From a bacterium (GTDB taxonomy: Bacteria; Electryoneota; Electryoneia; Electryoneales; Electryoneaceae), in contig JAZDLX010000095.1 in assembly GCA_043801585.1 (NCBI GenBank), positions 1 to 34,252 on the forward strand: a stretch of 34,252 nt of DNA. Direction: 5' to 3'. A program made the position numbers and the translations under genes. Each line of letters starts with the position of its first letter. Positions within the stretch are counted from its first letter, which is position 1. The notes below the pieces were generated by a model. That model did no database searches and had not been told where the DNA came from. It saw only the letters and a program-made list of their open reading frames with translations. Shown here one piece after another: positions 1 to 34,252 of the stretch.

Positions 1-1
1 G

Positions 2-235
2 CTGATGGCGAAGATTCGTACTCAACCGATTGCAAGGGCTCGTATGGTCGCTATGGCACTGTCCGTTCGTCTCACGGGATATTCCCTGAAACAAGTTGGA
101 TCGGCGTTCGGAAAACGCGATCACACGACTGTTCTGCACGCTCGGGGAAAGGTGGCAGAGTGGGAACGCGATGATCCAACTTTTGCCAGTACGATTCAAA
201 CCCTCATTCGGTCCATTGAGACGGTGACTGACTGA
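2..235 (+). CDS. dnaA: Chromosomal replication initiator DnaA, C-terminal DNA-binding domain IV (5'-truncated by window edge)
   Basis: Translation has the DnaA domain IV pattern ARARMVAMAL...SLKQVGSAFGKRDHTTVLHA; lies directly upstream of DnaA boxes and dnaN. Confidence 0.96.
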   Translation: MMAKIRTQPIARARMVAMALSVRLTGYSLKQVGSAFGKRDHTTVLHARGKVAEWERDDPTFASTIQTLIRSIETVTD

Positions 236-287
236 GGATTACTACATGATATTCTTTAAGATGGTAATGCTTCCCGGGATCAGAAAT

Positions 288-310
288 GGACCCTAAAAGT
301 AGGGTCTTTT
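288..310 (+). terminator. Probable intrinsic terminator after dnaA
   Basis: Hairpin GACCCTA-AAAG-TAGGGTC (289-306) followed by TTTT. Confidence 0.6.
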
Positions 311-312
311 CC

Positions 313-347
313 TTGACCCGGAGAGGCCCGTCGGGGTATATTCCACA
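313..347 (+). promoter_or_regulatory. Putative sigma70 promoter for dnaN overlapped by a DnaA-box-like site
   Basis: TTGACC (313-318), 18 bp spacer, TATATT (337-342); TATTCCACA (339-347) overlaps the -10. Confidence 0.5.
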
Positions 348-673
348 GATTTCAAGGGGTTTAGCTTACAAAGAAAAGTTATTCACAAATCTCATTCACA
401 ACGTTAATGAGAAATGGTGAAACAGGTGGGTACATTAACCTGTCTGTGTGGGAGGTGGCATTTAGACTGGCAAAAGTGTACAAACGTTATAATAACACAC
501 TCGTAGTTCACTCATCATTGAAAGCCATAACTCAACAAATAGTTGGTTGTTTGCCGTTTAAAAAGAGTGTTGTCAACAGAATTAACAGGACTACTACAAA
601 AACAACATAGAGATAATTTCTTTCAGAAGATAGTAAAATGGAGGGGATAACCCTTCCTTGCATGAGGGATGCG

Positions 674-1786
674 ATGCGTTTCACAGTAGAACAGGCTACG
701 CTGCGTGAAGCATTGGACCGTGTTGCACCGGCGGTGCCAACGAAATCTCCCCTCCCTATTCTTGCGAATATTCTTCTGCGTTTGGAAGGAAATCGTTTGA
801 ATCTGGTGGCAACGGATCTTGAGGTTTCTGTTGTAACCAATTTGGAAGTAAAGGGAGAAAAAGACGGAAGTCTGTCAGTACCTGCCAAGAAGATCAGTGA
901 TATCGTTCGTGAACTGGATGGTATGTCCATTGTTTGCAGCATGGATGGAGGAAACCATCTGACAGTTGAAGCGGGGGGTGGTCAATATCAAGTCCCGGGA
1001 ATTTCTGCGCAGGAGTTTCCTTCACTTCCCGAGTTTGAATCCGCAGCGACAGTCACTTTGACTGCTGAAAAACTGGATTCTATGATCACACGTACCATCT
1101 TTGCCGTTTCCCGCGATGAACTTCGCCCGGCGTTAACGGGAGTTTTTTTCCAGATTCGACCTCATGAGATGCGGTGTGTCGCCACAGATGGACACCGACT
1201 GGTGCGGATTATAGATCAGGAATTCAAAACCGAAGGCGAATCGCGTGAGTTGATCATTCCGGTCAAGGCTCTCGACATGATCAAGCGAAACATCCCGGAC
1301 GAAGGGAATGTTGAACTGCTGATCGGACCCAGCCAGATCATGGCCCGTCTCGAAAATTCAACTCTCTACTCTCGCCTGATCGAGGGTCGGTATCCGCATT
1401 ACGAAAGTGTGATTCCCCAGGAAAACCACAACAAACTGGTTGTAAGTGTGGATGCGCTGACTGCTGCTGTCCGCCGCGCGCAGATCTTTGCGAATCCGAT
1501 CAACCGTCAGATTGTTTTCAAACTCGTTCCTGGGAAGCTCGAGATCAGCGCGGAAGATGTGGAGCTTGGGGGCAAGGGTGTTGAACAGGTTGACGCCACC
1601 TACGACGGCGAGGAGCAGACGATTGGATACAATGCCGGTTATGTGCTGGATCTTCTGCGGCAGGTGAAAACGGACCAGGTGCAATTCGATCTTGGTGGTC
1701 CAACGCAGGCGGGAATCGTTCGCCCCATGGAACAGGAAAAAGGGGAAGATTTCCTGATGCTCGTGATGCCTGTCAGGCTTTCATAG
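674..1786 (+). CDS. dnaN: DNA polymerase III beta sliding clamp
   Basis: PILANILL, ATDLE, VATDGHRL, SRLIEGRYP, C-terminal LVMPVR; ATG 674 preceded by GAGGGA (ORF is open from 638). Confidence 0.98.
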   Translation: MRFTVEQATLREALDRVAPAVPTKSPLPILANILLRLEGNRLNLVATDLEVSVVTNLEVKGEKDGSLSVPAKKISDIVRELDGMSIVCSMDGGNHLTVEAGGGQYQVPGISAQEFPSLPEFESAATVTLTAEKLDSMITRTIFAVSRDELRPALTGVFFQIRPHEMRCVATDGHRLVRIIDQEFKTEGESRELIIPVKALDMIKRNIPDEGNVELLIGPSQIMARLENSTLYSRLIEGRYPHYESVIPQENHNKLVVSVDALTAAVRRAQIFANPINRQIVFKLVPGKLEISAEDVELGGKGVEQVDATYDGEEQTIGYNAGYVLDLLRQVKTDQVQFDLGGPTQAGIVRPMEQEKGEDFLMLVMPVRLS

Positions 1787-1795
1787 GGTGATGAA

Positions 1796-2158
1796 ATGAT
1801 CAGGCGTTCCTGGGACGGTTGGGAGCGCGAGCGGACGCACAAAATGGCGCACCGCGACGGAGCGGGGCACAGAGGGAAGGTTGTCTCCCTTTCGCAAGCC
1901 GTCAGAGAATGGGTTGATCAACATCATGCTGGTGAAAAACTGGGGGAGGCAGAGGTTTTCACTCGGTGGGCTGAGCTGGTTGGTGAAGCAGTCGCCCAGC
2001 AGACTGAGCCGATACGCCTGGAGAAGGGACGGCTGGTGGTACGGGTCAAGACAAGTACCTGGCGGCACCAGCTTCTCTTTATGCGGCGTGAATTGATCGC
2101 CACGATGAACGGCCGGATAGGCCACAAGGTTATCAGGGAAATTGTTTTTACCGGGTAG
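1796..2158 (+). CDS. dciA: DUF721/DciA-family protein (replicative helicase loader)
   Basis: W..LVGEAVAQQTEP..LEKGRLVVRVKTSTWRHQL pattern; usual position upstream of gyrB. Confidence 0.82.
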   Translation: MIRRSWDGWERERTHKMAHRDGAGHRGKVVSLSQAVREWVDQHHAGEKLGEAEVFTRWAELVGEAVAQQTEPIRLEKGRLVVRVKTSTWRHQLLFMRRELIATMNGRIGHKVIREIVFTG

Positions 2159-4216
<2,058 letters not shown>

Positions 4217-4232
4217 CACGGGAGACGATCCA

Positions 4233-4367
4233 ATGGACGAGCAGGGCAACACGTCCAGCGAACACCCCGAAGAGCAACCCGTCTGGGAAGCTCCGGAAAT
4301 TCTTGAACAGGGGCATGTCGAAGCGCGCCTGTTCAGCGACGAACCGGACCCCTGGGGTGGCCCCTGA
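4233..4367 (+). CDS. Putative RiPP precursor peptide, 44 aa (MDEQGNTSSEHPEEQPVWEAPEILEQGHVEARLFSDEPDPWGGP)
   Basis: ATG 4233 with GGAG at 4221-4224; WEAPEILEQG matches the (Y/W)xxPx(L/I)xxxG RRE-binding leader motif; heads a cluster containing a PqqD/RRE gene. Confidence 0.8.
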   Translation: MDEQGNTSSEHPEEQPVWEAPEILEQGHVEARLFSDEPDPWGGP

Positions 4368-4767
4368 TCGTGCTCCGGCGCCGCCGGACATGCTGAGGGA
4401 GATGGCTCGCCCCTACTGGCTTCCGGTGTCCGGTGGATCGATGTACCCCCGCCTGCGTGATGGCGATCTTGTCCACGTTGTTCCTTTTCCAGCAGACGAA
4501 ACCCGTTTACCCTGCCCCGGAGACCTGATCCTTTTTCTCCTCGATGGATTACCCGTCGTGCACCGTTATGCCGGCGTGGCACGGGGACTCCACATCGAGC
4601 GTGCGGATCGCTCAGGGCAATCACGGCCGTTCAACCCTAACGATATTCTTGGAGTTGTCACCGCACGCAAAAGATCCAATCGTGTGACGACGATTGGTTT
4701 GCCGTTGCGCTGGAGGATTCTGCGCGAATGGCTACGGATTACGGCGAACTTTCGGCGTCAACCGTGA
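4357..4767 (+). CDS. S24/S26-family (signal peptidase I-like) soluble peptidase
   Basis: VSGGSMYPRLRDGD (catalytic Ser), GDLILF, VVHRY (His); no N-terminal TM helix; start uncertain (GTG 4357 or ATG 4390). Confidence 0.82.
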   Translation: MAPDRAPAPPDMLREMARPYWLPVSGGSMYPRLRDGDLVHVVPFPADETRLPCPGDLILFLLDGLPVVHRYAGVARGLHIERADRSGQSRPFNPNDILGVVTARKRSNRVTTIGLPLRWRILREWLRITANFRRQP

Positions 4768-5903
4768 ACCTCGATCAATTCGCACGTCGCGTCGCGAAGA
4801 TGCTCTCCAGTCGCGAGCCGCCATCTCTTGGCGTACACCCCAGACAGATCCTTTCGCTCTGCTCGCACCACGGTGTTCTTCCACTGCTGGGATACCGTTT
4901 CCGCCAGCATTTCGGAGATCTTGCGGGACTCGCCGACGAACACAGGGAAAGGATCGAGCAATCCGAGCGGGAGACTCTGGTTCGATACACTCTCGCGCGG
5001 GGAGCGCTGAATGACGCCTTGGTCATTCTGAAGCCCTTTCGTCCGGTACTTTTCAAGGGCATTGCCGCCGCGGGAGCATGGCCACTAAGGAGCCTGCGTG
5101 ATCCCGGGGACCTGGACCTGCTTGTTGCTCAGGAGGCCTTTCCCGCGGCAAAGGCGGCACTTCTCAACGCAAGTTGGACGGAACAACCGACGGTACACGG
5201 TCACCTGAATGATGTCGTCAGTGCGAAATATGGTTTCGCCCGCGTTTTTCGCCACCCATCGCGGCCGGTAACGGTCGATCTTCATCGTGAACCGGTGGAC
5301 AGGACGGAGCCGTTTCGCGTAGACCCTGTTCATTTGCTCGCTACGGCTGTGTTAACGGAGGTTGCGAACGGCGTGGTTGTGGCGGTACCCGGCCCCGTAG
5401 AACACCTTTGCCTGCTGGCGCTTCACGCGGTGCGCCACGGGACCTTTCGCCTGCAGGGGTTTGTTGATGTATTCATGTGGCTGGAGCGGCACAAAAACGC
5501 CATTAGAGATATAGAGATAACCAAATATATAAGGGACAACCGGATCTTTCGTGCGGTTTCTGTCGCACTCCTGATCACTCAAAACCTCTTTGAGGATCTT
5601 CCCTTGGAAGTTCGCGGCTTCGATCAGGACCCCGTTGTGCGCTTTGCGGCGGCCCGGCGGAAACCCGGTGTGCTGGTTCGGAGCCATTTGACCGCGCGGG
5701 GTGGAGTCAGACGGCTGATCGCACTGATCGACCTGATCGATAGCCCTGTTCTGGCTTTACGTTACGTGTTTCGATTGGTTTTCCCCGCTCCGGAAATCAT
5801 GGGTTTACCCTCTGGCAACAGAATATTTGCCTACCTTAGGCAACGTATAAAGACGTTTCTTCACTTGCTCCCAAGTTTCGAGCGTTTGGAGAAAGATTCT
5901 TGA
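4764..5903 (+). CDS. Nucleotidyltransferase family protein (NTP_transf_5-like)
   Basis: LFKG...RDPGDLDLLV, VDLH and LxLHAxRH motifs; GTG 4764 overlaps the upstream TGA (GTGA). Confidence 0.85.
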   Translation: MNLDQFARRVAKMLSSREPPSLGVHPRQILSLCSHHGVLPLLGYRFRQHFGDLAGLADEHRERIEQSERETLVRYTLARGALNDALVILKPFRPVLFKGIAAAGAWPLRSLRDPGDLDLLVAQEAFPAAKAALLNASWTEQPTVHGHLNDVVSAKYGFARVFRHPSRPVTVDLHREPVDRTEPFRVDPVHLLATAVLTEVANGVVVAVPGPVEHLCLLALHAVRHGTFRLQGFVDVFMWLERHKNAIRDIEITKYIRDNRIFRAVSVALLITQNLFEDLPLEVRGFDQDPVVRFAAARRKPGVLVRSHLTARGGVRRLIALIDLIDSPVLALRYVFRLVFPAPEIMGLPSGNRIFAYLRQRIKTFLHLLPSFERLEKDS

Positions 5904-5975
5904 ACCTTTATCGATGCTTGTGGTATCGTTTTGGTATATTTCGTATCTTTTTGTGTTCCCAACGGGAGTTTGTCC

Positions 5976-6239
5976 ATGGTTTTGCGTCCAGAGGCTTCCA
6001 TCGTCGAACAAGAAGTAGATGATGGGCTTCTTCTTTTACGCGAGACGGGTGATTACATCGTCATCAATCGTACCGGGACCTCCATTTGGAAGCTGACAAA
6101 GAGCAGCGAAACGGCGGAAGAGCTTATTGAAGGAGTTGTTCGGCTTCCCGGTGCACCGCCGCGGACCGAATGCGAGCGCCAATCTAGAATATTCCTCGAG
6201 CGGTTAAAGGACGGGGGATTTCTTGTGGAGGTTGGTTGA
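5976..6239 (+). CDS. PqqD-family peptide chaperone / RiPP recognition element (RRE)
   Basis: 87 aa; EVDDGLLLL...YIVINRTGTSIWKL...FLERLKDGGFL pattern; ATG 5976 with GGGAG RBS. Confidence 0.88.
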   Translation: MVLRPEASIVEQEVDDGLLLLRETGDYIVINRTGTSIWKLTKSSETAEELIEGVVRLPGAPPRTECERQSRIFLERLKDGGFLVEVG

Positions 6240-7135
6240 AACGATTCCGTTACGCAGGTATTCTCGTCCAGGTTGAAGTGGATGAGGGGCTTCCGGACAT
6301 CGCGCTACCCTATGCGATGGCCTTGGAAACGGGCAACGAGGACGCACCCGACATCGTCGTTCGTCTTTCTGTCGGAACGTTGAAAACCGAGGTTGCCTCC
6401 GGTCCGGTCCGGCTGCTTCGCGGGGGAATGGAGGCGCGTGGGGACCAGGACCGGATGCTCTGGACCCATCGTGAAATGGGCCCGATAATTGAAGTTTTTC
6501 CACGATCCGGATCGATCAATGTAACACTCCCGAGTTGGGCCTGGACTCGGGTTAACGACGTTTTTGACCAATTGCTGCTTCCCGGCTTGCTGCCGGCGTT
6601 TGCTGTTCGAGGGTTGCGTGCCTTCCATGCGTCAGCGGTTGAAATCAACGGCATTGGTGTTTTTATCGCAGGGGCTTCAGGGAGCGGAAAAACAACAGCA
6701 GCCCTTTTGTTGATTTCCCATGGTGCTAATCTCGTCGCCGACGATCTGATGTTTTTGTATCGGGAAGAGGGGCATGCGGTGATCAGCGGAATCGGGGATG
6801 GCCTGCGTGCCCGTGACGATGTCTGGGAGCGTTTCAGCCACCTTCGGCCATCATCCGAGGAGTCCTCGGGAAAAAGACGCCTGGAACATGGGAACGTACC
6901 CTGGGTTCGGTCGGCGAATCCGAGGGTGGGAATTCTCCTCGATCCCGAGAGAGGCGCCGGAAAAATTCAAACATCCCAGGCCCTGCCAAAGCTTCTTTCG
7001 TTGTGCTATCATGCAGGAGACGAGGAGGCCGCATTGCGTATGTTGGCGGAGCTTTCAAAAGATGTGCTATTGTTCAGCGCCGAAAACGCCGAACGTGCCG
7101 CAACCATTGCGGTGCAACCGGAGGAGTCGGTGTGA
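6236..7135 (+). CDS. HPr-kinase-related P-loop kinase
   Basis: FHASAVEINGIGVFIAGASGSGKTT (Walker A) and LVADD motifs; TTG start overlaps the PqqD stop. Confidence 0.85.
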   Translation: MKRFRYAGILVQVEVDEGLPDIALPYAMALETGNEDAPDIVVRLSVGTLKTEVASGPVRLLRGGMEARGDQDRMLWTHREMGPIIEVFPRSGSINVTLPSWAWTRVNDVFDQLLLPGLLPAFAVRGLRAFHASAVEINGIGVFIAGASGSGKTTAALLLISHGANLVADDLMFLYREEGHAVISGIGDGLRARDDVWERFSHLRPSSEESSGKRRLEHGNVPWVRSANPRVGILLDPERGAGKIQTSQALPKLLSLCYHAGDEEAALRMLAELSKDVLLFSAENAERAATIAVQPEESV

Positions 7136-7170
7136 TGATGGACAGATGGCATGATTTACGGAGGAGAACA

Positions 7171-7863
7171 ATGCCCGGCGGGTGGATTTCCGTTTTGATC
7201 AACAGACGGAGCGCAGCGTGGACACTGTTGCTTGTGTTCGTGCTGTATGCAGGCAGACTTGCGGCCCAAACCGCGGAGAACGAGATGCCGATGTCGCCCG
7301 GAGACAAGATGCTGATCCTCTACTACGAGGACGCCTCATCCTCCGTCGAGCCGGTGTCCGTTGACGTTATTGTCGATCAACAGGGTAAAATTTTCATGCC
7401 AATGCTCGGCGAGGTGACCGCGAGCGGAAAGACCTCGGCGCAACTGGAGAAAGAACTCGTTGCGGCCTATAGCGAATTTGTCGAGCATCCATTGGTTTCC
7501 GTTCGGATCGAATTTCAACAGGCGCGGGTGGCGTATCTGCTGGGGGCGGTCAACCAGCAGGGCGCGTACCAGGTTGAATCGGGAACGACGTTGAGTCGGT
7601 TTCTTTCCGAGCATGGCGGCGTGAGCCCAAACGCGGACCTGACCAGTGTCTGGCTGTTACGCGGCGAAAAGAAACGAATGGCGGTGAACGTTGCCAACAT
7701 CTTCGAATCCAACAACCCGAAAGATGACATCGTCATCGAAGCGGGTGACAGGATCTTTATCCCAATCAGGGGCAGCAGCTCGCTTGACCGCGCCGCACGG
7801 TTGATGCAGGTCCTCACGATGGTTTTACAGGCGGCACTCTTTGTCGTCGTGCTCACGAGGTAA
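7171..7863 (+). CDS. Polysaccharide biosynthesis/export protein (Poly_export + SLBB, Wza-like)
   Basis: PGD, VDQQGKIFMPMLGEVTASGKT, LGAVNQQG, GDRIFIP; signal peptide; GAGGAG RBS before ATG 7171 (ATG 7135 also possible). Confidence 0.88.
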   Translation: MPGGWISVLINRRSAAWTLLLVFVLYAGRLAAQTAENEMPMSPGDKMLILYYEDASSSVEPVSVDVIVDQQGKIFMPMLGEVTASGKTSAQLEKELVAAYSEFVEHPLVSVRIEFQQARVAYLLGAVNQQGAYQVESGTTLSRFLSEHGGVSPNADLTSVWLLRGEKKRMAVNVANIFESNNPKDDIVIEAGDRIFIPIRGSSSLDRAARLMQVLTMVLQAALFVVVLTR

Positions 7864-7878
7864 GAGAGGAGCAGGGCA

Positions 7879-10200
7879 ATGGCGCAGTACGATTTGAACC
7901 TGCGTGACGTACAGCGCATTCTTCGCAGACGCTGGAAGGTGGTGGTGTTCTCCACGCTTCTGGTCGTCGGATTCAGTTATTTCTTCGGCAAGTCACGCCA
8001 GCCCTTGTACAACTCGACGTCTTCCGTAAAAATCGAGGAGACGAGCACAGTCGCCGGCCTGCTTCTTCAACGCCTTACCTATAGCCGCTGGGACAACATT
8101 GCAACGGCACAGGAACTGATCCGAAGCTTCCCCGTGATGGAACGTGTTGCACGGCGCCTTGGCAAAATCGAACCGGGGCTGACCTCGGAACAGGTGCGGT
8201 CAGACCAGGAGATCAGCGCGCGGGTCAACCGGATGATCAACCAGGTAACGACGGAACGCAACGGCCGAACGAACATCATCGACATCACCGTTTCCTCGAC
8301 CGATCCGCATGAAGCACGCAATATCGCCCAAACATTGGCCGAGGTCTTCCGCGAGGTTCACCTGGAGGACCGTTCAAGCCAGGACCGGGAAACTCGTGAA
8401 TTCATCGAGCGGCAAACACGCATCGCGCAGAATTCTCTCGACGGTGCTGAAGAAAAACTACAGCGATTCCGCGAACAGACGAAGCAGCCGGTGCTTGACG
8501 ATCTTGTCCGCTCGAAGGTGGATGAGCTTGGCGCCAAGCAGGAATCGCTGCGTAAGATTCAGCAGCAGATCAGTCAGATGGAAACGCAGTTGGCGCAGGT
8601 GCGTCAACGCCAGTCGCTCGGCGTAAACGAGGTGCCAGACCTGAGCCGGCCCTCCCTGCAGAAACTTGAAAAACAGGGCGAACTCCGTGCAATCGACTGG
8701 TTTGAAGTCAGTGACATGTCCTCGGCGTTGATCAGCCTCAACGACAAATTGATCGAGCTGGAGACAAAAAAGCGTGACCTGCTGCGCCGCTTCAAGCCTA
8801 ACGCACCCTCCGTCATCGAAGTTGAATCGGAGGTCCAGGATATTCTCCGTGAAATCACGAAAGAGGCAAACGATAATCTGGCAAACCTCCAAAAAGAAGG
8901 GAGGGGTACCCAGGCGTCGATTGCCGCACTGCAGACGGAGCTGGAGGGTGTTCCGGAATCGCAGCGGCATTACGCGCAGCTTCAGCGTGAAGTGAAGCTT
9001 CGTGAAGAACAGTACGGTATGCTCTCGCTGAAATACCAGGAAGCGCTTATCAGGGAAGCGGATCAGGCGGACGAGGTTAGCCTTGTTCGTCCCGCAATGC
9101 TGAACACACAGCCGATCAACGTCAACTTGAATCGCCTGGTAACCGTGGGCCTCGTAATCGGGCTTGCGCTTGGCCTTGTGCTTGCGTTTCTGTTCGAAAC
9201 GTTCGACACCTCAATCGGAACCATCGAGGACGTCGAAGAATATCTCCAGGTACCGGTACTCGGAGTGATCCCCAGCATCGATATCGACGCGGTCGTCGAG
9301 CATCTTGTGCGGCGAAACCCATCGATGGAAAACAATCCGAACCTGGAAGCCTCCGCACGGTTGATTACTCATATCGCACCGAAAGACCCTGTGGCGGAAG
9401 GATACCGTGCGCTTCGCACAGCGATCCAATTCCGCTCGATCAGCCATCCGATCCGGACGATCACAACCACCTCTGCGTCACTCCAGGAAGGAAAGTCTAC
9501 CACGGTGGTCAATTTGGCGATCACCATGGCGCAAGGCGGGACAAAGGTTTTGCTCGTCGGCTGCAACCTGCGCCGCCCAAGCCTCTACAAGGTGTTCGGC
9601 ATCGACCAGGCCCCCGGAGTGGTGGACATTGTGCTCGGACGAATGCCGTGGCGCGAAACGATTAAAACGGTGACTGACATCATCATGGGCGACCTTGGCA
9701 TGGACAGCGCCCTGATGACACCGGGCATGGAAAACCTTCATATCATAACCAGCGGCGGGATTCCACCAAACCCATCGGAAATGCTCGTTTCGAAGCAGAT
9801 GGCCCAGTTCATTGATGAAGCGAAGGAGGAGTTCGACATCGTCCTCTTCGACGCACCGCCGGTTCTGCCGGTTACCGACGCAGCAATCCTTGCAAAGCGG
9901 ACCGACGCGACGCTGCTGATCTACCGCACGGGGAAGGTTCCTCGCGCCGCATTGAAACGGGCCAAATCCCAAATCGAGTCGGTGGGAGCACGTGTGCTTG
10001 GTGTTGTGCTGAACGATCTGAGGGCGGAACTTGTAGGTTATTCCGGTTCGCAGTACTACTACGGCAAATACTATGGCTCATCAGGAGAGAACGAGGTAAT
10101 GTCCGAGAAAAAAGGGAAGACCGGGGGAGGGTTGGGCCGCAAGCTGAAAAGCCGCCTGGGAGGCGGGCTTTTCTCGTCACAAAAACGGCAGAAAGTGTAG
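7879..10200 (+). CDS. Polysaccharide co-polymerase / BY tyrosine kinase (Wzc/GumC-like)
   Basis: Two TM helices flanking a coiled-coil domain, EGYRALRT, QEGKST, FDAPP, C-terminal Tyr cluster YSGSQYYYGKYY. Confidence 0.93.
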   Translation: MAQYDLNLRDVQRILRRRWKVVVFSTLLVVGFSYFFGKSRQPLYNSTSSVKIEETSTVAGLLLQRLTYSRWDNIATAQELIRSFPVMERVARRLGKIEPGLTSEQVRSDQEISARVNRMINQVTTERNGRTNIIDITVSSTDPHEARNIAQTLAEVFREVHLEDRSSQDRETREFIERQTRIAQNSLDGAEEKLQRFREQTKQPVLDDLVRSKVDELGAKQESLRKIQQQISQMETQLAQVRQRQSLGVNEVPDLSRPSLQKLEKQGELRAIDWFEVSDMSSALISLNDKLIELETKKRDLLRRFKPNAPSVIEVESEVQDILREITKEANDNLANLQKEGRGTQASIAALQTELEGVPESQRHYAQLQREVKLREEQYGMLSLKYQEALIREADQADEVSLVRPAMLNTQPINVNLNRLVTVGLVIGLALGLVLAFLFETFDTSIGTIEDVEEYLQVPVLGVIPSIDIDAVVEHLVRRNPSMENNPNLEASARLITHIAPKDPVAEGYRALRTAIQFRSISHPIRTITTTSASLQEGKSTTVVNLAITMAQGGTKVLLVGCNLRRPSLYKVFGIDQAPGVVDIVLGRMPWRETIKTVTDIIMGDLGMDSALMTPGMENLHIITSGGIPPNPSEMLVSKQMAQFIDEAKEEFDIVLFDAPPVLPVTDAAILAKRTDATLLIYRTGKVPRAALKRAKSQIESVGARVLGVVLNDLRAELVGYSGSQYYYGKYYGSSGENEVMSEKKGKTGGGLGRKLKSRLGGGLFSSQKRQKV

Positions 10201-10206
10201 CCCGCG

Positions 10207-11709
10207 ATGTTGTTTTCGACTGGCATTGGTATGAGGTCGCGACGGTTTGTGGCGATCTTTTCCATTGTTGGTGTGGTGTTTACCGCAGTCGTTTTAAGTT
10301 TCATCATCGGGCGAAACGAAATCATTGCCCTCTACGTCATCGCCGGGATGGGCCTCTTCATCTTTGCCTACCTGAACACTTCCTTTGGCCTCTCCGTGCT
10401 CATTCTTTCGATGCTGCTTTCTCCGGAATTCAGCATTGGGGGTGCAGGCGGCATTGGGCAGATGTCCCAACGGAACGTTGTGATCCGGATAGACGATGTT
10501 GTTCTCGGACTGATTACACTGTCCTGGATGGCAAGGATGGCCGTAAACAAGGACCTCGGCCTGTTTATCAGAACCCCGTTGAACCGTCCGATGTACATCT
10601 ACCTGGCTTTGAGCCTGATTTCGACCTTGATCGGCATCTTTGCTGGCACCGTTCGTCCAGTGATCGGCCTGCTCTATATCGTCAAGTACTTTCAGTATTT
10701 TCTGATTTTCCTGATGGCAGCGACCCACATCCAGACTTTAAAGCAGGCCGACCGCTATCTGCGTTTGATTCTGTTTACGGCGCTGGCCGTATCTGCGTAT
10801 GCGATCATACAGATACCATCAGGAGTTCGGGTTTCCGCACCGTTTGAAGGGGTTGCCGGCGAAGCCAATACGCTTGGTGGCTATCTGGTACTGATTATCT
10901 GCATCGTCATCGGCCTGATGACCGGTACCCACAACCCGCGACGTGGATTGCTGTACCTGCTGCTTCTTGGCATGCTCGTGTTGCCGTTTATCTATACGCT
11001 ATCCAGATCCTCCTGGATCGCCATTATTCCTGCGATGTTCGCATTTCTCTACTATTCCCCGCTACGGCGTTACATCATGATCGGCCTCCTTGCGGTTGCT
11101 ATCGTTTTACCGCTGATAGCGCCGCCGGAGATCTATGAGCGTATCAACGACACCTTTTCGCACCGAAACCTGCTGCGCGAGGACGTTGTCGAGCTTGGTG
11201 ATACCGCCCTGGATCCGTCAACCTCGGCGCGAATCCTCTCGTGGATATCCACGTTGAAGCAGTATATGCAACGTCCGATTTTCGGGTGGGGGGTGACAGG
11301 GGCCGGGTTCAAGGACGCACAGTATTTTCGTGTTCTCGTCGAAACGGGGGTGCTCGGTTTCGCGGCATTCCTTTACTTGATCTGGGCCGTACAAAAGCTT
11401 GCCAGGCGCAGCTTGAACAGCATCAACCCCACGAAGGAGCCACGGTATCACGGACTTGTCGTCGGTTACATTGCCGGGTACTGGGGGTTGCTGATTCATG
11501 CAATCGGCGCCAACACCTTTATCATCGTGCGCATCATGGAACCTTTCTGGTTTCTCACCGCCATCGTCTGGCTGTTGCCCGAACTGATTCGCAAGGAAAA
11601 CGCAAAACGTGACACAGAGGTCAACCTGGACCCCGAGGTCATCTCGTTCCTTAAAAGCAACGAACCATCGAAGGGATCGGATTCGATTGAGTCTGAACCC
11701 TGGTTCTAA
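10207..11709 (+). CDS. O-antigen ligase / Wzy_C family membrane protein
   Basis: Many TM helices, RVSAPF..EANTLGGY, TLSRSSW, RILSW....RPIFGWG, LVETGVLG. Confidence 0.85.
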   Translation: MLFSTGIGMRSRRFVAIFSIVGVVFTAVVLSFIIGRNEIIALYVIAGMGLFIFAYLNTSFGLSVLILSMLLSPEFSIGGAGGIGQMSQRNVVIRIDDVVLGLITLSWMARMAVNKDLGLFIRTPLNRPMYIYLALSLISTLIGIFAGTVRPVIGLLYIVKYFQYFLIFLMAATHIQTLKQADRYLRLILFTALAVSAYAIIQIPSGVRVSAPFEGVAGEANTLGGYLVLIICIVIGLMTGTHNPRRGLLYLLLLGMLVLPFIYTLSRSSWIAIIPAMFAFLYYSPLRRYIMIGLLAVAIVLPLIAPPEIYERINDTFSHRNLLREDVVELGDTALDPSTSARILSWISTLKQYMQRPIFGWGVTGAGFKDAQYFRVLVETGVLGFAAFLYLIWAVQKLARRSLNSINPTKEPRYHGLVVGYIAGYWGLLIHAIGANTFIIVRIMEPFWFLTAIVWLLPELIRKENAKRDTEVNLDPEVISFLKSNEPSKGSDSIESEPWF

Positions 11710-11798
11710 TGGTCCGGGCTTCCGAATGCGGGCCGAAGATTGCCGGGCGTGAGTGAAAGAAAAAGCGCTGGCTGAAGGTGCGGACAACGGCCGAAGGG

Positions 11799-12800
11799 CT
11801 ACGTTGCCGACCGATAACGCAGGATCATCACGGAGCGATGGGGCAGCACGGGGATGTTGCCGGTCAACGTCCACTCTCCCTTTGGCAACTCCCTGAACTC
11901 TTTTGCGCCTTCCGGACCCTTCCATGCAAGCATGGTGCCTCCGTCACGAAGCAGCGACGCCGCCCAGGACGCCACCTCTTTCAACATTCCTACCGCACGA
12001 ACAAGCACGGTATCGAAGGTCTGTCCAATGTGCAGGGAGTACGTCTCGGCCCGGTCATGGACGACCTCGACGTTGTTCAGCTTCAACTCCTCGATAACAT
12101 TGCGCAGGGCGAGGGTCTTTGCACGACGTGAATCAATCAGCGTGAAATGTACGTCTGGCAGCATGATTGCGAGGGGAACGCCGGGGAACCCCCCACCGGT
12201 TCCGAGGTCGAGAACCTGGTTTCCGATGCACCAGGAAAGGTCACGGATCGGTACGAGACTTTCCCACAGGGACTGCATAAGAACGGAACTGACACTCGAC
12301 CGTGAAACGAGATTAATCTCTTCGTTCAGCTCCCGGACAAGCAGCAGGTGGTCGAGCAGACGTCCGAGCTTGTCGTCTTCTGCGGGCAGGCCGAGGTGGG
12401 TAAAGATGTCTTGAATGGTCGTGCTGGTAATGTCCGTTACCCTTCCCGGTTTCGCCAGCCACGCCGGGATGGCCAGGTTGATCTCCGTGGTCAGGGAAAG
12501 ACGTTTCCTGGTACGGTGAGGCGGTTTCCGGACGGACGTTTCTTCACGTGGTGGATGACTTGTACCCTGAGGACCAGGTCGTTCGCTGCGGCTCCTGCGG
12601 CTGTCGCGGGGGGAATCGGAGTGATACGCTTTTGGCTTTCCATCACCACGCTTTGACCTCGCTGGCGACTGGCCATCGCGCTTCCTGTTATCGGAAGAGT
12701 AACCGCCAGACGGTCCCCTGGAAGAACGCACCGGTTTTTTCGCACTTTGGCGCTTTCCAGAACCGGAGCTCTCACGCTTTTTGTCAGACCCTTGACCCAT
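11799..12800 (-). CDS. rsmG: 16S rRNA m7G527 methyltransferase RsmG (GidB) with long basic N-terminal extension
   Basis: NEEINLVS, LDLGTGGGFPGVPLAI, LIDSRRAK, RAE, RAV, WKG; downstream of mnmG; ATG 12800 preceded by GGAG. Confidence 0.93.
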   Translation of the reverse strand: MGQGSDKKRESSGSGKRQSAKKPVRSSRGPSGGYSSDNRKRDGQSPARSKRGDGKPKAYHSDSPRDSRRSRSERPGPQGTSHPPREETSVRKPPHRTRKRLSLTTEINLAIPAWLAKPGRVTDITSTTIQDIFTHLGLPAEDDKLGRLLDHLLLVRELNEEINLVSRSSVSSVLMQSLWESLVPIRDLSWCIGNQVLDLGTGGGFPGVPLAIMLPDVHFTLIDSRRAKTLALRNVIEELKLNNVEVVHDRAETYSLHIGQTFDTVLVRAVGMLKEVASWAASLLRDGGTMLAWKGPEGAKEFRELPKGEWTLTGNIPVLPHRSVMILRYRSAT

Positions 12801-12916
12801 GATCTCCACTCGGCAACAGGCGGGGCCAGGTTGTGAAAAATAGGCCCTGCTTTCGGAAGGTAAGTTAAATGAAAAGAACGGCAGGAAAAAGCTTGCCCCA
12901 TGGAAAAATAGGGGCA

Positions 12917-14776
12917 TCAAGCAGAAAGATGCACCAGGAGAATTGCAAGATCCGCGGGGGTGACACCAGCGATGCGTCCAGCCTGCCCCAGCGTCGCGGG
13001 ACGATGCAACAGCAGCTTCTGGCGGCCTTCAGCGGACAGTGCAGGGAGCGATTCGTAATGGACGCTGTCGGGAATCCGCTTTTCTTCCTGCCCGCGAAGT
13101 TTCTCGATCAGGCGGCGTTCACGGTCAAGGTATCCCTCGTAACGAAGTTCGATGTCGGCTGCGTTCAAGGCGTGGGCGTCGTTCAACGCGCCGTTCAAGC
13201 CCGCAAGTTCGGGGAGGTGTGCGATCATGGCGAGCCGGAATCCAGGGCGTTTCAGCAGGAGCGAAACCGGCTCACTGCGATCGGGTTCGGGATCGGATGG
13301 ATAGACACGTCCCCTCGGGAGTCGAATGTGGCGGAGGCCTTCAATGAGGCTGCGCTGTCTCGCGAGGCGGTCTCGGATCTCACTGTGGCGGCCTTCAGAG
13401 ATCAGGCCCGCGCGAAACGCATCTTCGTGAAGACGCTCTTCCGCGTTATCCTGCCGGAGTAGCAGTCGATACTCCGCCCGGCTGGTGAACATTCTGTATG
13501 GCTCGCGGGGGTGGAGAGTGATCAGGTCGTCCACCAAAACGCCTGCATAGGCCTGGTCTCGGCGCAGAATCAACGGCTCTCGTGATTGGGTCGAAAGTGC
13601 GGCGTTGGCGCCGGCGATCAATCCCTGAGCCGCAGCCTCTTCATAGCCGGAGGTTCCGTTGATCTGCCCGGCGAGGTAAAGGTTGTGAACACGTTTCGTC
13701 TCGAGCGTGGGGCGAAGCTCGTGGGGTGGTACCACATCGTACTCGACCGCATACCCAGGTCGTCCGATCTCCGCCTCGTTGCACCCCGGCAGCGTTCGCA
13801 AGGCGGCAAGCTGAACCTCCTCGGGAAGCGAGGTGGAGAAACCGTTGAGGTAGAGCCAGGGGTGGTCGAGTCCCTCAGGCTCGAACACGAGGGGGTGGGA
13901 TTCCCGGTCGGGGAAGCGCATCACCTTGTCCTCGATGGAGGGGCAGTAGCGGGGACCAATGCTTTTGATCTGTCCGTTGAACATCGGGGCGTCAGCGATC
14001 CGTGCGCGGATGATCGTATGGGCTTTCGCGCTGCTGTGAAGCCTGTAGCACGCTCGCTGGGGGAGTGATCGTTCGACGGATTCGGCGCTGAAAAACCAGA
14101 GTTCGCGCTCGCTCTCCTGACGTTCCATAATCGAAAGGTCAACCGTGGACGCGACGATCCTCGGCGGCGTTCCGGTTTTGAATCGGTCCAGCAGGAAACC
14201 GAGACGGGCGAGGCTTTCCGAGAGGCTGTCGGCCGGAGGCTCGCCGTAACGGCCTGAATGCTCCTGACGCGTACCGACGTGGATCAATCCACGCAGGAAG
14301 GTGCCGGAACAGATGATGGCGGTCCTGCAGGGGAGGATCCCCCGGCATTTCGTTTCAACGCCCACAACGCTGCCGTTCTCGACCGCGATGCTAACGGCTT
14401 CATCCTCGAGGATTTCCACACCCGGGTAGCGATTGTAAAAGAGCTGGTCAATTTCGCGGGTATAGGTTTCGCGGTCCACCTGGGCTCGGGGCGACCAGAC
14501 AGCCGGGCCTTTGGAACGGTTCAGCATTCTGTACTGGATGGCAGAGCGGTCCGTGGCGACAGCCATCAACCCTCCGAGGGCGTCGACCTCCTTGATGAGT
14601 TGTCCCTTGGCGGTGCCACCCATCGCAGGGTTGCAGGAGAGGCGTGCCAGAGCGTTGCGCTCACGGGTGACAAGGGCCACCCGTGAACCGACACGGCTTG
14701 CCGCCGCCGCCGCTTCAACCCCCGCATGTCCGCCACCGATCACGACCACATCGTACACAGGCAACCCCGAAATCAA
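12917..14776 (-). CDS. mnmG: tRNA U34 carboxymethylaminomethyl modification enzyme MnmG (GidA)
   Basis: [62 protein letters not shown]. Confidence 0.98.
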
Positions 14777-14974
14777 TCAGTTCTCAAACGGAAAGCCAAA
14801 ATAAGAACCTGCGCCCCCAGAAAGAAGCAATAACAACAGAGGAACAGGGCCCCTTAAGGCTAACCGCCGTCTCACGGCATGTTGCTCATTGAAAACTCCC
14901 GAGCCTCCGCGAAGAGTTTAAAACTAAGCCACCCATCGCCCGAAAAGGGTTATTACGAAAAAGAGAATGGGGAA

Positions 14975-14990
14975 TGTTTCACGTGAAACA
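14975..14990. promoter_or_regulatory. parS: parS centromere-like site (ParB binding)
   Basis: Perfect palindrome TGTTTCACGTGAAACA, intergenic, about 14.5 kb from oriC. Confidence 0.95.
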
Positions 14991-14992
14991 CT

Positions 14993-16348
14993 CTATTTGC
15001 CAATGCAGAAGCCCGCAAAAATGCGGTTCAACAGGTCATCAGCTGTCAGCGCCCCGGTGATATCACCCAGGGCGCTCAGGGCAGCGCGGAGCTCTTCGGC
15101 TATCAACTCGTCCCCCAAACCCTGCAACACGCCATTTTTAGCCGCTCCCAACGAATTTGCGGCGCCCGACAGCAGCATTGCGTGCCGTTCTTCAAGAACC
15201 AGCACATCTCCCGGGTCATAACCGTGGCGGAGGCGGTTTCCGATCGACTCCAACAACTGTTCAACTCCTTCGCCTGTCACCGCACTGAGAGCGATTGCAG
15301 GCTGAAAATCTTCGTCCTCGGGTGGCTCGACGGTCAGATCGGCCTTTCCACGCACCCAGAGGCAGGTTTCACGTGGAACAAACTCCTCGGGCGGCCGGGT
15401 GAATTCGGGGGGAGAAGAGAGCCAGACGACAAGATCGGCTGAGCCCAGGAGTTGTTGAGATCGTTGAGCTCCTTCGGCCTCGAGGCGGTCCTTCGTGGCT
15501 CGAAGTCCGGCTGTGTCGATCAGTTGGACAGGCACCCCGCCAACGTCCATGGAGATATCGAGATAATCGCGAGTTGTTCCCGGGATGTCACTGACAATTG
15601 CACGCTCAAAACCTGCCAGACGGTTAAGTAGGGTCGATTTGCCAGAGTTTGGCGGGCCGGCAATGACCACCCGTGCGCCGTAACGGAGATAACGGCCAAG
15701 CCTGTACTGGTCCGCAAGCGCAAGCAGCCGTTTCGAGAGGCCGGTCAGGTGGGAAACCGCTTCATTGCGGTTAAGGACCTCCAGATCCTCCTCTGCGAAA
15801 TCCAGCCCAATTTCCACAAGTCCCAGCAGGTCGCCTATTTCATCCCGAAACGCACGGATTTCAATGCCGAGCCGTCCCTCCAGCAGTCGCGCCGCGCTTC
15901 TGGCCGCAGCTTCCGTTTTGGCGCTGGTAATTGCGGCAACGGCTTCCGCCTGTTCCAGCGTCATTTTTCCGTTGATGAACGCCCTGCGCGTGTATTCACC
16001 CGGTTCCGCGGGGCGGGCGCCGAGGGAGATCAGCCGTTTCAGCACCAACCGCAGCGTCTCCCGGCCTCCGTGGCAGATGAATTCAACGAGGTCTTCGCCG
16101 GTGTAGCTTGCCGGGCCACGCCACGGAAGGAGCACGGCCTGATCCAAGGTCGAACCATCACCGTCAACAACGGCAACAACCCGGGCACGCCGGGGCTCGG
16201 TCCGCCGATTGAATACGTCGCCTGTTTCCGCGACCGCCGAGGCGGCTAACGTCCACGCCTGCGGCCCTGAAATGCGAACAACCCCCAGGGCGCCGGCGCC
16301 GTCGGGGGTCGCTATGGCAACAATTGTATCATATCGAGATGAGAGCAT
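14993..16348 (-). CDS. mnmE: tRNA modification GTPase MnmE (TrmE)
   Basis: DTIVAIAT, SYTGED, GPPNSGKSTL, PGTTRD, DTAGLR, C-terminal FCIGK. Confidence 0.98.
   Translation of the reverse strand: MLSSRYDTIVAIATPDGAGALGVVRISGPQAWTLAASAVAETGDVFNRRTEPRRARVVAVVDGDGSTLDQAVLLPWRGPASYTGEDLVEFICHGGRETLRLVLKRLISLGARPAEPGEYTRRAFINGKMTLEQAEAVAAITSAKTEAAARSAARLLEGRLGIEIRAFRDEIGDLLGLVEIGLDFAEEDLEVLNRNEAVSHLTGLSKRLLALADQYRLGRYLRYGARVVIAGPPNSGKSTLLNRLAGFERAIVSDIPGTTRDYLDISMDVGGVPVQLIDTAGLRATKDRLEAEGAQRSQQLLGSADLVVWLSSPPEFTRPPEEFVPRETCLWVRGKADLTVEPPEDEDFQPAIALSAVTGEGVEQLLESIGNRLRHGYDPGDVLVLEERHAMLLSGAANSLGAAKNGVLQGLGDELIAEELRAALSALGDITGALTADDLLNRIFAGFCIGK
15365..15380. promoter_or_regulatory. parS: Second parS site embedded in mnmE
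   Basis: GGTTTCACGTGGAACA (minus strand TGTTCCACGTGAAACC), one mismatch to TGTTNCACGTGAAACA. Confidence 0.8.
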
Positions 16349-16391
16349 ATACCCCGCGATTACTCATGTTTTCCGGAGCTATTCTCCGTTG

Positions 16392-18185
16392 TCACGAAAG
16401 GCGCTGACGTTTGCGTTCTACTCGCCGCTCCAGTTTTTCCTTCTCCTTGGCCGCCTCTTCCAGCTCCTTTTCGAGCGCAGGATCGGAGACTCTCAGGAAC
16501 TTCTGCTGACCCCAGGAGAGGATGTTGAACAGGGTGTAATACAGCGTCAGCCCGCTCGGGAAGTTGTTGAACAGGAAGATGAACATGACCGGCATGAACG
16601 CGGTCATGAATTTCTGGTTGGGATCCGTAGCGGTCTGGCGTGACTGCAGCCACGTGGAAATCGCCATGATGATTGGCAGCACTGCGACATGATTCCCGTA
16701 GAGGGGTAACGTGAACGGCAGATAAAACAGGGCGTCTGGCATCGACAGGTCATTGATCCAGAGGACGAAAGGCTGTCCGCGAAGTTCGATGGTCGAACGG
16801 AAAACCATGAACAGGCCGTAGAGAAGGGGCATCTGGAGCAGGGTCGGCCAGCAGCCGCCCATCGGGTTCACCTTGTGCTCCTTGTAGAGGGCCATCACCT
16901 CCTGCTGCATCTTCTGCGGGTTGTCCTTGTGTTTCTCCTGCACGGCTTTCAGCAGCGGCTGGATCTTCTGCATCCGCTTCATCGACTTGTAGGATTTCGC
17001 CGTCAGTGGCCAGACGATCACCTTGATCAGAATGGAGAAGATGATCAGGACGACGCCGTAGTTCGGGATCATCTTGTGCAGGTTGACCAGTGCCCAGAAG
17101 ACAAGCTTGCTGAAGGGTTCGACGATTGCCCACCCCCAGGACATCATCTCTTCAAGCGTCGGCTCGAAACGCTGGATCTTTCCCTGTTCGAGGGGGCCTG
17201 CGTAGAGCGTCAGGTTCTGGTGGAAACGGTCGCCGATAATGTCGAAGACCAGCGAGGTTTCATACAGCTTGGGCGAATACTTCCCGATGTAGCTGCTGTC
17301 CGGCCAGGTGGCGAGACGGGCGCCTGCCGCCGGCTGCTCGGGAACCAGGGCGACCATGAAGTATTTTGTCCGCTGGGCGACCCACCGGGTCGGCCCCGTC
17401 CCCATTTCCTCGTCTGCTTTTGTTCCCTTCGACTTCAGTTCTTCCTTCGTTTTTCCCATCATGTAGGCGGCATAGGTGTAGTAATGGTCCTGGGCAGTAT
17501 CCTGTTCGGTGTAACTCATTCCACCGCCCCAACCGAAGGTGGCGGTCGCCGCGCCGGTAAGTCTGTCGAGGCTTTGGCTCTCGATGGCAACGTCAACGAT
17601 ATAACGATCAGGGTAGAAGGTATAGGTCTCGCGGTACCACGCATCGCCCTCAAGCGGAAGGGTGAAGGTGAGGCTTTTTGGTGCTTCTCCACTGTCCAGC
17701 ACAAGGCGCGTGGTGTCCACTTCAAAGTTTTTAGCCTCGGTTCGCAGCAAGCCAAGGCCGCCGCGCGCAATCAGTGTCATGTTCCGGTCCGACCACCCGG
17801 GAGCAACCAGCTCCTCGGGTTCCTTCAGGTAAGGCTGGGAAGGCTTGATGATCCACGACCGGATGGAGGCGCCGTGCGTACTGAACGTCGCCTTATAAAG
17901 CGGGGTCTCAACGGTCACTTTTTTTGAGTTGAATTCCGAGTCTGTCGCGTACCAGGGTTTCTTGCGGTCCGGTTGTGAAACCATTCGTGCCGTGGATTCC
18001 GTTTTTTGTGCGGATTTCATTCCTCCAGCCGGTGTCGAGATGGGCCGTGCTGCAACGCTGTCCTCAACGGCTGGAAATTCAGGCTGGCCCGTCGGAGATG
18101 GCGGCGAGAGCAACTTATAGTAATAAGGCGTCAGCAGAATGATGATGCCTACGATGACGATCGCGAGGAGCGTCTTGCGGTCCAT
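16392..18185 (-). CDS. yidC: Membrane protein insertase YidC
   Basis: MDRKTLLAIV start, large periplasmic domain, NYGVVLII, NPMGGCWPTLLQMP, WINDLS, FPSGLTLYY. Confidence 0.97.
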   Translation of the reverse strand: MDRKTLLAIVIVGIIILLTPYYYKLLSPPSPTGQPEFPAVEDSVAARPISTPAGGMKSAQKTESTARMVSQPDRKKPWYATDSEFNSKKVTVETPLYKATFSTHGASIRSWIIKPSQPYLKEPEELVAPGWSDRNMTLIARGGLGLLRTEAKNFEVDTTRLVLDSGEAPKSLTFTLPLEGDAWYRETYTFYPDRYIVDVAIESQSLDRLTGAATATFGWGGGMSYTEQDTAQDHYYTYAAYMMGKTKEELKSKGTKADEEMGTGPTRWVAQRTKYFMVALVPEQPAAGARLATWPDSSYIGKYSPKLYETSLVFDIIGDRFHQNLTLYAGPLEQGKIQRFEPTLEEMMSWGWAIVEPFSKLVFWALVNLHKMIPNYGVVLIIFSILIKVIVWPLTAKSYKSMKRMQKIQPLLKAVQEKHKDNPQKMQQEVMALYKEHKVNPMGGCWPTLLQMPLLYGLFMVFRSTIELRGQPFVLWINDLSMPDALFYLPFTLPLYGNHVAVLPIIMAISTWLQSRQTATDPNQKFMTAFMPVMFIFLFNNFPSGLTLYYTLFNILSWGQQKFLRVSDPALEKELEEAAKEKEKLERRVERKRQRLS

Positions 18186-18294
18186 GGTTCCTCTGAAATT
18201 TCGCGCCGCAACGGATCGTTTTTGGCGCTGGCGTTCAACGTAACGGGGCGGCTTCTGTTGACCCTGCCCCGATTCCTTCGGATGTTCGAGTTTC

Positions 18295-18600
18295 TTATTG
18301 CAACTCTGTTTCCAGTTCACTGCCCGGTACGGGATCAACTCCGCCGGTGTGAAGCGGGTTGCATTTTGCCACACGGACCGTCGTCAGAGCAAGCCCCTTG
18401 ACGAAGCCGTGAATCCGAAAGGCCTCCTCAGCATAGTGGCTGCAGGACGGATAGAAACGGCACTCGCTTCCCAAGGCGGAAAAAACAGGCGAAAGGACGG
18501 CGCGATACCCCTTCAGAAAAGGCAGAGCGACCCACTTCGCGGCGGCCGTATTGACCGTCGAAAGTACCGTGGAGCGTTGTAAGCGTTCACTCCTTGCCAT
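18295..18600 (-). CDS. yidD: Membrane protein insertion efficiency factor YidD
   Basis: CRFYPSCSHYAEEA..HG, RVAKCNPLHTGGVDPVP; start uncertain. Confidence 0.95.
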   Translation of the reverse strand: MARSERLQRSTVLSTVNTAAAKWVALPFLKGYRAVLSPVFSALGSECRFYPSCSHYAEEAFRIHGFVKGLALTTVRVAKCNPLHTGGVDPVPGSELETELQ

Positions 18601-18960
18601 GGATGTCGTTTCCGTCAGTAGTGCGAGGGATGCGTCCCAGCAGCCCTGTGATCTCCTCCAGAAAACGATCCCAATCCGCCGGTGCAATGTGAAGCCGAAT
18701 CAGAACATCCTGGTTCGGGGGAAACAGATCACGGTTGTGCCGGAAGAATTCGCGCAGCCGGCGGCGGGCGTAATTCCGCTGTACCGCCCCGCCAAACGGG
18801 CGCAGCGGCACTATCATGCCGAAGCGTCCCCAAGGCGAAGGCAAAAAAAAAGGGTTACGCCTCTTCCACGTACCCTCTGACCTTCACGGAGGAGACGCTG
18901 AAGCGTCGACCGACCGCGAAGGATGTCCCGCTTATTCAGCGATTCCTTAGAACCGGCCAT
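18587..18960 (-). CDS. rnpA: Ribonuclease P protein component, split by a frameshift at a T9 homopolymer
   Basis: N-terminal frame from ATG 18960 ([37 protein letters not shown]) and C-terminal frame (LPSPWGRFG...[13 protein letters not shown]) are offset by one base at 18843-18851; sits between rpmH and yidD. Confidence 0.88.
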
Positions 18961-19096
18961 CGGACACGGTCAGGCGTTTGCGGCCTTTCGCACGACGGCG
19001 TTTCAACACAAGACGTCCGCCACGGGTTTCCATACGGGCGCGGAAGCCGTGCTTGTTGTACCGCTTGCGATTGTGTGGCTGGTAGGTGCGTTTCAT
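18947..19096 (-). CDS. rpmH: 50S ribosomal protein L34
   Basis: [42 protein letters not shown]. Confidence 0.98.
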
Positions 19097-19283
19097 TCGT
19101 AAACTCACATGCTTGGGCGGCTTGTCTGCCCCCCGTGAATCCTTCCGTTCAGAACGCCCAAATATAGGCGAGACCCCCATGGAGCGCAACTCGCATACGT
19201 CATGCCCGGAGGGCGCAGAGACGTTGGGTAAACCGCGAGCAGGTGCCTATTTTGCCTGACCGGAGTCAAGTCTGGGAGATTCG

Positions 19284-19892
19284 ATGAAAATCTGGATGGC
19301 AGCGGCTTTTTTTCTGTTGGTTATAACGATTCGGACACACGCGCAACCACGTGACACGGGACAGGGGAAACTATGGTTGCCCAAGGGAATGCTCGTGCAT
19401 CAGGCGGGAGACACCCTGATTGCCGAACGTGGCGACAGCACGGGTTTGACCGTTTACGTTTATCCAGTAAAGACAACAACCGGAACACGGGAGAACCTTC
19501 TCCGGCAGATTGCGCAGGAGCGCGGGATCTCCCCCCATGTCCGTACCGTCAGCCAGGAGCAGCGCGAGCTGGCCGGAATCGAGTGGGGCGGGTTTGTTCT
19601 GGGCACCGTACCACGCCAAAAGCGAGAAACGGACGTGATCACCAACAACGACAGTGATCTTGTCGTTAATAAAAGGGATAGTTTGGCATTCAAAGCGAAT
19701 GTCAGTTCTCAATACCCGATTAAGGGCTCGCAGGATAAGGGGTTTCAGCAGCCGGAGGGTCGATTGGCGGACCAGGTGGCTGTTATTCTCTATGTAAAAG
19801 GAAACAAATCGTTTATCATGGAGACGTCGATCCGGATACCCGAAGGAAACCCGATGAAGTTGACTGACATTCAAAGGCGCTGGAAACCGTGA
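19284..19892 (+). CDS. Hypothetical exported protein
   Basis: 202-aa ORF, GGGAG RBS, signal-peptide-like N-terminus MKIWMAAAFFLLVITIRTHAQ; no recognised family. Confidence 0.65.
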   Translation: MKIWMAAAFFLLVITIRTHAQPRDTGQGKLWLPKGMLVHQAGDTLIAERGDSTGLTVYVYPVKTTTGTRENLLRQIAQERGISPHVRTVSQEQRELAGIEWGGFVLGTVPRQKRETDVITNNDSDLVVNKRDSLAFKANVSSQYPIKGSQDKGFQQPEGRLADQVAVILYVKGNKSFIMETSIRIPEGNPMKLTDIQRRWKP

Positions 19893-19967
19893 ACGAGAAG
19901 GAGTTATTCGTTTATCCGAGCATGGAGATACGAGAGGATCACGCAATAAACAAACAGCAAAGAGACC

Positions 19968-20837
19968 ATGATTCGCCTTTTTCTACAAGGAAATATTCAG
20001 CACGTTCTGTTCAGCCGGATTTCCCCGGAGAGACTCACAAAGGTTCTGCCGGAGGGTGCTGGGTTCTCGTTCGGGCTGGGAGCGATCAGTGCTGACGGTG
20101 CCCTGGAGGGGATGTCTTTCGGCGAGCTGATTACCGTGCCCGGGCTTGTGGCTGTCGTGCCCGGAGACGACCCCTTGACGCCGTCGATTTCGCGAGCAGA
20201 CGGCCACCCCCTGTTTACCCCTTTTCGCTGTGTGTTCGAAGGTATAGAAGACCAACCCCTCAGAAGAATCCCCCTGGAGTTTCCCGTGTGTGCGCATGAA
20301 CTATGGGAACGAATCGCGGAAGATTTGATTTCGAAAGAGCAGGAACGGTCACCTCTTGTCGGCGCAGTGTTCTTTGTTGAATTCGAGAGCTTGCGGGGCG
20401 CCTACGTAAAACAGAATCCCGTTCCCGAACGGGCACCCGTTGCGGGACGGCCGATCATCGATCCTTCGGTTCATTCAGACTGGTTCGGTGTGAGCCTGGA
20501 CGGCGAAAGCGGACCGTTGTGGGCGGTGGTCGTGGGCGTTGGATTGCGCCGGGAGGAGTCTTTTCGTGGTCTTCTTGCAGGACGAGACGAATTCATCTTC
20601 TATAGTCATCCGGATGCTCCCCCGTCCACCGCAACGATTGCCGTGCACCAGCATGCGCTCATTATGGAGGGGGTTGCCGAACCGGCTGAAGGAATGTCGG
20701 CGGGAGACGCCGTTGCCGACTGGCTCGCCAAAGGGGTGGTGCGAGATGTGAAACACGTGCTTGAGGACAGCCGTATGCGAAACGCCTGGGCGGCGATCCT
20801 TCCCTTCGACAACATCCATCTTGACGGAACGCAGTAG
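19968..20837 (+). CDS. Hypothetical protein, possibly a divergent alpha-acetolactate-decarboxylase-fold metalloprotein
   Basis: Ordered motifs FGLG, GEL, RADG, TPF, HQH, HVL resemble the AlsD/BudA pattern. Confidence 0.5.
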   Translation: MIRLFLQGNIQHVLFSRISPERLTKVLPEGAGFSFGLGAISADGALEGMSFGELITVPGLVAVVPGDDPLTPSISRADGHPLFTPFRCVFEGIEDQPLRRIPLEFPVCAHELWERIAEDLISKEQERSPLVGAVFFVEFESLRGAYVKQNPVPERAPVAGRPIIDPSVHSDWFGVSLDGESGPLWAVVVGVGLRREESFRGLLAGRDEFIFYSHPDAPPSTATIAVHQHALIMEGVAEPAEGMSAGDAVADWLAKGVVRDVKHVLEDSRMRNAWAAILPFDNIHLDGTQ

Positions 20838-20901
20838 TCGCGCCCCCCCACTCTGCAACCCCGTGGTGCAGTTCGAGTGGGGCGCGAGAGGATTTCCTCT
20901 C
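20838..20901. other. GC-rich stem-loops immediately after the 19968-20837 stop codon
   Basis: TCGCGCCCC..ACTC / GAGT-GGGGCGCGA arms (20838-20887) and GAGAGG-ATTT-CCTCTC (20886-20901). Confidence 0.45.
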
Positions 20902-20969
20902 CTCTATATATAGGGCACACCCGGAGCCCGGAATAAGGGAACACACGAAGCTTGACTGGCCGAGGTTGA

Positions 20970-21509
20970 ATGAACTTGAACTCAGCAGCGCGAATCGATG
21001 CCAACACCTTTGAACGGGGACTCACCTGGAAAGGTTACCTGGCGCTTGGCGTGCACTCCCGTGAAACACAGGAACGCCGATACAGGGAGACAAAAAGCGA
21101 GAGTTTGGGGCATCTCCGTCTGACTCGAACGAACCTGAGAGCGGTAATCGTCACCCTTCCCGACTGCGCGGATGGGGCCTGGGCGGTTCCCCGGCTTGTC
21201 TATCTATTGAAGGAGCACCTTGGCGTACCTGTTCGCCTCTTCCACCGTGAAAACCACCCCGATTTGATGAACCTGTTGCTGACAAAGGGAAAACGGTCCG
21301 TGCCAAAGATGGCCTTGATCGACGAAAACGGGACTATCGTTGCGCAATGGGGGCCACGACCGGCGCCGATCCAATCCTACGTCGAAGAGTCGGTGGGGAT
21401 GGTCGATACCGTGAAGTGGAAGGAGAAACTGTTCGAATACTACAGAAGTGATGAAAGCAGGGTACATTTCTTCCAGGAACTTGACGGCCTATTCAAGGGG
21501 TTGAAATGA
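20970..21509 (+). CDS. Thioredoxin-like protein (Thioredoxin_9-type)
   Basis: CADGAWAVP, RENHPDLM, RSVPK, WGPRP motifs. Confidence 0.8.
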   Translation: MNLNSAARIDANTFERGLTWKGYLALGVHSRETQERRYRETKSESLGHLRLTRTNLRAVIVTLPDCADGAWAVPRLVYLLKEHLGVPVRLFHRENHPDLMNLLLTKGKRSVPKMALIDENGTIVAQWGPRPAPIQSYVEESVGMVDTVKWKEKLFEYYRSDESRVHFFQELDGLFKGLK

Positions 21510-24280
21510 AAACAGCATCTCTGACACGGTCGATTCGCCGGTTGGTCGTGCTTGTCCTTGTGGCGTTTGTTGTCTGCGCGGAGTCGGCACAGGCGCGCGA
21601 GGTGGTTTATGTGCGGCTGACTGACCGGACAAAAGGGTTGACCCCAAGCCTCAAGCAGTCTGGGCGTGTGATTGATTCGAAACGGTTGATTCCCGTTGTC
21701 GCCGACGACAAAGCTTTTCCCCGCTCGCCGGTTACACGCTGGGTGCGCATGGAGGCACGGGACGCCGATGAGGCGGACCAGATGCTGAAAGAACTTCGTG
21801 ACGATCCCGCTGTGGAAGTCGCGGAACGGATGCCGCAACGGACCACCTGCGGCCTGCCCGGCTCCCGTTCGCCCAACGGTCTGCCGCTCGACCCGTTAAG
21901 TCAATTCCAATGGTACCTCGACGCGGTCAATGCCTGGGCCGCCTGGGACCGCGTGCCGGACGCCTCATCCGTGACCGTTGCGATCCTCGACAACGGCTGT
22001 GACATGGCACACCCGGACCTTACCTCTGCGTTCTGGACGAACGAGGACGAAGCGAACGGTCGAAGCGGTGTCGATGACGACAACAACGGTTATGTGGACG
22101 ACGTCCACGGCTGGGATTTCTTTGAAAACGACTCCAACCCCAACGCCCCCAACGAGGGAAGCGAACCGAGTCATGGAACGCATTGTGCGGGAATTGTCGG
22201 AGCGACGGTAAACAACGGGATCGGTATTGCCGGTATGGCGCCGGGAGTACGGTTGATGATCGTACGGATCGGCGAGGATCGTTCTATTTACTACCCGGTG
22301 GAAGGGATGATCTATGCGGCGGCAAACGGTGCAGACGTGATCTCCATGTCCTTTTCGGGAGAACTTTCTTCCGTGTTCGAACGTGACGCGGTCGATTTTG
22401 CCACATCGCGGGGTGTTGTGTTGCTTGCGGCGGCGGGAAACGACGGCTCGACATCGCGTAATTATCCGGCGGCCTACGAAAACGTGGTCGCTGTGGGCGC
22501 GACAGACCCCACTGGCGCGCTTGCCTACTTCAGCAACAGGGGTGACTGGGTGGATCTTGCCGCCCCGGGAACCGGCATTCTATCAACCTCTATTCAGGGA
22601 TATAAATATCTGGATGGAACATCGATGGCGACTCCGTTGACGGCGGGAATCGCTGCCTTGGTCCGGGCCCAAGATCCGTCCGCGGACCCAGCTGTTGTTC
22701 GCGCCCGGATTGGGCAGGGAGCTGTGCCGTTAACGGTCAGTCCGTCTCTGGTGGTCTCGGGGCGGGTCGATGCATGGCGGTCTTCTTTCGCTGGCAGGCC
22801 CACCGTAATTGTCAACGGGGCGAGCTTCGAGGATGAAAACGGTAACGGGTTGGTCGAACCCGGTGAAACAGTGACAATGATGCTTGATGCGGAGTTGGCT
22901 GGAGAGTCCGCCGCATCCCTAATCGTCGGACTCGAGTCACGGGAAACCTCTCTGGTCGTGTCCGGCGAACCGGTAACCCTTTCGCCGGTATCCATCGGGG
23001 CGCTGTCTCTGAGTCCACTCGAATTTCTGGTTACGTCTTCAGCAGCACGTGGCAACCATGACCTCTATCTCACGATCGACGCTGATGGCTGGAGCGACAG
23101 CCAGCGCTTGACCGTTCCGGTCGATCCGCACTGGCGGACCCACGATGCCGGAGGGATGATTGCATCGGTGACGGATTTTGGCGCCATCGGCTACCGCGAC
23201 CTTTACAACAACCGTGATGACGCCGAGGGGATTCGCCTCAACGGCGCCTCACGCGGATTCCTGTTTCATGGAAGCGTGCTTGTGTCCGACGGGGCACATG
23301 TCTCTGACTGTGCGTACGGGAACGACACCTACACTCGTTTCGATTTTCAAAACATCGATACAGATCCGATTCGACCTGTCGGCTCTGTTGCGGGTACCCA
23401 GGTTTTTCGCGCAAAATACACGGATTTCGGCGTCACGCCACGAGTTGGAGTCGAAGTCACACAGACGACGACAAGTCAAACAGAAGGCTCAAACGTTGTG
23501 CGCATGGACCTCGACGTGCGCAAGTGGGACACCGGGACAGCAAGCTATGACGTCGGCCTCTACATGGACTGGGACATCGGCGACGCTGAAGACAACGACG
23601 TTCGTTTCAATTCGAATCTCAAACTTTCTTACATGATTGGAAGCGAGGGGGCCGGCGGGGTGATGGTTGTGGACAACACCCAGAATCCAACCCCTCTGAT
23701 TGCTGCCGCTGCGATCTACAACCCTGCGGTGCTTTACCAAACCGGTTTCGACACATTCACCGACAGCGAAAAGCTTGATCTGCTCGAAGGAGGAACGACC
23801 CAGGCGGTTTCCAGTTTCAGCGGAGAGTGGTCGCACATGATCGCCGTCAACCTCTCGGGGGTCACGGAGCAAGTTTCTAAGCGAGCCTCCTTTCTGATTC
23901 TTGCCGCTTCTGACGAGAGTGAACTGCTCGCGATTGCGACAAGCCAGGCGGGGAACACCCTGAAATCCGGCGGATCAGGGGGTAACATTACCCTCGTTCC
24001 GGATCGATTCAGCCTCTCGCCAGCATGGCCGAACCCCTTTAACTCGGAAACCCGGATGCGCCTGCAACTGACGGAGAGCGGAAATGTCCAGGCGGTGGTG
24101 TACGACATCCTCGGCCGTAAAGTCGCTGTGCTGCACAATGGCGCAGTGCAGACGGGCACCTTCATTCTCCGTTGGGACGGACGGAACGAAGCCGGTCACA
24201 CCGTGGCGTCGGGCACTTATCTGGTGCGCGTGAAAGGGCCCGAAGGATCACAATTGCGCCGTATAACTCTCGTCAGATAA
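21506..24280 (+). CDS. Secreted S8 subtilisin-like serine protease with C-terminal FlgD-Ig/T9SS-type sorting domain
   Basis: VAILDNG, HGTHCAG, AAAGN, GTSMATP; DDDNNGYVDD calcium loop; WPNPFN...YDILGR...WDG...ASGTY tail; signal peptide. Confidence 0.93.
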   Translation: MKTASLTRSIRRLVVLVLVAFVVCAESAQAREVVYVRLTDRTKGLTPSLKQSGRVIDSKRLIPVVADDKAFPRSPVTRWVRMEARDADEADQMLKELRDDPAVEVAERMPQRTTCGLPGSRSPNGLPLDPLSQFQWYLDAVNAWAAWDRVPDASSVTVAILDNGCDMAHPDLTSAFWTNEDEANGRSGVDDDNNGYVDDVHGWDFFENDSNPNAPNEGSEPSHGTHCAGIVGATVNNGIGIAGMAPGVRLMIVRIGEDRSIYYPVEGMIYAAANGADVISMSFSGELSSVFERDAVDFATSRGVVLLAAAGNDGSTSRNYPAAYENVVAVGATDPTGALAYFSNRGDWVDLAAPGTGILSTSIQGYKYLDGTSMATPLTAGIAALVRAQDPSADPAVVRARIGQGAVPLTVSPSLVVSGRVDAWRSSFAGRPTVIVNGASFEDENGNGLVEPGETVTMMLDAELAGESAASLIVGLESRETSLVVSGEPVTLSPVSIGALSLSPLEFLVTSSAARGNHDLYLTIDADGWSDSQRLTVPVDPHWRTHDAGGMIASVTDFGAIGYRDLYNNRDDAEGIRLNGASRGFLFHGSVLVSDGAHVSDCAYGNDTYTRFDFQNIDTDPIRPVGSVAGTQVFRAKYTDFGVTPRVGVEVTQTTTSQTEGSNVVRMDLDVRKWDTGTASYDVGLYMDWDIGDAEDNDVRFNSNLKLSYMIGSEGAGGVMVVDNTQNPTPLIAAAAIYNPAVLYQTGFDTFTDSEKLDLLEGGTTQAVSSFSGEWSHMIAVNLSGVTEQVSKRASFLILAASDESELLAIATSQAGNTLKSGGSGGNITLVPDRFSLSPAWPNPFNSETRMRLQLTESGNVQAVVYDILGRKVAVLHNGAVQTGTFILRWDGRNEAGHTVASGTYLVRVKGPEGSQLRRITLVR

Positions 24281-24364
24281 AGAGTGTTTCCGCTTATACG
24301 CATAACAGCCCCACGGAATAGCAGAGCTGTTTTCTCTCTAACATAGCGACAGGTTGAAACCGTC

Positions 24365-25687
24365 TCAGGCTGTAACAATCACGGGGGAGAGTTTCGCTCC
24401 CTTCAATTCCTCGCGGATCACGTCCATGTCAACAGGCGCCTCGCGCGGGTCGGCGATCTTCCCGTGAAGCGCTGAAACCGCTGCCATGTGAGGACTGCCG
24501 AGAAAAACTTCCGACTCGCGGTTTCCCATGCGTCCCCGGAAATTGCGGTTGGTTGTCGAAAGCGTCCGCTCATTGTTTGCCGGAACGCCGAGATGGTTTC
24601 CCATGCAGGGACCGCATCCCGGTGTCGCCAGCGTCCCACCCGCAGAGACAATCGCCTGGATGTAGCCGAGGTTCATCGCGTCCAGCATCACCTTGCTGCT
24701 CGCCGGAATAACGACGAGGCGTGTGTCCGGGTGGATCTTCTTTCCGCGAAGAACATGAGCGACGATGGCCAGATCATCAAGCCGGGCGTTGGTACAGGAT
24801 CCGACGAAAACCTGTTCCAGGTGTTCCCCCACGACCTCACCCACGGGTTTCACATTATCGACTGTATGGGGACAGGCGACCTGGGGCTCGAGGGCGTTCA
24901 CATTGATCTCGACAACCTCTTCGTAGTTGGCATCGGGGTCGGAGTAAACGGGGGTGTACTCTTTCTGCGCACGGCCCTTGAGGTAATTGAATACGGTGGC
25001 GTCCGGAGGGACGTAGCCGATTTTTGCTCCCATTTCAGCGGCCATGTTGCAGAGGGTCATTCGTTCGCTGACGGTCATCGCCGACGCAAAAGGCCCTGTG
25101 AACTCCATTGCACGATAGAGTCCGCCATCCGCACCGATCTTGCCCGCGATATGCAGAGCGAGATCCTTGACGTACACACCCTCGGAAAGGGACCCCGTAA
25201 TGTCGAGCCGCATCGTTTCGGGAACGCGGAACCAGATTTTGCCGGTTGCCATGATCACGGCCGTCTCGCTGCGGGTAACGCCGGTGCCGAACGCTCCAAA
25301 GGCTCCGTAGGTGGTCGAGTGGCTGTCGGAACCTGTCATCACGGTGCCGGGCAGGCAGTGGCCGTTTTCTGCCATCACCTGGTGGCAGATGCCGTGGTGG
25401 ATATCGTAGAAATGTTTGATGCCATGTTTCTTGACGAACTCGCGAATTGTCTTGTGGTTGTTGGCGAATGTCTCGTTTGCAGGGGGTACGCAGTGGTCGA
25501 GAACGATCAGGTGAATATCCGGGTCGTAGAGCTTGTCAACCCCGATTTTCTCAAACGTCTTTGAAATCGCAGCGGTGTTGTCGTGCGACATGGCGACATC
25601 AGGAATCACCTCCACGATCAGCCCCGGTTCCACCTCGTCAAGGCCCGCCTTGGCCGCCAGTATTTTCTCGCTGAAGGTCTTGCCCAT
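24365..25687 (-). CDS. 3-isopropylmalate dehydratase / homoaconitate hydratase family large subunit
   Basis: GICHQV, DSHSTTYGA, GSCTNAR, CGPCMG, STTNRNFRGRMG; LeuC versus HacA/LysT not resolvable by eye. Confidence 0.92.
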   Translation of the reverse strand: MGKTFSEKILAAKAGLDEVEPGLIVEVIPDVAMSHDNTAAISKTFEKIGVDKLYDPDIHLIVLDHCVPPANETFANNHKTIREFVKKHGIKHFYDIHHGICHQVMAENGHCLPGTVMTGSDSHSTTYGAFGAFGTGVTRSETAVIMATGKIWFRVPETMRLDITGSLSEGVYVKDLALHIAGKIGADGGLYRAMEFTGPFASAMTVSERMTLCNMAAEMGAKIGYVPPDATVFNYLKGRAQKEYTPVYSDPDANYEEVVEINVNALEPQVACPHTVDNVKPVGEVVGEHLEQVFVGSCTNARLDDLAIVAHVLRGKKIHPDTRLVVIPASSKVMLDAMNLGYIQAIVSAGGTLATPGCGPCMGNHLGVPANNERTLSTTNRNFRGRMGNRESEVFLGSPHMAAVSALHGKIADPREAPVDMDVIREELKGAKLSPVIVTA

Positions 25688-25883
25688 AAGGATCTCCGCT
25701 CTTGTCGGGGTGTTCTTTTGCCCCGGGTGCGGTAAGGTACAACGGCGCTACAACCCCTTCAAGCGGCTTTTCCTTCAGAAAAGCGCAGCCGTGCTGAATT
25801 GAACAGCAAGTCGGAACGTCAGCAAACGCGGGAAAAGGGCAAGGGTGAAAAGAAGGTCGCCGTCGCATAAAGAGCGTACAATG

Positions 25884-26882
25884 TTATCTGTTCTTCAACA
25901 ATCCCAGGCTTGAAAGGGTGGTTGCCGCGAGTATCAGCCCGGCGCCGCCCAATCCGCGAACCGTCCACACATCCCCAAGCAGCATCCAGGCAAACGTCGC
26001 TGCAAACACCGGTTCCAGTTGAAACAGCAGAGCAGCGTGTCCAGCCGGGACATCCGGCTGAAAACGGGTCTGCATCCACACGGCAATCACCGTTCCAAAA
26101 ATTCCCGTGTAAAGCAAGGCAAAAAATCCTGTACTCGTCAGATGGAAAGGCAGGCCCTGAATCAAACTCCAGGCTGTCGCCAGTGCCGCCACCGTCCCCA
26201 CCTGTGCGATTGTCAGTTGCATCGCCTCGCCCTTGTGCTGAGACAGGGCCTCAAGCAGCACCATTTGCAGGGCAAACACAACCGCGCAAAGGATGGTCAG
26301 GATGTCACCGGCATTCAGCCCTCCACGAGCGGGTTCCGCCAGCAGATATACTCCTGCAACAGCAGGCAGCAGGGCCAACCAGGAGGCTAACGGGGAACGG
26401 CTGGTTCGCAGCAGCATCGCCAGCGGGGGGACCAGGACAACCAGAAGCCCTGTGAAAAAACCGCTTCGTGAGGCTGTTGTCAGTTTCAAACCCTGAACCT
26501 GCAAAGCGAAACCAGTAAACAAAAGCAGACCGACAAGGATTCCGCGCAGTATAACCGACTTGATACGTTCCCGCCGCAAATTCAACCAGAAGAAGTGAAG
26601 AGCACTGGACCCCTGTTCAACAGCCGGTGCGGGGGCCTGGGCTAGTTGAGGGTCCAGTTCACCAAAGGCCTTGTTACGTTTGATGTTTTTCCGCATCAAA
26701 CGGGTCAGGATCGAGAGCAGTCCAAGGCCGAGCAGGAACCGCAAGGCGAGAAATTGAATCGGGTCGGTATCAGCGAGAGCCGCTTTCGTCGCTGGGAAGG
26801 TCAGACCCCAAACGGCTGTCAGAAGAACCAACATGCCGGTGGCAAAAGCCCGTTGCCTTGAAGCGGCAGAAGCGGCGCTCAC
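25884..26882 (-). CDS. EamA/DMT family transporter
   Basis: VWGLTFPATK, LRF, GDILTILCAVVFA, LEPVFA; about 10 TM segments. Confidence 0.9.
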   Translation of the reverse strand: MSAASAASRQRAFATGMLVLLTAVWGLTFPATKAALADTDPIQFLALRFLLGLGLLSILTRLMRKNIKRNKAFGELDPQLAQAPAPAVEQGSSALHFFWLNLRRERIKSVILRGILVGLLLFTGFALQVQGLKLTTASRSGFFTGLLVVLVPPLAMLLRTSRSPLASWLALLPAVAGVYLLAEPARGGLNAGDILTILCAVVFALQMVLLEALSQHKGEAMQLTIAQVGTVAALATAWSLIQGLPFHLTSTGFFALLYTGIFGTVIAVWMQTRFQPDVPAGHAALLFQLEPVFAATFAWMLLGDVWTVRGLGGAGLILAATTLSSLGLLKNR

Positions 26883-26897
26883 GGTTGTACTCCAGCG

Positions 26898-28403
26898 TTA
26901 CGCCCAATGGCGGAGGGTCTCGAGGACGAGACGAACACCGACGCCTGTTGGGAGTTCTTTGTGCGGAACGTAGCTCACAGGCACCTCTGATGCGGTTCCC
27001 GCGATGTCGAGGTGGATCCAGGGCACATCATTGACAAATTCCTTGAGGAATGCACCGGCAGTGATAGCCCCGCCGGGACGGCCGCCGGTGTTCTTGATGT
27101 CCGCGATTTCGCTGGAGATCTGTTCGGTGTATTCCTCCCAGAGGGGAAGGCGCCACACACGTTCGCCGGTTTCCTCGCCTGCCCGGGAAAGGACTTCCGC
27201 GAGTTTGTCATCCGTGCCCATCATGCCGGTGGCGTGGTTGCCGAGGGCTATCCAGCAGGCTCCGGTGAGGGTGGCCATGTCGATCATCGCGTTGGGCTTT
27301 ACCGTTTTTGCAGCGTAGGTGAGGGCATCCGCGAGGGTCAGCCGGCCTTCAGCGTCCGTGTTGTCCACCTCGATGGTCAACCCCTTCAGGCTGGTCAGAA
27401 CATCGCCGGGACGATAGGCGTTGCCGTCAGCCATATTCTCTGCGGCAGCGATGAACCCTTCGACCTTGCAGCGAGGTTTCCACTTCTCGAGCGCCTTGAA
27501 GATTCCCATCACAGCGGCGGAGCCAGCCATGTCGATTTTCATGTCACGCATGCCATCGGCGGGTTTGAGGTCGAGGCCGCCGGAATCAAAGGTGACGCCT
27601 TTTCCAACGAGCGCGAGGGTCTTGGCGGTCTTTGGCAGGTTGCCCGGGTTGTACGAAAGGTGAATGAAGACGGGGCGATGTGTGCTCCCCTGTCCGACCG
27701 CCAGCAGTGCTCCCATCCCGAGTTTTTTCAGCTCCGCTTCTTTCAGCACGCGAACCTTGACCGTTTTCGAGGCGAGTTTTTTTGCAATGCGTCCATACGC
27801 CTCCGGGTAGAGGTCCATGCCCGGGGTTGCGGCGAGGTCACGCGCGAACAGGGTGCTGTCGACTGTGATCGCGGAGGCGGAAACTCCGGCTTTCATTCCC
27901 TTCATTCCGGTTGTTTCGCCCGGAATGACCAGGAGAGTCTTCAGGTTCGGATACTTGTCCTTATCACGGCCGCGGCGCACATAGCGGTACGTGGCGAGCA
28001 CGAAACCCTCAACAGCGGCAACTGTCGAGCGTTCTTCATCCTTCGTCGAAAATCCTTTCAGCGGCGGTTGCAGGGTCGCTTCGGTGATCTTCAACGTACG
28101 GGCACATTTTCCCGCTTCGCCAAAAGAGCGGCGGATTTTCTCCGGCGTCCACTCTTTCCGTTTGCCAAGACCGACGACCAGTACCGTGCGCGGCCCTTTT
28201 CTGCCCCCTCCGTAGAGAGACAGCACCTGCCCGATTTTTCCGTTGAAGTCGCCGTGCTTCTGTGCAAGCGTGATGCGATTGCCAAGCGCAGCATCGAGAC
28301 GTCCGATGCCGTTTTCGACAGGTTTTTCCCCTTCAAACACACCAACGGCAAGGAGTGGAGTAGAGGCGTCCTGCGGTGCAAGGTCACGAGTTGTGATTTT
28401 CAC
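26898..28403 (-). CDS. pepA: Leucyl aminopeptidase (M17)
   Basis: VGKGVTFDSGG, MKIDMAG, NTDAEGRL, ATLTGA, WIHLDIAG. Confidence 0.96.
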   Translation of the reverse strand: MKITTRDLAPQDASTPLLAVGVFEGEKPVENGIGRLDAALGNRITLAQKHGDFNGKIGQVLSLYGGGRKGPRTVLVVGLGKRKEWTPEKIRRSFGEAGKCARTLKITEATLQPPLKGFSTKDEERSTVAAVEGFVLATYRYVRRGRDKDKYPNLKTLLVIPGETTGMKGMKAGVSASAITVDSTLFARDLAATPGMDLYPEAYGRIAKKLASKTVKVRVLKEAELKKLGMGALLAVGQGSTHRPVFIHLSYNPGNLPKTAKTLALVGKGVTFDSGGLDLKPADGMRDMKIDMAGSAAVMGIFKALEKWKPRCKVEGFIAAAENMADGNAYRPGDVLTSLKGLTIEVDNTDAEGRLTLADALTYAAKTVKPNAMIDMATLTGACWIALGNHATGMMGTDDKLAEVLSRAGEETGERVWRLPLWEEYTEQISSEIADIKNTGGRPGGAITAGAFLKEFVNDVPWIHLDIAGTASEVPVSYVPHKELPTGVGVRLVLETLRHWA

Positions 28404-28426
28404 GGGAATCTCCTTCGCAGAAGCGG

Positions 28427-28774
28427 TTATGCCGGCCAGTTGTTTTTATCAACGAGGAGAACCTTCGGCTGGTGGCCGGAGATTTCGTCCTCGGAAAGAT
28501 CGCAGTAGGTGACGATGATGACAAGGTCGCCAACGTTGGCGTGGTGGGCGGCGGCCCCGTTCACGCCGATGATCCCCGATTCGTGTTGACCCTCGATGGC
28601 GTAGGTGGTGAAACGGGCGCCAGTGGTGATGTTGTACACCTCCACCTGTTCGTTGATGGCGATATCAGACGCGTCGAACAGGTCGCGGTCCACGGTCACA
28701 CTTCCCACGTAATCGAGGTCGGTCTGAGTCACACGGGCATGGTGGATCTTGGATTTCAGAAATCGGCGTATCAT
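28427..28774 (-). CDS. panD: Aspartate 1-decarboxylase
   Basis: KSKIH, YVGSVTVD (Gly-Ser autocleavage site), RFTTYAI, NGAAA. Confidence 0.97.
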   Translation of the reverse strand: MIRRFLKSKIHHARVTQTDLDYVGSVTVDRDLFDASDIAINEQVEVYNITTGARFTTYAIEGQHESGIIGVNGAAAHHANVGDLVIIVTYCDLSEDEISGHQPKVLLVDKNNWPA

Positions 28775-29060
28775 CGTGCAACGGCCTTATGAAAAACGTT
28801 GTCTCGAGTGCGTCGAAGCGACAAAAGGTAGGGAGACCACACTCCTAAAGCCAGCGAGAAACGACACTTCTCCGGGTTGAGGGGAATTCCGTGCGGGGGA
28901 AGGCTCTCCTGGAATCATCGTAGAAGCAAGGTCAAAAACTCAGGTTGTTTCCGAACGGAAGTGTCTGACGCAGGGTTGCTTCCGTTTCTGACCACGGTTC
29001 CGCGGTGCCGGGACCAGCATTCCCGTGTTCGGCCCACAAACCAACGTTCATAAACAGGCA

Positions 29061-30464
29061 TTACCGGTAGACACGGTATCGGAGCAGGTTGATAAGCTGT
29101 TCGATTTTGGGGCGCTCGGGCTGCTCGAGGGTGTCGCGTTCGCGAATCGTTACGGTCCCATCCTCAAGCGTCTGGTGGTCCACCGTGAAGCAGAAAGGCG
29201 TTCCCGCTTCGTCCTGGCGGCGATACCGGCGGCCGATGTTGCCCGTCTCGTCGTAGAAGACGTTGAACTCCATCTTCAGGTCCGCGACGATCTTCTGCGC
29301 CAGCTCCGGCATCCCGTCTTTCTTCAACAGCGGCAGGACGGCGGCGGTGTAGGGAGCCACCTTCGGGTCGAGACGAAGTACGACGCGCTTCTCCCCGTTC
29401 ACTTCGTCCTCGTCGTAGGCGTCAACGAGCACCGCGAGCAGGCCACGGCTGAGACCCGCGGAGGTTTCCACGATGTACGGCAGGTACCGCTCACGGGTCT
29501 GATCGTCGAAGAACTTCAAATCCTTGCCGCTGTACTCCTCATGGCGGCGGAGGTCATAGTCCGTGCGGTTGTGGATCCCTTCGAACTCGCTCCAGCCGAA
29601 GGGGAAGTTGTATTCGATGTCGAACGCGGATTTCGCGTAGTGGGCGAGTTCGTCGGGAGTGTGCTCGTGGAAACGGAGGTTTTCCGCCTTGATTCCGATA
29701 ACGTCGCGCCAGTACGCCATCCGCTCCTCTTTCCAGTAGGCGAGGGCCTCGTCTTCTTGGCCCGGCCGGACGAAGTACTGCATCTCCATCTGCTCAAACT
29801 CGCGAGTGCGGAAAATGAAATTCCCGGGCGTGATCTCGTTCCGAAAAGCCTTGCCGATCTGAGCGATTCCGAACGGAGGGCGCAGGCGGGAAACCATCTG
29901 CACCTGCGGATAGTCCATGTAAATTCCCTGGGCCGTTTCCGGACGCAGGTAAACCGCGCCGGCGCTGTCTTCCATCGGACCGATGAATGTCTTGAACATC
30001 AGGTTGAAGCTGCGGGGCGGGGTCAGCGTGCCGCGATTGCCGCAATTAGGGCAGGGGAGCTGTGCGTAGCCGGGGTGGTTCGGGTCAAGGCTCGTGCCGT
30101 CTTTGGTGACCGGGGGCTCGTCCACACCCTTGGCTTTCTTCGCGTACTCGATAAGCTGGTCGGCGCGAAAACGGGTCTTGCACTGGCGGCAGTCAATCAG
30201 CGGGTCGACAAATCCTTCCACGTGGCCGCTCGCCTCCCAGGTGCGGGGGTGATAGATGATGGCGCTGTCGATGCCGACGATGTTGTCATGCTTGCGCACC
30301 ATTTCCCGCCACCACAGGTCGGCGATCTTCTTTTTCATCTCGACGCCCAGGGGGCCGTAGTCATAACTGGAGCCGATGCCACCGTAAATCTCGCTTGTGG
30401 GCATGACGAAGCCGCGGCGTTTTGCAAGCGCGACAATGACATCCATCAGGTTCTTCTGGGCCAT
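29061..30464 (-). CDS. glyQS: Glycine--tRNA ligase, dimeric (alpha2) type
   Basis: YDYGPLG, FNLMF, YLRPETAQG, FRNEITP, REFEQME, IGRRYRRQDEAGTP. Confidence 0.97.
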   Translation of the reverse strand: MAQKNLMDVIVALAKRRGFVMPTSEIYGGIGSSYDYGPLGVEMKKKIADLWWREMVRKHDNIVGIDSAIIYHPRTWEASGHVEGFVDPLIDCRQCKTRFRADQLIEYAKKAKGVDEPPVTKDGTSLDPNHPGYAQLPCPNCGNRGTLTPPRSFNLMFKTFIGPMEDSAGAVYLRPETAQGIYMDYPQVQMVSRLRPPFGIAQIGKAFRNEITPGNFIFRTREFEQMEMQYFVRPGQEDEALAYWKEERMAYWRDVIGIKAENLRFHEHTPDELAHYAKSAFDIEYNFPFGWSEFEGIHNRTDYDLRRHEEYSGKDLKFFDDQTRERYLPYIVETSAGLSRGLLAVLVDAYDEDEVNGEKRVVLRLDPKVAPYTAAVLPLLKKDGMPELAQKIVADLKMEFNVFYDETGNIGRRYRRQDEAGTPFCFTVDHQTLEDGTVTIRERDTLEQPERPKIEQLINLLRYRVYR

Positions 30465-30668
30465 GCTAAAGACCTCTTTTCAGAACGGAGAGCACAATTT
30501 CGCCCGCATCGAAACGGCTCAGGTCACGACCCGCGAATATAGCGGGCTCCACGGGCGTGGACAAACCCGAAAAGTGCCGGACGGCTCACCGGCAGGCCCG
30601 TTGTCATGCAAGCACTTGCGGCGAGAGCGGCTCAAACCTACTTTGCGTGCGGGACAGAGAGGGAGAGC

Positions 30669-31496
30669 ATGACCTTCAAAGAGCGTCTCGAACGTGCTGT
30701 CAGGCGGAGCCGGCTGTGTGTCGGGATCGATCCCGTTCCCGAAAAACTGCCCCGCGCGCTTCGTGGCAGACGGGATGGAATTGTCATTTTCATCGAAGAG
30801 ATCGTCCGGGCGACAGCGCCCTGGGCGGCTGCGTACAAGCCGAACTTTGCTTTTTTCGAAGCTCTTGGAAAACAGGGGGAAGAAGCGCTTCAACGGGCGA
30901 TCGAGGCGGTGCGTGACATGGCGCCCCACGCCGTGCTGATCGGCGACGGCAAACGGGGCGACATCGGCAGCACCGCTGAGCGGTACGCGATCGCTCTTTT
31001 CGAACGATGGGGTTTTGACGCTGCAACGGTGAATCCCTGGTTTGGAGCGGATGGCGTGAAGCCGTTCACCGAACGGCCGGAAAAAGGCGTCTATCTGCTC
31101 GCGGCGACCTCGAATCCATCGTCGGTTGAGGTTCAGGAGGCGGCGAAGATCGAAGATTCTCTTCCCGTAAGAATCGCCAGGCTTGCGGAGACCCAGTGGA
31201 ACGAGCACGATAACGTCGGACTTGTCGTGGGTGCAACACGGGTGGAAATCATGGCAGCCGTACGTTCGGCCGCTCCCCGTCTTCCGTGGTTAATTCCCGG
31301 CGTTGGCGCGCAGGGGGGCGACCTTGAGTCCGCTCTGATGCATGGTGTCGGCAGCCAAAGCGTGTCAAGTGTGGTGAATGCCTCGCGCAGCATTCTGTAC
31401 GCCTCGGCGGAGGATGATTTTGCCGAGGCGGCGGAACGTGAAGCGAGAATGCTCGCTCGCGCAATAGAGAAGGCAACAACATTGCCGGTTGCCTGA
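30669..31496 (+). CDS. pyrF: Orotidine-5'-phosphate decarboxylase
   Basis: LCVGIDP, YKPNFAFFE, DGKRGDIGST, LVVGAT, PGVGAQGG, NASRSILYA; ATG 30669 after GAGGGAG. Confidence 0.96.
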   Translation: MTFKERLERAVRRSRLCVGIDPVPEKLPRALRGRRDGIVIFIEEIVRATAPWAAAYKPNFAFFEALGKQGEEALQRAIEAVRDMAPHAVLIGDGKRGDIGSTAERYAIALFERWGFDAATVNPWFGADGVKPFTERPEKGVYLLAATSNPSSVEVQEAAKIEDSLPVRIARLAETQWNEHDNVGLVVGATRVEIMAAVRSAAPRLPWLIPGVGAQGGDLESALMHGVGSQSVSSVVNASRSILYASAEDDFAEAAEREARMLARAIEKATTLPVA

Positions 31497-32151
31497 GGGG
31501 GGTGACGTGGTGCTGAAAGACGACCCCAGGAAACTATACCTGAAAGAGAAACTCGCCTGCCGGGCGGAGGTGAGGAACAGGGTCTATACGTTCGACGTTC
31601 GAGTGGAAGATATTGACGCAAAGGGAATCATCACCACTCCGCCCGATCTCGGCGGGCCCAAGCTGGAAAAGGGAGCTGAAATACTCGTTCGTTATTACCG
31701 TTCGGATTCCGCCTACCAGTTTCTGACTTCGGTTCTTTCCTGGGAAGAGCGGACCGGGCGAATCCTGATGCGGATAGGATTCCCGAGCCAGATCACCCGT
31801 TACCAGCGAAGGCGCCATGTGCGCGCGGAGCTGAGTGGGTCAGTGAGATTCTACCTGACCACGGACGATCTGCCCTCGAGGGGTTTCCTGAAAGACCTCT
31901 CTGTGGGTGGCGTGCAGTTCCAGACGCAGCAAGTGGGCCTTTTTGCCAAGTCGCTGAATCCCGTTGGGCGCCGGTTGCTGGTGGACGTGATTCTCTCGGG
32001 GGGCGACGAATTCATCGGTCTTCCCGGCGAGATCCGCCGCGTCCTCCAAGACCTGCGCAGCAAAGGTTTTGTCAGCGTGCAGGTGAAGTTCCAGCAGCTT
32101 CAGCCGAAAGTCAAACAGGCGCTGGAAGACGTGACGGGCGGGAAGGCCTGA
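31489..32151 (+). CDS. PilZ-domain c-di-GMP effector (YcgR/flagellar-brake-like)
   Basis: QRRRHVR (RxxxR) and DLSVGG (DxSxxG) motifs after a beta-rich N-terminal domain; start may be GTG near 31507. Confidence 0.85.
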   Translation: MPEGGDVVLKDDPRKLYLKEKLACRAEVRNRVYTFDVRVEDIDAKGIITTPPDLGGPKLEKGAEILVRYYRSDSAYQFLTSVLSWEERTGRILMRIGFPSQITRYQRRRHVRAELSGSVRFYLTTDDLPSRGFLKDLSVGGVQFQTQQVGLFAKSLNPVGRRLLVDVILSGGDEFIGLPGEIRRVLQDLRSKGFVSVQVKFQQLQPKVKQALEDVTGGKA

Positions 32152-32198
32152 CCCTCCAACCGGCGACACGGTTCTTTGATGAAAGTGCAAGTGAGGCC

Positions 32199-32774
32199 AT
32201 GAACGACCAGGACGTGATGGATCTGTTGAAAAAGAGTGGGGCACTTCTTGAGGGGCATTTCAAGCTCGCGAGCGGCCTGCACTCTGATCGTTACGTGGAG
32301 AAATTCCGTCTTCTCGAACGGCCTGATGTCACCGAGATGCTGGTCCGTGAGCTCGCTGCAAGAGTCCGCAAATACCAGCCGGAAGTTGTTGTCGGCCCTG
32401 TGACCGGCGGCGTGATCCTCTCCTACGAGATGGCCCGTCAGCTTGGAACGAAAGCCTACTTTACCGAAAAGGCAACGGACGGCGGCATGGTGCTGCGCCG
32501 AGGTTTTGACGTTCGGGGCAAACGTGTGCTGCTCGTCGAGGACATTGTGACCACCGGCGGGAGTGTGCTGAAGACCGCGGAAGCGGTCCGGCAGGCGGGC
32601 GGTGAAGTGGTCGCCTTTGCGATTCTGGTCAACCGCTCGAGTGGACGTTTTCAGCCCGAGGCGCCGGTTGAGGCGCTTGTCACACTGGAGATACAGACCT
32701 GGCAGCCGGACGCACTCCCGGACCATCTGCAATCAACGCCTGTCACGGAACCGGGGAGCGGGCATGCCCGGTAA
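32199..32774 (+). CDS. pyrE: Orotate phosphoribosyltransferase
   Basis: GHFKLASGLHSDRY, VLLVEDIVTTGGS. Confidence 0.95.
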   Translation: MNDQDVMDLLKKSGALLEGHFKLASGLHSDRYVEKFRLLERPDVTEMLVRELAARVRKYQPEVVVGPVTGGVILSYEMARQLGTKAYFTEKATDGGMVLRRGFDVRGKRVLLVEDIVTTGGSVLKTAEAVRQAGGEVVAFAILVNRSSGRFQPEAPVEALVTLEIQTWQPDALPDHLQSTPVTEPGSGHAR

Positions 32775-33603
32775 ACCGGAAACATCCCTGAGCATCTGCC
32801 CTCTCGCCTCGGGAAGCAAGGGGAACTCCTACTGGATCGAAGGCGGAGGCACAACCATCCTGCTCGACGCAGGTCTCTCCATGCGCCAGCTTTCCCGCAG
32901 GGTCGAGGAAATCGGCCGCAGAATTGACGAGGTGGAGCATATCTTCGTCACCCACGAGCACAGCGATCATGTTTATGCATTGACCATGCTGCTGAAAAAA
33001 CAAAAGCCGGTGATCTGGGCGTCACGGGGCACTCTGCGCACAATCCGGCGCCGGATACCGGATGGAGCCAGGGTGCGGATGATGAATGGCGCGGTGGAAA
33101 TTGCGGGAGCATTCAGCGTCCGTTCCGTGAAAATTCGCCATGATGCAGTTGACCCTCTTGCGTACAGGTTTGATCTTGCTGGAGCCTCCGTGGCAGTGGT
33201 CACCGATCTGGGTTCGTGGGACAAGGCTGTGGTCGATACGATTGCCGGAGTCGACGTTCTCGTGTGTGAAGCAAACCATGATCCGCAGATGTTGGTCCAT
33301 GGCCCCTATCCGACCGCTCTGAAACGTCGGATCGCCAGCCATCTGGGCCATCTTTCCAACGAGGAGGGGGCGACCCTGGCGCTCAAGAGCGTGGAAAAGG
33401 GCACACGGACCGTTGTCCTGGGACACCTTTCGGAGGCGAACAATTCGCCCAGCCTGGCGCTTGATGTTTTTGCGGAGGTTTTTAGCGATGCGGGATTTTC
33501 CACGAAGATCGATGTCGCCTCTCAGGATCAACCGGGTCCTTTTGTGACTGTTGTGGCGCGAGCGGGCAAGACGAAAAAGACAGGACATTCGTCATCGAAA
33601 TGA
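32764..33603 (+). CDS. Metallo-beta-lactamase-fold hydrolase (YycJ/WalJ-like)
   Basis: LASGSKGN, THEHSDH, HDA, TDLG, EANHD, GHLSN, GHLS. Confidence 0.92.
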   Translation: MPGKPETSLSICPLASGSKGNSYWIEGGGTTILLDAGLSMRQLSRRVEEIGRRIDEVEHIFVTHEHSDHVYALTMLLKKQKPVIWASRGTLRTIRRRIPDGARVRMMNGAVEIAGAFSVRSVKIRHDAVDPLAYRFDLAGASVAVVTDLGSWDKAVVDTIAGVDVLVCEANHDPQMLVHGPYPTALKRRIASHLGHLSNEEGATLALKSVEKGTRTVVLGHLSEANNSPSLALDVFAEVFSDAGFSTKIDVASQDQPGPFVTVVARAGKTKKTGHSSSK

Positions 33604-33653
33604 TCTGAAGGATACGTCCCAACAGCGGATGGGACGCCAACGAGGAGCGAACC

Positions 33654-34252
33654 ATGAACCGGATGAACATCGTGTTGCGTGTGTTGGCGGTGGGGTTGCT
33701 GCTGATCGCCGCGGCGCTGGCCATCCTCGGGTGCGGAGGAGGTGTGAAAAAAGAAGTGGCGGTGATGCAGACGGATATGGGAACGGTGATTCTGGGTTTT
33801 TACCCGGACATTGCGTCAAAAACAGTGGCTCGATTCAAGGAACTGGCTCGCGAAGGATTTTATGATGGCGTCCTTTTCCACCGCGTAATTCCCGGCTTTG
33901 TCGTGCAATCCGGCGACCCTAAAACGAAAGACCCGAATACTCCTCCGATGGAATATGGAACGGGGGGCAGTGGCCAGAACCTCCCGGCAGAGTTCAGTGA
34001 ATTGAAACACAAGCGCGGCACGCTCGCCATGGCCCGGGCGCAGGATCCCAATTCCGCGGACAGCCAGTTCTACATCGCCCTCGAAGCCCAGCCACACCTG
34101 GATGGGAAATACACCATCTTCGGAGAGGTCCTCAAAGGAATGGATGTGATCGACCGGATCGCCGCGGTCGAGACCGACGCACGGGACGTGCCTCGTCAAC
34201 CGATCCACATCCTTTCGATCAAAATCGTCAGCCGTAAGGAGGCCGGACTCGA
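33654..34252 (+). CDS. Cyclophilin-type peptidyl-prolyl isomerase, probable lipoprotein (3'-truncated; absent from the ORF track)
   Basis: Manual translation from ATG 33654 (GAGGAG RBS): ILGC lipobox, FYDGVLFHRVIPGFVVQSGDP, GTLAMAR, SADSQFYI, HLDGKYTIFG. Confidence 0.93.
   Translation, partial: MNRMNIVLRVLAVGLLLIAAALAILGCGGGVKKEVAVMQTDMGTVILGFYPDIASKTVARFKELAREGFYDGVLFHRVIPGFVVQSGDPKTKDPNTPPMEYGTGGSGQNLPAEFSELKHKRGTLAMARAQDPNSADSQFYIALEAQPHLDGKYTIFGEVLKGMDVIDRIAAVETDARDVPRQPIHILSIKIVSRKEAGL

Follow-up and report, generated by a model that had tools for sequence, protein, structure and literature searches.

A conserved 44-residue peptide encoded behind gyrB in Electryoneota is the probable substrate of an LPP-like linear phosphopeptide pathway

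A 44-codon open reading frame directly behind gyrB in a bacterium of the phylum Electryoneota raises the question of whether it is a gene and, if so, what is made from its peptide. The window, i.e. the whole stretch of DNA that was analysed (34,252 nucleotides; assembly GCA_043801585.1), carries it on the plus strand at positions 4233..4367. The encoded peptide combines an acidic, variable N-terminus with an RRE-binding leader and a short conserved core. The original prediction had described a lasso-type leader joined to a core unable to form a lasso, and its reading of the translation holds: W18, P21, I23 and L33 are present, and the ten-residue tail from Ser35 (4335-4364) has acidic residues at positions 2, 3 and 5 and a single Ser. 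It had also recognized a ribosome-binding site, located here as GGGAG (4220..4224, plus strand), but it is the ATG, and not this site, that lies 16 nt from the gyrB stop codon; the site falls within that gap. Likewise, longer reading frames do overlap the gene (a 73-aa in-frame extension at 4146-4367, 4213-4767 on the plus strand and 3602-4624 on the minus strand), but it was not wholly hidden, as the exact protein was already in the protein collection. An orthologue is listed at NCBI as a hypothetical protein. In the preceding gyrB, we noticed a low-complexity Gly/Asn insert in the Toprim region (window 3700-3790).

Among 965 candidates, a profile search for homologues retained 62 proteins, one of them the query, at E≤0.01. 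Pro21, Leu33, Ser35, Glu37, Pro38 and Pro40 each occur in 62/62 of these, and position 34 is Phe or Tyr in all; the search was seeded on shared words, so that the core owes part of its invariance to the way in which members were picked. Position 18 is Trp or Tyr in 56 of the 62. Both elements whose conservation such a small-ORF search had been proposed to check, the WxxP motif and the core Ser, are thus family features, while the Gly27 that had been fitted to a lasso-leader motif as Gly(-8) is present in the window peptide but in only 34/62 members. The core is 9-16 residues long across the family and nearly invariant in sequence. Searches of genomes and loci added three divergent copies, which retain L-[FY]-S and differ downstream of it. 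Of seven weak precursor matches, six were examined; one (L103) was a real precursor of a sister type described below and five were not convincing. Three of 20 metagenome loci (L086-L088) contained no precursor by the profile and were excluded.

Other signals around the gene were sparse. A purine-rich tetramer resembling a ribosome-binding site precedes all nine starts that were checked, seven of them at a plausible spacing of 4-9 nt, and a promoter and terminator scan around the precursor gave nothing useful. Pfam and NCBIfam scans of the 44-aa peptide yielded no match, and the lasso-leader model NF033521 was touched by one family member of 62 (E 0.026). Three unnamed ESM Atlas clusters scored 0.90-0.91 with the peptide, compared with 0.79 for the nearest lasso-leader cluster; we treat these as leads only. 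Two PDB sequence matches to the precursor profile (E 0.11-0.12) were judged to be chance and set aside. We found no description of the precursor family in a literature search that left most subscription journals outside its reach, and the passages available from PMC7533575, PMC10439189 and bioRxiv 10.1101/2023.03.08.531785 contain nothing on it.

Could the conservation reflect a DNA or RNA element, or an overlapping frame, rather than a translated peptide? The overlapping ORFs would permit this, and one reverse frame is open across the stretch in 15/15 copies. However, substitutions sit at third codon positions: among 15 distinct DNA copies, nine of the ten core codons vary at position 3 and one or two at positions 1-2, and pN/pS is 0.04 over Leu33-Gly42 as against 0.41 over the leader. 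Moreover, ribosome-binding site, start and stop are kept across different gene neighbourhoods. We consider an untranslated element hardly credible and conclude that the 44-aa ORF is a real gene under strong purifying selection on its core.

The precursor gene is followed on the same strand by four small enzyme genes. The first encodes a soluble S24/S26 (SipW/Sec11-like) peptidase (4390..4767; PF00717, 26 bits, cut-off 23.3), for which SEC11 is the nearest in sequence among solved structures. Next come an NTP_transf_5 nucleotidyltransferase of PsmN/LppN type (4728..5903; PF14907, E 1.5e-28) with an invariant DxD (Asp128/Asp130), a stand-alone PqqD/RRE protein (5976..6239; PF05402, E 2.4e-08), the only one found in the genome, and an HprK-like peptide kinase resembling PadeK, PsmK and LppK (6236..7135; PF07475, E 3e-12) with Walker A Lys152 and Asp169-Asp170 invariant. 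Three polysaccharide genes adjoin this cassette on the plus strand: a Wza-type export protein (7135..7863, start estimated; PF02563 and SLBB), a Wzc-type chain-length regulator and tyrosine autokinase (7879..10200; TIGR01007 over cut-off, with a C-terminal Tyr cluster) and a Wzy_C membrane protein of the O-antigen ligase/polymerase family (10207..11709; PF04932, E 1.9e-12). Cassette and polysaccharide genes are tightly packed, and the remainder of the window consists of origin-region and metabolic housekeeping genes. Positions 21506-24280 encode a subtilase of 924 aa that carries a FlgD-Ig domain at its C-terminus and is preceded by a thioredoxin-like gene. Variants of the arrangement occur elsewhere: in genus g11, a single ORF of about 545-550 aa encodes peptidase and nucleotidyltransferase as a fusion (L011, L013-L015; L051:8375-10021), and four loci (L020:13058-13447, L024:12969-13349, L028:12940-13350 and L075:10857-11228) have a stand-alone response-regulator receiver gene between kinase and wza that is absent in the window.

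Precursor and enzymes go together across the phylum. The precursor was detected at E≤1e-8 in 14/79 Electryoneota genomes and an orthologous nucleotidyltransferase (E≤1e-96) in the same 14, four of which had been outside the profile, the next best match elsewhere being 2.5e-32. Precursor, RRE and this type of nucleotidyltransferase each occur once in the source genome. Within its own family, nucleotidyltransferase orthologues occur in 10/15 genomes, with the peptide directly upstream in nine of the ten, one being cut by a contig end; in the tenth the precursor follows gyrB on another contig. The place behind gyrB is kept in 9/11 own-family genomes; of the other two, one has the precursor relocated and in one a contig ends there. 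In all ten own-family genomes that are informative, wza follows the kinase, with wzc and wzy following too in nine. The genomes compared are kin and some are incomplete, so these counts are not independent. In three genomes of two other families, by contrast, one to three precursor copies lie elsewhere than the enzymes, whose four genes, or those the contig still shows, keep their order; because the precursor is separate there, the co-occurrence is not mere hitch-hiking.

The leader and the RRE are what one would expect of a lasso precursor, as the original prediction had noted: the [YW]xxPx[LIV] motif (W18-x-x-P21-x-I23, 4284..4301, plus strand; Pro and Ile/Val each 62/62) and a discrete RRE are both present, and among solved structures the lasso B1 proteins are nearest to that RRE in sequence. 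The kinase Asp-Asp and the nucleotidyltransferase DxD are likewise shared with the tailoring enzymes of the paeninodin, pseudomycoidin and Bsf lasso peptides, where the corresponding residues of PsmK and PsmN are essential and phospho-Ser receives its hexose(s) only with PsmN (PMC6993621), and where BsfK phosphorylates core Ser3 with the help of the RRE (PMC10368454). In contrast to those systems, the window cassette has no macrolactam cyclase, no B2 protease and no ring-forming acid. An acidic residue at core positions 7-9 occurs in 2/62 members in the register of the original prediction and in 1/62 when counting from Phe34, and there is no tail to thread, so that its claim of a core unable to form a lasso stands. 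A B2 leader protease (PF13471) was detected neither in the source genome (92% complete) nor in any of five relatives, one of them a single contig. Asparagine-synthase-family genes (PF00733) are present twice in the source genome, but both encode 660-670-aa proteins of amidotransferase type and belong to sugar-biosynthesis clusters that lie on other contigs. It is thus very improbable that a lasso or another cyclic peptide is made with a closing enzyme encoded elsewhere.

A much closer parallel is the linear polyphosphorylated peptide (LPP) pathway LppA/K/B/S/D/N of Bacillota (Popov et al. 2026; PMC13381572). According to that report, LPP loci combine a SpI peptidase, RRE, HprK kinase and NTP transferase without a cyclase in capsule loci, LppK adds one to four phosphates to core Ser3, and LppS cleaves only together with the RRE LppB; for LppN, no effect was detectable in the heterologous host, and the authors regard the final LPP product and the roles of LPP and paeninodin as unknown. 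The notion that our precursor is unlike anything known therefore does not hold, as these four enzyme types have already been published as a pathway without cyclase. The window cassette likewise has a discrete RRE, a kinase resembling HprK, a SipW-like S26 peptidase and an NTP transferase, no cyclase, and capsule/EPS-type genes next to it. Its precursor shares with LppA the [YW]xxP leader, a hydrophobic residue ten positions after the Pro and a Ser near the start of the core.

There are also clear differences. Instead of the LPP motif YxxPxVLxHQxIxFETxxS (Px9Fx[TA]), the window family has Px9[AVIL]xL followed by [FY]S in 62/62 members, so that A/V/I-x-L replaces F-E-T while the spacing is kept. 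Judged by LPP Ser29/His68/Asp93, the window peptidase has the fold family, the Ser and the His but no equivalent of Asp93. The LPP core cluster has an MsbA-like exporter, whereas tblastn with the exporter of a paralogous cluster as query found no ABC exporter near the cassette in 15 orthologous loci or the window, a search that was not fully sensitive, since in L027 the locus tblastn failed to pick up an asparagine-synthase fragment, 9.6 kb upstream, which Pfam detected. Elsewhere, the source genome does encode distant ABC exporters, at about 29% identity. LPP cores are highly variable and the spread of LPP is patchy (PMC13381572), in contrast to the nearly invariant core of 9-16 residues and the fixed place behind gyrB, and the window peptidase is sometimes lost from the cassette, unlike in the LPP set. 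Because three of the LPP features tested were lacking, we call the cassette LPP-like and do not file it as a member. Electryoneota names and the core motif had no match in six supplements of PMC13381572. The enzyme set as such is thus already published, whereas the precursor family appears to be undescribed in the sources searched and Electryoneota appears, from sequence, to be another phylum with this pathway type.

SynChlorMet cassettes (TIGR04248-04251) likewise bring together an RRE, an HprK-related protein, an S26 peptidase and NTP_transf_5, a comparison that is based on NCBIfam models and their names. They differ from the window cassette in that their core is Cys-rich and two of their enzymes are of the radical SAM type; tblastn found no radical SAM gene in the orthologous loci, and the SynChlorMet models scored far below cut-off on the window (ScmC on the kinase, 17.7 versus 125; ScmD on the RRE, 19 versus 100). 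Three genomes of the phylum contain true SynChlorMet copies with a YxxPxL peptide, and in two of these Pro and Phe are spaced as in the window precursor. L054, L060 and L061 contain cassettes of SynChlorMet type, in L061 with ScmC/D/E/F scoring above cut-off; their precursor ORFs are small, rich in Cys and Gly, and match no NCBIfam model. L050, L052, L064 and L065 are clusters of radical SAM, RRE, kinase, nucleotidyltransferase and S26 genes with other Cys-containing precursors, and those of L064 and L065 also precede Wzc-type genes.

Where would the leader end? The original prediction, using lasso numbering, had placed the cut between Phe34 and Ser35, but the protease is of S26 and not of B2 type, and both LppA/LppS and the sister precursor family point to a cut before Phe34. 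LppA Y-16, P-13, V-11 and L-10 align without gaps to W18, P21, I23 and L24, and I-5, F-3, E-2 and T-1 to V29, A31, R32 and L33. In this register, positions -5 and -3 are aliphatic in 62/62 members, and -2 is Glu in 27/62; in LppS, the -3 residue occupies a hydrophobic cleft (PMC13381572). The window precursor differs from LppA in having Ser at +2 instead of +3 and Leu instead of Thr at -1. In the sister family, the core is preceded by Ala-x-Gly (Ala at -3) in 16/19 parsed rows, the Gly having been picked by script, and Ser is at +2 in 12/19. Sister and window families match in hhalign with 82% probability (E 1.1e-5), and one sister-type copy (L103) joins a sister leader to a window-family core that includes the Phe. 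The sister leader is two residues longer, which means that the spacing from aromatic residue to core is not fixed, and the sister cut site is itself a prediction. By analogy, the lasso numbering is probably off by one, with the cut before Phe34 and Ser at core position 2. The replacement of a lasso Thr(-2) by Leu is then an artefact of register. The predicted core would comprise Phe34-Pro44 (11 aa; 4332..4364, plus strand). A cut after E-A, with Ala31 as -1, was dropped, since that position is V/I/L in 29/62 members.

The sister family (L051, L053, L055, L056, L059, L066 and L107-L136) has a YxxPxL leader, A-x-G and an acidic, Pro-rich core. Its clusters contain an ScmC kinase, S26 peptidase, nucleotidyltransferase, RRE and ABC exporter but no radical SAM gene; the family occurs in 16/79 genomes of the phylum, in up to seven copies, and matches the LPP gene set more fully than the window cassette does. 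L103 (G008:C4:74478-74585 and 75000-75074, minus strand) holds two orphan sister-type precursors, and its bridging copy, with the window-family core on another leader, has no standard start codon. Orphan precursors of a second clade (L029:3701-7336, L030:2405-5353, L031, L078, L081:5185-10303, L084 and L085) often lie directly before genes for large secreted Por_Secre_tail proteins, mostly of one 720-735-aa family; in L081, three precursors surround two such genes. These genomes abound in Por_Secre_tail domains (89 to at least 150), so that the link is unproven. In L047:448-1928, L080:747-1370 and L083:605-2134, only a few bases separate another orphan precursor from the B12-binding radical SAM gene that follows it, and the precursor of L047 has a frameshift and Asn in place of Ser.

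We propose, at a probability of about 65%, that the ORF encodes the substrate of an LPP-like linear phosphopeptide pathway whose chemistry is modelled on the homologous enzymes. In this pathway, the PqqD/RRE protein would very probably bind the W-x-x-P-x-I leader. The Asn33 of LppB, which fixes the leader Pro there, has an equivalent Asn in 13/13 orthologous RREs. At the position that selects Tyr or Trp leaders (Asp70 in LppB, Gln79 in PbaB1), the window RRE has Gln, as PbaB1 does; the equivalent residue is acidic in all three orthologous RREs with Tyr leaders and non-acidic in 8/10 with Trp leaders, but the rule fails in paralogous RREs, which are non-acidic in 7/11 with Tyr leaders and have Asp in both with Trp leaders. 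A model of the RRE-peptide complex, as had been suggested in the original prediction, scored 0.59 against 0.00 for the best control, and its runs agreed in at least 95% of contacts. It is nevertheless rated weak: partner pLDDT was 58-59, and 0.59 lies in a band where passes are more often wrong unless the pairing is likely beforehand (scores of at most 0.60 were those of 18/157 solved complexes and of both passing mismatches of 215). Similar complexes have already been solved, and the pass may stem from that likeness.

The HprK-like kinase would with equal confidence be expected to place one or more phosphates on Ser35 (codon 4335-4337), the only Ser/Thr of the core in 61/62 homologues; the choice of this Ser as the likely target in the original prediction agrees with its presence in every member. 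Leader removal by the S26 peptidase together with the RRE is a less secure step, and we put a cut at Leu33|Phe34, the likeliest site, at slightly under even odds. The core left by it would be acidic, rich in Pro and 11 residues long, with phospho-Ser as its second residue. Finally, the NTP_transf_5 enzyme would plausibly, and with a somewhat better chance than the cut, cap the phosphate with a sugar or a nucleotide. Its structural model is nearest to MenT1 (Z 14.2, rmsd 2.9, 181 aligned), followed by ANT(2'') (11.3), LnuA (9.3) and FKRP (8.3), neighbours that do not choose between nucleotide and sugar transfer. The product would probably be linear and tied to the downstream Wza/Wzc/Wzy surface-polysaccharide system, a tie that is read from gene order.

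The weakest step is leader removal, which may not occur, given that the Asp93 equivalent is missing and the peptidase gene has been lost in some lineages. Mutation of Asp93 abolished cleavage by LppS (PMC13381572). Its equivalent, six residues past the first Asp, is absent in 15/15 orthologue rows from 14 organisms, two of which have an Asp at +4, but present in 17/17 peptidases of paralogous clusters and in 84/109 parsed database rows (11 further rows were unparsed). The peptidase tree contains two well-supported Asp-less clades, which may or may not be sisters. In addition, the cassettes of G003 and of the single-contig G005 lack the peptidase gene, as that of G012 probably does too, while precursor, nucleotidyltransferase, RRE and kinase are retained in the first two lineages. 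If the peptidase were a weakened enzyme or a scaffold, the full-length, RRE-bound phosphopeptide could keep its leader and act as an intracellular carrier, primer or regulator for the polysaccharide machinery; the near-invariant core, as expected of a docking part, and the absence of a detectable exporter near the cassette would fit. Yet the window peptidase retains Ser17, His58 and Asp73, and Ser, His and first Asp are kept in 11/11 aligned peptidases. The triad of SipW is given as Ser47-His87-Asp106 in the consulted part of a review (PMC8767453), and by spacing its Asp106 would correspond to the retained Asp, so that the peptidase may still be active despite the missing Asp93 equivalent. Moreover, G003, G005 and G012 have paralogous S26 peptidases elsewhere that could act in trans, and Leu33 is as invariant as a protease site would be. 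We therefore regard a retained leader as unlikely, if worth keeping in view.

Somewhat less likely still is the same pathway with a different cut, either after Phe34, making Ser position 1, or before Leu33, making it position 3. Leu33 and Phe/Tyr34 are invariant alike, and each might lie on either side of the cut; the lasso numbering W-17, P-14, I-12 fits the former cut and Ser3 of LppA the latter. However, a cut after Phe34 would place a charged or otherwise variable residue at -3, where LppS has its hydrophobic cleft, and a cut before Leu33 would leave Arg, Lys or Glu at -1. The bridging precursor also keeps Phe with the core, while Gly replaces its Leu. We thus continue to favour the LPP-like pathway with a cut before Phe34.

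Whatever its product, the locus is a compact test case: it comprises a single precursor and four enzymes, all small and soluble, and the predicted core of 11 residues contains just one Ser, which would make added groups easy to assign by mass. It would extend the pathway type to another phylum, offers natural switches between Trp and Tyr leaders with matching changes in the RRE, and raises the question of whether cleavage is still possible for a leader peptidase that lacks the counterpart of LppS Asp93. As a speculative possibility, to which we give little weight, the peptide could be a small intracellular carrier: the NTP_transf_5 enzyme would load a sugar or nucleotide onto its phospho- or pyrophospho-Ser, and Wza/Wzc/Wzy_C would receive or sense the loaded residue. 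Such a role would explain why the core is invariant, why the exporter is missing, why the peptidase is eroded and dispensable, and why the place beside gyrB is fixed. If this were true, a ribosomal peptide would serve as primer, donor or switch for surface polysaccharide, which would be a new role, and the link of phosphopeptide clusters to capsule loci would gain a function.

What the first reader, a model, noticed from the sequence alone, without database searches (positions are those of the whole stretch)
4233..11709. Candidate new RRE-dependent RiPP system (peptide + S26 peptidase + nucleotidyltransferase + PqqD + kinase) joined to Wza/Wzc/O-antigen-ligase genes
Seen: eight co-oriented genes with overlaps or short gaps (GTGA at 4764-4767, TTGA at 6236-6239, 15 bp and 6 bp gaps; largest gap 72 bp), headed by a small peptide with an RRE leader motif. 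Established: PqqD/RRE proteins bind (Y/W)xxP leaders. HPr-kinase-like kinases and NTP_transf_5 proteins tailor paeninodin- and pseudomycoidin-type lasso peptides by Ser phosphorylation and further modification of that phosphate. Here the class-defining enzymes (asparagine-synthetase-like lasso cyclase, transglutaminase-like B2 protease, radical SAM) are absent from the block, so the usual tailoring enzymes appear to be the whole pathway. Inference: the product is a short linear phospho/nucleotidyl(glyco)-peptide that is attached to, primes or regulates an exported polysaccharide. Related kinase/PqqD/NTase cassettes are known bioinformatically, so novelty of this exact architecture needs checking.
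Basis: partly seen in the sequence, partly recalled or inferred. Interest (0 to 1): 0.92.

Follow-up and report, generated by a model that had tools for sequence, protein, structure and literature searches.

The report
Invariant phosphopeptide pathway beside polysaccharide exporter
A little-studied bacterial lineage keeps, directly beside polysaccharide-export genes, a tiny protein with an almost unchanging tail plus the enzymes predicted to phosphorylate and sugar-tag it; this is an exporter-less variant of a peptide pathway described in 2026, and it likely helps control surface-polysaccharide export.

Summary
The eight genes are real and sit between gyrB and rsmG. The 44-aa peptide is a true gene. 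Its LFSDEPDP tail is near-invariant in 69 homologues, with synonymous codon variation, and it occurs in 14 of 79 phylum genomes (likely Electryoneota). No lasso B2 protease was found (0 of 16 family genomes).

The enzyme set is that of LPPs (linear polyphosphorylated peptides, PMC13381572, 2026), which also lie in capsule loci. This scan noted similar cassettes before on other DNA. So it is not a new RiPP class.

It is a distinct variant. It has no ABC exporter, and the LPP precursor motif is absent (0 of 69). The core is invariant. The S26 peptidase lacks the triad Asp (12 of 12) and is missing in two relatives with a contiguous locus. The Wzc lacks its catalytic Asp. Precursor copies also stand alone, one on a phage-like contig.

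Best reading: RRE-bound peptide, phosphorylated at Ser35, probably glycosylated, retained in the cell and acting on the Wza/Wzc machine. The modifications are inferred from homologues; the polysaccharide link rests on gene context only.

The parts
4233..4367 (+). Precursor peptide, 44 aa: variable acidic N-terminus, WxxPxI leader motif (W18, P21, I23), near-invariant tail LFSDEPDPWG with the only conserved Ser (S35)
4390..4767 (+). Soluble S24/S26 (SpI-like) peptidase-fold protein, 125 aa; S17, H58 and D73 invariant, triad-Asp position (GD+6) is Arg79, E70 is clade-specific
4764..5903 (+). PF14907 nucleotidyltransferase (LppN/PsmN-like), 379 aa from GTG; KG and DLD motifs intact
5976..6239 (+). 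Stand-alone RRE (PqqD), 87 aa; only PF05402 match in the genome; N31 and Q69 at the two leader-selecting positions
6236..7135 (+). HprK-like kinase (LppK/PadeK-like), 299 aa from TTG; His, Walker A and DD motifs intact
7135..7863 (+). Wza-like export protein (Poly_export + SLBB), 242 aa
7879..10200 (+). Wzc-like co-polymerase, 773 aa; Walker A, Walker B and Tyr cluster present, DxD motif replaced by G561-C562-N563; only Wzc-type protein found in the genome
10207..11709 (+). Wzy_C (O-antigen ligase/polymerase-like) membrane protein, 500 aa
2189..4216 (+). Context: gyrB, conserved upstream neighbour, 16 bp before the peptide start
11799..12920 (-). Context: rsmG/gidB, conserved downstream neighbour

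Best explanation
The block encodes a conserved 44-residue peptide that the PqqD protein is predicted to bind by its WxxP leader, that the HprK-like kinase is predicted to phosphorylate on its invariant Ser35, and that the nucleotidyltransferase likely decorates with sugar on that phosphate, giving a linear phosphopeptide that, with no exporter in the locus, likely stays in the cell and acts on the adjoining Wza-Wzc-Wzy_C polysaccharide export machine. Shown here: the genes, their order and conservation, the invariant core, no cyclase/B2/exporter in the block, and the altered catalytic motifs of S26 and Wzc. Inferred from LPP and pseudomycoidin chemistry: RRE binding (about 0.9), Ser phosphorylation (about 0.8), sugar on the phosphate (about 0.5). 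Leader removal is likely slow, non-canonical or dispensable. Inferred from context only: the product serves as an activator or timing signal for a Wzc that has lost the Asp used to deprotonate its tyrosine tail (about 0.35). The polysaccharide itself would be built by enzymes encoded elsewhere.
For: Enzyme set equals the LPP core minus the exporter; LppK phosphorylates one Ser just after the leader (PMC13381572). [YW]xxPx[LVIAFY] in 63 of 69 homologues; P, L, S, E, P invariant in 69 of 69, while the enzymes differ by 55-63% across up to 9 loci. The RRE residue that selects Tyr versus Trp tracks the leader: acidic in 3 of 3 Tyr-leader cases, non-acidic in 9 of 11 Trp-leader cases. Peptide and this Wzc clade go together in the family: 10 of 11 peptide-bearing genomes have the Wzc orthologue (the miss, G031, is 87% complete), and the 5 without the peptide lack it; none of the 5 shows the block's genes right after gyrB. 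When the block is split (G032; families f8/f9) both halves are kept, and PqqD-kinase stay with Wza-Wzc-ligase in G032 and G077. Related cassettes with other precursors also adjoin Wza/Wzc of the same clade. Cys-Asn in place of the second Asp in 19 of 19 aligned Wzc of this clade; DxD in 14 of 14 outside it. CapB D79 deprotonates the Tyr (PMC2422856). Three priming glycosyltransferases lie elsewhere in the genome.
Against: No biochemical or expression data. LppN was inactive in the only heterologous test, so its product is unknown. The genes are adjacent and the genomes related, so co-occurrence reflects few independent events; gene distances correlate only weakly with gyrB (rho 0.14-0.55; dnaN 0.61) and deep nodes conflict. 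The Asn-type Wzc is one clade that extends to Rokubacteria, Deltaproteobacteria and Gemmatimonadota (107 of the 120 best homologues), whose gene context I could not see. One cassette-adjacent Wzc (L060) has a normal DxD, and for 3 of the 19 Asn-type Wzc the cassette is not on the same contig. Two Trp-leader RREs carry Asp. Four MsbA-like ABC transporters elsewhere (E 1e-48 to 1e-55 to an LppD-like query) could export the peptide. S26 keeps Ser, His and the first Asp in 12 of 12 and has Glu three residues before that Asp in 11 of 12, so it may still cut.
Confidence: 0.5

Rival explanations
1. Ordinary LPP: the peptide is phosphorylated, cleaved and exported by an unlinked ABC transporter as a signal or biofilm factor; wza/wzc/ligase are only co-regulated neighbours.
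For: LPP clusters lie in capsule loci with no shown functional link (PMC13381572). MsbA-like transporters exist elsewhere in the genome. S26 Ser and His are invariant. Adjacent genes hitch-hike.
Against: LPP cores are highly variable and patchily spread; this core is near-invariant at a fixed origin-proximal site. The LPP motif Px9Fx[T/A] is in 0 of 69. No exporter gene in the 7 genomes with a contiguous block. S26 orthologue missing in G030 and single-contig G033 with an unchanged peptide.
Confidence: 0.25
2. Primer or carrier: the phospho-sugar peptide is the acceptor on which Wzy_C builds or ligates glycan, and Wzc/Wza export a peptide-tipped polymer, possibly an anchor for secreted proteins with a C-terminal sorting domain.
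For: PsmN-type enzymes put hexose on phosphoserine (review PMC8498205, passages). Wzy_C covers ligases as well as polymerases (family knowledge). Stand-alone precursor copies lie 25-80 bp before, or 53-58 bp after, Por_Secre_tail-type secreted-protein genes in L088, L090, L117, L118, L121, L127, L131 and L200 (L121, L127, L131 and L200 assigned by likeness, not scanned). Popov's table holds Acidobacteria S26 proteins with a long C-terminal part that I read by eye as Wza-like (not scanned).
Against: The peptide has no export signal and the block no flippase or transporter, while Wzy_C enzymes work on the periplasmic side (established knowledge). Tail proteins are common (47 matches in this genome) and five of those eight loci carry one protein family. 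Other copies precede B12 radical SAM or acyl-CoA dehydrogenase genes.
Confidence: 0.12
3. The small ORF is a cis-acting leader or arrest peptide that controls translation of the gene behind it, and the enzymes modify some other protein such as Wzc.
For: Stand-alone copies sit 7-80 bp before unrelated genes, and most copies end in Gly-Pro. Pro-stop stalling is recalled knowledge, from no call.
Against: RRE-type leader in LPP/lasso register, RRE residue tracking Trp/Tyr, a single invariant Ser, and only one PqqD in the genome.
Confidence: 0.05
4. A lasso cyclase, B2 protease or radical SAM enzyme encoded elsewhere matures the peptide, so the product is not linear.
For: Leader register matches lasso leaders and the tail has Ser followed by Asp/Glu. 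The genome is 92% complete and has 19 radical SAM matches. In f8/f9-type loci some precursor copies precede B12 radical SAM genes.
Against: PF13471 found in 0 of 16 family genomes. The two strong Asn_synthase matches are 645-669 aa proteins with the Cys-start glutaminase domain in glycan loci. No close homologue of the cassette-type radical SAM (best E 6e-5). Only 8-15 residues follow from the Ser (9-10 in 52 of 69), short for a lasso.
Confidence: 0.05

Closest known systems
LPP, linear polyphosphorylated peptides (lppA-K-B-S-D-N of Paenibacillus alginolyticus; Popov et al. 2026, PMC13381572)
   Same: Precursor with [Y/W]xxP leader, discrete RRE, HprK-like kinase, SpI-like peptidase, PF14907 NTP transferase, no cyclase, one conserved Ser just past the leader, location with polysaccharide genes.
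   Different: Gram-negative-type lineage rather than Bacillota; no MsbA-like exporter; LPP motif Px9Fx[T/A] absent and Ser one position nearer the leader motif; short invariant core instead of long variable cores; S26 lacks the D93 equivalent and is lost in some genomes; fixed site beside gyrB instead of patchy spread; precursor can be dispersed in several copies.
Phosphorylated/phosphoglycosylated lasso peptides (paeninodin, pseudomycoidin)
   Same: WxxP leader, RRE with Gln at the PbaB1 Q79 position, HprK-like kinase, nucleotidyltransferase that adds hexose to phosphoserine (review passages).
   Different: No cyclase, B2 protease or exporter; target Ser is internal, not C-terminal.
Wzy-dependent export: Wza + Wzc/CapAB BY-kinase + Wzy
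   Same: Domain layout, Walker A and B, Tyr cluster.
   Different: DxD motif is GCN, so canonical autophosphorylation is predicted to be impaired; no glycosyltransferase, flippase or phosphatase gene in the block.
TIGRFAM HprK-related kinase A/B and SynChlorMet (ScmC/ScmD) neighbourhood models
   Same: Weak matches of kinase and PqqD.
   Different: All far below curated cut-offs (e.g. 34 versus 200 bits); not members.

Membership tests
LPP (Popov 2026) | Core genes SpI + discrete RRE + HprK-like kinase + NTP transferase, no macrolactam cyclase | tested here: met
LPP (Popov 2026) | MsbA-like exporter (LppD) in the cluster | tested here: not met
   none in the block or in 7 contiguous family loci; unlinked ABC homologues exist
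LPP (Popov 2026) | [Y/W]xxPx[hydrophobic] RRE-binding leader | tested here: met
   63 of 69 homologues, including the window's
LPP (Popov 2026) | Precursor motif Px9Fx[T/A] / FETxxS cleavage site | tested here: not met
   0 of 69
LPP (Popov 2026) | RRE residues N33 and D70 of LppB | tested here: inconclusive
   Asn invariant in 14 of 14; second site is Gln in the window, acidic in 5 of 14
LPP (Popov 2026) | LppS Ser-His-Asp triad (S29, H68, D93) | tested here: not met
   Ser and His kept; GD+6 Asp absent in 12 of 12, present (D/E) in 12 of 12 S26 of other cassettes in the phylum (LppS numbering counted by eye; SEC11A D122 role)
LPP (Popov 2026) | Kinase-dependent (poly)phosphorylation of the conserved Ser; RRE-dependent leader cleavage | not testable with these tools
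   needs co-expression and mass spectrometry
LPP (Popov 2026) | RRE falls in the LPP clade of the RRE tree | not tested
   no tree built; the profile scores TbiB1 (3e-12), PbaB1 (1e-7) and TfuB1 (6e-7) above 9x8z/LppB (3e-3)
Lasso peptides (paeninodin type) | Macrolactam cyclase and B2 cysteine protease | tested here: not met
   PF13471 0 of 16 family genomes; only AsnB-type Asn_synthase matches in the own genome, 92% complete
BY-kinase (Wzc/CapB) | Walker A, Walker B, C-terminal Tyr cluster | tested here: met
BY-kinase (Wzc/CapB) | DxD motif with the catalytic Asp (CapB D79) | tested here: not met
   GCN in the window; Cys-Asn in 19 of 19 of the clade

The most novel reading that the evidence does not exclude
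The invariant phospho(glyco)peptide is a dedicated cofactor or primer of a kinase-dead Wzc-Wza machine: a RiPP that replaces the tyrosine-phosphorylation cycle of capsule export or starts the polymer. The enzyme-free copy on a phage-like contig would then be a mimic that tampers with the host's surface glycan. This would give the first function for the LPP family and for the long-seen PqqD/kinase/nucleotidyltransferase cassettes in polysaccharide loci.
Probability: 0.15. Interest if true: 0.88.

Novelty: new variant of a known kind. Interest (0 to 1): 0.55.

Why it matters
The function and final product of LPPs are unknown, and their tie to capsule loci is unexplained (PMC13381572, discussion). 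This locus is an unusually stripped test case: one precursor, one RRE, one kinase and one transferase in the genome, a core of about ten invariant residues, no exporter, and a neighbouring Wzc that lacks its catalytic Asp. Five small proteins expressed in a laboratory strain can show what the transferase adds and whether the product acts on Wzc. A positive result would link RiPP chemistry to polysaccharide export. It also extends LPP-like pathways beyond Bacillota and shows that the peptidase can vary or be lost.

Tried and rejected
Complex prediction of the peptide with the Wzc kinase domain, ATP and Mg gave no answer; not used as evidence. No RNA holder was listed for 3500-12000, so co-transcription was not examined. 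Promoter/terminator scan was at shuffle level (6 versus 4.3; 17 versus 11.8). The protein atlas did not answer, so no atlas leads. A tree of Wzc domains did not finish; motifs were tabulated instead, so 'one clade' rests on similarity ranking. GTDB pattern scan: 5 of 18 hits were out-of-frame chance matches. Metagenome scan: 2 of 20 were not precursors (L114, L128). Viral scans: 1 chance pattern hit; 27 pattern stretches, none confirmed; the five primase relatives were not examined further. Representative search: 11 hits, 2 spurious long proteins, no relatives beyond the family. No second precursor in the own genome (best other HMM hit E 0.015). Fold search of the S26 model (pLDDT 87) gave LexA/SPase folds with no match at E<=0.001 and cannot show whether E70 replaces the missing Asp. 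The cleavage site could not be fixed: lasso register puts Ser35 first in the core, LPP register second, and a small-residue site (Ala31) fourth; position 31 is Val/Ile in 35 of 69 homologues. Weak G065 and G037:C4 profile hits: the G065 hit lies in an unrelated ORF and G037:C4 gave no peptide hit on re-scan. Earlier-findings look-ups by sequence and place returned nothing.
Full report
OBSERVATION. Pfam and NCBIfam assign them as S24/S26 peptidase, PF14907 nucleotidyltransferase, PqqD, HprK-like kinase, Wza-like, Wzc-like and Wzy_C proteins; the 44-aa ORF matches no family. The block begins 16 bp after gyrB and ends before rsmG-mnmG-mnmE-yidC, in the origin region. The genome is 3.28 Mb and 92% complete. 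Named records with the same peptide are Ca. Electryonea clarkiae and Ca. Tariuqbacter arcticus, so the lineage is likely Electryoneota.

THE PEPTIDE IS REAL. A pattern for its tail hits 14 of 79 phylum genomes: 11 of 16 in the own family, 3 of 3 in two other families, none for the reversed control. Across GTDB, 13 of 18 hits were true precursors; in metagenomes 18 of 20. A profile search returned 69 homologues of 30-72 aa. Counting from the leader aromatic, P4, L16, S18, E20 and P21 are invariant in 69 of 69, and F/Y17, D19, D22, P23 and W24 nearly so. Invariant residues use several codons in 24 distinct copies. The enzymes differ by 55-63% across up to 9 loci and gyrB by 22%. A search of 1.84 billion representatives found nothing further afield.

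CONTEXT. The order gyrB-peptide-(S26)-transferase-PqqD-kinase-wza-wzc-ligase is contiguous in 7 of the 11 family genomes with the peptide. Three more are broken by contig ends in the same order, and G032 is split, with PqqD-kinase-wza-wzc-ligase on one contig and peptide-S26-transferase on another. The five family genomes without the peptide lack this Wzc orthologue and show other genes after gyrB. In families f8/f9 the precursor has a Tyr leader and stands apart from the enzymes, sometimes in two or three copies; in G077 the enzymes still precede wza-wzc-ligase. Other cassettes in the phylum use the same enzyme types with an ABC transporter, or with a radical SAM enzyme and Cys-rich precursors beside Wza/Wzc. 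These are related genomes and adjacent genes, so few events are independent; distances correlate weakly with gyrB and only shallow tree nodes agree.

NO CLASS-DEFINING PARTNER FOUND. The genome has one PqqD and one PF14907 match, both here. PF13471 is found in 0 of 16 family genomes. Two Asn_synthase matches are Cys-start AsnB-type proteins in glycan loci; the third, below cut-off, looks by eye like an NAD synthetase (label recalled). There are 19 radical SAM matches, none close to the cassette type. Incompleteness leaves a small gap.

THREE DEPARTURES. (1) No exporter in the block; four MsbA-like genes lie elsewhere. (2) S26 keeps Ser17, His58 and Asp73 (12 of 12) but not the Asp six residues on, which is D93 in LppS and D122 in SEC11A, both required for activity. 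It is absent in 12 of 12 S26 of this clade and present in 12 of 12 from other cassettes; 11 of 12 instead have Glu three residues before the first Asp, perhaps a substitute. The S26 orthologue is missing in G030 and single-contig G033, where the peptide runs into the transferase gene and is unchanged; G034 is inconclusive because of a contig break. (3) Wzc has GCN for DxD; CapB D79 deprotonates the tyrosine. Cys-Asn is invariant in 19 of 19 aligned members, 16 of them on the same contig as cassette genes; 14 of 14 outside the clade have DxD. Against a strict link: L060 has a cassette beside a DxD Wzc, and Asn-type Wzc also occurs in other phyla with unseen context.

RRE FIT. The PqqD profile matches solved lasso and LPP RREs. 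It has Asn where LppB has N33, and Gln where Trp-selecting PbaB1 has Q79. That site is acidic in 3 of 3 Tyr-leader cases and non-acidic in 9 of 11 Trp-leader cases, in line with the published code. This supports, but does not show, that the peptide is the RRE's ligand.

MECHANISM. Most likely PqqD holds the leader, the kinase phosphorylates Ser35, and the transferase adds sugar to the phosphate, as for LppK (shown in vivo) and the pseudomycoidin enzyme (review passages). LppN's own product is unknown. An invariant core with no exporter and a dispensable peptidase fits an intracellular ligand better than an exported, diversifying product. The obvious partner is the adjoining Wzc, the only one found in the genome, while three priming glycosyltransferases lie elsewhere. 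This last step is inference from context alone. Rivals: ordinary exported LPP (0.25), glycan primer or anchor (0.12), cis-acting leader peptide (0.05), partner in trans (0.05).

COMPARISON. It works like an LPP pathway but fails three LPP features as tested (exporter, precursor motif, peptidase triad), so I file it as a variant, not a member. Of PMC13381572 I read the abstract, introduction, results sections 6-8, the start of 9, 10, 11, the discussion and the bioinformatics methods, and searched six supplement files, seeing selected rows: no match for Electryon, AABM5 or SDEPDP. Of PMC8498205, PMC2422856 and 10.1101/2020.11.11.378711 I saw passages only; bioRxiv supplements are closed. Zyubko 2019 is known only through that review. 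Searches listed no paper on this variant (listings only; most subscription papers are not held). Earlier notes of this scan describe LPP-like cassettes in glycan loci of other phyla, one with an invariant peptide; I did not check them.

VERDICT. Observation confirmed; interpretation partly supported. New variant of a known kind, interest 0.55: the class was named in 2026, but its function is open and this minimal version makes the polysaccharide link testable.

Noticed in passing
L129:4989-5081 (+): A phage-like metagenome contig (28.6% GC; primase, RuvC-like and SbcCD matches; one protein resembles those of Rhodothermus, Flavobacterium and Microcystis phages) carries a minimal 30-aa copy of the precursor with leader and tail, and no pathway enzymes in 14 kb. 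Possible mimic; a single locus, none confirmed in IMG/VR.
   Followed up: partly
L088, L090, L117, L118, L121, L127, L131, L200: Stand-alone Tyr-leader precursors lie directly before or after genes for secreted proteins with a Por_Secre_tail-type end; L088 and L118 repeat the unit peptide + secreted protein in tandem.
   Followed up: partly
L113:605-2137, L132, L201: Precursor copies sit just before B12-binding radical SAM genes (7 bp in L113 and L132), a possible further tailoring step in families f8/f9.
   Followed up: no
window 9559-9567 (Wzc G561-N563); P0093-P0189: A large Wzc subfamily lacks the catalytic Asp of the DxD motif (107 of the 120 best homologues, including Rokubacteria, Deltaproteobacteria and Gemmatimonadota names). 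May be a pseudo-kinase family in its own right.
   Followed up: partly
L044, L052, L053, L071: Family f2 has a radical SAM/SPASM version with 59-61-aa Cys-rich precursors ending in a conserved C-terminal Ser, beside the same Wza/Wzc clade, an ExeA-like ATPase and an HD-domain protein.
   Followed up: no
L037, L038, L039, L041, L115 (between kinase and wza); G000:C74:24091-26015: A lone receiver-domain-like gene (read by eye) lies between kinase and wza in five relatives but not in the window. The ExeA-like ATPase and HD-GYP-type genes that lie inside the cassette in f2/f9 are on another contig here.
   Followed up: no
G000:C74:2289-6633: A second, 944-aa Wza-like gene lies divergent from a membrane protein that looks ligase-like by eye, without a Wzc.
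   Followed up: no
P0066-P0069, P0193, L118:3917-4042, L200:5381-5515: Variant precursors keep the leader and the Leu-Phe/Tyr-Ser motif but have Pro-rich tails, suggesting a second product type of the same enzymes.
   Followed up: no
window 21506-24280 (+): Subtilase (S8) with FlgD/Por-type C-terminal domain, one of 47 such tail matches in the genome.
   Followed up: no
window 29061-30464 (-) and 29025-30542 (+): The minus-strand ORF reads as glycyl-tRNA synthetase (recalled, not scanned); a 505-aa antisense ORF overlaps it with no Pfam match, likely a shadow frame.
   Followed up: no
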